NCBI GenBank assembly: GCA_943704425.1
Contig: CALSCP010000313.1
Location: 170,713 to 234,712 of the forward strand
DNA: 64,000 bases
Reading direction: 5' to 3'
Source of the DNA: Ministeria vibrans ATCC 50519
Taxonomy: Eukaryota; Protista; Filasterea
Shown: positions 1 through 64,000 of the stretch, piece after piece
Layout of the letters: each line of letters begins with the position of its first letter
How positions within the stretch are numbered: position 1 is the first letter of the stretch
Translations under genes and position numbers: made by a program
Notes under the pieces: model-generated
The model's input: the letters and a program-made list of their open reading frames with translations, nothing else
What the model was told of the DNA's origin: nothing
The model's database searches: none

Positions 1-116
1 TAGTTTTTTTTTCATATTCTTTTAAATATGGGTCGGCTCGATTGTTCAACACCCTGTCCTCATCTCATTCACCGTAAAATCGAGATCACTAAACTTTCAT
101 TCTTTGATAATATTAT

Positions 117-1893
117 TCATTTCTTGGGCATTATGTCGGCGGCATTGAGAGATTTGATAAAAATGGCGTCGGCGGGATGACTACAAGAGGAGTGCCCAAG
201 AGAGTCAATCACAAAGCCCAACGCAAAATTTCTCTCTGAGCGCTTACTCCTTTTGACCCTGCTCAAACGCATAACTGGAAGCAATGGCAAGTTTTGAGGC
301 ATCTGCGTTGAATGACATCGACGCAATGCTCGTGGGGTATGGACCAGCAGACATGAGTCGTTTCTTAGCAGCAGGATCCCAAAAGTAAATGAAACCGTCG
401 CCTCCACCTGCACAAGGAAACAAACAAGGGGGCGATCGAGTGGGTGAATACATCATCGAGAGAATCACAACACACAGTTCGAGACCAGTCGCAAATGTGC
501 CAAGGGAGTTGTAAGCCATCGAGTGAACGGGGTGCACGACCTCCTTGCCCTCTTCGTTGCGCTGTCGGTGGCACTTGAACGCATACTGGCCGTAGAAAAG
601 ATCAAGAGAACAAATGAGGACAAAGCGTGGTTTGTTTGTTAAAAGTTGTGCAGTACAGTGGCAGTACCTTCTTTGCCTGTGCCTCGGGAGCCGGGTCAAG
701 GTACTCAATGGCAACGCGCCCTTCAATACTACTGACGGCGTACATGTTACCGCGCGACGCCACTTGTCGTGTCTGTGCTTATCACACGCAGAACAAACAA
801 AAAGAGTGGAGCACATGGTTATCAATGGATGTAGAGGGATCAGTTTTGTACCTGGTACTTGAGAGACGATTCTCTGCGTTGAATGACATGCTGCATGTAG
901 CGCAGATCCCAGATCCAGACGTGGCGCGCGGCTGTCGCCACAATGACTGTGCGGTCGTCCGCCAGCGACAATGCGTACACCTTGTCGGGCTGCTCGTGAA
1001 TGCTCTGTGCTGTTCCATTGTTTGCTCGTGGATCCCACAGCCGTAGTTGTTTGTCCCATCCACCTAATTGGAAAGGAGAAGTGTGAGTGAGAGAAAGGGA
1101 GAGAAGAAAAACTGCACCGGAGATGACAATCTGAGAAGAGCTCCATGCAACGCATTTTGCCGAGCTGTCGTGTCGACCGACTGCAGTCGATGCATTCTTT
1201 TCTAAATCCCATCTAATTCATGGAAACAGAAGAACGACAAGGAATGGAGTCAAGACATGCATAACAAGGAGTGTGTCCGTGCGCTCATGTCCACTGCACC
1301 TGTTGATGCTCCCATCCAGTCCTGCAGCGAACGCCGTGGCGTCCCCTCCAAAACACGTGTCTAATACCGCAGTGCCATTGTCGCACTGTGTTTTCAACTG
1401 GTGTCCCTCGCGACCGACGTCATACAGTCGCACAGTCTGCAAGAGAAGGAGAATTAGTGTCAGAGGACAGTTTTTTGAAACACTTGAGACTGAATGGAAG
1501 GACGAAGGGAAAAGAGAGGTTGCACGGTGGAAAGGAAACGCGTGTCGAATACTGCTGCAGGGCATCCCGTGGCGAGACAAGGCGACATTTTCGAGGAGAA
1601 GCAGAGTGTTTCGCGCGTTGAAAAATTTGAAACAATCACTGCTCTGACAACAACTCGGCAAGGAAGCAATGGTAGTTCTTGTGAGTGCAAAGGGGAGCAA
1701 CAGCAACAGAGGCAGATACAGAGAGAGAGGTAGAGAGAGAGCGAGGGTGCGTGTGGGCGGAGAGGGACATGCGAGACGTTGACACCTTGTCCCACGACCC
1801 AGCCAGCAACAAGTTGGGGTCCGTTGCTGAAAACTGGACGCGTGAAATTCCATCCTTGGGCGGAGAATCGAGTTCGATATCAGGTGTTGTCAT
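117..1893 (-). CDS. BUB3: Mitotic checkpoint WD40 protein BUB3 (multi-exon)
   Basis: Spliced peptides MTTPDIELDSPPKDGISRVQFS..LLAGSWDK|TVRLYDV, GWDKQLRLWDP, YAFKCHR, GTFATG|GGDGFIYFWDPAAKKRL, YPTSIASMSFNADASKLAIASSY match the BUB3/Rae1 family, closer to BUB3; GT-AG introns. Confidence 0.9.
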
Positions 1894-2074
1894 GGTCACA
1901 ATACGAAAGAGAACGAAAAAAAATTGTATTTTGTAACTGTCTGTCATAAATCGAAAGTGTTTTGTAGGTTGCGACTTTTTACGTTTTGATTCATTCGTCA
2001 ATGCTTAATTGCTTATTCATTATTGCTCATTTTTATTACAGCACTGCAATCTCAATCTTAATCGACTATCGAAC

Positions 2075-4015
<1,941 letters not shown>

Positions 4016-4085
4016 AAGGAGTGAATAATGTACACTATATAAAAAAAGATTCGAGCAACGCAGTGGGAAAAAACGAGAAGGACAC

Positions 4086-6019
4086 TCAGAGATACTGCAG
4101 CTCAATCTCCTCTGTGTGTGCGTCTCCTCTGCGTCCCTGCTCCTCCCCTTCGTCGTCGTCTTCGGTGCTTCGTAACAGAGTGTGTCCATTGCGGGTTTTG
4201 TGAGGTGCGTTCTCGACTGAGCCGCCGCCACCGCTCTTTGAGCGATGTGCTTTGCTAAAGCGTGATCGGGTTCCCATCAGATACACGCAGCCGAACACAA
4301 GCAATGCGCTCACTTGCGTCGCCAAAGACGCAATCATGAGTGTTTGCGGACCAGAAGAAGCCATGGACTGGAAAATAACAATCGAATGAGTGAGTGAGAG
4401 ACAGTGCGAGTGATGAGACAAACCTTTCCAACGAGAAGAGGCATAATCATCTCGCCAAAGGCAGCGCCCACCACAAAGACACTGGCAGCCTTGCCAGTCA
4501 CATTGATAAACTGCTCACTCATGTGGACTGCGCTCGGGAACACACTCGCCATGGACAGACCCAGGATGACGGTACCGCCCCACAGTACTGCTGGCGTGTC
4601 CCTACCCCACACAGTCAGGAGCGTCAACGCAGACACTGTTCCCGTCAGGTCCATTGCGACCAGCTTGTCCGGTCCAACTTTGAAGTAGGCCAGTACAATA
4701 GCAAGGCCGCGCCCGATTGTAAAAGGCCCCCAAAATGCGCTTACAAGCTACAGTGGAAGACAAGAGCATAACGTCAATGTTCTCGTTCGCACACCACCAT
4801 CTCTCACTTATCAAACGCACACACACATACATACACACACGCACGCGCATATACCACACACATACATACAGACACACACTCTGTCTCTGTCTCTCTGTCT
4901 GTCACTGTGTTTCTTTAGTCGTTCTCCCTTCTCTCTCGATCTCTTTGTCTATCTTGTTACATAGGCAGCCTTGGCGGCGGAAAATTGAACCTCAGACTGA
5001 ACTGAGAATTCATAGATAAATCCTCCGTACGCAACCTCAATGCCAACGTAGGCCATGAAGAAGAGCGCAAGCAGCAGGAGAAACGACACGAGGAATATCT
5101 TCTGTTTTTTCGTGTCGCGCGGATCGCTACTGGTGCTGTGTTCATCTTCGGGGGGCGCTTGATGGCGCGAGAGTGCACGGATTTCGTCGCGACGACCGCA
5201 GAATTGCTGGAGATAGAACCATGTTGCCCAAATGGCCGCAAGAAGTCCGGGAATCATTCCAATCCAATAGGCAATACGGATGCGTTCGGCATGGATGTAC
5301 TCGGGCGTTGTGCCGTTCACGCCGGGCGTAAAGTCCACCGGCACAAAGAAGGGCTGCGCAATGAGAGGTGCGACAAAGGCTCCCAGACCGAAACTGAAGT
5401 GGAGTGTTTGCATGTAGGGGCCGCAATCGAAGCCCCAGATGCGTAGCAAAAGCACGTTGCCGCCCGTGTCCAAAAAGCCCATACCCCAACCTAAGCAGAC
5501 ACAGTCAAGTCAATACGCGATCCATCAACGTAATTTCCTCTCTGCATCGCTGTGACCTTGTAAAACTACGGTGCAGCTCAACAAGGCAATGGAAGGACAC
5601 AGAGGCGCGAGGAACTGGCCAATCACAGTCACCGACAGTGTGACAGCAAGCATGAGGAGAGCGTCAAAGCGCTCGAAGATCCATCCGCTCACAACAGACC
5701 CGACAAGGTAGCCACAAGAGCGCGCCGTGAAGATGTACGCGAGATTCCCAATGCTCTCGTTGAGCAGGGCTGCAAGAGATCGCTGCGACGGTCCGAGCAT
5801 GGCCAGAACAAGGCCCAGGCCGAAGAAGGCCAGGCTAAGACAGACGGTGAGCGAGCGACGCAGGCTGACGGAGACATCGCCTGGACGCATCGCATGCGCC
5901 TTTGCCATGTCATCCGCTTTCGCCTCATCCAGCGTTAAATCGCCGTTCGTTTCCCCGTCACTGGCGTCATCAGAGGCAAGCAGCACAGCCGCATCGGAGT
6001 CGGAGTCGAGCCGCTCCAT
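4086..6019 (-). CDS. MFS transporter, MFSD4/NaGLT1-like (multi-exon)
   Basis: Multiple TM segments; FFGLGLVLAMLGPS, GFLDTGGNVLLLRIWG, PYMQTLHFSFGLGAFVAPL, YVGIEVAYGGFI, GAAFGEMIMPLLVG. Confidence 0.85.
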
Positions 6020-6321
6020 CGGTAAGAAAAATAAATGAGTTGGAACAAATGACAAAATAATCAAAATAAATGAAAAGTCAAGTTTCTCAAGTGAAGAAGA
6101 AATAATACACCGAAGAGCAATACAATGCTTCCACCAATATAGGTCAACTCCATTTTTTACCCCAAGAAGAGGAAACGCCCATAGAGTGACGCCCATTGAC
6201 CCACAAATAGAAATAGGCCAGAGAGCGAACGAAATAACTTCTCAAAGATTAAAAAAAAATTATTCAAAATAGACATCAATCTTATTCCCGTGCTTTCGTG
6301 ACGCAGTTATTGTCTACGCCT

Positions 6322-9300
6322 ATGGAGCGGGGGGTTGTGAGCTGTTGGATTTTTCTGTTTGTGGCATTCTGTGGTACCTGAGAAGTTTGTGGTTTTTTTA
6401 ACTGCGCTGTTTCGATTGACCGTTGGCTCCCTTGCTCCCATTCAGGGCTGGTCCCCACTTGGGCCATCTCAGTTCACTCGAGCGGGTCAACGCTGATCGG
6501 AACAGACGGCGGGAAGTCGCTGTCGCTTGCTATTGATGTGTCATCGAACGCCAACCGCATTCTGCTCGTTGGCGTCTCTATTGCGCAGGGCAGCGACGAG
6601 GTGGTGCAGAACATGACGCTGGGTGGCCAATCGTGTGTGTTTCACGGCAAAGCGGAGCACGACAAGGCGCTCGTTGAAATATGGTCGTTTGTTGGACCTT
6701 CTATTGGTGTACAGACGCTTTCGGTGCAGGTGAGCGCCAGCACACACAAAGGGGTGGTGGTGGGCGCAGTTGAGATGGCGGGTGTCGACCAAGCGTCGCC
6801 TGTTGGGACGCCGCTGTACGAGGACGATGGGCCGGACGCGTCAACACAAATCCAGGCGACAGCCAGCCTGGCCGGCGAAATGCTCTTCTCGGCAGTGACG
6901 TTCGCCAAAAGCGAAAACCTGGCATTGACTCCTGGCAGCGGCATGACGGAGCTGTGGGAACGGTACACGGCTGACTCGGAAGCAAATGGCGCGGGGGGCT
7001 GGCAGAATGGCGCGCCATCAGCGATAGTCAGGTGGACGAGCAATGTAAGCGACAAGCATGCGATGGCAGCGGTGCGTGTACTGCCATCGACGAGCTCCAG
7101 CACATGTTCGAGCACGCCGTGTGCCAATGGCGCAACGTGTGTCGAAGGCGCTAGTAGCTTCACTTGTGTGTGTGCTGCCGGATATGCTGACACATTCTGC
7201 GAGAAAAACATTGACGAGTGCGAGTCGAGTCCGTGCCAGAACAGCGGTGTCTGCGCTGATGCTGTCAACGGCTTTTCTTGCGCCTGCGCCGCTGGATTCG
7301 CCGGCACTCTCTGCGAGAACAACGTTGACGAGTGTGCGTCGAGTCCGTGCCNNNNNNNNGTCGAGTCCGTGCCAAAACAGCGGAGTCTGCACTGACGCTG
7401 TCGACGGCTTTTCATGCGCCTGCGCCGCTGGATTCACCGGCATTTTGTGCGAGAACAACATTGACGAGTNNNNNNNNNNNNNNNNNNNNNNNNNNNNNNN
7501 NNNNNNNNNNNNNNNNNNNNNNNNNNNNNNNNNNNNNNNNNNNNNNNNNNNNNNNNNNNNNNNNNTGTGTCGAGTCCGTGCCAAAACAGTGGAGTCTGCA
7601 CTGACGCTGTCGACGGCTTTTCATGCGCCTGCGCCGCTGGATTCACCGGCATTTTGTGCGAGAACAACATTGACGAGTGTGTGTCCAGTCCGTGTCAGAA
7701 CAGCGGAGTCTGCACTGACGGCGTGAACGGATTCACATGTGCTTGCGAAGCTGGCTGGTTTGGCATTGATTGCTCAAGTGATAGGGATGAGTGTGCGTCG
7801 AGTCCGTGCCAGAACAGCGGAGTCTGCGCTGACGCTGTCAACGGCTTTTCATGCGCCTGCGCCGCTGGATTCACCGGCATTTTGTGCGAGAACAACATTG
7901 ACGAGTGTGTGTCGAGTCCGTGCCAAAACACCGGAGTCTGCACTGACGCTGTCGACGGCTTTTCATGCGCCTGCGCCGCTGGATTCACCGGCATTTTGTG
8001 CGAGAACAACATTGACGAGTGTGCGTCGAGTCCGTGTCAGAACGGCGGAGTCTGCACTGACGGCGTGAATGGGTTTTCATGCGCCTGCGCCGCTGGATTC
8101 ACCGGCACTTTGTGCGAGAACAACATTGACGAGTGTGCCTCGAGTCCGTGCCAAAACAGTGGAGTCTGCACTGACGCTGTCGACGGCTTTTCATGCGCCT
8201 GCGCCGCTGGATTCACCGGCATTTTGTGCGAGAACAACATTGACGAGTGTGCCTCGAGTCCGTGCCAAAACAGTGGAGTCTGCACTGACGCTGTCAACGG
8301 CTTTTCATGCGCCTGCGCCGCTGGATTCACCGGCATTTTGTGCGAGAACAACATTGACGAGTGTGTGTCGAGTCCGTGTCAGAACGGCGGAGTCTGCACT
8401 GACGGCGTGAATGGGTTTTCATGCGCCTGCGCCGCTGGATTCACCGGCACTCTGTGCGAGAACAACATTGACGAGTGTGCATCGTCGCCCTGCCAAAACG
8501 CTGGCTCGTGTTCCGACGCTGTCGACATGTATACTTGTTCTTGTGCATACGGCTTTGTCGGCAACTTCTGCGAGAATACTGGCTTTGTGCTCACCTCCGC
8601 AGGCGGTTCTTTTACGTTTGGCGCCATGACAATCGTTGCACCGCTCAACGCCGTCCTCACAGACGTCACTCTGTTTGTGGGTACCATTGCTGCTGCTTCA
8701 GCGCCTGCGGCACCCATCTCCGCTGTTGCTGTCCAGTCAACCACTTACTACTACAAAGTGCCTGCCCTGGGCACGACCGACTTTTTAAAGGACATTGTGT
8801 TGCACGTGGAAACATCAAGTGGCACCGCACCCCCAAGTGACGCTGAGGTGTACATTGCATCCCCCGTCGTTACTCCAGGGCCGTGGGTTGCGACTCGGCA
8901 AGAGTCTAGTCGACGACGTGTGCTGGCGTGCACCACGGCCACCAGTGTGTGCGGTCTTGCAGCTGTGCCCTCTGCGCAGGTGGGTGTTTTTGCTGTGGAT
9001 GAGTGTACTTCGTCGCCTTGCTCTGGAAGCGCCACATGTGTCGACGAGCTCAATCAGTTCTCTTGCACTTGCCCCATTGGCATGACCGGCGCTCAGTGCG
9101 AGCTTGAGATTAACGAGTGCTCCAGCAGCCCTTGCATGAATGGCGCTACCTGTACCGACTCTCTCGGCAGTTTTTCATGCACGTGTTCTTCTGGATTTTC
9201 TGGCTCTCTTTGCGAAAACAATGTCGACGAGTGCGCCTCCACTCCCTGTCAAAATGGCGCTGTCTGCTCGGACGGGACCAGCAGTTTTTCGTGCGCCTGC

Positions 9301-12300
9301 TCGACTGGATTTGCTGGCACCCTCTGCGAGAACAACGTCGACGAGTGTGCGTCCGCTCCCTGTCAAAATGGCGGTACTTGCACTGATGTGACTGCGGGAT
9401 TCTTTTGCACATGTGTATCGGGTGTTACGGGCCCGGTGTGTGATGTTGGGTCACCAGTGACGTTGGGCTCGGGCGCTGCGAGCAGCTCAATCGCGCCGAT
9501 TGTTGCGGGAATTGTGGCTGCAGTGCTACTCGTTGTGCTGCTGGTGTTTGTCTTGTTGCGTCGTCGCAGCCGGTGGAACACAGAGAAGCTGGATGTGCGA
9601 AGCGACGAATTGGAAATGGCGCGTCAGTCATCGACTGTCCCTTTCCTCGTGGGTCACAGTTCCGAGTGTCAGTTGGTGAACGGTACTGACACGGTCCACA
9701 TGTCTGAGTTGGCTAATCTTGGACTGATGCGTCGCTACGACGACGCTGACTATGCCTTCCCGGTGGCGTTTGCGCGGGTTCAACCGCAGATTCAGGCACT
9801 GTACGATGACTTACAGGACACGCGCCGCGAGCCGCTTGAGATCACATATGCGAGCATTACGGTGAAGCGCGACGGAGTGTGGAAGACGCACACCGTCGAC
9901 GGCGAGCTTGTGGAGGCGAGTGTGTTGCGACCGGACGCGCGCGGTGTGTGGCGCTCGGAACACGGCGATGCGGTATACGATTCGATTTGGTCAGACGCCA
10001 TGGGCCAGCCTGTGTGTGCCGAAGAGGTCGTGCTTGACCGCGACCGTGGCGTGTACAAGACACGCGATGGCGAGACTGTCTTTGCCGATCTGGTCTTGTA
10101 CGATCAGGTGCGACACGAGCACGTGTGTGACAATGGACGACGTCTAATTTGCAGTCGCGACGGCAAGTGGCGCACCGAAGCCGACGAAGTGGTGTACGCC
10201 AATGGCAACTCACGTCTGGTGCGCGGCACGGACGGCTGCTACCGCGACGCTGATGGCAACGTTGTGTACGGCAATCGACCGCAGCTGATTCGGTCAGAGG
10301 CGGACAACAAATGGCACACTCCTCTCGGCGAAGTCATCGACTGTGCCGCGCCAAAGCAGCATCGCGATGGAACATGGCGCGACGCCGCTGGCGCTGTGGT
10401 GTACGGCAACCGCTTGCACTTGTTGTCGCGAGGCAACAATGAGTATGTGTCGGCGGATGGTAAACCAGTGTACGCCAATGGGCAGGGCCTGGTGCGTGTG
10501 AACGCAGCCGGCGTGTACACCTGTGGCAACGATGTCATCTACGCAAACACAAGCGGACGAGCCGCGTCGAACGATCCGGCCATGTACGCAAACGGCGCTG
10601 GTGGCGTCGGAAGCGAGTACGGCATGTTGGGAGGCTCGGCCGTGTACGCCAATGGTGTGGGGCAGGCAGACGATCAGTACGCCATGATGGATCCGCGCAC
10701 TCAAGCAACGTATGCGAATGGTGTGGGACAGGCAGGTGATGACTATGCCATGATGGACCCGCGCACTCAAGCAACGTATGCGAATGGTGTGGGACAGGCA
10801 GGTGGCGAGTACGCCATGATGGACCCGCGCACTCAAGCAACGTATGCGAATGGTGTGGGACAGGCAGGTGGTGAGTACGCCATGATGGACCCGCGCACTC
10901 AAGCAACGTATGCGAATGGTGTGGGACAGGCAGGTGGTGAGTATGCCATGATGGACGCGCGTTCGCGTCCAACCTACGCCAACACCGAGGGACAGGCAGA
11001 CGAAGAGTATGCCATGATTGCGCCTCAGAGTCACCCGTCGTATGCCAACTCGGAAGCGGTTGCGGTGGACGCCATGTACTCGTTCCTCGACAAGGCTGTG
11101 CCAAACTATGCTAACGAGCAGACGCAGCCGCAAGGTACGGTGCAGCGACCTGACGATGTGTTATACAGCACGCTGACGGATGCGCGTCGCGTCTACGAGT
11201 CTCGCAAGGCACCTGCACCAGCGTATGCGAACAATAACGCGGGAGCGAACAATGGCGATGTGTTGCAGCGTCGACCAAGCATGTATCGATCGGCTGCCGA
11301 AGAGAGCGACTACATGACGCTGTCGGCGGTTCTGGGCGAACGACGTGTCCTGGATGCGTCTCGGGCGCCCGTTGTCGCGAGCAAAGCCGTCGAGAACGAG
11401 ACAGTGGTAGCGGACGACGGCACACGCGAGCTGGGCGATGACTACACCGATTTTGCGTGTGTGCACAAGGACAAGACGCGTCACGCGGACCTGTACAAGA
11501 CGGTTCGACGCCGCCAGCCGACGCGCAAGCTTGACGACGACGAGATGGGCGGCACGGGCGGCTCGTCACGCGCCAACCCACACAGCACGCAGATTGAGGC
11601 ACTCATGGACAAGGCAACGCCGCGCGAGTGGATTACCTTTGTTGATCTGCTGGCCGAGTCGGAGTTTGGAAAGGTATACTATATGCTCATATGTGTCGAA
11701 TGGCGGTGCGACGTTGTCTAAAGAAAATATGAATCATACTATAATTAATCCTTAATTCGTTAATTATTTGTACAGGTGTTTTTGGCGGTGAGGAGTGAAC
11801 CAAACAAGAGTGGCGAGCAGACGCGGAAGCTGGTCGCAGTGAAGACACTGAGTGGGGACGAGAGCAACAGCAAGCAGATTGAGTTTCTGCAGGAAGCGAT
11901 GCTGCTGCGGCAGTTTGACCATCCCAATGTACTTGGGCTGCAGGGCATGTGCCTGGACGGCGCGCCCTGGCTCATGGTTGTCGAGCACTGTCCACACGGC
12001 GATCTGCGCTCCTTTTGCCGTGCGCTTGTCGTGGCCCGCAGCATTGTAACGTTTGCTGACCAGCTGCACATGTCCTACCAGGTTGCGTCCGCCATGGAGT
12101 ACCTGTCGCAGCGAGGCTTTGTGCACCGCGACCTGGCTGCACGCAACATCCAAGTGGGCAACCGCATGGTGCTCAAGGTGGCCGACTTCACGCTGGCGCG
12201 CAAAACGCTCACCAAGGATGAGCAGGCGCACGCCCGCATGCCCGTCCGTTGGATGGCCCCCGAGTCACTTCTCTTCCGTCGCTTCTCCAGTCGCTCCGAC

Positions 12301-12776
12301 GTCTGGTCTTTTGGTGTGCTCATGTGGGAGATTATGACTTTTGGTGCGCACCGCCCGTACAGCGGCATCAAGGCAGCTGACTTGGTCCACCTGCTGCGCG
12401 ACGGACGCCGTCTTCAGTGTCCCGCAGGCTGTCCCGAAGACCTTTATCTCGTCATGCTTATGTGCTGGAGTCAGGTAAATAATAAAAATTATAATGATAA
12501 TAATAATAATAAGTATAATAATAATAATATTAATAATTATTATTATTATTATTATTATTATTATTGCTGCTGTTAGAAGCGAAGTACAATGATTGTTTGT
12601 TATTCTCACCTTTCATTTTTCATGCCACTACATCTTAGGCGACGCCCGACCGTCCATCGTTTGGCGAGTTGTCGACGCTGTTGAAGCAAACGCGTGACGC
12701 TGCCATTGAGCAGACGGGTAAGGGCCTGCAGGATCTACCACGTCTGCTCGAGGAGGCCATCGCCGGCACTGAGTGA
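6322..12776 (+). CDS. Receptor tyrosine kinase (possible pseudokinase): signal peptide, N-terminal beta-rich domain, EGF repeats, ZU5-like insert, EGF repeats, TM, Tyr-motif repeat tail, TK domain
   Basis: Exons 6322-6373, 6446-11673 (broken by N gaps), 11776-12474, 12639-12776. Signal peptide [24 protein letters not shown]; [27 protein letters not shown]; TK motifs [36 protein letters not shown]. Confidence 0.9.
7100..8580 (+). repeat. Tandem array of near-identical 114-bp calcium-binding EGF repeats (at least 12; copy number uncertain)
   Basis: Repeated [33 protein letters not shown]; N gaps at 7352-7359 and 7470-7565 lie inside the array. Confidence 0.95.
10645..11020 (+). repeat. 66-bp coding tandem repeat (22 aa [22 protein letters not shown]), about 5 copies
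   Basis: Direct repeats tatgcgaatggtgtgggacaggcaggtg..gccatgatggacccgcgcactcaagcaacg. Confidence 0.95.
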
Positions 12777-13152
12777 TCGATCATCAATAATAGTACATTT
12801 CCTTTACCATTTTTCTTTAACAGAAATCACCATGACAGTGTGACCTTCAAATTTATAAATGACTCATTTTTGTGTTTTGTGGGATGGGGAGAATATTAGC
12901 ACGGCGCACAACACTTGAGTGAGTTGTGTTACATGAGTGAATTGTAAGAAAATAAGTAGAGAATGGGAAAAGTCAAAAGCTCACCCAAGCCTCAAGGGGA
13001 TGAAACGTATTATTATTATAGAATATGAGGATTGAGGGACTTGTATTTTTGACTCCATTCTCTCAACATTATTCATTAAGAATAGTGTCTGTCTCACAGT
13101 AGTCGAATAAATCAGGTTCAACTTCAAGAACTTTTTTTTTCACGTAAATACT

Positions 13153-14684
13153 ATGATGATCTCGTCTGTGGTGAGACGCGCAGCGCAGCTGGGTGTCGTG
13201 CAGCGAGCGATGGCGACGATGGCCATCAAGATGCCTGCGCTGTCGCCGACCATGGAGAGCGGCCAGGTCAAGTCCTGGTCCGTCCAAGTGGGGGACGAGG
13301 TACCCCTGCTTGTCATATCGTTTCTTTTGCACGCATGCCCAATCCTGATGTTTCAAATGTGTGTGTGTGTGTGTGTGTGTTTTTTTTTTGACTCGTTCGC
13401 ATATTTTGGAGACAATCACGCAAAACTGACACAATCGCGTCTGTGGCGCACAGGTGAGCGCTGGCGACGTGCTTTTCGTCGTGGAGACGGACAAGGCCGC
13501 TATGGACGTGGAGTCGTCGGACGACGGCGTAGTCGCCAAGATTCTAGTGGAGGCGAACGCAGACCAAGTGCCCATTGGCAGAGTGGTCGCGCTCCTGGTT
13601 GAGCCCGGCGAAGACCCCGCGTCGGCCGTGATGCCTGCCGAGACCAGTGGAGCTGTAGCAGCAGCAGCACCACCAGCGCCATCCTCGTCCCCGGCAGCGT
13701 CGTCACAACCAGCGTCTCTAGCCAGCACAACATCTGCGACAGCAACCATTCCCTCCAACTTGTTTCTGTCGCCCGCAGTGCGTCGCGTCGTGCTTGAACA
13801 TGGCGTTGATGTGTCCGCTGTGACAGCAACAGGGCCTGGCGGACGCCTGCTCAAAAGTGACATCCTTGCGTTTGTCAGCGGCGAAGCGACTGCGAAGCCA
13901 CAACCGAAATCGTCGGCAGCCGCAGCTGTCACTCCACGAGCACCGACCACCACCAGCAAGGCCACCAAGGGTCGAGTACCACCTACATCTCGCAGAGAAC
14001 GAACACACGTTGACCGAGCGATTGGCGAGGGCGCATCACGACCGAGCACGGCACAAGCAGGCTCGTTCGATGGCCAAATGATCACCGTCTCGGCGGATGT
14101 ACCACTGCGCTTCAACGCCACTCTCATCAACTCAGTACTGCACCCGCTTGCCCTGAACGCGCTTAAGGCCCACGGCGTATCAGATACCATTGAGTATGCA
14201 AAACCAAAGGACACTGAGAGAACGGCGAAAGAGAGGAGAGAGGGATAGAAAACACACCGATTCTGGTCGCCCGAGTGTGTGTGTGCGTATGTATGTCTTT
14301 GTGGTGTGTGTCTGTATATATATATATGTGTGTCTTTTGTGGTGTGTGTCTGTGTTTTTGTGGTGTGTGTGTGGATGAGCTAACTGGCATTGTGCGTAGA
14401 GTTATTGACATGAGCGGAAGTGGCGTGCGCGAGGCGACGGGAGTCGTCCAGCAGGGCATTAGTGCACCCACTCTGCACGTGGGCGCACCCACTGTTCTTG
14501 CCAGTACGATGTCTCTATTTTTTATCATTTTGTATAGATGTGTGTGTGTGTCTGACTCCTTTGACTTGTAATAGAATCCGTTGTGACGACACTCAGTCTC
14601 ACATGCGATTCGACCGATGCGCTTTCGGTTGCGCAGTGTCTCTCCGATGTGAGAGACGCACTCTCAGGACTACAGTCGCAGTAA
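13153..14684 (+). CDS. Pyruvate dehydrogenase protein X / E3-binding protein-like (lipoyl domain, subunit-binding domain, reduced core domain)
   Basis: Mitochondrial-type presequence, MPALSPTMESG, lipoyl-Lys motif VETDKAAMDVE, PSBD LSPAVRR..ATGPGGRLLKSDI, short spliced C-terminal domain without DHRxxDG. Confidence 0.75.
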
Positions 14685-14797
14685 CACACCAAAAGAAGTA
14701 GTACACAACAGATAACAATGGAATACGAAAAGTGTGAGAGTGTACTTGCAGGGTACACATGCGAGTATGTGAGTGACTGTGTAAGTCAGTGCGTGTG

Positions 14798-16170
14798 CTA
14801 CTTGCGCATGGACTGTCGTCGCGCCTTGCCCGGCCGCTTTGCACTCGCGCTCTTCTTAGCCCGGCCCCTACCAGCCCCTCCCGCAGCTCCTCCTGCGCCT
14901 CGTCCTCCTGCGCTTCGTCCTCCTCCTCCACCTCCTGCGCCTCGACCTCCTCCTCGACCTCCTGCTGCCCCTCCACGGCCCTTGCCTTTGTTGCTTCGGC
15001 GGTATCCGCTCATGTCTGCCGCCGACTCGGCCGTGTTGCGCTTCTCTCGCTTGCCCCCAAACCCGTACTTGGCATCCTTCTTCTGTCGCTTGCTGTTCCC
15101 ACTTCCCGACCTACACACATTCCATTGGTCACTTTATTCCCTCCTTCTCTCTTTCTCTTACTCTTCTCCGTCGCGTTTTCTCTTTCGTGATGGAATACTT
15201 GTCCCATCCTTGGTGCGGTCTACTGTCAGTCCAAACGCATCATCGCCGTCGCTGATGTGACTCTCCCGGTCTGTGTTTTCAATCGATGGATCGTATTAGA
15301 GGCGAAGTGCAGGAATCGCCTCAGATCTATTTCATACCTTTTCTCATCTTCTTGATCGACTCAAGCTCGTCCTTCTTCTTCTTCTCGCGGTCTTGCAACA
15401 CCTACACACACACCATCAGGCCCCAGCACAACTTTCTTCCCCTTCATCCTCCTCCTCCTCCTCCTCCTGCAGCAGCAGAGAAAGACATCGACTCTGCGCA
15501 TTGTTTCCGTACCTGTCGTTGGACTGTCTTGCCAAACTTGCGCATTTCACGCGATCGCTTTGCTTGCTCCATTCGATCAACGGATTGTCTGTCGGAGAGC
15601 ACGCGTGCTCGCACCCGCTGCATGTGGTCGTCTGTTTTGATCATCTCGGCAAAGTAGTCGTCGGGACGCGCAAAGGGCGTGCCGCTGGCGACAATCATGT
15701 CTTTGGCAGCCTTGACGGCCGCCAGTGACTGCTGCACAAATCCTGCCTGAAACGACGCAATTGGATGAGCGCTCAACACCCCACGAGTCAAGGGGGGAAG
15801 TCAGCACACCGTACCTCGCGGCGAAACTCGTCGTCGGCGGCCGCCTGGCCCTTCTTGGGCGCCTCGCCGCTTTCCACGTCGCTCTCGTCGGTTTTGCCCG
15901 ACCCCGTCACATCCAGCCGTTCGATCCACGCCAACTCCGCCTGCTTTCCACCTCGCAGCTCCTCAAAACGCTCCAGTAGACGCGCCGTGTCGTTTATTGC
16001 CTCGGCTAAGCACATCCACGTGTGTCAGAAAAAGAGAAAAAGTTCGACGGACGAACATGCGACGCTCACTTACCCTTCGTGCCGGGCACCGTGCCCTCAA
16101 CCAGCCCCCCCTGGATGGCCGTCATAAGCTCCTCCTCGCCACTCTCGTCGCTCTCCTCGTAGTCACTCAT
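14798..16170 (-). CDS. EBP2: rRNA-processing protein EBP2 (multi-exon)
   Basis: WIERLDV, DDEFRRE, FARPDDYFAEMIKTDDHMQRVR, KRQKKDAKYGFGGKREKRNTAES, KRPGKARR. Confidence 0.92.
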
Positions 16171-16255
16171 CCTTTTTAGTCAATTTTTTTGTTGATTATT
16201 CAATTTTCGGAAAATGGAAATTGGGATTTTCGATCAAAATTCAAAAATATTCGTC

Positions 16256-17755
16256 ATGTTACGGCACACTCTCCTAATACTGCTCGTTCCATTCGCCTCA
16301 ACGAGTCTTTTACAGCACACGTCGTTTGATGACTCCTTTCGAGCGGCGCTGCGTGCCTTCCCCAATGTCATGGAGCTCCCTTTCGACCAGGAGCACTTTG
16401 TGTTGGCCGAAAGCGATCTTCGCCAAGCGGAGAAACAGCTCGCATACAGCACGCGCATATCGACAACACTTGTCAACGAGGCCATAGAAATGGTCTATGT
16501 GACGCGAGGACACATCGTCAAAGACCGGATGGCGCGGCACTCGGTCGACGTTGTCGCGCATGTTGACATGCGCGTTGACGCCGCCTGGAGCCTCATGCCA
16601 CTCGAGCTGCTGCTCCACCACCTGTCGCGTGCACCTGTATTGGCGACGGTGTCTTTGTCGCTGGACGACAGCGACGAGCGAGGGCTCACGCCGCTGTGTG
16701 TCGCAACGACGTTGGGACTCCACTCCGTCATGCGACTGCTGCTCGACGCCGGTGCCCGTCCATTTGCCGCCTGTGCTCACTCGACTGCCGCTCATTTGGC
16801 GGCCGCCAACGACGATCAGATTGCCTTGGACATACTTGGGCTGACGCTAGGCACCACGGGTGTTCCTCCTCTCTTGGATGAGTGGGGGCGCACTCCTGAT
16901 TCCTACAGAGTTGTGCTCACCACCAGCAGGTTGGAGCCCCCCCCACCTAGTGAGGAGAACCTTGTCGAAAGCGAGGCTGGCTGGCACATACGTCCAGGGT
17001 TTCTTCCATCTCCAACGCGGCTCAGTGACCGACTTTGTCAAGTGGACCGTGTGGACATAACCCAGCTGAGTGGCGAACGCTTCTTCCGCGACTACGTGGC
17101 GCGCAAACGGCCCCTTGTGATCACTGGGGTGCACGTGGACGACTGGCCTGTGTACAGTCGGCTTGCACGTGCCGATTTTGTACGCGATCTTGGCCATGCG
17201 GACGTGCGCATGTCGACCATTCCGTATGGGGATGTCTTTGGCGTGTTGTCGGGTTTGGCAACCGTGCGTGACTTTGTCGATGACTACATGCTCCGTCAGC
17301 GCGTCAGAGGAGGGGATTCCAATGGAGGGCACCAGGGGGTGCCTCTGTATGCGTTTGATGGCGACTTCATCAGCCACCATCTCAATGGGACGTTTGAGCT
17401 ACCAAGTGCGCTTACGACCGTTCTGGCGCCTGGCACAACGCAGATTGTCAAACAGCTGATTGTGGGACCGGCAGACAGTGGGTCACCGGCGCACTACCAC
17501 TGCGACGCCGTCAACGCAGTGCTGTACGGACGCAAGCAGTGGCTGCTGACGGCACCGGCGCACTCTGTCTACAGCCGCATGCACCCATTGCGCATGGGTG
17601 CCCACAGCACGACCCGGGCCCTGCGCGAGCACGCCTGTATGCTCACCCAGAACGCGCGCGAGCTTGTCTATGTACCTGCCCGCTGGGGTCACGCGACCCT
17701 CAATGAGTGCGAGACTGTTGCTGTGGCCGTTGAGTTTGGCAGGACGACCTGTTAG
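16256..17755 (+). CDS. Signal peptide + ankyrin repeats + JmjC (JMJD8-like) 2-oxoglutarate oxygenase; single exon
   Basis: MLRHTLLILLVPFASTS; ankyrin GLTPLCVA..LLLDAGA, TAAHLAA, DEWGRTP; JmjC FFRDYVARKRPLVI, GSPAHYHCDAVN..GRKQW, YVPARWGHATLN. Confidence 0.8.
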   Translation: MLRHTLLILLVPFASTSLLQHTSFDDSFRAALRAFPNVMELPFDQEHFVLAESDLRQAEKQLAYSTRISTTLVNEAIEMVYVTRGHIVKDRMARHSVDVVAHVDMRVDAAWSLMPLELLLHHLSRAPVLATVSLSLDDSDERGLTPLCVATTLGLHSVMRLLLDAGARPFAACAHSTAAHLAAANDDQIALDILGLTLGTTGVPPLLDEWGRTPDSYRVVLTTSRLEPPPPSEENLVESEAGWHIRPGFLPSPTRLSDRLCQVDRVDITQLSGERFFRDYVARKRPLVITGVHVDDWPVYSRLARADFVRDLGHADVRMSTIPYGDVFGVLSGLATVRDFVDDYMLRQRVRGGDSNGGHQGVPLYAFDGDFISHHLNGTFELPSALTTVLAPGTTQIVKQLIVGPADSGSPAHYHCDAVNAVLYGRKQWLLTAPAHSVYSRMHPLRMGAHSTTRALREHACMLTQNARELVYVPARWGHATLNECETVAVAVEFGRTTC

Positions 17756-18048
17756 CGACGTTAGCGACGCGCGTTCTGTTTGCAATACGAAAACAGTATT
17801 GGGTGTAATGTAATACTATATTCATTATTGTGCATGTGTAACACAATCACAACTGTTCAAAAGAGGAACATAAAACGCAAAAGTACAAATGGGGGAAGAA
17901 AAAAGAGAGAAGAAAGGGGGGAAAAAGTGACAAGAGAGAGAGGGAGAGGGGGAAGAGAGTGACAGGGGGGAAAGAGAAAACCAAAGTGATAGAGAGTCAA
18001 GAGTTGCGTGATAAAAAATAACAAGGATAGCAGCAAATCAGTCGCGAC

Positions 18049-20117
18049 TCAGACGAGCGCTGAGCCAGCGACCATATCTCTGCGAGTGTGGCAGTCGACA
18101 TCACCGTCAAGCAGCTCGGCAAAAGACGGTCCACGACTGCGCTTGGTGGTCGCCTCACACGATGCGCTGTGCTGTGACGACCCCCGTGAGCGCGATCGCA
18201 CTTCATCAGCGTTGATGGACGCGTGTTGGTGCTGGCCCTTCTGGCCCTTCTGGCCCTCAAGCAGCCACCTTGTGTCGTCGTCGGGATCGCCATTAACAAG
18301 CGTGTGGAGCGTCGAGGCGTCGTTGCACGGGCGGTTCCCGTCCCCGCCACATCCCCCCTCGTCGTCTTCGCTCTCCTCAGGCGTCTTGGCACGCCCTGAA
18401 AAGTTGACAAAGTATACACCGGCGACAATGAGAACGGCACCCAGCACCTCCAGGGCCTTGTACAGTGCCGACACGCCGACCCACTCATGCTCAAAGACAG
18501 CACCCTCAAAGACACCAAATACGGGCAGAAGGAAGCCCACCATGGTCTGCTTGACACTGCCCACCGTCGACAAGAGATAAAAGTACAGCACGTACGCGAC
18601 GACGGTCGAAATGATGCCGAGGTAGAGAATACCAATCCATGCCTGGAGACTAGCGTGCCACAAAAACGAAAAGTGTTTCATGTCCTCAAAGGGCGCTGGC
18701 GGCCATTGCCAGTTCCATGCAAACGCAAGCAGAACATTCAGAATGGCACCAGATGTGATTTGACCTGCAGAAAAAAAGAGAAAAAAAAAACACGCAGGAG
18801 TGAGTGTGCTACTTGCTTTGAGTTGCGTGTGCTTGCTTACACCAGGCAGTGACGAGCGGATCGAAGCCACCGAGAGCACGTTTGCCAAAGACACTGGCAA
18901 TACCGTACGACGCAGTCGCAAGCACAACCATCATGTAGTAGAGAATGGTGATGGGCTTGGCGTGCGTGCCGTCCACATCAAAAAGTCGTTCGGCGCACAC
19001 GGTGAAGACCCCACCAAAGCCAACGAAGAGACCGATGCCGCGACGGAGCGTAATCTTCTCGTCCGGTAGCAAAAAGTGCCCAAAGAGTTGGCCAAACAGA
19101 GGAATGGAGGAGTCAAGGACCGACGTGATGCCAACGTTGACGGCCGGTTCGGATTCGGCCCAGGCAACGAGTCTGCGTATGTGTGTGGCATGTGAGTGTG
19201 TATGTCAGTGTGTGTGAGCGAAAGAGTAGTGAGGGGAGAGAGGAACGATGCGTCGAGTGGCACAAGAGGCTGTCCAGCCCATGTCGGAGAGTGGAGGTGG
19301 AGGAGGCCTTACGTGAAGGGGATTGTGTTGTTGAGGAGCCCCATGAGAAAGACGCGAGGGAGAAACTTGCGAGCCGTCTCGCCCCAAAGATGCTCCTTGA
19401 CAATGGCTTTGTGGGCGGGGCGGACGCACGACGCTACGATGTGAAAGGCTGTGAAGAGCAGCGATGCAAGAACCAGCCGCATTGCGACGAGAATCGCCTG
19501 CAAAGAGAGAGAGAGAGCGGATGAGCAACACAGTCGCGGTATGGCGCAACCCGACACCGAAAAAACGCCCACTTGGCAACCATGAGCGAGTCGTGCTTCG
19601 CTGGAATGAATAGACTCAGCGCGTTCCGTGACGATTCAACAGAACATGGAGCGTTCCAAGGCGGTTCTGACCACATCATGCGCAGATAGCGTTTTTTTTT
19701 TTTCATGTCTCCTTTTTTTTTTTTTTTTTCATGTCTCCTTTTTTTTTTTTTTCTTCCTCTCATCTCTCCTCAGCCGATGAGGGAAAGTCCAGCACGCAGT
19801 AGACAGCCGCGAGAGGGGGAGGATCGCGTGAATGGGGAGGATTGGCAGGGGCGGCGAGGGAGGAGGGGGGCGGTGAGGCGACGGAGCGGGGAGGNNNNNN
19901 NNNGGGGGAGCGACGCTCAACGGCCGACGGTCGTTCACCGCAGGCGACGGAGCGGGGGCGGGCGGGCGCGGGGGTGGCTGCCTGGGGCGAGAGTGGCTCT
20001 CAACGGCCGATGGTCGTTTACCGCAGGAAAGTAGAGCGCCGACCATTTGATGAAAAGAAAGGCACTGCCCCAGATGGCACCCAGGCCGATGAATGCCGCC
20101 AGCTCCAGAGGTTTCAT
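18049..20117 (-). CDS. EamA/DMT-family transporter (multi-exon)
   Basis: LGAIWGSAFLFIK, GLLNNTIPF, NVGITSVLDSSIPLF, LYLGIISTVVAYVLYFYLL..VGFLLPVFGV. Confidence 0.85.
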
Positions 20118-20202
20118 GGTCTCGAAAATGTGTTATAAAAAAATCAATTATTATTATTAATTAAGATCTCATTTGACCAAATAATTACAAATATTTGCAA
20201 CC

Positions 20203-21565
20203 ATGATCCCGGCGAATTTGACTGCTTTGTCACGAAAAGAACTTCAAAGTCTTGCCAAGACGAATGGCGTGCGCGCTAACCAAAAGAGCGACATGATCAT
20301 TATTGAACTCGAAAAAATCCGCGAGAGCCAAACAACAGCAGCGACGACAACGACGACGGGTGGGGAGCTCCCCGTCTTGCTCGACGAGAGCGACGCGGCC
20401 CTCGGGTCAGACGAACCAGTTCAGGCGGAGATGGACGCTGACTTGTTTGCCGCGATCAATTCGGCGGATTTCGACGTGTGCCGAAAGAGCATCGAGCGAC
20501 CGCAAAACACGCCCCAAAAGGCGTCTATGGACTTTGAAATGGTGTGCACAGTGACACCCAAGGATGATTGGTAAGCGTGTTTAATGCTTTTATCGGGTTT
20601 TTAAGATTTGTTTGTTGGTCACCAAGAATATTTTTTTTAAAAAAATTATTATTCGTCGTAGTGCGACACTGCAGGAGCTAGACACACCTGTGGCGACTCC
20701 AAAGACAAGTTCAAGTGCAGTTGTGACGAAAGCGGACAAACTGAGCGTTCTAGCCGAGCTGGAGAAGCGGCTGGGGCATCCGTCGACGATTCGCACGACG
20801 GTGGTCGAACCTAACGACGGGAAAGTCGGCACAGTCAACAAAGCACAAGCGGTGCCTGTGCAACGACCGAGTGGAGCGGTGCGTGCTGGGCCTCCTGCTA
20901 AGAACTGGGAGAAAATCCACAAGCGTCATGCGCTTCCGGGGCGCTCTATTCTCGACGACGAGCGACGCCGGGCGGAAAGGCGGGAGAAACTTGCAGCAGC
21001 AAAGACGGCCCAGTCATCAACGCGCATTCCACGACTCCCAATGAGTCGCGGTGCAGCGTCTACGACTGTTGGGAAAAGTGTTTTGGCTCAGTCTCAGTCA
21101 GTCCAGTCGCCGCGCAAGAGACAGGAAGAATACATGTCGGAGTTGAGAAAGAGACTCACTGGGGCAGCCGAGAAGAAGCGTGTCGAGAATCGCAGTGCGT
21201 CTCTCAACAAGCACCGCGACCTGTCAGCGACCACGTCAAAGCAAACGCCCCTGTCCACCGCACCCGAGAAAAAGACCCCCCTGTCAAGTGCACTTGTGAA
21301 AAGGCCCCTGGGAAGCGCCGTTAAGAAGACAGTCATTAGTGGCAGCAAGACAACAGGCAGCACACGCAAACAGACAGGGCACACTACAACGCCCGTTCAC
21401 ATGAACACCAGCGTTAAGTCTGCATTCGCGCGCCCTTCTCGCTCTACACCAACGGCATCGGCATCGCCCACTCTGCGAATTCGCCGCCCCATCACTCCCG
21501 TAGCTCCCCTTTCCATGTCCGCGCGTCGCACGGGTCTGCTTCCTAAGGGCCTCATTCCTTTGTAG
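20203..21565 (+). CDS. NuSAP-like spindle/chromatin protein (2 exons)
   Basis: N-terminal SAP-like LSRKELQSLAKTNGVRAN, and NWEKIHKRH..SILD resembling the NuSAP NFKKLHE..ESID motif; basic disordered tail. Confidence 0.6.
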
Positions 21566-21923
21566 AGTGGAATTCTTGGTATAATAAATAATTTTACTTC
21601 AACATATGTTAACAATTAAAAATTACTATAATAAGAAAAGCAAAATTAATAGAGAATCCAGAGCCGTCCTCAATGATATATACAAAAAAACGAAGAGCAC
21701 AATACTTCGCGGTAGAATAATAAATTAATTATTATAATTATTTTATTATTTCTATTACTATTACTCTTATTATTATTATTATTATTATAAGACGTATAAT
21801 TATAATCATAAAATTAATTTTATTATTTTAATAATAATATAAGAAGAATGACCAGGAGAAGGACGAAAGGCAGTGCAAACGATATAATTATCATTATGAA
21901 AGAGGGGTATAAAGAAGGGGCAG

Positions 21924-23715
21924 TTACTCGGGCTTTTGCAACACGCAGAAACTGACAGCGCGACGGTTTGATGGGAGGCTGGGAGAGGAGGTGGAGAACT
22001 TGGCGCGGCCGACAATGGGGGAGATCGGCGGAGAGGAGAGGGTCGAGACAGAGGGCATGCTAGAGAGCGACCGCGTCTCGTTGCTGTCCAGGGACTGTGC
22101 CGTCGCTGTGGCTGAGCGCTCGTCTCGCGCACTTGCCAGAAGTCGCGCAAAAACGGTTGTGCTGAGCGCGTTGGAGTTGTGTCGCACTGGAACTCCCTCG
22201 GTGAGCGGGACGGTACCCCCTGAGTCGCTGCCGCGGCGAGTGCGGAACCCAAGACGGCTCCCAATCATCGAGGAAAGCACACGCGAGCCAAGAGCACGAG
22301 GCGACGTCACACACGCGCTGCTGAGGGACGACGACGATGTCGAAAGAGACTGACGCCGTGAGCTACTGGGCGTCGTTGAAGGTGAGCCACTGATGGACGA
22401 CGTGCCGTCCGACACCTGCGAGAGCACACTCGCACGACGCTCGCTGAGAATTGTCGAACTGTTCTTGGGCACTCGCAGGTGGATCTGCTCAAGGCTGCCC
22501 GTTGCAAACGCACAGATTCTAATCATGGAAAAACTTATTAATGCCCATGGAGTCTTGTAGAGGGTGAGGGGGTACCTTTCGGCAAGGTCCTTGGGAGCAC
22601 GTCCGACAACCCACTCAATGACGTGGATCTGGTCGACTCCGCCATCGAGCACAGCAGCAAGCTCGCCCATGACAAGCTCATTGGTGTCAGCGTGCCACTC
22701 GAGACTGCACGATGCGATGAAAAGCGACGTGAGCCGGTCCAGCTGCTGGTTGATGGAGTGCTCTTCAAAAACCTCGCCACTGAGAAATGGGATGGACATG
22801 GGATGAGAAAGACGAATCAGTAGTGCACAAAATGAAGGCAGATCAGGGGCACATACGAATCGGGAGCATCACAGGCGTAGAGAGCGCAGAGGACGGACGG
22901 GTCGTATTCGGACAGGGCAAAGGCAGCGCGCGGATCGTCGGTGGGAAAGTAGGGTTTGCCCGAGAAGTTCCTGTTGGCGCGGAGGATACCCAGCTCAATA
23001 TCGAGCAGAGAAAAGCGCACGTTGTTGATGATGTAGGCGTGGTTCTCGAAGAAGCGACTCGACATCTTGTCGCCTTCCTTGAGGTTGAACTGTGCAAAAA
23101 GCGACCGTTTAAATTAATAACGTCATTAAAATAACAATAAAAGTAAAGTGAATTATTATTATTATTGATGAATTTAAAATTAATTATTATAATAATAATA
23201 ATAATTATTATTATTATTGTGTGTGTGTGTGTGTGTGTGTGCGTGTACCTGGGCATGTCGCTTGAGGCTCACGTAGACGTTCATGAAGAAAACAAGACGT
23301 TGCTCGTTGCTCATGGAGCTCAGAGTGACGCGCTGCAGATAGATGGACAGCTCAAGAAGATGAATGGTTGGGTCAAGACGAATGTCCGATCCGCTGGCCA
23401 TGGGGATGGGCTCAGTCGGCAGCTGGCAGGCATGCTGGGCAAGAGCGCGGGACAGCAAGACGGGCGCGTGAACGAGGGCGTCAGAGACAATAGCGGCATT
23501 GAGGGCGTAGTGTGGGGGCTGTTTCTCGTCGCCCAACCACCGATAAAGCACGTCGCTCGACGCCGCAAACGTGGTGTGTGCTTTTTTCGGTCCCAGCACA
23601 CACCGGATAAACCCTGCTCGAAATAGAAAAGACAAAGTACCAAAAAAAAAACCAAGACTAGTTGTACACCTTCATCCTACTCAACTCCCTTTTGAGTCAG
23701 ACACAGAGACACCAT

Positions 23716-23756
<41 letters not shown>

Positions 23757-24950
23757 AAACAAACAAAAATTAGTTCGGATCTAAGAGACCGGCAGATGGA
23801 AACTGCTTTTGGAAAGTGACCTCGATCGACAAATCGTTGGACAAATGCGGTTGTATCGACCGCCGTGAGTTCCTTTTCGCCAAAGAGCCACATGTAGAGG
23901 GCCTGGCCCGAAAAGCTCATGGGGTGCTTCTTAAACGGAGGCACTTTGGGGTCGCGCGGTTGAGCGCCTCGCGCGGCCATTCTGCAGAGAATGACGTCTT
24001 CGTCGAGGCTCGGAGTCACCGTGGTGGTAGTGGTTGAGTCGAGGGCGAGCAGGACCGCCTCCAGCGGCGTCAGCAGGGCCGGCGTCGAGTCAACGGGAGC
24101 GTCGTTCTTTTCGACGTGGCGAAGGAGAAAGTTGCGCTCCGCTTGCGCGAGTCTGTGGAGTCCTTCGAGGCCGTCGGTGACCGGCACGTCGTTGAAAAAG
24201 ACTGTGGGCACCGTGGACGTCGACAGAAGCCTGCGCATCTCCTTGAGGCGGTGAGGCAAAGCAACGACATCAATCTATTTTTTTTGGAATGTTAGGAAAG
24301 GCTGAAGACGATAATTCGCTTCACGGCGCAACACAATGCTCAATTAGGCATACGCCATACGTCAGAAACATTACATAGAGCTAAGAATGCAGTCACAAAC
24401 AACCGCTGAAAAGTTCGGAGATTTCTTTTTTTCTTCTTTTTTTCTTTCGCTAAAAAAGTCGCTTTTGTTTGATTTGGGCAATAGGGTTTACCTTGTGCAC
24501 GGCGAGGTCGCGCTCGATGAGGAACCGTTCAACATCACGTGACGCAGGGCTACGGTCGGTGTAGAGCGTCACACGTCCATGCTGAGTGAATTTGCGGCGG
24601 TGAGGACGACGCGAAACAGAGTTCTTGGAGAGGGTCGCACGGTCGATGGCGCCTAGACACTGCTGTCGGATGATATCGTTGCCGATAACGTGCTCAAGAA
24701 GGTCGCATTCTTGCAATGCTTTCGTTAGCGAGACAAGCCTGGAAGAACATTGATGACGTCAGACTCCATTGAGGCTTTGTTGTTGTTCGCGAGTGTGGCA
24801 CGCAGAGCCTTACCCGTCTCGGTTCATCTTCTCGCCGATCTCCTTTAGGATGGAGCGACTCGTCGACAGCGGATTGGAGGCAATCTCGGACAGGCGTGAG
24901 TAGGAATCCTTGCCACAAAGACGTTTGGGCTCTTCCGAAGTCGATGACAT
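21924..24950 (-). CDS. Glutaredoxin-like + DEP + DUF547 domain protein (multi-exon; start approximate)
   Basis: GRVTLYT..TVPTVFFN (Grx fold), SFSGQALYMWL (DEP), LQRVTLSSMSNEQRLVFFMNVY and FSLLDIELGILRAN..DPR (DUF547). Confidence 0.75.
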
Positions 24951-25385
24951 GATTCGAAAGAGACTGAAAGTAGCGGGTAGGGTGTGAAAGGCTAGAGTCT
25001 TGATGTATACGCGGCCAGCGCAACTACGTAGGATGAATAAGAGTGTCTTGACTGTCTTTCACTCTTTTGTCTCTCAACCACATAATTTTTATTATTATTA
25101 TTTGTTTGACTCTTCACAAAGTTCACTCCAGGACCCAGGACATACCACATATTATTTCTTTAGACCTAACTCCTAAGTAATAAGTTGGAGCAAGTTTTCT
25201 CTTACTTCTTAGTCACTTCAATTTCGTTTTGCAGAAGCCCATTTTGAGTAAGTCGAAATACAAACCAAATCGTACTTTGAACTTTCACACTTTTTAGCAC
25301 TCGGTCCACCGTTGCGGGATTTATATGCAGCCGACCCGCCCGCGCCACCGACGGTCTATCAAGCAGCGCACTGTGAGTGCAAAGC

Positions 25386-27261
25386 ATGCCACGACAAAGT
25401 TTCTCTCGCTCGAAAAGGTCATCACAAATCCACCAAAGAAGGTTATTTTGTCGCTCATACGCAAATACGCAGACGAGCAAGTACCACGAGCGCGATGGAA
25501 TCGTTGCTGTTCAACGTGTCAAATCCGTCCACGCGTGGCGCAGGAATGCATATGCGCACATTCTGACGTTGCGGTGGAGTTGGGTCCTCTTCACTCTGCT
25601 TGTCGCTGTATTTGCTCTCTCTCTCGTCTTCGCCGCGCTGTACGCGATTGACTCGCGCGGTCTCGACATCACCGATGGCACCAATCGGTTTGCGGCCGCC
25701 TACTTGTATGCTCTCTCCGTCACCACGACCGTCGTCGACTCGCCTTATCCCGCCAATTCGCACTACACTGTGTGTCTGTCCAACCTGCAAATGATCATCT
25801 CACAGGTACTGCTGCATCTATATAGGCGTAGCCACAGGCGCCATTTTTTTTTCTGCCACACTCTAAACGTACACACATGCTTTGTATCAGCTGCTGTGGG
25901 TGTTCACAACGGGCATTGTGTTTGCGCGTCTCTCGCAGCCAATGCCCGAGTTGTCCATGGCGAACACGTTTGTCACGACGCGCCTCGGCGACTACGACCA
26001 TCTGTTGCTGCGGGTGGTGCTCACTGGCGAACCCCCGACGCTGCTTAGTGTCACGTTCAACATCGAGATGGGTTTATTCCGTGTGTGTCCTGTGACAGGT
26101 CCCTTTATTATGCTGCGTATGCTTGAGCTCTCTCGTCCCTTCGTCCCGCGCATGCGCTTTGCCGCAACCTTACGCCACATTATTGACGAGTCGTCGCCGC
26201 TGTGGGGCGTCTCGCTTGATGAACTAACTGCCCCCGACTCGACTAGCTTCTTTAATGTGTCCGTCTTTGCAACGCATCCCGTGTCAATGCAACCCGTCAT
26301 GGTCACACGCGAGTACGCAGGCAGCGACATCCGCGTCAACCACCACTACGAGAACATGATCAACATGAGCGACCCGCGCTACACCAAGCTCATTGATCAC
26401 ACTCTGTTGCATTCCACCATTCCTGCAATGCCGGGCGACGACACATGTGGAGAAGGGCCAACGGTTGTGGCGGATGGCGACGCAGTCGAGGTGGGTCACG
26501 TTGATGAGGAAGACCCATCTAGCGCAGGAGGAGCTGCAGAGCCCAGCGTGCATCTGACACAAGAGCAGCAGTTACACGCTCACGAGGAGGATGCGGACAC
26601 TGGCGAATGGCGTGGACGTGTGGGGCGCAGCGCGCGCGTCTTGCGTGCCCCCTCCTCCATCTCCATGTTGAGCACTCACTCCCACAACCGCCCACTACTC
26701 GCCACCACCGACAACGTTTCAATTGCCATGGCCGAAATGCACGACCGTGGACGACTCTCATACAACCCGCGCGCCGCCCGCCCTGCGTCCACTACAAGCC
26801 ACATGAGTGCCCTTAACCCGCGCGCCACTCATCGGCCTGCATCAACTGCATCGGTCGTGAGCGTCGCTGACAACGAGCATGGCCACGACATCCACAGCCA
26901 TGACACTGGGATGCCTGTCGTCACTACCCGTGCCGTCCAGGGCAACCTTGACGACGGCAGCGCTGGACAGGTGGGCATCTACACCGTCAACGCTGCCGAC
27001 CTCGTCGTCTCCGACAACACCGCCACTCCTAGCGGCAATGCGAGTCTCCATGTGCCCTACGCGCCCGTCGGTAGTGCCACTCCCACCTCCTCCTCTTCCG
27101 TTCTTCCCTCCGTCGCGCATCTCCGCTCCCACTCTTCTCGTCCCACGAGCACCATGTCCTCCCAGTCGACTGTGAGTCACCATCTTGAGATTACGCCCGG
27201 CTCCACGCCCCAGACCTTTCGTCTTGGCGACACTCTCATCACAGTCAATCCAGCAACGTAG
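25386..27261 (+). CDS. Inward-rectifier (Kir/KirBac-like) channel with non-canonical filter (2 exons; start uncertain)
   Basis: Slide helix/M1 YAHILTLRWSWVL..FAALY, M2 TGIVFARLSQP, cytoplasmic HIIDESSPL; intron about 25806-25890. Confidence 0.85.
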
Positions 27262-27366
27262 GAGCGCATCATCAACATCAACAACATAATTGAATATGTC
27301 CTACTCTTTGTACTCGCTATATAACTTAAGTTTATTTTATCATATTGAATTGATGATGACACAGGC

Positions 27367-29378
27367 TCAAGAGAAGTATGAGTCGATCCAGTCGTTCCAT
27401 TGCTGCTGCCAGAAGGACTGAAGAGCGGTGGACTCCTCAGGGGAGGCAGCAATGCACGCAATGGAGTTGAGAGCGAGCTGCTTGAGCGTGCCCAGCGTAA
27501 CAGTGCTGTTGCCCATGCCCACATACTAAATGACAAGGATGGAAGTAAGAGAAGCGAAATGAGAAAACTGTTCATACCGTTTCAAAGTAGTCGTAGACAA
27601 CATTGGTGCCAAATACAGCGGGATCGTCAGAGCTAGAAAGAAAAAGAGAAAGAGAAGGGGAGAGAAAGTGAGAGAGATCGTGAGACAACACGACAAGGAA
27701 CATGCGACGACATACAAACACACACACTCACTGCTCTCATTCACTCACTGCTCTCATTCAATCGCTGCTCTCATTCACTCGCTGCTCTCATTCACTCACT
27801 CACTTTCACACACACATACTTGATTGTGACGCGAAGCGCGCCGTCGGCAAGAAAGGCCATTAGAGGATGGTTGCGCAGGTCAGCGACCAGCTTGAGCACC
27901 TGGTTGCTGATGGGCGACACCTCAACACAGACACCCTGGGCGTGCGCATGCTCAACCAGCAGTGGGTGGTGGGCCAGTGCATAGCCATGACCAATGCGTC
28001 GCGTTCCGAGGAGCAATGCGTCATACAGATTCCCGTCGACTGTGGTTCCCTCCCAGTTGGTCTCTCCCGCGTGAAAGTAGAATGGGATGCTTACGTTGGC
28101 TGCTTTCTGTGCACTCACAAAGTCCAACAGCGTTGCCGCAAAGTACTCGAGTGGGTAACCCGAGTCCTCGCGAGCAACAAGGTCAAACCCCATTAGTTGC
28201 GTCGGGTACTGTGCCTTCATCACCAGGGCAAGCTTCCACGCCGCCTCAATGCTGCTCACTGGCTCAAACCGCAACCCAGAGTAAATCACCTTGGCACCAA
28301 AAAACTCGTTGGGCATCTCACGCTTGACCGTCTCGGCTGCGGCCACAATGAGCCCAAGGACACGCTCGGGCGGATACACAGTCCCTTGCTCGTCCACCAC
28401 AGGATCCAACACAGCGCGAATCTCAACCCAGGCTAGGCCATTCTTGGCCTCTCGTCGAAACGCCTCCTCTTGGTACCCAGTGTACACTGGCAAGTAGTGC
28501 AATAGACCGTCACTATAAACACAGATGTAGCGTAAGCGGAAAGTAAAACGAAAAAACCCATTAACAAATTGACATTATATTTTGTCAGGTACCAAAGATC
28601 GAGTCTCGCCTGAAACTGCGTCCAGACAATGCCTTCGTTCGGGTAGCGCTCGTAGGGATCGGGAACAATCAGTGTCAAGTTGGCATACATGGCATCGTCA
28701 TACGCAGTTGCGTTTTTCGACGCAGACCGCGCGGCATTGACCGACTGCCACTCGCACTGGGTGGGTGCGCCGTAGATGGAGCCCGTGGCACGGAAGCGCG
28801 CAATCTGCTCGGGACTCGACCAGCGCTTGGGTCGGCCATACGCATCTCCAAGTGGATGTGCTCGCCGTCCAGTCGGGGGCTGTGTAGTGTTGGTCAGGAG
28901 GGGAAGAAACCAGAAGGAAGAGGGGAGAAAAGAGAGAGGGAATGAGTCATACCTGTGAGAAATAGGCGTAGTGCTGAACTCCCTCTTCGTCAAAGCACGT
29001 GTAGCAATCGGGCCGATAGGAGGCGTTGGCGATGATCCAGTGGAGATCCAGGCGACTGTTTTCGTGCAGGTGGAGCATTGCGCCTTTGGGCATGGCCTGC
29101 AGGCGCGCGAACAACTCGGTGTGTTCGATCGCATCGCGGCTGTGGAAAATGTGGAGCGACGGCAGCGGCGCACCGTCGTCCATGTGGGCTGCAACACGGG
29201 CACTCTTCAGCGACTGCAAGTGCGCATCCACAGCTGCCTCCTTGGCCGACAGCCGCGCCGTCTGTCTCATGGCTGTCTCGGCGTCAACCAGCTTTGCACG
29301 GTCGCGCATGTACGAAGCGAGGTCGGCGGACACCATCGCCACCGCACACACCAATACAATTGCCACTCCTCGAACCAT
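27367..29378 (-). CDS. ADA2: Secreted adenosine deaminase 2 (ADGF/CECR1 family)
   Basis: Signal peptide; MPKGAMLHLH, GFDLVARED, FHAGET, DALLLGTRRIGHG, EVSPISNQVL, SDDPAVFG, LKQLALNSI. Confidence 0.92.
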
Positions 29379-29472
29379 ACTGCACAATGAGGAACTGAAT
29401 AATTTGACTTTTATGAACGATCGAGAGTTCATCGAGATTCAAGATTCAAGTCATTCTTTTTTTTCTTTGGAA

Positions 29473-29648
29473 ATGAGTCGCGACGCCACGACAGGTCGAC
29501 GAAACGCTCGCAAAGTGATTGAGTGGATTCTAGCGGTTGCGATTGTTGTTGTGTGCAGCACCGTGTTGTTCCAGGCGAGATCTGCGCGACTATTACGTGA
29601 AGAGGAAGGTAAAGAGTGGTTTGTCGTTTCGCCTTAGCGATGTCCTTA

Positions 29649-29732
<84 letters not shown>

Positions 29733-31975
29733 TATCTGGTACCATTGAAGCTGTGAGACAGGCGAAAAACACGGCGCGGCAGGACAGCCTGTCGAGGCAG
29801 CGGGCAAGAGCAACGGCGAGCAAAGGACAGCCGCTTGTGCTCAACATCACAAAGGCCATTGACAACTTGGACACCAATGCCGTCCTGGAACTGCTGAAGG
29901 GGAAGACGGTTCCGCAAGGAGCGGTACGTTGATCGTTTGCAAGGGGAGGAGGGAGGGAGAGGGAGAGAGAGAGGGGATTGACAAAGTGATAGAGAGGAGA
30001 ATCAAAGTGATAGAGAGAGAGAGAAACAAAAGTGGTAGAGAGAGAGAAACAAAGTGATAGAGATTTATCAAAGTGATAGAGAGAGAAACACAAAGTGATA
30101 GAGATTTATCAAAGTGATAGAGAGAGAAACAAAGTGATAGAGAGAGAGAAACAAAAGTGGTAGAGAAAGTGATAGAGAGGAGAAACAAAGACTAGAGAGA
30201 GAACCAAAGTGAGAGTGAAACAAAGTGATAGAGAGTGACCAGAAGCTGAAACTTCTGTTGCTTAGGGAATCGTCCGGTACTCCGTATCTCATGGTGAGTG
30301 TGTTGCGACACGTTTGCTATTAGAGGCGGGTGGCAATGTTAATGAAGTGTGTGAGCAGGAAGGGGTTACGCCATTGATGCAGGTACACCAAGCAGTTCAC
30401 GTATGGTCAATGACTTTAATATTAAATTATCTAATGTTTAGGCTTCACGACGTGGTTTTGTTGACTGCGCACGCACCTTGCTTGAAGCGGGGGCGGACGT
30501 TGCCATTGCGGATACGGCAGGCTGGACGGCACTGCACTGGGCAAGTGGCGCGCCTCCGGAGACGCAAGAGTCACTCGGAGCACTGCTCTTGGAATTTGGC
30601 TCGACAAGTGTGCCTGATTTGGAAGGAATGACGCCCTTGCATCACGCCGCGGACTCGGGCTCGACTATTCTTGTAGAGACGCTTTTGCGCGAGCCTGGAC
30701 TTGACTTTGACACGGTCGACAAGTCTGGTTATTCACCTATGCTCAGTAAGGCAGGAGCGATGAGTATCACACGTGTCTCTAATCGATGCCCCTTTCTTTG
30801 ATTGTAGCGGCCACGATGCTAAACTACCAAGGCATTGCACGAAGGCTGATTGAGATTGGGGCGAACGTGAACTTGCGCGCCAACGACGGACTGGCGGCGA
30901 TCCACTGGGCGGCGCAGGACGGACTCGACGACACGCTTGCGACGCTGTTGCTGTACGGTGCCGACCCGCTGCTGCGCATCAATAGCACTATACAGTGGAC
31001 GCCGTTGCAGCTGGCTATTGCCACGCACGACCGCCGCATCGTCGACACCCTCACCGAGTTCTCGGAGGCGACACGCGACGCACACGATCCCATCACGACC
31101 ATGCTGCCAGTACACACGGCCGTCGCCCTGGGGTTTACCGACATCTCCGAGGCGCTCGTGTGGGGTTCCGCTGCCGAGGTCGGCCAAATTCTCGAGTCGA
31201 CCAGTTGGGGAATGCAACCCCTTCACGTGGCAGCGCTCACTGGCAACATTGGACAGGTAGTGCTATATATAATTATTATAATAATTAATTATTGTAATTA
31301 TAATAATTATTATAATAATAATAATAATTATTATTAATAATTATTATTATTATATATATATAAATGTGTGTGTGTCTGTGTGTGTGTGTCGTTGCGAGTG
31401 ATGATTGACATGCGTTGTTATTGCAGGTGATATCTTTGTTGCAGATGGGGGCGGATCCACTGGCTGTGGCGGACACGGGACTGGATGCGTTGCAGATTGC
31501 ACAGGCTATGGGTCATAGCTATGTTGTGCAGGTACTGTCGGAGCTGGGCCACATGGAAGTTGCTGTGGACACAGACGCTTCTTACCAAGCGGCCGAGAGT
31601 GTCGAGAGAGTGCCGTCGGACCATCTTTCTATGGAAGACATGTCGAGCTCTATTCCACTGGAGGAGCTGATTGAGGCAGAGGCGGAGTGGGAGGAGGTGC
31701 CTTTGGACGGGAGGGCTACAGTGCCCGGTACGCCTAGCTTTGGGGATGTGCAAACAAGGGTGCACCAGAACACAGCAGATGCAAGCCAGACGGCGGCGGC
31801 GACGACGACAGCGACAAAGAAGAAGAAGAATAAGAAGAAGAAGACCAAGAAGAAGAAGATTAATAAGCGCACTAGTGCGGACGGTGTGGCCAGCGGTCCC
31901 GAGTCATCATCCGCCGGAACCTCCCCTGTCTTTGAGCCTGAGATCCCCCCCGTTGTTGTTGGCGGTGTCCTCTAG
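29473..31975 (+). CDS. Ankyrin-repeat protein with N-terminal membrane anchor (multi-exon)
   Basis: Basic N-terminus then hydrophobic WILAVAIVVVCSTVLF; ankyrin GWTALHWA, GMTPLHHAA, GLAAIHWAA, WTPLQLA, GMQPLHVAA. Confidence 0.8.
29980..30235. repeat. Same CAAAGTGATAGAGA minisatellite in an ankyrin-gene intron
   Basis: Multiple direct copies visible. Confidence 0.85.
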
Positions 31976-32121
31976 TGAGTGGTCTTCATGTTTTTTCTCA
32001 AGGACATGCGTTTATGTCACTTTATGTTGTGTGGTCTTCATGTTTTTTTTTTTTTTTTGCGCAACAAAATATTGTAACGGAGTCATTCAAAAGTAACTGA
32101 ATAAATTTTAATATTAATTTT

Positions 32122-33880
32122 ATGATACACCGACTTTCATCGTACGTATTTGCTGCGCGGCGAGCACGTCTATTTAGTGACAGAGCCAAGGAATCGCCTC
32201 TGGCGCACCTTCGATCGCGGCAGCTGCTCGCCAACGCGACGGCGGGAGCTGAGCATGTTCTGGCACAGCCTGGCGGCGCGATCTACTGCGGATTCGACCC
32301 TACCGCCGATGATCTGCACGTTGGAAGCCTGCTGACCATGTCAGCTCTGGCGCACCTGCAGCGGTACGGACGACACTGCGACTGATTTTGAGCTCAACTC
32401 CCTTCGACAGATCAACCGGAAAGCAACTCATCTGTCTTGTGGGCGGTGCGACGGGTCAAATCGGCGACCCAACAGGCCGGTCCACCGAGAGACAGCCGCT
32501 GACGGAGGAGGTGCGACGTGAACATCGTTTGAGAGTCGTACTCACATCGCACTGTTCCGTGGCAGACGCTCAACTCGAATCTGGCTGGGATATCAGCGAC
32601 TCTCCAGCGCATTCTCGTTGATCGATTAGGTGTGCCGGGTGACAGTCTGATCATTGTAGACAACCGCGAGTGGTATGATCGGATGAGCGCCATAGAGTTT
32701 ATGAAGGTCAGCATTGGTGGTTGTCGCTGAAGCTGATGCGCCTGCTGTTGTCGCGCAGGCTGCAGGATGTCACATGCGAGTGAATGCGATGCTTGCACGG
32801 GACTCTGTCAAACAACGCCTGGCTGCTCGTCCCAACGAGTCTGTGTCGCTGGCCGAGCTGACCTACCAAGCATTCCAAGTAGGAACATCCACCTTGCTCG
32901 CTCGTCTTTCTCTTACACACACACACTCTCTCTCTCTCCCTCCTCATTTTTCTGACGATAGGCTTATGATTTTTTGCATCTCCATCGACAGTATGGGTGT
33001 ACAGTGCAGCTGGGAGGCAGCGACCAGTGGGGGAACATCACAGCAGGCACATCCCTCATCCGGCGACACACAGTTGGTGACCATCCGGACAGTGACAGCG
33101 ATGACCACCAGACGTCGCCCGCCTCGTCTTCTTCGTTCTCTGCTGTATGTGCTGGCATCACCGTGCCACTGGCAGTGACCAGTGCAGGCGAGAAGATTGG
33201 AAAGTCTGCAGGAAATGCCAGTTGGCTCAATCCCGAAAAGTAGCGAGCGATTTTCGTTTGCACTAGTTCGATCAAACCCTCCGTTTTTTTTTTTATATGT
33301 GTTTAGGACTTCCCCCTACGACTTGTACCAGTACTTTATGGGCACGGCGGACGCGGACTGTACCTCTCTGCTGCTGCGCTTCACAGCGTTGCCCGCTGCG
33401 CAAGTGGCCGCGCTGTGCAGTGTCGTGGGCGAGCGGGCGGCGCAGCAGCATAATGTGGCACATGCATTGACACGACTAGTGCACGGGGAGGATGCTGCCG
33501 ATGCGGCACAGCGCAAGGCCCATCGAATGTTCTATGTAAAACGACCGCTGGATGGGCCAGTGCAGGCGGATGAGACGTGTGTGACGGTGGGAGTGCGGGA
33601 GAGCGAGGTGCTTGGTGAGGGAGGCGAGGAGATGGTGCGCGTGCGAGTGCCGTTGCGACGACTGCTGCGTGAAGCACAGCTGGTGGGTAGTTCGCGTGAG
33701 GCAACGCGGACGGTGGAAGAACAGCGTGTGCAGGTGGGACGCACCGACGACTCAGATGCCGTGGCAGTGTGGCAGCATACACACCTGGAGACGACGGTGG
33801 GGGCGACGGTGCGCCTCCGCCTGGGCAAGCGACGTAGTGCTCTCGTGCATTTTCAAAAGCAAACAAGCTCGCCAGAGTGA
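32122..33880 (+). CDS. YARS2: Mitochondrial tyrosyl-tRNA synthetase (multi-exon)
   Basis: Presequence; [50 protein letters not shown]4-like tail ending LRLGKR. Confidence 0.92.
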
Positions 33881-33932
33881 AGCAGCCAAACGTTTGTACT
33901 TTTTATTACTGTCTATTTTTCGTTTCTTTTTT

Positions 33933-36793
<2,861 letters not shown>

Positions 36794-37035
36794 GCTTTTA
36801 CGTATCATCAACAGGAAAAATCAAATTATTTGAGTGATAAATCTCAGTGATTAAAGTGAAAAGTCACAAACTACTAAGAATGCTGTGAATATAATACAAT
36901 GGATTATGAAAAAAAAAACAACATACTATAATTATGTATAATTAATCATAACAATTATTCCAATGACACTAATAATTATCATTATCAACTTTATCATGAG
37001 CATTAAAAAAGAAAAACAATTAATATATTATTAAT

Positions 37036-39292
37036 TTAAAAAAAATCCTTGAGCTTAGTGCGCGACACATCAAAGTCAACTCCGGTCACGACGAGCCGGG
37101 CGCGTCGACCGCGGCCCAACTTGGACCACTTCTTCTTCTGCCACTGTACCCACTCGGTGAGCCCGCGCGACAGTACCAGTGGCTTTCCCGAATCAGCGGC
37201 GCGTGCCACATGCCTTTCCAGTCGCTGTGTCATGTTGTCCCAGCGGATCCAGGTCGGTACACCATTGCCTACCAGCGGTATCCATGGGAAGCGCAAACGG
37301 TTCAGATACTTGAGCTTCAATGTTGGCATGACTTCCTGTGCGTCGCGCTGCGCCAACACCCACATCCCCAACCCTCCTTCGTAGCTGGGGAACACTCGCG
37401 AATGCTGATTTCGCTCCAAAAACCGCTTCAACTCGCAATACCGCGCCCACCACTTCTTTCCAATCTTGTGCGGTCGCTCTTCTTCCTCATATTTGTCAGC
37501 GTCGCCCATTCCTCTGTCCAAAGGCACGTCGTCACCAGAGTCGTCATCCAAATCTTCTTCTACCTCTTCCTCCTCCTCTTCTGCCTCCTCTTCCTCCTCC
37601 TCCTCCCCTTCCTCCTCCTCCTCCTCTTCCACGCTCGCCACCGAGTCACTTCCTCGCCCAACAACCGCCTCCATCCCAGCCTCAGGTTTTCTCCGCTTTC
37701 GACGCACCGCTCTCGTCCCAACCCCTTCCTCTTCTCCGTCCTCCCCGTCCTCTCCGTCCTCTCCGTCGCCCAGCGCCCCCTGCGCCTTGCGCTTCATCTC
37801 CCGATACACCACCGCATCCGGATCAAGTGGATCCACCAACTGCATTCCCGTCTCATACGCACGTGCCTTTTCCATCACAGCATCTGCATCGCGTTCCATC
37901 TGCTTTGCCATCCGACGAATCTGGTTCTCCATCCTTCGCACTGTCTGTTCCGCCGTAATCTGTCGCTTGTGCTTCTCTTCACCCACCGTTGAGAACCTAA
38001 ACCCCAACGTTTCCAACTGCATCTCCCGCACACGCGTCATTTGACCGCGTTGCAGCCGCAACGGCTCAAGCCATTCCGCTAACAGAAATTTTTTTTTGTG
38101 TTCATGACTAATCTCGGGTGTGTCTCACTCTCACCTGCTGCGCGTTCTCCGGGACTTTGTGCCGTGTCCGGTGACATTCTCAGGTGGCCGTGAGCATTCC
38201 AAAAGGCAACAAGAGTGGCGCGATGGGTCTCAAAGTCGGCATCGGTCGCGGCGGCGCGCACTGTCTCGGGGTCACGCACAACGCCGGGCAGCTCGTAGAG
38301 ACGGATGCGTGTCGCTATCAGAGGGAATCCCATGGCTGTGAGCATAAACACACGGTCACCAGGCATCTTTCCTTGCTGAAACTCGCGCCGTTTGGCCGTC
38401 AGCCAGCGGTAGAGGTCGCGGTTGTGCGTGGGAGGTATGAGTGCATTGCCATGCTCGTTGACAAAGCCAACGACACGCAGCATCTGTCGCATAAAGACAT
38501 CTTCAAAGGAGGACAATGTCACGCGCCCTCCTCCTGCCATCTCCTGCAATCGAAATACCCGTGGTAACACCATTAAACTCTGACCATGGAGTCGTCGCTC
38601 CTGCCTCATCCACATGCCCATTGCTTGACGACTCGCCTCGCGAGGATGCGCCAGCGTCTCCGACGCCCAACCATTGGCCAGGTACTCTTCGCACTCGAGC
38701 AAAAAACGCTCCCACTGAGACGTGGAAGTACACAGCCAAGGGCGCGACGGATTGCGCGGGTCCACACTCAGATTCAAGGTGGGCACCGTCGAAGAGGAGG
38801 CCGAAGAAGGCGCCGACGTTCCCGTCGTGCTTGAGGAGGAGGTGTGTGCTGTCGCTGCAAGAGCAGCGTTTCCGCTTGACCCCAATGCAACAGGACTACT
38901 AGCATTTGAGGCAGCCCCTCGAGCCACAGCTTGCTGAAGGGGCACCAAATCCACCTTGTGGACGGTGTTTCTCGCTCGCAACAATGTCTGAAACTGTATT
39001 GCCTCGAGTTGTCGCTTCTCCCACTTTGTCAGGGAGCTGTAGCGCTTGGCCACATCCTCAACAAAGGCCGCCAAAGCAACATACGGCATCTCGCAGTCGA
39101 CGTGTGCCGTGCCCGTCGCGCGAGAGTACTCGCGCAGTTGAATCTACGGGAAAGACACGAAACACCTTCTTTAATCGGCCCTGTCTGCTTCACATTCGCC
39201 TGTGTGGCTGCCATCTTTACCACCATGCGTTTATATGTTGCTTTGTTCTTTCTCCATGGCGTCGACAAGCCACTTGAGCAAACAAAGGACAT
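37036..39292 (-). CDS. Protein of multiple helicase-associated (HA-like) repeats, no helicase domain (3 exons)
   Basis: Recurring W/F..L..F....G...[VI]P.....L..W...QR units, e.g. WWARYCELKRFLERNQHSRVFP..LGMWVLAQR..LNRLRFPW and FVNEHGNALIPP..LYRWLTAKRREF..LTAMGF. Confidence 0.7.
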
Positions 39293-39499
39293 GTAATAGA
39301 ATTTTTTTGCAATTTCAGTGATCAGTTACAAAGTTTCCAGCACTGCACAATTTTATTTACTCGCGCCAGTCACGAAATTGTTTTTTATGGATGACTATCC
39401 AGTGACGAGTGACGACAGTGCTTGCCGTCACCATGTGACCTACTTGAGATCCTGTGTTGTAACAATTGTTATGACGTGTATTTTGTCTGTGTCTCTCTC

Positions 39500-42400
39500 T
39501 CATCTAATATCAACAATGTCGCTTTCGTCGTCATCGAGCACACGCGTTGGACTCAGCATGGAGCGACCTTCGAGCGACTCGTCGACTGCAGTCGTCGACG
39601 TGGTGGCCGCTGCCAGAGCGGCCGCTGAGAGTGTGACGTTCTCTTCGACACTCTGTTGCTTGCTCGCTTCGTCCGAGAGCGACGTGAGCAGGCGACAGAG
39701 GGGCTCGAGAACGGCGGCGGGTCGCTCCTCCTGCACCAGCGAGCCACAGTAGTCAACCTGAATGTAAGTCGAGCGGTTCCGTGGCAATCTCTTCATCGCC
39801 ATGAGTTGTTCCTTGACCGTGGCCGACGCGAGTCCCACCAAGACCAGCACGGGACACTGTATGGCACAGAGTCGCGCGTCGAGGTCGCCCCGCTTCAGGT
39901 AGGTGTGCCAAAAGTGGGCAATGTTGCGACTGGGGATGGAGCTGGCAAGCGATGCTCGCACCATTTGTGTCACGGGACGTCCCATGGACAACGCCCGTGG
40001 CCCAAAATAGCGACGCAGCAGATGGTTCTCAGTCTGGACACTCACGCCCCAGTGTCTCAGGCGCCAAGTCGACGTCGCCACGTGACTGTGCTCCCACAGG
40101 CCGGGCTTGCACGCGACAAGACCGCTCACAATGAGTGCACATACTCGTCGAGGATTCGCCAGGGCAAACAACGTGAGCACATTGGCACCCGCACCCGAAC
40201 CAAAGAGCACCGCCTTGCTCAGCGAGAACTCGTCGTACACCTGATCGATGGCCGAGGAAAGTTCGTGTAGCGACGGATAGGCGGCGCCACTCGCAATCAC
40301 CTGTGCACCCTTCTCGTGGCCCGGTGCATCAATGTGATACACACAATAGGTGGCAAGCAACTGCGCAAGCTGACGATGGCGCGAAAACTCACCAAAACAC
40401 GTCTCGTGATTGAGACCAATATCGTGAAACGTCAGCATCGCAGGCTTTGAGCGGTCACCCACAACAGTCACCGTAATGCGCAAGTTATCGCGCGAGTTCT
40501 CGAGACGAATCACGTGCACGGCGTCTGTTTGACCACCAATACCCGCACCCGCCTCTCCCATTGTGTTGAGAAGAGCGACGCTCTCGGGTGGCAGCAGCAA
40601 TGGTGCTCGTTGGCGTCCGTCGCGCTCCTCGTGTGGCGTGCTCATTTCCAGGTTGGCATGGAGATGCATATCGTCGTCTACTTCGGACAAAACATGCATC
40701 ACACCTGTCGTTGGTGTTCCGATTGCCTCCGCCTCAATGCGCTGCAAAACGAACGTAAATATAAATATTATAGTAAAAATTATTATTATCATTAAAACAT
40801 AAAACATCAACCGCAATATTAATAACAATAATAGTAAAACAACAATGGCAAACAACAACAACAATGATAATATAACAACAGCAACAACAACAATAACAAC
40901 AATAATAATAACAATAATAATAACAATAATATAACAACAGCAACAACAACAATAACAACAATAATAATAACAATAATAATAACAATAATATAACAACAGC
41001 AACAACAACAATAACAACAATAATAATAACAATAATAATAACAATAATATTAAACAACAATGGTAAACAACAACAACAACAATGGAATTTTAATAACAAC
41101 AATAATAATAACTATTACAACAAAAACAATAAAAATAATAAAACTTTCAAAACTTATTTCGTACCAGTCTTTCCTGCTCCTCTTCAAAGTTTCGCACAGT
41201 CTCCGCTTTAGCAGCATGGCGCTGAAAAAAAAAGGATCATAATTATGAGATACTGTTGTTATTTTTGGCGGGGGAATCAAACGTCAATCAAACCTCTTGG
41301 ATGAGCTGCGCACGAGTCTTTTTGCGCGGCGGTGTCTTGAGAGGCATTCCTGCCTTGCCCTTGGGTGTCGGCACGTGAACTAATTCAGTCTCCTTCAGCG
41401 ATTCACCTGGTTGCTTGGCAAACAGTGTTCTGGGAAACAGCTAGAAAAACAGAGACAAAAAAAATGATTATTATAAAACACAACAACAAAACAAGCTCAG
41501 GCGAAACCGAAGCAGTAAAACAAATAATTATTACCTTTTTGCTTTTGCGCGGTGCTTTGTCATCATCCTCCTCATGAGTGTCTACGTGCTCTTCTACTTC
41601 AAGGTTTTTGTTGGACTCAGGCTGCTCGTCGTAGGGCAACGACCGGGAACGTTTGGCACGATCATGCGAGCTGGTGGGGTCCGCCTCGGCATATCGACCG
41701 CCTGGCATCGAAGCGGTGCGCTGCGTTGGCGCAAGACGACCCCCGGTACCGCTCACGCACTGTATAGTGGCACGCTGAATGGAATCATCAGACGAGGCAG
41801 AGGTAGACTTCATAGCCTTGGCATAGCGGATATGAGTTGCCGCCGTCTCAGCCAGCCCTTCTGAGGTAACGCTCGTGGTGGGTCTTTTGGACATGCTATC
41901 CAGACTCGAGGAGCGTCGTGTTGCCTTCTGTTTCCCCTTGACTGGGCTGTGCACAAGCATCACCTGATGCGCCACCACAGGCACCATGTCGACCACAACT
42001 CGGTCGCGTACAAAATCGTGACCGTCCATGGACTTTACCTTGACCGCGGCCTGCCTCTTTGGCGACGCCTCAGGCTCGGGCGACGCCGGCACCACTGAGG
42101 TTGTGGTTGCCTTGAATTTGAGCAGTTTGTGTCGCAACATCATCTCCTCTTCCATCTTGCGACGGTTCACTGCTGTTTGCGTGAGATTGGCGGCGGTACG
42201 GGAGCGATGTTGACTTGTGTCAACGGCAGGCACCAAGGGGTCGTGGCAGTAGGGTTCGCTTGAAGAAACGGACAATGTGGATGTGGTGGCGGGCGTCATG
42301 AGTGATGTTGCAGCACTCTCCGTGCCCGCTGAATCGCGACAGAGCGCCTCCTTGGTAAGACGTGTCACTCTCGTGACGACCTTGCGTGGGTCTACTTTGA

Positions 42401-45400
42401 CAAAGACGGGAAAAGGCGAGCCCACCAGGCGTTTTTGATTGGCACGGATGCTAATGAGGTATTTGCCGCTGCACGTCGGCTCCCACGTGACAAAGTGTGA
42501 TCCACTACCCTGATCGACAATGTTGGGAATGACGTCACGAGGACCCGTAATGGTGACTGTCACAATGGGCGGAGGAGTGAGGCCTGCTTGGACCGGTGCG
42601 AGAGGCTTGAGCGAGCCGGAGTTGACAATGAAGGAAGAAGGCATGCCCACGCGTGCGCTCCGTAGACCGTCGCCGTACGCACGCACACGAAGGCGCTCGT
42701 CAAACTTGCTGCACGACGCTGTGCTGAGGAAGGGCGAGCCGGCAATGTGACGATCGCCGAGACGCACCGAAACAGCATACAAACCGGGCTTGGGCAAGAC
42801 AAAGGCACACGAATAGGATCCCTTGCGAGAGTCGCGGACAATGCCGCGCACTGTGTCCATCGTCTTGGCCATCGCACCGTCGTTGACCGACGAGTCTGAG
42901 TGCGCCTGTTCAAGTTCGGCAAACACCTCGACCACGTCGCCTCCATGAAGCACCGGGTGGCCACGCACGTCGCGTGCCTGCATTGTGAAAATGGCCGGCA
43001 CGCCTACCTCGACGGAAGCCAGCGACTCGGTCTCGATGCGGCACTTGCTTGGCTCGGCCTGTGCAATGGCAGCCAGACACACCGGAGAGCCCACGACACT
43101 CTCGTCGTTAATGGTGACCGCGAGTCGATAGTGACCCTCGTACTGAACCACAAGGGTGACGCGGTACAGGCCCGTGCCACAGTCAACAATGTCCACGCGC
43201 GAGTGACTGGGCCCCTCGACCGCCACACGCACCATGTCGCCACCACGCTTTCGATTGCTTTGAACCTCAAACGTGACGGGACCCACTAGGAAGCGACCGT
43301 GCGTCTCAGTTGCGTCAGCAATCGCCTGGAGTGTTGAAGGCCACGCGGACGCGTCGACACACCCCAAAATGGTGTCGTTGTGGAGGCGCACAAAGGTCTC
43401 GGCGCCGCGCGCCTCGATTGCCGACGCGGACACCGTCACATTGAAAGGACTGCCACGGATCGCCTGACCATCCATGAGAATGTGGACGTTGCACGTACCC
43501 GGTGCCAAAGCATCGTACACAAGCGCATAGGTGCCGTCGCGACAGTCCTCGAACAGGGGCGCCGCCAGAACAGTTGAGTCGGACACAGTCGCCAGCATCG
43601 TACGGCCGCCCACTCGCACCTGTTCGCCAGCGTAGCCTACCGACTGGAGTTTACAACGTGAACGCTCTCCAGCGGGCACCGGGTCGTCGGGCGTGCCCGG
43701 CAACGAGTCGCCAATGATGTAGGAAAGAGCAGGACAAGCACCAAGGCCGACGCGAATGGAGAGAGGTGAGTCGGGGATGGGCAAACCATTGACGAGAATT
43801 TTCATGTGGTAAATGCCAACGCGCGTTACCCTGTACGCAATCTGGTAGCTGCCGTCGTGGCGATCGGTGATGGCGCTAAGCCCCACGGCATTGGTCGAGC
43901 CGCTTGGGTCGGCAAGGGTCACTCTGACGTCGTCGTCGCCGCTAGTCTTGGGCTCGCCGCTGGTCAACATGAGGTACAAAGTGATAAACGACGTGGTTCC
44001 AAGTGCCCCGTATGACATGGCAAGGCCATCGAGATAGCAACGATTGGCATCCACCTCATCAAGCTCCTCAATGGACTCGGGCTCGGAGGGAATTGGCATG
44101 AGCTCGAGGTTGCTTGACGACGAGCGGCGCACCACGACGGGGGGTTGTTTGGGCGCATGGTTCTGCGCGCTGCCATCAGACAGTGATGCAATTGAAGCGG
44201 AGCCAGCGAGGTGGGGTGGGCATACGTGTGACAATGAGGGTGATGGACGGACATCCTGCAGGGCACCCAACTCAGTGACTACAAGGATAGTGTAAGGGCA
44301 GCCGGCAATAGCCTGACCATTGACTTGGATGCGGGCGAGGTATGTTTCAGCCGTGTTGAGTTGGTATTCGACAAGGAACAGTCCATTGCTAAAATCGGTG
44401 ACCACCACGGTGTGGCTTTCGTCGCGACCGTCGGCAAGCGACTCAATCTGCACCGTAACACGGTCACCACCGCTCGCTTTGGCGCGGCCCTCGTGAGTCA
44501 TAGTGTGCACATGAAAGTGGGCGGTCTGACGCACAAGCACCACGTCGAGACCTTCCCCACTTGCGTAACATTTGCTCGGGTCCACCTCTTCGTTGACGAC
44601 TCCCATCGCTTGGAGGGAGCGCACGTGCAGTGCCGAGCCTGCCAGATCACCGCCTACATGTGAGCCATTGAGAAGTGTCACAATGACGTAATGACCCGGA
44701 CGGTCCATGGTGTAGTGAACGTCGTAGCTGCCATCGCGGTTGTCGTTGATGGTGGCGACACAGGGAACAAGGGCACCGTCAAACTCCCGTTCAAAGTCCA
44801 CTTCGACACGATCGCCTCCGGTCGTCTTGGGAGTGCCGTCGGCAAAGTAGGCGAGGACGCGGAAGTGGGCGGGTTCGTCGACAAAGGCATCGTGCAGACC
44901 GTCACCCTCGACGCGACACTGGGGCGCGGCCGCCTCCTCGGCAACCTCCACAAGGAAGGGCGAATCGAGGACGGGCACCCCATTGACGGAGATGTTCAGG
45001 TGAAACGAGCCAGCCTCGTCGACGCGATACACCGCGTCGTACGTGCCGTCACGATTGTCAATGACCAGAGGTTGGCGTGGTACGGCCGTAGGCGAGGCAG
45101 GAAGATTTTCTTCGATGGTTGTCAGTTGCACGACCACCCGGTCACCCCCCGTGGTCTTTTTGGCGCCGTCCAAGGTTAGAGACTGCACTGCAAACGCGAC
45201 GGGCTTGCGACGCGTGATCGAGCCAAGCGACGTGCCAAAGGCATAGCCCACAATGGATTCGCCGAGGTTTGCCTCGCGTGACTGATCGACGAGTCTTGCA
45301 GCAAGCATGGCGGCCTCGTCGCCACTGACAGTGCGATGAAAGTTGCTCCGCCTTCGACCGCGAAAGTGCCCTGAGGCTGAAAATTCAGACGCCGTGGGCG

Positions 45401-46763
45401 ACTCGGAGAGGTTGGGGTGCGACTGGGAACGTGTAGGCGGTGGTGTGGATGTTTGGAGGGGCGGTGAGAATGCGAGCGGGTCGACATAGTCGCGACTGTC
45501 GTCGAGGGCTTCGTCTTGGTCGTTGCTGTCGAGCCTTCTACGATGAGAAGCAATGGGCGACGCGTACGGAGTGACAGCGGGTGACGCATTAGCGGTGGGG
45601 CCGGGCGAGATATTTATGTCTGTGATGGTGCGATCGAGGTCCTTCGCCACCAGCAACGGATCCTCGTCGTCATCAGTCAGAAGACCTTTGCTCGCAATTG
45701 CGGACGTGGGATGTAGTTCTTCGCTGTCGATAACCACGCTATCTTCGATGGTGTGTCCTTCATCCTCCTTCTCCTCGCCCTCCTCCTCTTCCTCCTTCTT
45801 CTCCTCCTCCATTTCCCAAGTTGCCTCCTCGTCGTACTCACTCATGTCGTCGTCTGCCGTGGTATCAGCCTGCTCCTTGACTGTCATTTGCTCGTCTTCC
45901 TCCTGATCGGTGACCTCCGCCGTTGACTCCTCCGCGACCAACGACGAGTCGACCAGACTTGGCGTCATGTCGAGGTCATCCAGCAATGTGCCCGTGCGTT
46001 GTGACAAATCGTGCTCGCTGGGATCGTCAACTCCCGAGTCTGTGGTGGTACGGCCGTCACTGCTGTGACAGCTGCCATTGAGCATTGGGACTGCAACGCT
46101 ATGCGGGTGCTCAGGCAGCGGTGCACACGGTTCACCCAGAGGCAGGTCTTTGTTGGCTTGTGCGGGGGAGCGGCAAGCAAGCTCCTCGGCTTGCTCATCG
46201 GCTTCGCGGAGACGGTCGAAGAATGGATCATCGTCCAGGTCGTCGTCGCCGTCGTCTTCGTCAGGGTTTTCTTTGAGAAAATCGACGGGAGCGCTTTGGA
46301 GGATGGTGGTGGCTGGACTGGAGATGGTGCACTCAATCATGCTGTCAATCATACTGCTATAGTCCGGCAAGGAAGGCACTGAGTCAAAGTAGGCGAGAGG
46401 TGACAGGGCCCGCGGTGGCGGCGGCGACGACAGACGAACGGCCGCAAATGATTGTGAGTCGGTCTTGAGCAAGCCTGTGGTCGTGGTGGTCGCAAGCGCT
46501 CCGTTCACAAACGCAGTCGCAGTCGAGCTGTCGCTGGAACTTTGGGAAAGCGAACGTGCAGCACGGTGATTGTCGACCAAACTGAAATGGGTTGCGGCGC
46601 GTCTGGCAGCGGGCGAGGACAGCGCCGACGACGCAGGAGACTCGTCCGGAGACATAGTCAGACCAAGTGAGATACTGTCGCTGTCGCCCCCATTACTCGT
46701 TTCCGACGCAAGTGAGCTCTCGTACTCAAGACCCACCGATGCGCGTGGCGACGCAGACGTGGC
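39500..46763 (-). CDS. Filamin-repeat (8x) - NDRG alpha/beta-hydrolase-fold fusion protein (5' end uncertain)
   Basis: Exons ~46763-41535, 41440-41294, 41221-41165 and 40741-39500, joined by phase-0 GT-AG introns. Filamin motifs GGD..V, DNRDG[TS]Y, I.GSPF; NDRG motifs TFHDIGLNHETCF, HIDAPGHEKGA, GSGAGANV. Confidence 0.8.
40780..41140. repeat. (AAC/AAT)n intronic microsatellite
   Basis: Direct inspection; similar (AAT)n tracts at about 12480-12570, 23150-23220, 31265-31350 and 52525-52715. Confidence 0.9.
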
Positions 46764-47163
46764 CTGTCCCACAAAAAGAAAGAAAAGAGAGAGAGAAAAA
46801 AAAAGCGAGTTTTAGAATGGGTTCAAAAAAAAAAAGAGCAAGAAAATGTAAGATGGAAAAAGCGGCATAAGCAACATAGGGATTGGGACGTGTGACAAAG
46901 GTGGAAAACTGCAAGGGTGGTCGTCAGCGGCGCAGGACTGAGGAGGGGTTGTTTTTTTTGCAGAGCTATTGAGAGAGAGAGAGAGAGGAGATTGCAGAGG
47001 AATGTTGAACAATCGACCGGCGGAAGTGCACGACAGCCAGCGTCGCATGCGGAGCACGGCGGCCCGCCTGCAGGCGTCAGCGGGGCTCTGTGCATGGTGA
47101 ACACCACACCGTCCGCTGCCTTCCGCAGCACACATGCAGTGAGTCCCACTTCAACTGACTGAC

Positions 47164-47206
<43 letters not shown>

Positions 47207-47478
47207 CTTTTTCAACCCAAAGCTCAATGAAGTTCGTGTTTTGTACCATCTTGTGTTGTCGAACTATGACTGTTTCGGTGTGTCAGACGGAGTATATAGA
47301 AGAAATTAATGTATAATGTTTTTGCAGTTCAATCAATCACTCTGTAGAATGTAATAAATAATACGTCTAATAATTCAAGTTACAAGACACTTTAATTTTT
47401 CTCTTGTATTCCGCTTTTGTTGCTCACACGCGATCAAAGACCGCATCGTCTGACCCCGAATTGTGCGCGTGACGTAAC

Positions 47479-50400
47479 ATGTCTGGAGTGAATGGTGCTT
47501 TGGAAGAGGCGCAGGAGACTGGCATTTTGGAGCTTTCTGGCCAGAAGTTGCGCGTTTGGCCCGCAAACGCTGTCAAGTATGATCTAGAGGACATATCCTC
47601 GCTCGGTACGACATATTGATGCGTCAAACGATCGATAAAGAGAGCGAGAGAGAAACCGCTCGCGGTTAATGCATGATCTGATGTTCTCGCCATCTGCTTT
47701 GCGCCGTGGCCCTCTCGTTCCCATTGCTCCAATCGGCGTCGTGCCACTCCCTCGGCGCCTTTCCCAACGCACGCCTTGTCTCGCATCCCGTCGTTTTCCC
47801 TCTTGTGTCCTCGTCGGCTCTTTTAAGAGCCGACGAGNNNNNNNNNNTTTTTTTTTTTTTTTTTTTGCTTTTTTCTTTCGCTGTGTCTTCCCTGAGTAGG
47901 CGGCTCGCTCGCGCGACGCACTCCTACACTTGTCGTGAGTTGGTGTTGCTGTGCCGGCCGATGCATGCGGCGTCTCGCGTGCGCCATTGCCCAGGACAAG
48001 TCCAAAGCTGCGCCGGAAAGAGCGGCAAGCTGTTCTTCTCGAGCCCTGTCGATTGATCGCAACTTGCTCAACCACCGGCATGGTCGTTGTGTGCCCCGCC
48101 ATGTCGTCACATGCGTCTTGACCATCTTTAACCGATTCAAGACAAAAAAAAAAAAAATTGTGTGCCGAAACGAATGACGTTGGCAGTTTTCACAGCCCAT
48201 CGTCGCCATTCGCCCTCTTGCACGCTCCGCACTGCTTGGAATCGTTTACATACATGTGTACCAAGTTGTTTTTTGTGTTAACTGCATGCTTTGCTTATGG
48301 TTCTGGACCCTTCCGTTCGGTGTTTCGTTTTTTTTTTTTCCTACTCTTCACTCTCTCCTCTCTGATCGCTCGTCCTTGCTTTGAAATGCGACGTTTTTGT
48401 CACTAACCAGTTGCTGGCTCTCTGTAGACATCTCGTCGAATCGATTTATGGTGCTTCCACGCGAGGTTGTGGCGCTTTTGACGCTTGAATCACTCAACTG
48501 CTACCGCAACATTATCTCGACGATGCCCTCGCTTGCGCCCCTCTCCTACCTGCGTGTGCTCAACATGAGTCGCAACCAACTAACAGCGATGCCGACGGGT
48601 CTGGCCGACCTACCGCTGGAGATTATCAACGTGAGCAACAACAAGATCAACGTTCTCAGCGACGAGATTGGTCGTGTTCAGACGCTCAAAGAACTCGACG
48701 TGAGCAACAACGAACTCGAGCTGATTCCCGCTTGCCTTGGAAACCTGACCATGCTGCAGGACGTGAATTTGAGTCGCAACCGCCTCACGTCGCTGCCCGA
48801 TGAGATTGGCAACTTGCCTTTGACGAAACTAGACTTCTCTTCCAACGGTGTCACAGTCATCCCGCCATCCTTTTGCGAGATGTCCTCGCTCGTTACCCTT
48901 GCCATTGGCAACAACCCACTTGTGTCGCCTCCCGCTCACATTTGCGCGCGTGGCCGCGTCCATATCTTCCAGCATTTGCGCGAACAGCTCGAACAACAGG
49001 ATGCGTCGCCGGTCAAGGCAGCCAAGAAGGCACCGAGTGGCGCTGCCAGCGACGACGAAGGTGGTGTGGTTGAGCAGAATGGCCACGCAAACGAGGCGCC
49101 CAAGGCGACAGACAACGATCAGATGACGACCACGGCCGATAAATCGGCGCTGGAACGTGAGGCGCTCATCGAGCAGCGTGCCCTTGAACTGGAGCGCGAG
49201 GTCCTCGCCCAGATGGAGGCGGAGGAGGCTGCTGCTGCCGAAGCGGAAGCTGCTGCTGCTGCTGCTGCTGCTGAGGCGCAAGCGGAGGCAGAGGCTGCCG
49301 CAGAGGCTGCGCGCGTTGCACAGGAGGCCGAAGAGAAGGCGCAGGCGGAAGCTCTTGTACGACGCCAGGCTGAAATTGAGGAGCAGCAACGTCGCGAGTT
49401 GGAGGCGGAGGCACAGGCACGCGAGGAGGAACGCAAGCGCGAGGAAGAGGAGACGCTGCGTCGACTCGAGGAGGAGGCTCTTCAGCGCCTTCAGGCTGAA
49501 GAAGAAGCACGTCTCGCTGCTGAAGCTGAAGCAGCAGCAGCAGCCTTGGCAAGGGCTGAGGAAGAGGCTCGCCTGGCAGCTGAAGCGGAAGAAGAACGGT
49601 TGGCACTCGAAGCAGAAGAAGAGGCGAAATTGCGCCGACTTGAAGACGAGGCGCTGGCACGCCTGGCAGCTGAGGAGGCGGAGGCAGCAGCAAAGGCCGA
49701 GGCCGAGGCAGCCGCAAAGGCCGAGGCGGAAGCAGCCGCAAAGGCCGAGGCGGAGGAAGCGGCAAAGGCTAAGGCGGAGGAAGCCGCTAGTCGTGCCGAG
49801 AAGCTGCGACAGCTTGAGGAGGAACAGCGAGAAGCCGCTGAGTGTGCCCGTCAACAGGCGATTGCTGCACGAGCGTTGGAGATTGAGCGTGAGGAGCGCG
49901 AAAAGCTGGAGCGTGAGCAGCGTGAGACGGCGGAGGCTGCAGCTGCTGCTGAGGCCGAAGCAACAGCGGTTGCGGCACGCGAAGCAGCCGTTTCCGCAGT
50001 AGCACTTGCAGCACAGGCACCTGCGGAGGGCAACAACGACGAGGAAGAGGACGAGGAGGCGATGTTGGAGCGATTTGCTGCTGAAGAGAAGGCCAAGCTG
50101 CTTGCAGAGCGTCAAGCCGCAGCTGAAGCTGCTACTGCCGCTGCTGCTGCAGCTGCTGCTGCTTCTGAGTCGACTATTACACAAGCCGCGAAGAAAACGA
50201 CGGTTGTGACAGTCAAGTCGACAGTCAAGGTGTCGTCGAAGCGAAAGAGCGCAGTCGAGGAGGGTGGCGCAAGAATAGGCGGACGCAAATCGTCAGTTGA
50301 CCAACGACGTGATTTTGTCGAACAACTCTCGGCCGAGCAGACGTCAGCGGAAGCGGACGTGGCGCGCAAGGAACGCGAACACTTAGAGGAGCGACAGGCG

Positions 50401-52633
50401 GCGATGGCCAAGGAGAAGACGGAGCGCGAGGAGCGTTTGGCTGAAGAGGTACAACGCGCCGAGTTGGCTGCGGTGGCCCGTCGCGAACAGCTGGCCCTTT
50501 TGAACAGCGAACAAGGCTCATCGTCGTCATCGAAGACAGCCACGACTACTGTCGGAAAAGTCGATGCGTCGGTGTGGGTCGAGCGTGCCGCGTCTGATCC
50601 TGATTTTGTTCCACGTGCCGACTCACGACCCCGGTCGCAGCATTTTGTGGTGCGTCCTCACGAGACGTTGGGTCGCTCAGGCTCTGATACGAAACCAGTT
50701 GCGGTGGCGTCGGCACCTGAAGCACACGACGACGATAACCTGGACACCAAGGCGACGGCAGCCGTGACCAAGGGTCGTGCGGCATTTGAGGCAAATTCGG
50801 TTAAGGAGCAGGAGATGAGCGATCGTGCGGCGCAGCGTGAGCGCGATCGAGAGGAGCGTCGTCGTGCGGCACAAGAGGACATTGCACGCAAGGAGGCGGA
50901 GTTGGCGGCGCGCAAGGCGAAGCGACTCGAAGAGAAACAGCGGAAGGATGCTGAAGCTCACGAGCGCAAGTTGAAGCAAGTGGCTGAGGCGCAACGTATC
51001 AAAGAGGCTGCGGAGGCTGCTGCTGTCCGCGCCGCTGAGGCTGCTGCAGCTGCTGCGGCGGCGGCAGAGGCTGCGGCGCGTGCTGCTGAAGAATCAGAGG
51101 AAGAAGAAGAAGAAGAAGAAGAAGAAGAAGAAGAAGAAGAAGCGGAGTCGAAGCGGACGGAGGACGAGTGGGCCGTGGCGGCGGCCGCGGCAGATGAGGA
51201 GCAGCGAATCCGAGAAGAGGCGCGTGAGGCACAGCGACGCGTGGAGGAGGTGGAGCGAGCGGCGGCCGAGGAGGTAGCACTACGCGAGGAGGAGGCTGCG
51301 CGTGCCGAGGCACAGGCCGAGGCGTTGCGACAGCAGGCGGAAGACGAAGCGTCACGGGCGAAACAGGAGAGGCAACGGCGTCGCGAGGAGGCAGCACGGC
51401 GTCAGGCAGAGATTGAGGCGGAACAGCAGGAAGAGTATGCTAAGGCGGAGCGGCGCAAACAGGAGCTGGAGCGTTGCAACAGTGGTAACACGACGACAGT
51501 GGTGGCGTCGCGTGCGACAGCTCGTCGTCAGAGTTCCGACCATAATGCCATGCGGAAGCCCACGAGTGTGGCGACTGCACCTCCTGCGACGTCAGCACAG
51601 GCTCGTGGTGCAAATGCGCCTGAAAGCTACCTGGCGGGCAACAAGCGCATCGACGCCGAATCGGAGCGCATTGCGCAGGAGCGTGAGCGTCGCATCATTG
51701 CCGAGCGCATTGCCTTTGAGCAGGTTGAGCTGCGTGTGCGTGGAAAGTTGCCTAAAGATAGCATCTTGGCGGCAAATGAGCACGCTTCCGGTGCGGCCTC
51801 AGCACCGTCCGTGACTGCAAGTGTGCCCGAGCCAGAGTCACCTCAGTGTTTGCACGAGTCGATGCTGACTGAAAGTGCTGTGGTGTCAGGGCTGTCTGTG
51901 CGCGAGCGCATGAAGCGCTTTGCCGCCGGCGGTGGTGGCGCAGACTTTGCGCCGCTCCCCGCGCCCGTCACAGTTTCACCGGCAGTTGCAGCGCAAATCT
52001 CGGCTAGTTCAGCGCCGACGCTGCGTTCGGGCAAGATGGCGGCAGCCACAACAGCAACGACGACGACATCGAGCACCCCGGCTGCCCCTATCGTTGCGGT
52101 GGTGGCGCCTTTGTCGCCTGCACCGACTGTTGTTGCACCCGCTACGACGTATCAGTCTGCGATTCGCGGTGCAACGGCCAGTCCGCGCGGCTCCATTGGC
52201 TCGTCGTCGTCGCGCTCGTCACTTCCATCTGTCACTCCGGCGTCCTCGTCGACGAATTCGTCCACCGAGCCCAAGTACTTGTTCTCATCGTCGCCTCCGA
52301 CTCGTCGCTGGAGTCGTCCAGCACAGCCTGCCGAGCCTGTCGTCGACAAGAAGGTGCGCGATCTTCCGCCAAACTTCCACACGCACGTCAGTGCCAAGTT
52401 TGTCAAGCGTCAAGACGTCGAGGAGTCCATATCCAAGTCGCGATCGCCCATGGTGGGTGGGCGCGTCGCCGAAAGTGCCCCCGAAGATGAAATTGATCCA
52501 AAGTCCCAAAAGAGTACCCACAATGATTATTATTATTAGTATCTTATTATTATTATATTATTATTATTATTATCATTATTATTATTATTATTCTTATTAT
52601 TCTTATTTAATATTATTATTATTATTATTGTTA

Positions 52634-52713
<80 letters not shown>

Positions 52714-53401
52714 GCTTTTGCTCTTTTTATCAAGCGAGTGCAATCAAATACCTTGCTCACCCCTTTCGCTTTTCTTGTTGTGTGTGTGTGTGTGTAGGTA
52801 CAAAGAAAAAGAAGAGCAAGTGGACGCTGGAACGTGAAGAGAAACAAAACTACGAAATTCTGCGGAAATTTGATGTGATCAAGAAGGTATACGCTCACTT
52901 ACACATCCAAGCATAAGCGAGAGCAGTTGACTCACTTTCTCGTGTCTTGTTTGTTGCAGGCAATTGAGGCACGTATCAAACGACCTATTTGCGAGTTTCC
53001 TGACGAGATTGCAGAGAAGATGCGTGACGGACAGGTACAATGTGACGGATGAACCATCGACAAACCGCTCACTTGTGTTTGTCTTTATTAGGTTCTGTGT
53101 GAACTTGCGAATGCTGTGAGACCGGGTGTTGCGGCGGGTTTTGCGCGCAGTACCGACGGTTCCACCCTCTCGATGATCAAGTCGCGGTACGTCACACACT
53201 CACATACATACATTTACACACGAGTCCACGATGATTCATTGATGTCATATTTGTGCAAGTAGGAAGAATTTGGATATTTTCATGGGAGCGTGTCGGCAAC
53301 TGAATGTGCCTGCGACAGAGATGTGTGCCGTGTCGGATATCATCGAGTGCAAGGACCTTGGGACGACGCTCAAGTGCGCCGAGGCGCTCCTGCGCATGTG
53401 A
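47479..53401 (+). CDS. LRCH: LRCH-family protein (LRR, long E/A/R/K helix, C-terminal calponin-homology domain)
   Basis: Exon 1 ALEEAQETGILELSGQKLRVWP..YDL; NNPLVSPPAHICARGRVHIFQHL; CH domain DG|QVLCELANAVRP..NLDIFMGACRQLNVP. Confidence 0.85.
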
Positions 53402-53618
53402 AAGTGAGTCTATCCCGCAAGAGACACGCGGAGAAGAGAGAGAAAGAGACAAGAGTGAAAGAGCTTTTTTTTTAAAAAAAACAATAAGCGAAAGGTTAAA
53501 CAAAGGAAGAAATAAGAAAGGACGAGTCCAAGTGCTGTGATGAAGACGTAGGAACAAAGATCGGTGTTGTATAAAGCGAGAGAGAATGTGTACGAATGGG
53601 TGTGCATGTGAGGGAGAG

Positions 53619-55026
53619 TTAATCGTAGTCGTCGTCGTCGCTGTCGTTTGCACGCGACACGGAGGACATCATGATGTCTCTGACGGCGTCCTTCTCGCGC
53701 GGATTGCGCTCGAGCGTGCTCCCTTCGCACAGCCCCACTTGCTTGAGCGCCCACTCGACGTCATCGACCGTCGTCTGTGGTCCGCCCATCGACGCGAGTG
53801 TCACAATCTGCTTGACGAGCTCGCCGTTACGGTACACAAGCATGGTCGGAAGGTTCTTGTCGGGGTAGTTTTGAATGCAATTGGTTGACACAATCTATAC
53901 GCGAGGGCGCGAAAATGTCAAAACAAGAGTGTGCAGCGTATTGGCGACGCACCTTGAGGAACTTGTGGGTGGGGAATTTAGCGGCGAGTTGAGTCAGGTA
54001 GAAGTTGAGGCGCTCGCAGAGGGGAAAGCCGGACTGGAACAAATGAACCACAACCCACACTCCGTCGCCCGCCTTGTTCACCTTGAGAGTGAGAAAATGA
54101 CGGTGTGTCAATACGAACAAAGATGGATCGAGCTGGGTTCGGATTCACGTCACATACCTCTTGAATGAAATCGGGCGATGAGATCTGCACAAGCGAGCCG
54201 TACCGAGCACGACGTTGGAACGCCTGCATTTCCAGGATGCGTTTTTGTCTACAAGAACAAGCGTACACAGACGGTCAGCTTTGCCAGTCGGACGGGGCGG
54301 GCAAGGCGCACCGGTACTGCTCGAGGACGCGTTCGTCTTCGTCGTCCTCCGCCTCATCAAGCTCGTCCAGCGTCATGTCCTCGACAGCCTTGCCTTCCTA
54401 CTCGCCACCAAGGAACATCGAGTAAGAACACAACCGCACTGCGCCGACCAGGGGCTCTGTGGCATGCGGGGGGGAGGAGCGGGAGAGTCCACACACCGTC
54501 TGATTCGTCAGAAACGTGACAAATGTTGTTTCACGCCGTTTGCGTTCCATGAAGCGCCATTGGCTCGCCTCGCGTGTCCACCAGACAACACGTTTGGCTA
54601 TACCATCCATGCAAGTTGCAGAAGTGCGTCAGGACGCGTCAATGACGTCTGCATTCACAAGATGCGATCTTTTTTTTTTTTTTTTTTTTTTTTTCCGTTT
54701 TGCGTCTTTTGCTGACATATTTTTGCTGACGTGTTAGGCAGTCATTGGATGTGAAGCGGAAGGGCACGTCTGAATGGCATGGGCGCGGGCGGCGCAGGGC
54801 GGGGGCGGAGAGAGGCGGCGCGAGAGGGAAACCACAGCGAGACGGACAAGTTGCCGGTTGGGCGTTATTTGGTCTGCTTCTTGTGGAGTCTTACCGTCTT
54901 CTTCTTGATCGCTTCCTCTAACATACTGGTGATGGTCTCCTCGGTGATCTCGGCCTCCTTGTCGGGAATGATCTTGTGGCGCCGCAGTGCGTCGTTCCAT
55001 TCTGTGTCTTCGTTTTGGTTCTGCAT
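53619..55026 (-). CDS. PDCL3: Phosducin-like protein 3 (PhLP2A), CCT co-chaperone (multi-exon)
   Basis: MQNQNEDTEWNDALRRHKIIP, VNKAGDGVWVVVHLF, LAAKFPTHKFLK, CIQNYPDKNLPT. Confidence 0.92.
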
Positions 55027-55430
55027 CTTGCGGTGGGGTGAGGGGGCTGCTGCTCGCTTCGGGGCTGCAGATATGTGGGTGTCGAGACAAGGCAGCGGTC
55101 GACTCAAGTGAACAGTTGAATTGATTCACAATTTTCAAAATTCAAACAAAAATCAAATTATTATTATTTTGATTAGCCATCGTAATTATTTTGATCATTT
55201 AGTGCAGTAATCAACTCGAGCAACTTAGAATAAGTAGAGCCCCTTTTGCGGTTTTGCCTGTCTTTCGCGTTGGCAGTAGTCGACACTCGACACTAGTCAC
55301 TCAGTAAAAGACACTCACACTAATATTGTTCGTTTTAATTTTTATTAATGAAACGAATCGTAATACTACAATACCATCAGCTGTCATGGTCGTCATAATA
55401 AATAATACTATTGTAATGTAATAGTACAAG

Positions 55431-58400
55431 TCACTCAAAGAGACTGCCCCTAAGACCGAACATGGAGGATACGGGCGTACCGGGAGTTGCGGGATAGCGA
55501 GTACTTGATGGGAAATCGTCGTACTCCGCGCTGTGGTGTGGTGGAGGTGTGGCAAAGAGACGACGCGCGCTGCTGGCGGTTGCGCCACGAGCAGCTGCAG
55601 CCACGGCCGCACCAGGGGTAGTCGTGGTGTTGATGCGCATGGGCGGGAGTGAGCCGGCCGAGTCGGGAGTCGTCGTCGTCGTCGCCGGTGATGTTGTTGT
55701 TGTGGTCTTGAGGCACGACAGTGTTGGCATGGCATCGCGCAGCCCCTGCTGCTGGCGCATGTTTTCGCGATCAAAAAGCGGGGCCGCATTCCGCTCGTAG
55801 TGGGAGTGTGCACGATGCTCCAACATGACCATCGTGTCCATCTGCAGTTTGATCTCGCGTTCTAGCTCGGCCTCACGATCACGTGCCGCCTTGCGCTCGT
55901 GCTCAAGCGTGCGCTCAAACGCAAGCGACGTCTCAACGCTTGTCGAGCGAATCGTGTCAATTTCGCCAATGTAAGTGGCGTTGAGGCGTCTCAGCTGGTC
56001 CGATTCGCTTTGAACACGCTCCAATAGCCGCTCAAGCCCATCGACGCGCTCGTCGACCGTCGTGCCTGCGGCCACGCTCAGCCGCAAGTGCTCGCGGGTC
56101 TCGTCAAGCAGACGTTGCAGCTCTTCCGCATGACGCTCAGCCGTCTCCGCGCGCTCCCGCTCATCCACAGCCGCCAACAGATTCACACGCTCCGTCAGCT
56201 CCTGCTGCTCTACCAGCAACTTTGTGTCACGCTCGAGTGACGCACGTGCCTCGCGATCAGCACGCCATTCCTCTTCGAGCCGCTCGCACCGCTGCTGCGT
56301 CTCGTCCCGCACCGCCTGCACTTCTGCCAGTTGCTTGCGCAAGTCGCGGATGTGAGCTGCTCGCTCCTCCAGAGCCCCACGCAGTCGTGATGCTTCGGCA
56401 TCCAGACTGCCACTCTCCGACTCGCGGTGCGCTAGCCGCTCTCGCCACCCTTGCTCCGCTCGCTCCAGTTCGTCTCGTTCCCGCTGCAACACACTCTTCT
56501 CCTCCACGAGCCTCGTGAAGTCGCTCGTGAGTTCCTCCAGACTGCGCATCGCATTGTCCAGCTGCTCCTGCGACTCAATATTCTCGCGCGCGAGCAATTC
56601 ACACCTTTCGCGTTCCTGTGTCGCAGCCCGCTGTGATTGCTCCAGCTTCGCAAGCAGCTGCTGCTTTGCGCCTTCTTCGGTCGCCCGCACCTCGCGTACC
56701 TCTCCACTGGCCTTTGCCGTAAGCATCACTTGCTTTTCCAGTTGTGCTCTTGTCTCGCGCACTAGCGATTTGCCTGTCTCAACCTCGCGCATCAACACAC
56801 TCACATGCTCTTCCAGCACCCCAACCGTCTCCTTCTCCCGACCTGTGTCGTTCTTCTCGCGTTGTACAGCTCGATCCAGCGTCTCTACACGGTGCTCTGC
56901 CGCACGCAGACGCACCCCCATCTCATCGCATTCACGCTTGAGCTTCTCCGTGCCCAACCGCAGCTCCTTCTCGCGCTCCGCCGCTCGTCGCTCCGCTTCC
57001 TTCAGCTCAGCCCGCAAGCCCGCTTGCACACCCAGCTCAGTGGTCAGACGCAACTCGGCGTGAGCCACCACCTCGGAAGCCTCATGTGCCGTCTCCTCCG
57101 CCCGCCGTCGCTCTCTCTCCAGCGCATGAGTGCGCGCCATCGCCTCGGCATGTGCTTGGGTTAGTCTCCGGTTCTCACGAGTCATTCCATCCAGCTGCTC
57201 CTCGTACGTTCGCTTCAGCTGTTGTCGCATCACCTCAACCTGACGCTGTGCCCGCTCGTCCGAAGCCTCGGCCGCTCGTTCTGCATTCTCCAAAAGCTCA
57301 CAACGCTCGCGAAGCACGTCGCGCGCCTGTTCGGCCAGCAACAGCGACTCGCGCACGTCATGCAAGCTCGCCAGATGCTTCTCCACAGTATGCTCGACCT
57401 GAGCACGCGCATCGCTCAAAGCCACTGCATGCTCCTCCTTGAGTTGTCGTTGTTCATTGGAATACTCGCGCTTCAGTTCCTTATGTCTCACTTCATAGCG
57501 TTCCAATGCGCCCTGCAGCGCCACCGCCTGCTCCTCGCCCACCCGCACCAGCTCACTTGCATGCTGCCGCGTCAGCTCCAGACGCTCCGCAATAAACCCC
57601 TCCATCTCAACCCGTTGTTCCTCCTGCAACTTCTTCATCGCTTCTGCATGTTCTTCCTCTTTGACGCAAAGCATTTCATGATGTTCCCTTGCCGCGCGCT
57701 CAAGCGAGTCCGTGTGTTTTCGCACCAAATCATCTTCACGAGCCGCACTTGCACACGCCGCCTCGGCCAACGCGCGTTCATGCTCTGCCTTGATCGCCGT
57801 GACCGTTTCAGCAAGTACTCGTTCGTGCTCTGCCGTGACACGCGCTAGCTCAGCCGCACTCGCACCACCTGCCTCAGCCAACGCAAGTTCGTGCTCCGCC
57901 TTGATCGCCGTGACCGTGTCAGCATGTGCTCGTTCATGCTCTGCCTTGATCGCCGTGACCGTTTCAGCAAGTACTCGTTCGTGCTCTGCCGTGACACGCG
58001 CTAGCTCAGCCGCACTCGCACCAGCTGCCCCANNNNNNCGCCTTGATCGCCGTGACCGTTTCAGCAAGTACTCGTTCGTGCTCTGCCGTGACACGCGCTA
58101 GCTCAGCCGCACTCGCACCAGCTGCCTCAGCCAACGCAAGTTCGTGCTCCGCCTTCATCGCCGTGACAGTGTCACCATGTTCTCGTTCGTGTTCCTCTTT
58201 GACACGCGTTAACTCAGTCATTCGGGTGACCTCTGCGTCCGCATTGATGCGCTCATGAGTTTCCTTGACATTCGCCAGCTCCAAGGCACATGCTGCCTGC
58301 AGCTCTGCAAGAGCCCGTGCGTGCGCCTCGTTGACACGCGTCAACTCCAAGGCTTGCGACGCGGCTGCGTCGGAGCTCGCTCGCTCGTGCTCCTCGGCAA

Positions 58401-61400
58401 GCTGTCGCAGCGCTTGCGCGTGGTCAGCCCGCAGAGTAGCAACGGCGGACTCTCGAACGGGTGTCAGTCGCTCAAGTGCCGCTTCGTGCTCCACCCGCAT
58501 AGCTTCCAGTGACAAAGTGAATTCTCGCTGACGAGAAGCTGTCGCGTCACGATGCGCAGCCTCTGTGCGACTAAGTTGCGCTTCAAGCTCACCAATGCGT
58601 TCCGTGGAAGCACACTGCTTGGACTCTGCTGCCAACACCTGTGATCTGAGTAACGCAACCACCCGTTCACTGTCCCCTAGATCGTTCTTAAGCTGCGACA
58701 CACGCTCTTCGTTGTCAGCAATGTCACGCGTCACAAGGGCCAGTCGCTGTTCCAAAGCGACTGCGCGCTCTTCCGACGCCGATACAATTGCACGTTCCTC
58801 GTCCAAGTCGTCCTTGAGGCGCGTCACGAGTGCCGTCACCGTACAATGTTCCTCCTCACGCATGCTCGCGCGCTCAGCAGCCGCGAGCAGCTCCGTGTTA
58901 CGCTGTGCAACAACCGTTTCCAGGCGTGCTGCTTCTCGCTCAGCCAATGTGCAGCGTGACTCTGTCTCCTCAAGCTTGCAAGACTGCTCCACTCGTAATT
59001 TTTCCCACGACTGCAACGCAAGCGCGTGTGATGCCTCCGTGGCTGCAAGGTGTGTCTGTAAACGTGCAAATTCCTCGACGTGGCTCGATTCCTTGTCTGA
59101 CATGTGGCCTGTCGCGACCAACAGCTCACCCTGTACCTGAGCCAGCTGCTCCGAGAGTCCGCCGGCACGTGCGACTGCATTGTCGAGTTCCCGCTGAGTC
59201 GAAAGCACTTCGGCGCGTACCAATCGTAGCTGCTCTACTGCAGTGCGTGTCGCTTCGTCGGCGTGTGCCACACGCTCAAGGGCCGCACTCAACCGCCCTG
59301 CCGATTCATCCTGAGCAATCTCAGCTTGACTAAGCTCGTCACGTAGCAGCGCAAACTGTTCGTCACGCTCATTCTCCACTTGTGCAATGCGCTCGCGACC
59401 CACACGCAACTGCTCCGCCGCGCTCTGCTCGACTGTGCTCACCTGCTCGAGCGCAGCACGCAACTGTTCGCTCGCATCGTGAACAGTGCCTTCGAGCTGG
59501 ACCACTTGCGCCTGCAAACGATTGAGTTGCTCTTGAGATTCGCTACGCTCACGTGTGCCTTCAATTGCCCGTTCGTGCGCAGTTCGCTCCTGGTCCTCCA
59601 CAGCATCGTCGTTCACGGTCGATGAAACATCCGCCTCTGCTTGCAATGCAGCTGCGCGCATCTCAGCTTCGACAAGACCTCTTTTCGTTTGGGTGAGCTC
59701 CTCTTGCGCTGCAAGTAGCAATTGAGAGGACTCCACATGAGCATCCTGCTCAAGGGCCAGCGCACCATGCGCCGACTCTAGCTGCACACGAAGGTGCTCC
59801 AGCTGCTCTGCGTTCTCTTGTCGCGCGCGCTCCGCCTCCGCCGAATCCATCGACATCTTCTCCACAAGACCCTCGACGCGTGCCTCGAGACGCCCAAGAC
59901 GCTCCAGTTCGGAGTGCGCCCAGGCAAGCTCAGCGCTGAGGCGCGCCTTCTCGGCGGTGACCCGGTCGAGTGCGGACTCAACGGCGGAGCGGGAACTTGT
60001 ATCGTCCGTTGCAGCACCACAGCTAATCTGGTCGCTGTCACGTGTCGCTTCGTCGTCGTCACTCATATATTGCTCGTCGGCGGTAGTTGGAAGGGAGGCG
60101 CGAAGGCTCTCACTTAGTAACGTGTCTGGCTGATCCGCCTCGGAGTCGTTGTTTGTCGCGTCAATCTTTTGATGGAGTGCACCCTCGAGAGTCAACACAT
60201 GCGCATCGACATCCTCCAGCTGTTGCTGGAGTTCCTCCGACAGCGACGTCATGTCGGCGAGCGCTGAATTGAGCGAGTCAATTTCTCGTGCGTCCGCAAT
60301 GCGTGACGCCTCTAACTGCTGCACAACGTCACGCAAGCGGCCAGTCTCAGACGTGCTGGCGTCAAGCTGAGCACGCACTGCCTGCGCTTGGGCACGCTCC
60401 TGTTTCACGTCAGTCAGTGTGTCCGCTGGCAAAGGTGTAGGCAGAACATGCGAGCGTGCAGCGGTGAGTTCTCCCTCAAGGCGCATCGCCTTCTCCTGCC
60501 ACTCGCGACCACCCACCATCATCTTCGCGATCGTCTCATCGCGCGCCGCCACAAGTCGCTCGAGTTTTCTAATGTTCTGTTGTAATGCATCTTGGCGCTC
60601 GCGCAGCGCCTCAACTGTCGCCTGCTCCGCCTCGATGGTTTCAAGAGCGGCTGCCCGCACACGCTCAACGGCGTCGATACGAGTCTGCTCGCTCTCTTTT
60701 AACGCCTGCTTCAACTTGCTGACTTCCTCGGTGTGCTCGTTCACGAGTGACGACACGTCGTTCGTCGCACTAGCATGGCTCTCCTCCACTTGCCGCGACG
60801 CCAAACTGACCGCGTCGTTCTGCGTCGCACGAGCCTGCTCAAGCTCGGCATGCGCGGCCGCCAGACGATGGCCCCACTGCTGTACCAGTACACGTTGGTC
60901 GCGTTGTTGGGCTGTTGATGCCGCCTCCATGTCGGCCAGCTGTCGCGTGAGCTGCAGAGCAAGGGCAGTCTCAGTGGCAACGTCCACGGCAGCGGCGTCG
61001 AGCTGTCGCTGCAAATCGCGCACCATGCTCTCGAGGTGTGCCACTTGGTCGGCTGTGGGAGACGCACTATTTCGGGCAGAGGGCGAAGGGGGCGGCGAGA
61101 CTGGAGCAAGAAGAGCCCAGGGAAGAGAGGAAGACGTATCGTCGTCCGTTGACTCACAGAGGGTAGTCTGTGTCCGTTGACGACGTTGCAAAGCAAGTTC
61201 GCCTTCGAGAAACACGCAGCGCGCGACTGACACCTCGAGCGCTGCTTGAACTTGCGCCAATTGATGACGAACCTCATCGACAATGAGCGCACGTTCGTCG
61301 AGCGTCGTCTGAAGCCTAGAGTGCTCTTGCTCCGCGCTGAGTACTGCTGCGCGACTTGTTCGCAGCTCGAGCTGGAGGGTGTCAACAAGCTGTTGGTTGG

Positions 61401-63381
61401 AAAGCGCCTCGCCAGCAGTCTGACTTGCCAATAGTACGTTATTTAGTGTTACCGCATCCTCCAGTTCAAGTCGTGACGAGGTCAGCTGGTACTCGGTTTG
61501 GTACAGCTCGTCCCGCGTGCGCAGCAGTGTCGCTTGAGTCTGACGCAGTTCTTGTGCGACTGTCCCAACGCGCTCGTCTGATCGCGTCATGGTCACCTTC
61601 AGCGAAGCATGGAGATCGTCTTGGAGCGCTTCAAGTTGACGTCGTTGGTTTCGCTCGTCGTCGACGCACCGCTGCAGCGTACCGACTCTCGCTTCGGCGT
61701 GTGCGAGGGCGTCGCCCATGGCAGTGAGTCGCGTGTGTAGCTTGTCGACATGCCGTTCGGCGTCGTTTGCACGATTGAGCAGAGCAAGAGGTGCTCGATG
61801 GTGCTCGCTCTTGTCGCAAGAAGGCCCGGCATTGCGTTGCTGGCTCAATTGCACACGAAGAGTGTCAATTTCCGACTGGAGATGCGTTACGCGTGCCTGC
61901 GACTGGGTCAGATTCTCGCGCACACTGCTAATGTGCCGCTCGGAAGCGGTGCATTGCTCCTGAAGGGTCGCAATGGTAGCCACTGCAGTGTGATGGCGAG
62001 CTTCGAGGGCTTCGCGCGACGCAGTGAGTTGCTCGAGTCGCTCGTGGAGGGCACGATTACCCTCTTCGGAGAGTCGTTCGGACTCGTGCAGAGCCGCCAT
62101 AAGCCGGCGCTTGTCAGCAGACGCACGAGAAAGCGCCGCTTCCAGATCCGCCACACGTACGCCTGCATCGTCGCTGGGCCGCTCTCGACGGAGCTCCGCC
62201 ACGGCCGAGTCGGCGCGCGCCGTTTCGCGTCGAAGTTGTGCCATGGCGTCGTCACGTTCTTGCGTCACAAGCTGCACAGCTGACGACAAGTTGGTCAACG
62301 GGATCGCTTCGCCGCTACGCTGTGTCTGCGAGACTCGTTCGTGGGCACGGGCGAGGCCGGCACGAGCCGCACGACATTCCATTTCGGCTGCGCGTGCACG
62401 CTTCTCCATGTCAAAGGAGTCGGCGAGAGCGCTGTCAGCCACATGACGCGCCTGCAGCGTTTCGTCGCGTGCCCCCGCGAGCATGGTAAGGGCCTCTTGC
62501 AGTGCAACGGCATTTTGTGCGACTACCGCCTCGAGCTGTGCCACACGCTCTGCAGCGACAACAACGGCGGCCGGACCCATTGCGTCCTCCTCACGCACGC
62601 AATAGATCTGACGGAGCGCCTCGTCGGCCTGACGAGACGCCTGTGCACTCGCTCGCATCTGTCGAGCACTGGCATCTTCGCGAAGGCGTGCAGCAACAAG
62701 TGCCGCACGCATCTCCTCGACTTGGTCGATGTGGTGTGCGGTTGCTGCACAGTACGCCTCGTGCTTGTCGCGCAGGCGAGCAAACGCGAGTTCGGTCTCC
62801 TCAAGCGACCGCTGAGCCACAGCCGCGCGGTGTTCCGCCTCGACACGTTGCTTGCATTCCTGCTCCAGCTTCTCGTTTGCCGCGGCCACTTGGTCGCGCA
62901 ACGACTGCGTCGAGCGCCGCAAGAAAATCAGCTCATCGGCGGCGCGTGTTTTGAATTGCTGCAGTTCGTCAAGACGCTGACGCAGCTGCGGATCGCCCGG
63001 CGCAGTGGCTGCACGTGGGTGTGCGGTCGACGTTGGCGGCAGGGGCTCGGCCGTGGCGACGGGGCGCGCGTCCTCCTGACTGTCCTGGTTGGCGCTGCTT
63101 GTGGGGTCGACAAAATGTGTTGTCAACTCGCCGCATTCGACTTCAAAGGCGTCCTCGTCGAAATTGAACACATCCGGATTTGTCATCGTCCTGCTTCCAA
63201 CCGCATCGGCTTCGTCGCGGCGCTCGGCGCTTCGTGGACGCGATGGAATCGTCGAAATGAATGGCACTGCGTCGCGACGCAGCTCCTCATACTGCCTCTC
63301 AGTTGCCGCATGCGCCATCTTCTCCTGGGCAAGCTCCCCTAGCAACTGGGCCACTTTCCCTTGGAGTTCCTCCACAGACAT
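55431..63381 (-). CDS. Giant, apparently intronless coiled-coil protein (~2,650 aa), split by an assembly gap
   Basis: ORFs 58006-63387 and 55431-58094 meet at N gap 58033-58038 inside a tandem repeat; continuous E/R/A/L/Q-rich helical sequence. Confidence 0.75.
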
Positions 63382-63628
63382 TTTCAAAAAAAAAATTCAA
63401 AAAAAAATTAAAAAATCGAAAATCAAATGAGTTCCAAGTTTTAAAAAAAATTTAAATAAATAAATAATTAATAGTTTTTTTTAATCTCATTTAAAAGTAG
63501 TTTGTAAACATGGGCAAGGACGTCGAAAAGAANNNNNNNNATCAAATGAGTTCCAAGTTTTAAAAAAAATTTAAATAAATAAATAATTAATAGTTTTTTT
63601 TAATCTCATTTAAAAGTAGTTTGTAAAC

Positions 63629-63676
63629 ATGGGCAAGGACGTCGAAAAGAAGGAGAAGAAGGAGAAGAAGAAGACG
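63629..63676 (+). CDS. First exon of a gene running off the window (MGKDVEKKEKKEKKKT)
   Basis: ATG after an AT-rich spacer, followed by a GTAAG donor; product not identifiable. Confidence 0.5.
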
Positions 63677-64000
63677 GTAAGATAAAACAAGCCAGTAAAA
63701 AAAATGCATCTACAAGCGCTGGTCAGCCGCTCCTGCCCATCCCAGCGGTCGCTTGTGCACGTGCCTCTGCGGGTTGTGCCACGCGCGCACGCACACGCCC
63801 CGTCGCAGGCCTGGCGCGCCTGGGGTTGTCCGTTTCCGTCTCGTCGTTCGTTTCGCGCCCAAAGCGACATTTTCAGTCGTGTCGCATTTCTCGTTCGCAT
63901 CGCACCGACGTCGCCCCTCCCTGTACCATGTCTATTTGTTTTGGACTGTACGCCTGTCCACCGCGCATGCTGGGTCTGATAATTGGCCAATGAGGGAAAA

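Follow-up and report, generated by a model that had tools for sequence, protein, structure and literature searches.

The window analysed here is a 64,000-nucleotide stretch of the genome of Ministeria vibrans ATCC 50519 (contig CALSCP010000313.1, positions 170,713 to 234,712), a marine relative of animals with a small genome. On its forward strand lies a gene for a type I receptor, composed of a predicted signal peptide, an ectodomain of EGF repeats, one transmembrane helix, a juxtamembrane region of about 690 residues, a kinase fold and a very short tail. The single transmembrane helix, the extracellular ligand-binding region and the cytoplasmic tyrosine-kinase fold, encoded by exons that are joined in transcripts, identify the product as a receptor tyrosine kinase (RTK). 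Pfam profiles for EGF (3.4e-87, in 13 stretches within 7567-9486) and PK_Tyr_Ser-Thr (2e-73) match the gene, the parts of which have the following window coordinates.

6322..6373, + strand: predicted first exon, with the start codon and a 17-residue hydrophobic signal peptide stretch (sequence reading)
6446..9489, + strand: ectodomain, with a Cys-poor N-terminal module, a long EGF-repeat array, a non-EGF insert and further EGF repeats (Pfam, ORFs, TRF)
9490..9558, + strand: transmembrane helix of 23 hydrophobic residues, followed by an RRRSR stop-transfer sequence (sequence reading)
9820..10578, + strand: juxtamembrane zone 1, beta-hairpin-like repeats with Y[AG]N motifs 1-5 (paralogue alignment, Pfam, AlphaFold)
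10585..11132, + strand: juxtamembrane zone 2, a bipartite array of about 9 units (motif count, repeat register)
10644..11018, + strand: recently amplified or homogenised core of zone 2, 66 bp x 4.8 copies (to 10961) and degenerate copies to 11018 (TRF)
11164..11673, + strand: conserved pre-kinase juxtamembrane segment (a 22-residue conserved stretch; a further YAN at 11224), then the first part of the kinase N-lobe, whose degenerate G-loop reads AESEFGK (paralogue alignment)
11674..11775, + strand: intron 1, 102 nt, GT..AG (skipped in transcript contigs of runs X1, X4 and X6)
11776..12474, + strand: main kinase exon (Pfam PK_Tyr_Ser-Thr, motif table)
12475..12638, + strand: intron 2, with an AAT/ATT microsatellite (skipped in a transcript contig of run X4; TRF)
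12639..12777, + strand: last exon, which completes the kinase fold and encodes a tyrosine-free C-terminal tail of about 30 residues, up to the stop codon (transcripts, sequence)

A short intron after the predicted first exon would extend to about 6445, with a GT donor and an AG acceptor that bring the ectodomain ORF into frame. The EGF repeats have a 114-bp period according to TRF, and two runs of N (7353-7360 and 7471-7566) lie within their array. The tyrosine motifs of interest are carried by a long ORF on the + strand (7567-11721). The sequence-only reading had assigned them to the tail of an RTK; they are located instead in the juxtamembrane region, between the transmembrane helix and the kinase. 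That reading had also named removal by splicing as an outcome that would count against it. The exon with the array is, however, retained in spliced transcript contigs from three runs, which break inside the repeat and from which just the two kinase introns have been removed, and the array is thus present in mature mRNA.

Y[AG]N occurs exactly 15 times in the frame of this ORF, from nt 10195 (first motif) to nt 11224 (last motif), and accounts for every YxN of the cytoplasmic part (15 of 15), while YAMM occurs five times (nt 10678, 10744, 10810, 10876 and 10942). These counts reproduce those made from the sequence alone, and the near-perfect 66-bp (22-residue) repeat described at the same time is also borne out, as TRF returned a 66-bp unit in 4.8 copies at 10644-10961 with 93% matches and zero indels (rows of longer period reach 11018). 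The in-register 22-residue units start at residues 1027, 1049, 1071, 1093 and 1115. Each opens with YAN (position 1) and carries YAMM from position 12, an alternation of the two motifs every 11 residues, and degenerate units flank them at residues 1007, 1137, 1159 and 1181. The unit of zone 2 may be described as a YAN paired with a second tyrosine in an acidic context (EYGML, five times YAMM, EYAMI and AMYSFL); all five YAMM are preceded by D or E and have the Met at +3 that defines pYxxM, and EYAMI and EYGML occur as variants. Ten of the 15 YxN (residues 1007-1220) lie in low-complexity sequence without predicted structure, as expected of pYxN sites. The motifs match, as had been pointed out, the textbook consensus sequences, pYxN for Grb2 as opposed to pYxxM for PI3K, which are combined in the dual site YMNM of CD28 (PMC3787023). 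In composition-preserving shuffles 1.9 YxN were expected, and none of 5000 shuffles reached the 15 observed.

The central units of the array differ from one another by 1-4 nt (pS 0.07-0.13), and the paralogue C1674 dispenses with the zone 2 array, carrying three dispersed YVN instead. The comparison of paralogues, proposed earlier as a check, supports a recent amplification of the array relative to C1674, as judged from these sequences. Near-identity of the central DNA and the absence of the array from the paralogue would also suit a functionless expansion of the 66-bp unit by slippage or unequal crossing-over in a tolerant linker, with the likeness to docking motifs being coincidental. This explanation, already disfavoured, is regarded as highly improbable. 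The first, oldest unit shows six synonymous differences against three non-synonymous ones (pS 0.42, pN 0.06), the frame has been maintained with zero indels, and the YxN excess is independent of the recent copies, since 12 motifs against an expected 1.6 remain after removal of three near-identical copies (0 of 5000 shuffles). Moreover, other receptors and another species also show YxN enrichment, there in a non-repetitive form. The excess of pS over pN between the older units supports purifying selection on the array, and YAN, GQA and YAM are invariant across six units.

The first five Y[AG]N (nt 10195, 10267, 10402, 10471 and 10540) belong to zone 1, the repeats of which are of the type G-x-W/Y-R-x-x-x-G-x-V-V-Y-[AG]-N. 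The N-terminal part of this zone, to about nt 10450, is strongly conserved in C1674, and the Asn at +2 of the zone 1 motifs is kept in the paralogue at just one of the five sites. The sole meaningful Pfam match of zone 1 is to the short hairpin core of DUF4124 (PF13511; 8.1e-07), in which the repeats (W/Y-R-D-x-x-G-x-V-V-Y) correspond to profile positions 17-30. However, the 14-residue core alone matches, repeatedly, whereas DUF4124 is a bacterial single-copy domain; the profile match is best read as resemblance, not membership, and it concerns zone 1 and not the YAN/YAMM array. AlphaFold, in a weak model, predicted short strands in zone 1 (pLDDT 40-68), and a search of the ESM Atlas with this zone gave no usable match. 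Two further Pfam matches on the juxtamembrane segment, YL1_C and EloA-BP1, were dismissed as repeat-driven and spurious. The five Y[AG]N of zone 1 may be structural rather than docking motifs. The earlier proposal of a scaffold borne by the receptor itself is narrowed by the placement of these five motifs, out of 15, in a conserved hairpin-like repeat; the single-pass receptor, the selection, the amplification and the recurrence of YxN speak for it.

Zone 1 also indicates that a structural hairpin can contain VVY[AG]N, which counts against a docking function, as does the fact that N-G is a classic beta-turn dipeptide. Gly occupies +3 in eight of the 15 motifs (YANG), and it is not the textbook +3 preference of Grb2, which counts against a Grb2 partner. 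The array might, on these grounds, be a phosphorylation-independent repeat, either a degenerate continuation of the zone 1 hairpins with their N-G turns or a sticker-and-spacer region of low complexity, with Tyr stickers and a G/A/Q/N-rich spacer, that drives clustering or the binding of partners or membrane without any SH2 reader. Zone 1 shares with the array a period of about 22-24 residues and the VVY[AG]N(G) signature, its conservation is that of a domain and it includes the DUF4124-like core, the sister receptors C945 and C1494 share a hairpin motif with it (RGTDGxYR..VYGN), and the high frequency of Gly at +3 points in the same direction. In addition, constraint acts on the whole unit and not on the tyrosine motifs alone, and the composition of the array (9% Tyr, almost no K, L, I, F or W) is like that of prion-like low-complexity domains. 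On the other hand, the array contains Pro and polar runs (DPRTQAT), lacks predicted strands and, with no secondary structure and a pLDDT of 20-26, is the lowest-scoring part of the AlphaFold model, which was built from a two-sequence alignment, has a mean pLDDT of 33 and gives at most a coarse hint of order or disorder; zone 2 is probably disordered. Pfam searches of the juxtamembrane segment, at default thresholds and at an E of 10, revealed no MORN, YD or other repeat family, and the residues upstream of the second tyrosine of each unit form an acidic context, as is typical of kinase substrates. A phosphorylation-independent role thus appears rather unlikely, and the wider family of receptors provides a further argument against it.

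Juxtamembrane YxN arrays, in the same position between the transmembrane helix and the kinase, are also encoded by no fewer than seven further RTK genes of the genome. C945 has 16 YxN, C1042 has 12, C1494 has 10 and C2371 has six, and arrays are also found in C155, C2362 and C1645; in all four sister receptors subjected to shuffling, YxN was far above expectation. Juxtamembrane YxN arrays are likewise present in the metagenomic relatives P0083 (10 motifs) and P0054 (eight), which are 42-48% identical to any gene of this genome. YAMM, in contrast, is specific to the receptor described here. Across the divergent receptors and species the spacers are wholly different and Y-x-N is kept, which is the signature of a short linear motif and not of a fold, and the fact that the enrichment extends to sister receptors and to a second species speaks for a specific reader. 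The recurrence of YxN in many sister receptors makes it most likely that the array is a built-in docking platform. A homologue search with the whole juxtamembrane region returned just the paralogue, as P0001, in a metagenome assembly of either this organism or one almost identical to it. A genome-wide scan with a DNA pattern of three closely spaced YxN codon sets gave 31 matches as against 66 for the reversed-pattern control, and its sole meaningful part consists of six loci that co-locate with kinase exons.

The position of the array between the transmembrane helix and the kinase could alternatively point to a regulatory juxtamembrane element, in which the tyrosines would autoinhibit the kinase or serve as its pseudosubstrate (a role known from the juxtamembrane regions of Eph, Kit and PDGFR), or in which YAMM, when unphosphorylated, would be a YxxPhi sorting signal through which AP-2-type adaptors control endocytosis. 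All the YAMM, YAMI and YGML motifs fit YxxPhi, and tyrosines conserved throughout the family (GDDY, DLYKTV) adjoin the kinase; the GDDY and REWL motifs of the pre-kinase segment recur in other RTKs of the genome. However, the nine units are 150-350 residues away from the kinase and vary in number between paralogues, while the autoinhibitory juxtamembrane segments of which we are aware are short and single-copy, and we know of no sorting signal that YxN would fit. Autoinhibition would moreover be pointless in those array-bearing receptors whose kinases lack the catalytic Lys or Asp. A regulatory element of this kind is therefore considered distinctly unlikely.

The beta3 Lys and/or the DFG Asp are missing from the sister array receptors C945 (VAVN and GFG), C1494 (VAVE) and C2371 (LIAQ and HGD), whereas the receptors with few YxN and the paralogue have canonical catalytic motifs. 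The most YxN-rich receptors, among the few genes available, appear to tend towards degraded catalytic motifs. The kinase of the receptor described here retains VAVK (with the beta3 Lys), the alpha-C Glu and HRDLAARN, and its G-loop (AESEFG) and DFG motif (DFT) are altered and its activation loop contains no tyrosine; C1674 has GKGEFG and DFG. Judged by these motifs, the domain is partly degenerate at the G-loop and the DFG Gly, features that had been overlooked in the sequence-only reading. With HRD, beta3 Lys and alpha-C Glu all unaltered, this kinase may have retained activity.

Candidate readers were sought by searching exons one by one, rather than as joined proteins, in an assembly of 2860 contigs. 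At least 28 SH2 exon hits were obtained, including those of Crk-, Nck-, SHP2-, PLCgamma-, RasGAP-, Vav-, Csk-, Src- and Abl-like genes, and a chimaerin-like gene was also among the SH2/SH3 loci inspected. These hits and the p110 domain described below count in favour of a docking function, as the genome thus encodes machinery that could read such motifs. Co-location of the 28 SH2 hits with 98 SH3 exon hits, followed by inspection of 20 loci by eye, revealed no SH3-SH2-SH3 adaptor of the Grb2 type in this exon-wise search, the sole SH3-SH2-SH3 cassette being part of the Vav-like gene, and none of the inspected SH2 exons had the Trp of the Grb2-type EF loop. The SH2 domain of C335 is equally near to SHP2 and Grb2, that of C486 is Src-like, and three candidate SH2 exons, when searched against PDB sequences, gave either ambiguous results or a different affiliation. 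With regard to PI3K, the adaptor-binding domain of a class IA p110 (PI3K_p85B) was detected at C1986 (4.3e-21), whereas a profile search of the assembly for the p85 iSH2 returned coiled-coil noise only, and the single candidate for a p85 nSH2 is a 49-residue fragment at the end of contig C1758, equally near to Abl. Of the Grb2 and p85 orthologues proposed earlier as a check, this exon-wise search of the assembly thus revealed neither a Grb2-type SH3-SH2-SH3 gene nor a p85 iSH2, but just the p110 domain and the ambiguous SH2 fragment.

Taken as a whole, the model in which the array serves as a built-in multivalent phosphotyrosine docking scaffold is the one we favour, with modest confidence. 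Clustering of the receptor by ligand would lead to phosphorylation of the array tyrosines. Much of this phosphorylation may occur in trans, because of the degenerate G-loop, the DFT in place of DFG and the lack of an activation-loop tyrosine, and could be carried out by a catalytically intact partner receptor (for example the C1674 paralogue) or by cytoplasmic kinases of the Src, Abl or Csk type. SH2 proteins would subsequently dock on the phosphorylated motifs: one class would select Asn at +2, and YAMM would be bound by an SH2 domain selecting Met at +3, such as that of a p85-like PI3K adaptor. More tentatively, and with a good deal of doubt, the organism and at least one uncultured relative may possess a whole family of receptor-scaffolds with evolvable, LAT/IRS-like pYxN arrays, in which the kinases repeatedly decay to pseudokinases and the receptor described here is a recent derivative that added PI3K-type YAMM valency by tandem duplication. 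If so, valency-tuned and possibly condensate-forming Ras/PI3K coupling would have existed in receptors before animals, separate adaptors being a later or alternative solution.

The receptor is thus probably a phosphotyrosine scaffold, with putative partners, that resembles ErbB3 and the RM2 repeats of a choanoflagellate receptor. ErbB3 (HER3) is kinase-impaired, presents multiple YxxM sites for p85 together with sites of the Grb2/Shc type, and is phosphorylated in trans by an active partner; the receptor described here would similarly combine multiple docking motifs with degenerate kinase motifs. However, the sites of ErbB3 are scattered over its C-terminal tail rather than arranged in tandem. 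Its kinase has lost the catalytic Asp together with the alpha-C Glu; in the present kinase HRD, beta3 Lys and alpha-C Glu are all retained, and the changes affect the G-loop and the DFG Gly. The ectodomain architectures are unrelated and the origins independent. LAT, Gab, IRS and CD28 also carry several pYxN and/or pYxxM on a disordered chain, and valency-dependent assembly is the mechanism proposed here as well, but they are separate adaptors or short tails, whereas this array is fused into the receptor juxtamembrane region and owes its valency to recent tandem duplication. The RM2 repeats of Monosiga brevicollis RTKB2 are disordered; both the receptor and Src phosphorylate them, after which they bind a Src SH2 domain. 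They are about 80 residues long, acidic and of Src type (EEVYEAI), and occur in six copies C-terminal to the kinase (PMC3584944). Both receptors are RTKs of unicellular holozoans that bear multiple, lineage-specific tyrosine repeats, disordered in RTKB2 and probably so here, and the present receptor would likewise carry its own docking array. The present one is set apart, by description, by its 22-residue unit with two motifs (YAN and YAMM), by its position N-terminal to a partly degenerate kinase and by the family-wide YxN pattern.

To our knowledge, what is understood of phosphotyrosine wiring in the unicellular relatives of animals comes for the most part from counting domains, and Monosiga RTKB2 is the sole unicellular receptor that has been studied biochemically. 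The receptor described here and its sisters offer a concrete and testable unit of writer, substrate and reader, with a Y-x-N that is invariant across paralogues and species, a second, YxxM valency derived from a datable tandem duplication and a graded decay of the kinase domain. Identification of the readers would make it possible to answer whether specificity of the Grb2 and p85 type is older than animals, whether ErbB3-like scaffolding by pseudokinases arose independently and whether repeat number tunes signalling output; should the motifs be unphosphorylated, the family documents a new juxtamembrane repeat domain. The array is also partly covered in a polyA marine metatranscriptome, and a choanoflagellate SH2-kinase carries five Y[VE]N.

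The array of YAN and YAMM motifs is carried by a long stop-free reading frame, ORF 7567-11721 (+), in which 13 EGF stretches (Pfam, 3.4e-87) lie upstream of the array, while the PK_Tyr_Ser-Thr domain (Pfam, 2e-73) is found in the following ORF 11776-12477. Transcript contigs of three runs were placed on 9300-12900, and exons were kept separate in all searches and folds.

Features of the receptor gene in the window
9490-9558, + strand: transmembrane (TM) helix, 23 hydrophobic residues, then RRRSR
10195, 10267, 10402, 10471, 10540, 10585, 10645, 10711, 10777, 10843, 10909, 10975, 11041, 11107 and 11224, + strand: the 15 Y[AG]N motifs, in-frame count
10678, 10744, 10810, 10876 and 10942, + strand: the five YAMM motifs, in-frame count
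~11650-11673, + strand: kinase G-loop AESEFGK, where the long exon ends
11674-11775, + strand: intron 1 (GT..AG), skipped exactly by transcript contigs from three runs
12475-12638, + strand: intron 2, also skipped, by one transcript contig

The sequence-only reading had placed the array in the tail of a receptor tyrosine kinase (RTK). This placement has to be given up, since the G-loop lies downstream, at the end of the exon, and the C-terminal tail after the kinase fold consists of ~30 residues with zero tyrosine; the array is thus located in a ~690-aa juxtamembrane segment preceding the kinase. It is also retained in mature mRNA rather than spliced out, as transcript contigs run through the array exon and skip only the introns. 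These contigs are uninterrupted over 9300-10776 and 10914-11671 and break only within near-identical repeat copies, which are represented there by short unitigs of high depth. Spliced transcripts of the gene come from runs of 2011, 2019 and 2025, a further run containing this sequence dates from 2022, and several pieces, including 10848-11116, also turn up in a polyA marine metatranscriptome. Most of intron 2 is taken up by an (AAT)n/(ATT)n microsatellite (12478-12565), and exons are far less AT-rich than introns and intergenic DNA. N runs at 7353-7360 and 7471-7566 break up near-identical 114-bp EGF repeats, which makes the number of EGF units uncertain. The downstream neighbour (13153-14250), with a lipoyl-domain motif at its start, encodes a PDH E2/E3BP-like protein and is apparently split by an intron with a GT/CA dinucleotide repeat.

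The motif array itself is genuine, and the 15 Y[AG]N and five YAMM motifs were recovered as originally counted. Tandem Repeats Finder reported a 66-bp unit in 4.8 copies (10644-10961; matches 93%, no indels), corresponding to 22-aa units in register (starts at aa 1027, 1049, 1071, 1093 and 1115) of the sequence YANGVGQA-(acidic), with 11 further letters not shown; these bear out the proposed alternation of YAN and YAMM every 11 residues. Degenerate, older units flank the core at aa 1007, 1137, 1159 and 1181. The 15 YxN of the cytoplasmic segment compare with 1.9 in composition-preserving shuffles, 0/5000 of which reach 15, and when three near-identical copies are removed, 12 are observed versus 1.6 expected.

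Central units are 1-4 nucleotides apart (pS 0.07-0.13); compared with these, the first unit shows 5-6 synonymous but just 3 non-synonymous changes (pS 0.34-0.42, pN 0.06), and the sixth is strongly diverged. YAN, GQA and YAM are invariant in the six units compared, replacements being confined to the spacer and to the acidic residues preceding the second tyrosine. Because of these divergences and invariant motifs, the array is judged old and under purifying selection, with a recently expanded or homogenised centre; neutral expansion is considered very improbable. Transcript contigs from other isolates carry a synonymous change and a D-to-E replacement in unit 2, the latter ahead of the second tyrosine, as well as N-to-S before the YAN at aa 1181. 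Differences from the window in contigs of other runs are located at 10716, 10743, 10971, 11105 and 11210, and reflect polymorphism between strains or else different routes taken through the repeat.

The genome contains one paralogue of the same architecture, on contig C1674 (minus strand). Alignment with it shows strong conservation on the N-terminal side of the juxtamembrane segment, where repeats of G-x-W/Y-R-x-x-x-G-x-V-V-Y-[AG]-N form a first, hairpin-like zone holding Y[AG]N nos. 1-5, two of them beyond the strongly conserved stretch. The Asn is kept by the paralogue at just 1/5 of these sites. Pfam detects nothing in the zone but a 14-residue DUF4124 hairpin core (8.1e-07), and AlphaFold models short strands (pLDDT 40-68, weak, from a two-sequence alignment with mean pLDDT 33); the first five Y[AG]N may have a structural role. 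The pre-kinase part, with YSTL, DYMTL, GDDYxDF and DLYKTV, is likewise conserved. The stretch that separates these two conserved parts is, in the window gene, the nine-unit bipartite array; in the paralogue it is a short linker, rich in Gly and Tyr, that includes three YVN. For this second zone, AlphaFold predicted no secondary structure (pLDDT 20-26, same two-sequence alignment and mean), and Tyr makes up 9% of its residues; A/G/Q/M/D/T are abundant, and K/L/I/F/W almost missing. A phosphorylation-independent hairpin or sticker-spacer repeat is an unlikely account of the array. In the pre-kinase stretch (window 11164-11560; loci L046, L047 and L066), the series GDDY-x-[DK]-[FY], D-x-[VIL]-Y-[KSA]-x-V and, right ahead of the G-loop, R-[ED]-W-L is found in several RTKs of the genome besides the window gene and its paralogue; it looks like a family signature, possibly with regulatory tyrosines.

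The 29.7-Mb genome is rich in tyrosine kinases, and a scan of the open frames around its 30 best tyrosine-kinase loci revealed dense YxN in further receptors, likewise between the TM helix and the kinase; in each of the four listed here, the observed count was reached by 0/5000 shuffles.

YxN motifs in further receptors, by contig
C945: 16 YxN (YGN) vs 2.5 by shuffle; partly tandem, alternating with AEYGEFANR
C1042: 12 YxN (Y[ASGTV]N) vs 1.7 by shuffle; TM helix visible
C1494: 10 YxN vs 1.4 by shuffle
C2371: 6 YxN vs 0.9 by shuffle; five are YAN-P or YAN-L

Genome-wide, a DNA pattern for three YxN codon sets in close succession showed no enrichment over its reversed control; at six of the loci matching it (C155, C945, C1042, C1494, C1645 and C2362), however, a same-strand kinase exon follows 0.3-1.5 kb downstream. 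The array of the window gene could instead be a regulatory or sorting element, which is regarded as rather doubtful. The consensus across receptors is [V/I/M/T]-Y-[A/G/S]-N-[G/R/E]. Within the kinase exon's 150 highest-ranking library relatives, two metagenomic proteins share the feature: P0083 combines EGF repeats, TM, 10 YxN and a kinase, and P0054 has 8 YGN in tandem, both from another species, being just 42-48% identical to any gene of the genome. YxN clusters adjoining tyrosine kinases also occur in choanoflagellates, since five Y[VE]N separate the SH2 from the first kinase in P0017, a cytoplasmic SH2 double-kinase of Salpingoeca infusionum (EukProt). Y-x-N is retained while spacers, repeat structure and even species change, which is how a short linear motif behaves when a dedicated partner reads it. 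Unlike YxN, YxxM is special to the window gene. The C945 gene (G000:C945:275551-278286; L046, L081) is RTK-like, and P0054 appears to be its counterpart in another species.

The paralogue's kinase has GKGEFGKV and DFG; in the window gene these read AESEFGKV and DFT, and the activation loop is free of tyrosine, but VAVK, the alpha-C Glu and HRDLAARN are retained. In a MAFFT family alignment, catalytic degradation is greater in the most YxN-rich members, with VAVN and GFG in C945 and LIAQ and HGD..RS in C2371, whereas the low-YxN members C1961, C86, C155, C2736 and C2128 are canonical; C1494, read in its ORF, has VAVE. Having lost the beta3 Lys and the DFG Asp, C945 is a clear candidate pseudokinase scaffold. 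The trend, in a small sample, fits receptors acting as substrates and scaffolds rather than enzymes, of which ErbB3, with six YxxM sites, is a known example.

The most likely reading, in our view somewhat more probable than not, is that the array forms a multivalent, disordered phosphotyrosine scaffold within the receptor itself. Its tyrosines would be phosphorylated largely in trans, with one class of SH2 proteins docking at pYxN and, in the window gene only, a second at pYAMM. Gly at +3 (8/15 motifs) may pre-form the turn required by Asn+2 readers. That an RTK of a unicellular holozoan can itself bear disordered tyrosine motifs, in repeated copies, that bind SH2 domains is already established for Monosiga RTKB2 and its RM2 repeats (PMC3584944). 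A literature search short of two key surveys, where mention is possible, found no description of the juxtamembrane position, of the bipartite YAN/YAMM unit, of the family-wide, cross-species YxN signature or of the tie to decaying kinase domains.

As to potential readers, the genome has at least 28 SH2 and at least 98 SH3 exon matches. By inspection and PDB sequence searches, SH2 genes were assigned as follows.

SH2 gene types, by contig
C2399: Crk-like
C2106: Nck-like, three SH3 plus SH2
C1725: SHP2-like, tandem SH2
C1168: PLCgamma-like
C596: RasGAP-like
C209: Vav-like
C1778: chimaerin-like
C2463, C1831: SH3-SH2-kinase genes with Csk-like SH2 domains
C2235, C1507: Src-like
C1113: Abl-like, 4e-18 to ABL2

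The Grb2 and PI3K p85 types named in the sequence-only reading were sought exon by exon. The genome has an adaptor-binding domain of class IA p110 type (4.3e-21), implying a p85-type partner, but an iSH2 profile search of the genome returned noise only. No SH3-SH2-SH3 adaptor was seen among the SH2/SH3 exon matches inspected, nor the Grb2 EF-loop Trp in any of the SH2 exons inspected. Asn at +2 is selected also by the SH2 domains of Abl, Grb7 and tensin, so an Abl-like reader is an alternative. The SH2 of C335 is equally close to SHP2 and Grb2, homologues of which have been reported in choanoflagellates (PMC7260276). For nSH2 there is a single candidate, an exon of 49 aa lying where contig C1758 ends, which is as close to Abl as to p85; its gene is the only, ambiguous, candidate for a p55/p60-type PI3K regulatory subunit. 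At C1758:16759-16905 (L037:7759-7905), this gene apparently begins 14 residues ahead of the SH2 (WYYKDLSR...FLVRESS) and runs off the contig end. An adaptor-like gene on C257 (minus strand, locus L043 at about 2100-3700) has repeated GYEDPWPE / DYVDP tyrosine motifs upstream of a C-terminal SH2, and can be likened to SLP-76/BLNK-type adaptors. On C491 (L044), a kinase C-lobe is followed several hundred residues later by an SH2 in a neighbouring frame; provided that both belong to one gene, this kinase-then-SH2 order would be unusual.

What the first reader, a model, noticed from the sequence alone, without database searches (positions are those of the whole stretch)
39500..45270. Filamin-repeat rod fused in frame to an NDRG domain
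Seen: the 1789-aa ORF with 8 filamin Ig repeats is linked to the NDRG ORF through two small exons (41440-41294, 147 nt; 41221-41165, 57 nt). All three introns are phase-0 GT-AG and no stops occur (..RKSKK|LFPRT..QLIQE|RHAAK..QERL|RIEAEA..). The nucleophile elbow is GSGAGA, non-catalytic as in NDRGs. Known: NDRG/NDL proteins are normally stand-alone, and filamins normally start with CH actin-binding domains, none of which is visible here. Inference: an architecture I do not recognise, linking NDRG function to a cytoskeletal or mechanosensitive scaffold.
Basis: partly seen in the sequence, partly recalled or inferred. Interest (0 to 1): 0.8.

Follow-up and report, generated by a model that had tools for sequence, protein, structure and literature searches.

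The report
Filamin-repeat rod spliced onto NDRG domain
In an unannotated single-celled eukaryote that looks like a relative of animals, one gene most likely joins a rod of eight filamin-type repeats to a non-catalytic NDRG domain through three small introns; this domain combination was not found in public data, but no transcript yet proves it.

Summary
On the minus strand, a 1746-codon ORF with eight Pfam filamin repeats is followed by a 94-nt intron, a 147-nt exon, a 72-nt intron, a 57-nt exon, a 423-nt intron and a 413-codon exon. That last exon encodes an Ndr/NDRG domain (Pfam 5e-68; its fold matches human NDRG1-3). All junctions are GT-AG, phase 0 and free of stops.

A splice model self-trained on 264 kb of this contig places all six sites inside the range of the genome's own introns. 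They lie in the top 0.06-2.8% of decoy sites and sit exactly on the GC/AT boundaries. Both mini-exons have positive coding potential only in the required frame.

No fused relative turned up. The 150 closest NDRG cluster representatives are all 653 aa or shorter. Eighty environmental NDRG loci have no filamin repeats nearby, and none of 92 filamin hits carries Ndr. The genome also holds a stand-alone, divergent NDRG paralogue and canonical CH-bearing filamins.

No transcript or orthologue evidence exists. The rival reading is two genes, with a stop 15 nt into intron 3 and NDRG starting at an internal Met; I give it about 0.15.

The link to the cytoskeleton or to mechanosensing is speculation, because no actin-binding domain is present. 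The scan had not found this before on other DNA.

The parts
41535..46655 (-). Exon 1, counted from the first in-frame ATG (the ORF is open from 46772). It encodes about 470 aa of acidic, Ser-rich N-terminus with no Pfam domain, then eight filamin-type Ig repeats, then a 292-aa basic, Ser/Thr-rich tail.
   Evidence: ORF list; Pfam; codon log-odds +46 in frame 0 for the tail against -156 and -138 in the other frames.
42411..45242 (-). Eight filamin/ABP280 repeats, at about aa 511-1454 of the ORF, with a gap of about 78 aa resembling a hinge between repeats 3 and 4.
   Evidence: Pfam PF00630, 8 stretches, E 7e-105. Eight separate six-frame matches on C313, converted to window coordinates.
41441..41534 (-). 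Intron 1: 94 nt, phase 0, AAG|GTAATA...TTTTTCTAG|C.
   Evidence: Sequence. Donor 6.8 (decoy tail 0.2%), acceptor 12.0 (decoy tail 0.06%; 2.5% in T-rich context). GC 0.28.
41294..41440 (-). Exon 2: 147 nt, 49 aa, basic and Pro-rich, containing one in-frame ATG.
   Evidence: Codon log-odds +4.2 in the required frame against -27 and -15. Unique in the genome. No Pfam hit.
41222..41293 (-). Intron 2: 72 nt, phase 0, GAG|GTTTGA...TTTTTTCAG|C.
   Evidence: Sequence. Donor 4.3 (decoy tail 2.8%), acceptor 7.4 (decoy tail 0.75%).
41165..41221 (-). Exon 3: 57 nt, 19 aa, a charged segment that reads on into the start of exon 4 (..EEEQERL|RIEAEA..).
   Evidence: Sequence. Codon log-odds +2.2 in the required frame against -5.2 and -16.6.
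40742..41164 (-). Intron 3: 423 nt, phase 0, CTG|GTACGA...GTTTTGCAG|C, GC 0.19. It is filled by an (ATT/GTT)n array with a 59-nt minisatellite in 4.5 copies. If the intron is retained, an in-frame TGA lies 15 nt into it.
   Evidence: Sequence; tandem repeats. Donor 6.1 (decoy tail 0.4%); acceptor 6.8 (decoy tail 1%, but 36% in T-rich context).
39500..40741 (-). Exon 4: 413 codons plus TGA. Residues 1-70 are modelled with low confidence, about 74-380 form the NDRG fold, and an acidic tail follows.
   Evidence: Pfam. AlphaFold2 model with pLDDT above 90 for 267 residues and below 50 for residues 1-51, 53-70 and 388-413.
39686..40477 (-). Ndr/NDRG alpha/beta-hydrolase-fold domain, exon-4 residues 89-352.
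   Evidence: PF03096, 229 bits. PDB NDRG1 6zmm at E 1.5e-33. The twelve best Foldseek hits are all NDRG1/2/3, TM 0.82-0.91 normalised by target.
40184..40201 (-). Nucleophile elbow G-S-G-A-G-A, with Gly where a hydrolase has Ser.
   Evidence: Translation. Aligns to GTGAGA of NDRG1. G181 and G185 are invariant and G183 is conserved in at least 90% of 30 NDRG sequences.
39352..39357 (-). AATAAA about 145 nt after the stop codon, a candidate polyadenylation signal. No AATAAA lies on the sense strand between the filamin ORF and exon 4.
   Evidence: Read from the sequence. Inference only.
46764..46790 (-). Pyrimidine tract ending in CAG just upstream of the ORF's first codons, a candidate acceptor of a 5'-UTR intron.
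   Evidence: Acceptor score 7.5 for an exon starting at 46763; sequence. Inference only.

Best explanation
This is most likely one four-exon gene encoding a cytoplasmic protein of about 2,190 aa, counted from the first ATG. Its order is:
- an acidic N-terminal region of about 470 aa with no Pfam domain;
- a rod of eight filamin-type Ig repeats with one hinge-like gap;
- a linker of about 450 aa, basic and Ser/Thr-rich, made of the ORF tail, the two mini-exons and the first 70-88 residues of exon 4;
- a C-terminal NDRG alpha/beta-hydrolase-fold domain that lacks the nucleophile serine.

Shown here: the domains, the fold, the missing nucleophile, the reading frames and the quality of the splice sites.

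Inferred: that the three introns are actually removed, so that one polypeptide results. Also inferred is the mode of action. The Ig rod would act as a scaffold that binds partner peptides or self-associates, as filamin repeats do in other proteins. The non-catalytic NDRG module, held on a long flexible tether, would dock or regulate a partner. By analogy with solved human NDRG3 complexes, that partner could be a membrane pump; this last point is speculation.
For: - Domains: 8 filamin repeats and Ndr; NDRG fold.
- Splicing signals: a PWM was self-trained on 264 kb of the same contig and cleaned to 46 introns; the target locus was not in the training set. It gives donors 6.8/4.3/6.1 and acceptors 12.0/7.4/6.8. 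These fall at the 24th-91st percentile of training introns. Decoy tails are 0.2-2.8% for donors and 0.06-1% for acceptors. Three introns of the neighbouring LRCH gene score in the same range.
- Order of sites: between 41750 and 40400 the strong donors and acceptors alternate D-A-D-A-D-A exactly at the GC/AT switches.
- Every downstream exon starts with an acceptor-type site, very strong for exon 2 and ordinary for a T-rich context for exons 3 and 4, so none looks like a first exon.
- Two real tandem intergenic spacers have no donor scoring 4 or more.
- Mini-exons: both have lengths that are multiples of 3 and are positive in codon log-odds only in the required frame.
- No AATAAA on the sense strand and no ATTTGAYTTTT promoter-proximal motif lies between the ORF and exon 4.
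- The first 70 residues of exon 4 are low-confidence linker, not a folded N-terminus.
Against: - There is no transcript, EST or orthologue evidence. The only other copy in public data is a 1.25-kb metagenome contig that stops inside exon 4.
- Intron 3 is long: 423 nt against a median of about 125 in the raw inferred set. It is mostly microsatellite, and similar arrays occur in intergenic DNA too.
- The acceptors of introns 2 and 3 are unremarkable among AG sites in T-rich sequence, with tails of 0.30 and 0.36.
- If intron 3 is retained, the frame ends after 5 codons, with AATAAG nearby.
- In-frame Met codons exist in exon 2 and at exon-4 residues 15, 25 and 33. Residue 61 is Met here but Leu in the second strain.
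- A tandem spacer of about 240-410 nt is normal here, so size alone does not exclude an intergenic reading.
- The PWM rests on self-inferred introns and is noisy.
Confidence: 0.7

Rival explanations
1. There are two adjacent genes. The filamin-rod gene uses introns 1 and 2, then ends at the TGA 15 nt past exon 3. The 423-nt AT-rich stretch is a 3' end plus promoter. NDRG is a stand-alone protein of about 400 aa starting at a Met near the beginning of exon 4.
For: - A stop codon and AATAAG lie just inside 'intron 3'.
- Met15 of exon 4 aligns with the start Met of most stand-alone NDRGs.
- Tandem genes here can be only 240-410 nt apart, and such spacers can be AT-rich.
- Every NDRG relative seen is stand-alone.
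- The acceptor of intron 3 is not exceptional for a T-rich context.
Against: - The donor at 41164 (CTG|GTACGA, score 6.1, decoy tail 0.4%) sits exactly at the GC-to-AT switch and is in phase with the acceptor at 40742.
- Real spacers in the window have no donor scoring 4 or more.
- The spacer would be almost pure microsatellite at GC 0.19, whereas the real spacers are complex sequence. One of the two real spacers carries the ATTTGAYTTTT motif; this stretch has none.
- Only about 42 nt of normal-GC sequence would precede Met15.
Confidence: 0.15
2. Both products exist. The fused mRNA is made, and an internal promoter (in the 3' part of the filamin ORF, intron 1, exon 2 or intron 3) or alternative polyadenylation also yields a separate rod protein and a separate NDRG protein. 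The fused form could be the minor one.
For: - There are in-frame ATGs in exon 2 (giving MPLKTPP..) and early in exon 4.
- All exons are symmetric in phase 0, so skipping or alternative starts keep the frame.
- A premature stop follows retention of intron 1 (at 41403) or of intron 3.
Against: - No promoter-type motif or AATAAA lies in the interval.
- Nothing in the sequence calls for a second start.
- The genome already has a separate stand-alone Ndr-like gene.
Confidence: 0.1
3. It is an artefact. The draft contig may wrongly join two loci, or the mini-exons may be decaying or non-functional sequence, so the model describes no real protein.
For: - The genome is a fragmented draft: 2860 contigs, with N runs in this contig.
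- A duplicated block flanks an N gap elsewhere in the window.
Against: - There are no Ns between 39000 and 47800.
- An independent metagenome contig confirms exon 4 at 98.7% DNA identity, with 5 of 6 SNPs at third codon positions, which points to purifying selection.
- All exons are intact and open.
Confidence: 0.05

Closest known systems
NDRG family (human NDRG1-4, Drosophila MESK2, plant NDL1; Pfam PF03096)
   Same: It has the alpha/beta-hydrolase fold with Gly at the nucleophile position (GxGAGA). The closest solved structures are NDRG1, NDRG3 and NDRG2. Identity to animal, Pigoraptor, Sphaeroforma, Salpingoeca and streptophyte NDRGs is 30-39%.
   Different: Known members, and all 150 closest representatives, are single-domain proteins of 138-653 aa. 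In this model the domain sits at the C-terminus of a protein of about 2,190 aa, behind about 1,775 residues of rod and linker.
Filamins (FLNA/B/C, Drosophila cheerio, Dictyostelium gelation factor)
   Same: It has tandem filamin/ABP280 Ig repeats with a hinge-like gap. The best database hits are animal filamins, at about 22% identity.
   Different: It has no N-terminal tandem CH actin-binding domain and only 8 repeats. A long tail and an NDRG domain follow the last repeat, which in filamins is the C-terminal dimerisation repeat. The same genome has CH+filamin genes elsewhere, on C12, C739 and C486.
CH-less filamin-repeat proteins (for example TRIM-NHL proteins and plant GEX2; named from my own knowledge)
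   Same: They use filamin-type Ig repeats as a scaffold or spacer without direct actin binding.
   Different: None of those I know carries an NDRG or other alpha/beta-hydrolase domain. This was not tested here beyond the searches.

Membership tests
NDRG / Ndr (PF03096) | Matches the Ndr profile above the curated cut-off | tested here: met
   229.3 bits against a cut-off of 23.3, covering profile positions 11-276 of 283.
NDRG / Ndr (PF03096) | Alpha/beta-hydrolase fold closest to solved NDRG structures | tested here: met
   AlphaFold2 model with mean pLDDT 80.6 and 267 residues above 90. Foldseek ranks 1-12 are all NDRG1/2/3, E 2.5e-24 to 7.6e-21. phmmer hits NDRG1 6zmm at 1.5e-33.
NDRG / Ndr (PF03096) | Nucleophile Ser replaced, so non-catalytic (GxGxG elbow) | tested here: met
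   GSGAGA aligns to GTGAGA of NDRG1. G183 is conserved in at least 90% of 30 family members. The Asp and His positions of the triad were not examined.
NDRG / Ndr (PF03096) | Usual architecture: a stand-alone single-domain protein with a short N-terminal extension | tested here: not met
   Under the favoured model, about 1,775 residues precede the domain. Relatives are 138-653 aa, and 74 of 80 environmental loci have an upstream in-frame stop within 167 residues. This feature describes the usual form and does not define the family.
Filamin (actin cross-linker sensu stricto) | Tandem filamin/ABP280 Ig repeats | tested here: met
   8 stretches of PF00630, E 7e-105, and eight six-frame matches.
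Filamin (actin cross-linker sensu stricto) | N-terminal actin-binding domain made of two CH domains | tested here: not met
   There is no PF00307 hit in the 1746-aa ORF, in its first 472 aa at E up to 1, or anywhere on contig C313 in the genome-wide CH search. The upstream space is closed by the divergent LRCH gene at about 47479.
Filamin (actin cross-linker sensu stricto) | C-terminal repeat mediating dimerisation | not testable with these tools
   Sequence alone does not show dimerisation. Here the last repeat is followed by about 450 aa of linker and then the NDRG domain.

The most novel reading that the evidence does not exclude
The fusion could be a 'Rosetta stone'. On this reading, NDRG pseudo-hydrolases, whose molecular role is still unclear, normally work on filamin-type Ig scaffolds. 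They might, for example, tether or regulate membrane pumps or receptor tails. Solved human sodium-pump/NDRG3 complexes exist (PDB 9kcl, 9kcm, 9kcr; entry titles). In this lineage the two partners would have been welded into one polypeptide, which predicts a physical or functional NDRG-filamin link in animals too.
Probability: 0.1. Interest if true: 0.7.

Novelty: new variant of a known kind. Interest (0 to 1): 0.4.

Why it matters
NDRG proteins are conserved from plants to humans and are linked to stress responses, trafficking and tumour suppression, yet their biochemical role remains poorly defined. A natural fusion to a filamin-type rod, in what looks like a unicellular relative of animals, would give a concrete and testable hint about the kind of partner or scaffold they act with. 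It would also add a case of lineage-specific domain shuffling among proteins tied to animal cell adhesion and the cytoskeleton. If the introns are not spliced as modelled, the locus is just two ordinary neighbouring genes.

Tried and rejected
**Bare in-frame GT-AG joining as evidence.** It finds 142 'introns' in the window, including joins across obvious intergenic DNA such as the NDRG stop to the next gene. I dropped it in favour of a trained PWM and decoy distributions.

**Codon-only coding segments.** They score (ATT)n arrays as coding, because ATT has the highest log-odds. Low-GC segments had to be filtered out.

**The microsatellite as an intron marker.** Similar arrays lie in both intronic and intergenic contexts, so this was uninformative.

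**Comparative genomics of the locus.**
- The JGI metagenome scan with the single protein found nothing.
- The profile scan gave 80 distant NDRG loci, none with filamin nearby.
- The Sphaeroforma NDRG lies at a contig end, so its context is uninformative.
- No relative above 40% identity exists in the protein collections, apart from one 266-aa metagenome fragment.

**Literature.**
- No paper combines NDRG, filamin and domain architecture.
- NDRG1 and filamin are only co-mentioned, for instance as substrates of basophilic kinases.
- The metagenome sample id was not traceable.
- No paper in the library covers the NDRG3/sodium-pump structures.

**Pfam on single small exons of the neighbouring LRCH gene.** This gave no hits, so its CH domain is seen by eye only.

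**The joined model.** All searches were done exon by exon, by reference. The word-index protein search therefore could not be aimed at long Ndr-containing proteins. Absence of fused relatives rests on the length-unrestricted representative search (best 150 of 711 hits) and.

**Organism.** The third word-index search and an identification of the organism were left out as not decisive.
Full report
**What is there**

The window is G000:C313:170713-234712, part of a 29.7-Mb draft of 2860 contigs. On the minus strand, an ORF open from 46772 (first in-frame ATG at 46655) runs to a GT at 41534. Pfam finds eight filamin/ABP280 repeats in it (E 7e-105). The ORF's first 472 residues and its last 292 residues contain no Pfam domain. 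Six-frame matches place the repeats at window 45242-42411, about aa 511-1454, with a gap of about 78 residues between repeats 3 and 4.

- intron 1, 41534-41441 (94 nt);
- exon 2, 41440-41294 (49 aa);
- intron 2, 41293-41222 (72 nt);
- exon 3, 41221-41165 (19 aa);
- intron 3, 41164-40742 (423 nt), filled by an (ATT/GTT)n array that includes a 59-nt minisatellite;
- exon 4, 40741-39503, then TGA.

Exon 4 carries an Ndr domain: PF03096, 229 bits, residues 89-352. Its nearest solved relatives are human NDRG1, NDRG3 and NDRG2, with E 1.5e-33 to 3e-25. An AlphaFold2 model built on a 30-sequence alignment is confident from about residue 74 to 380, and below pLDDT 50 for residues 1-51, 53-70 and 388-413. 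Its twelve best Foldseek matches are all NDRG structures. The elbow is GSGAGA, with Gly at the nucleophile position as in NDRGs.

**Is the splicing chain more than chance?**

A blind search for in-frame GT-AG joins across AT-rich islands gives 142 solutions in the window, some across plain intergenic DNA.

I therefore fetched 200 kb more of the contig and trained codon log-odds on 45 long ORFs. From pairs of coding segments I inferred introns by EM, then cleaned the set to 46 introns. The target locus was not in the training set. The consensus is MAG|GTAMG and a T-rich tract followed by YAG|G.

| Intron | Donor score | Acceptor score |
|---|---|---|
| 1 | 6.8 | 12.0 |
| 2 | 4.3 | 7.4 |
| 3 | 6.1 | 6.8 |

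These scores fall at the 24th-91st percentile of the training introns. Decoy tails are 0.18%, 2.8% and 0.4% for the donors, and 0.06%, 0.75% and 1% for the acceptors. Among AG sites in T-rich sequence, the acceptors of introns 2 and 3 are ordinary, with tails of 0.30 and 0.36, so the weight rests on the donors and on intron 1.

Further points:
- Between 41750 and 40400, the strong sites alternate donor-acceptor three times, each at a GC/AT switch.
- Two genuine tandem spacers have no donor scoring 4 or more: the NDRG stop to the next ATG (410 nt), and the next gene's stop to the following ATG (240 nt).
- Three introns of the neighbouring LRCH gene score D 4.1-5.5 and A 6.1-8.7, which is the same range.
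- Both mini-exons are multiples of three and have positive codon log-odds only in the required frame: +4.2 against -27 and -15, and +2.2 against -5 and -17.
- Exons 2, 3 and 4 each begin with an acceptor-type site, so none looks like a first exon, and the only upstream donor for exon 2 is the end of the filamin ORF.
- I saw no AATAAA on the sense strand in the interval. The first one follows the NDRG stop by about 145 nt.
- The promoter-proximal motif ATTTGAYTTTT is enriched in the window (7 copies against 1.7 expected), and the three copies I checked sit 20-70 nt upstream of start codons. It is absent from this interval.

**What argues against**

- No RNA evidence is reachable. The only other copy in 15 billion proteins is a 266-aa fragment from a 1.25-kb ENA metagenome contig that covers 39449-40693, entirely inside exon 4. 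That contig is a second strain at 98.7% DNA identity. Five of six SNPs are at third codon positions, and one turns Met61 into Leu. This shows purifying selection on exon 4 but says nothing about the junctions.
- Intron 3 is long for this genome, and similar microsatellites occur in intergenic DNA.
- If intron 3 were retained, the rod protein would end five codons later, near an AATAAG.
- Exon 4 has Met codons at residues 15, 25 and 33 that could start a stand-alone NDRG. Met15 lines up with the start Met of most relatives, though that may be an alignment effect.
- Tandem spacers of 240-410 nt are normal here.

I put the single-gene reading at about 0.7, two separate genes at 0.15, both kinds of product at 0.1 and an artefact at 0.05.

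**Is the architecture known?**

- A length-unrestricted HMMER search of 1.84 billion cluster representatives with exon 4 gave 711 hits. The best 150 are 138-653 aa long, and none is long enough to be a fusion of this kind.
- The named ones are animal NDRG3/MESK2, Pigoraptor, Sphaeroforma, Salpingoeca, Diphylleia and green-lineage proteins.
- The word search with the filamin region gave 92 hits, mostly animal filamins at about 22% identity, none carrying PF03096.
- Eighty environmental NDRG loci, with flanks where the contigs allowed, have no filamin-like sequence. In 74 of them an in-frame stop lies within 167 residues upstream of the domain.
- The nearest ESM Atlas clusters carry only Ndr and overlapping alpha/beta-hydrolase families.
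- No paper combines the three terms I searched.

I therefore could not aim the length-windowed word search at long Ndr-bearing proteins, and hits 151-711 were not seen.

**Context in the genome**

- A second, divergent Ndr-like gene lies on C491. It is multi-exon, has its ATG just before the domain, and has a divergently oriented gene about 200-400 nt upstream, so it is stand-alone. The canonical, better-scoring NDRG copy is therefore the one attached to the rod.
- Canonical CH+filamin genes exist on C12, C739 and C486, so the rod here is an extra, CH-less paralogue.
- Its 5' side is closed by the divergent LRCH gene, whose first exon is at about 47479. That leaves no room for hidden CH exons.
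- Other readers' notes call the genome holozoan-like, and one follow-up calls it a Capsaspora-like filasterean. I did not verify this.
- Several facts suggest an unannotated and unsampled lineage: the nearest NDRG in EukProt (Pigoraptor) is only 37% identical, no other relative above 40% was found, and no protein identical to the filamin ORF turned up.

**How it probably works**

The domains and the long low-complexity stretches with no Pfam domain between them are shown. The rest is inference. The Ig rod is a scaffold, since filamin repeats bind beta-strand peptides of partner tails and can self-associate. The NDRG module, which cannot hydrolyse, is a docking or regulatory domain on a tether of about 450 residues. 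PDB holds human sodium-pump/NDRG3 complexes (entry titles), which is a lead for the kind of partner and nothing more. With no actin-binding domain, a cytoskeletal or mechanosensing role is not supported by the sequence.

**Verdict**

The fused gene model is the best-supported reading but is unproven. The domain combination is new as far as these searches reach, which makes it a new variant built from known parts. Interest is moderate.

Noticed in passing
window 36816-36826(-), 63418-63428(-), 29402-29412(+), 55148-55158(-), 20139-20149(-), 12968-12978(-), 6073-6083(-): ATTTGAYTTTT (up to 1 mismatch) occurs 7 times against 1.7 expected. The three copies I checked sit 20-70 nt upstream of the ATG of a long ORF, which suggests a very compact core promoter or start-site motif. 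None lies near the filamin or NDRG exons.
   Followed up: partly
L004 (ENA ERZ23497388 scaffold_11996) = window 39449-40693: A metagenome contig from a second strain, 98.7% identical in DNA. Of the 6 SNPs in the NDRG exon, 5 are at third codon positions and one changes Met61 to Leu. The organism is therefore present in a public metagenome.
   Followed up: yes
window 52514-52797 and 52798-53402 (+): The LRCH gene continues past its 1380-codon ORF through a 284-nt intron filled with (ATT)n. Four small exons follow that look like a CH domain by eye. Single exons gave no Pfam hit. Its other three introns have typical GTAY donors.
   Followed up: partly
window 63440-63640 (-): A block of about 95 nt is duplicated on both sides of an 8-N gap just upstream of the giant coiled-coil gene's ATG. 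This is probably a gap-closing artefact of the assembly.
   Followed up: no
G000:C491:~122400-123200 (-), loci L002/L003/L025: A second, divergent multi-exon Ndr-like gene, about 38% identical over the elbow region and also GSGAGA. It looks stand-alone, with a divergently oriented WD40-like gene upstream.
   Followed up: partly
G000:C12:~65100-71900(-), C739:~13700-14750(-), C486:~25600-26700(+): CH-domain matches lie directly upstream of filamin repeats on the same strand. The genome therefore also has canonical CH-bearing filamin-type genes, alongside several CH-less rods on C1214, C312, C755 and C913.
   Followed up: no
window 46763-46790 (-): A strong pyrimidine tract plus CAG (acceptor score 7.5) lies just before the first codons of the filamin ORF. 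It suggests a 5'-UTR intron inside the shared 700-nt head-to-head promoter region with LRCH.
   Followed up: no
window 41590-41640 (-), ORF residues ~1712-1725: The linker contains basophilic-kinase or 14-3-3-like motifs (..KRSRSLPYD.., and ..TRRSSSLDS.. further upstream). They recall the SGK/Akt-phosphorylated RSRS repeats in the tail of human NDRG1, which I cite from memory. They could equally be chance in a basic, Ser-rich region.
   Followed up: no
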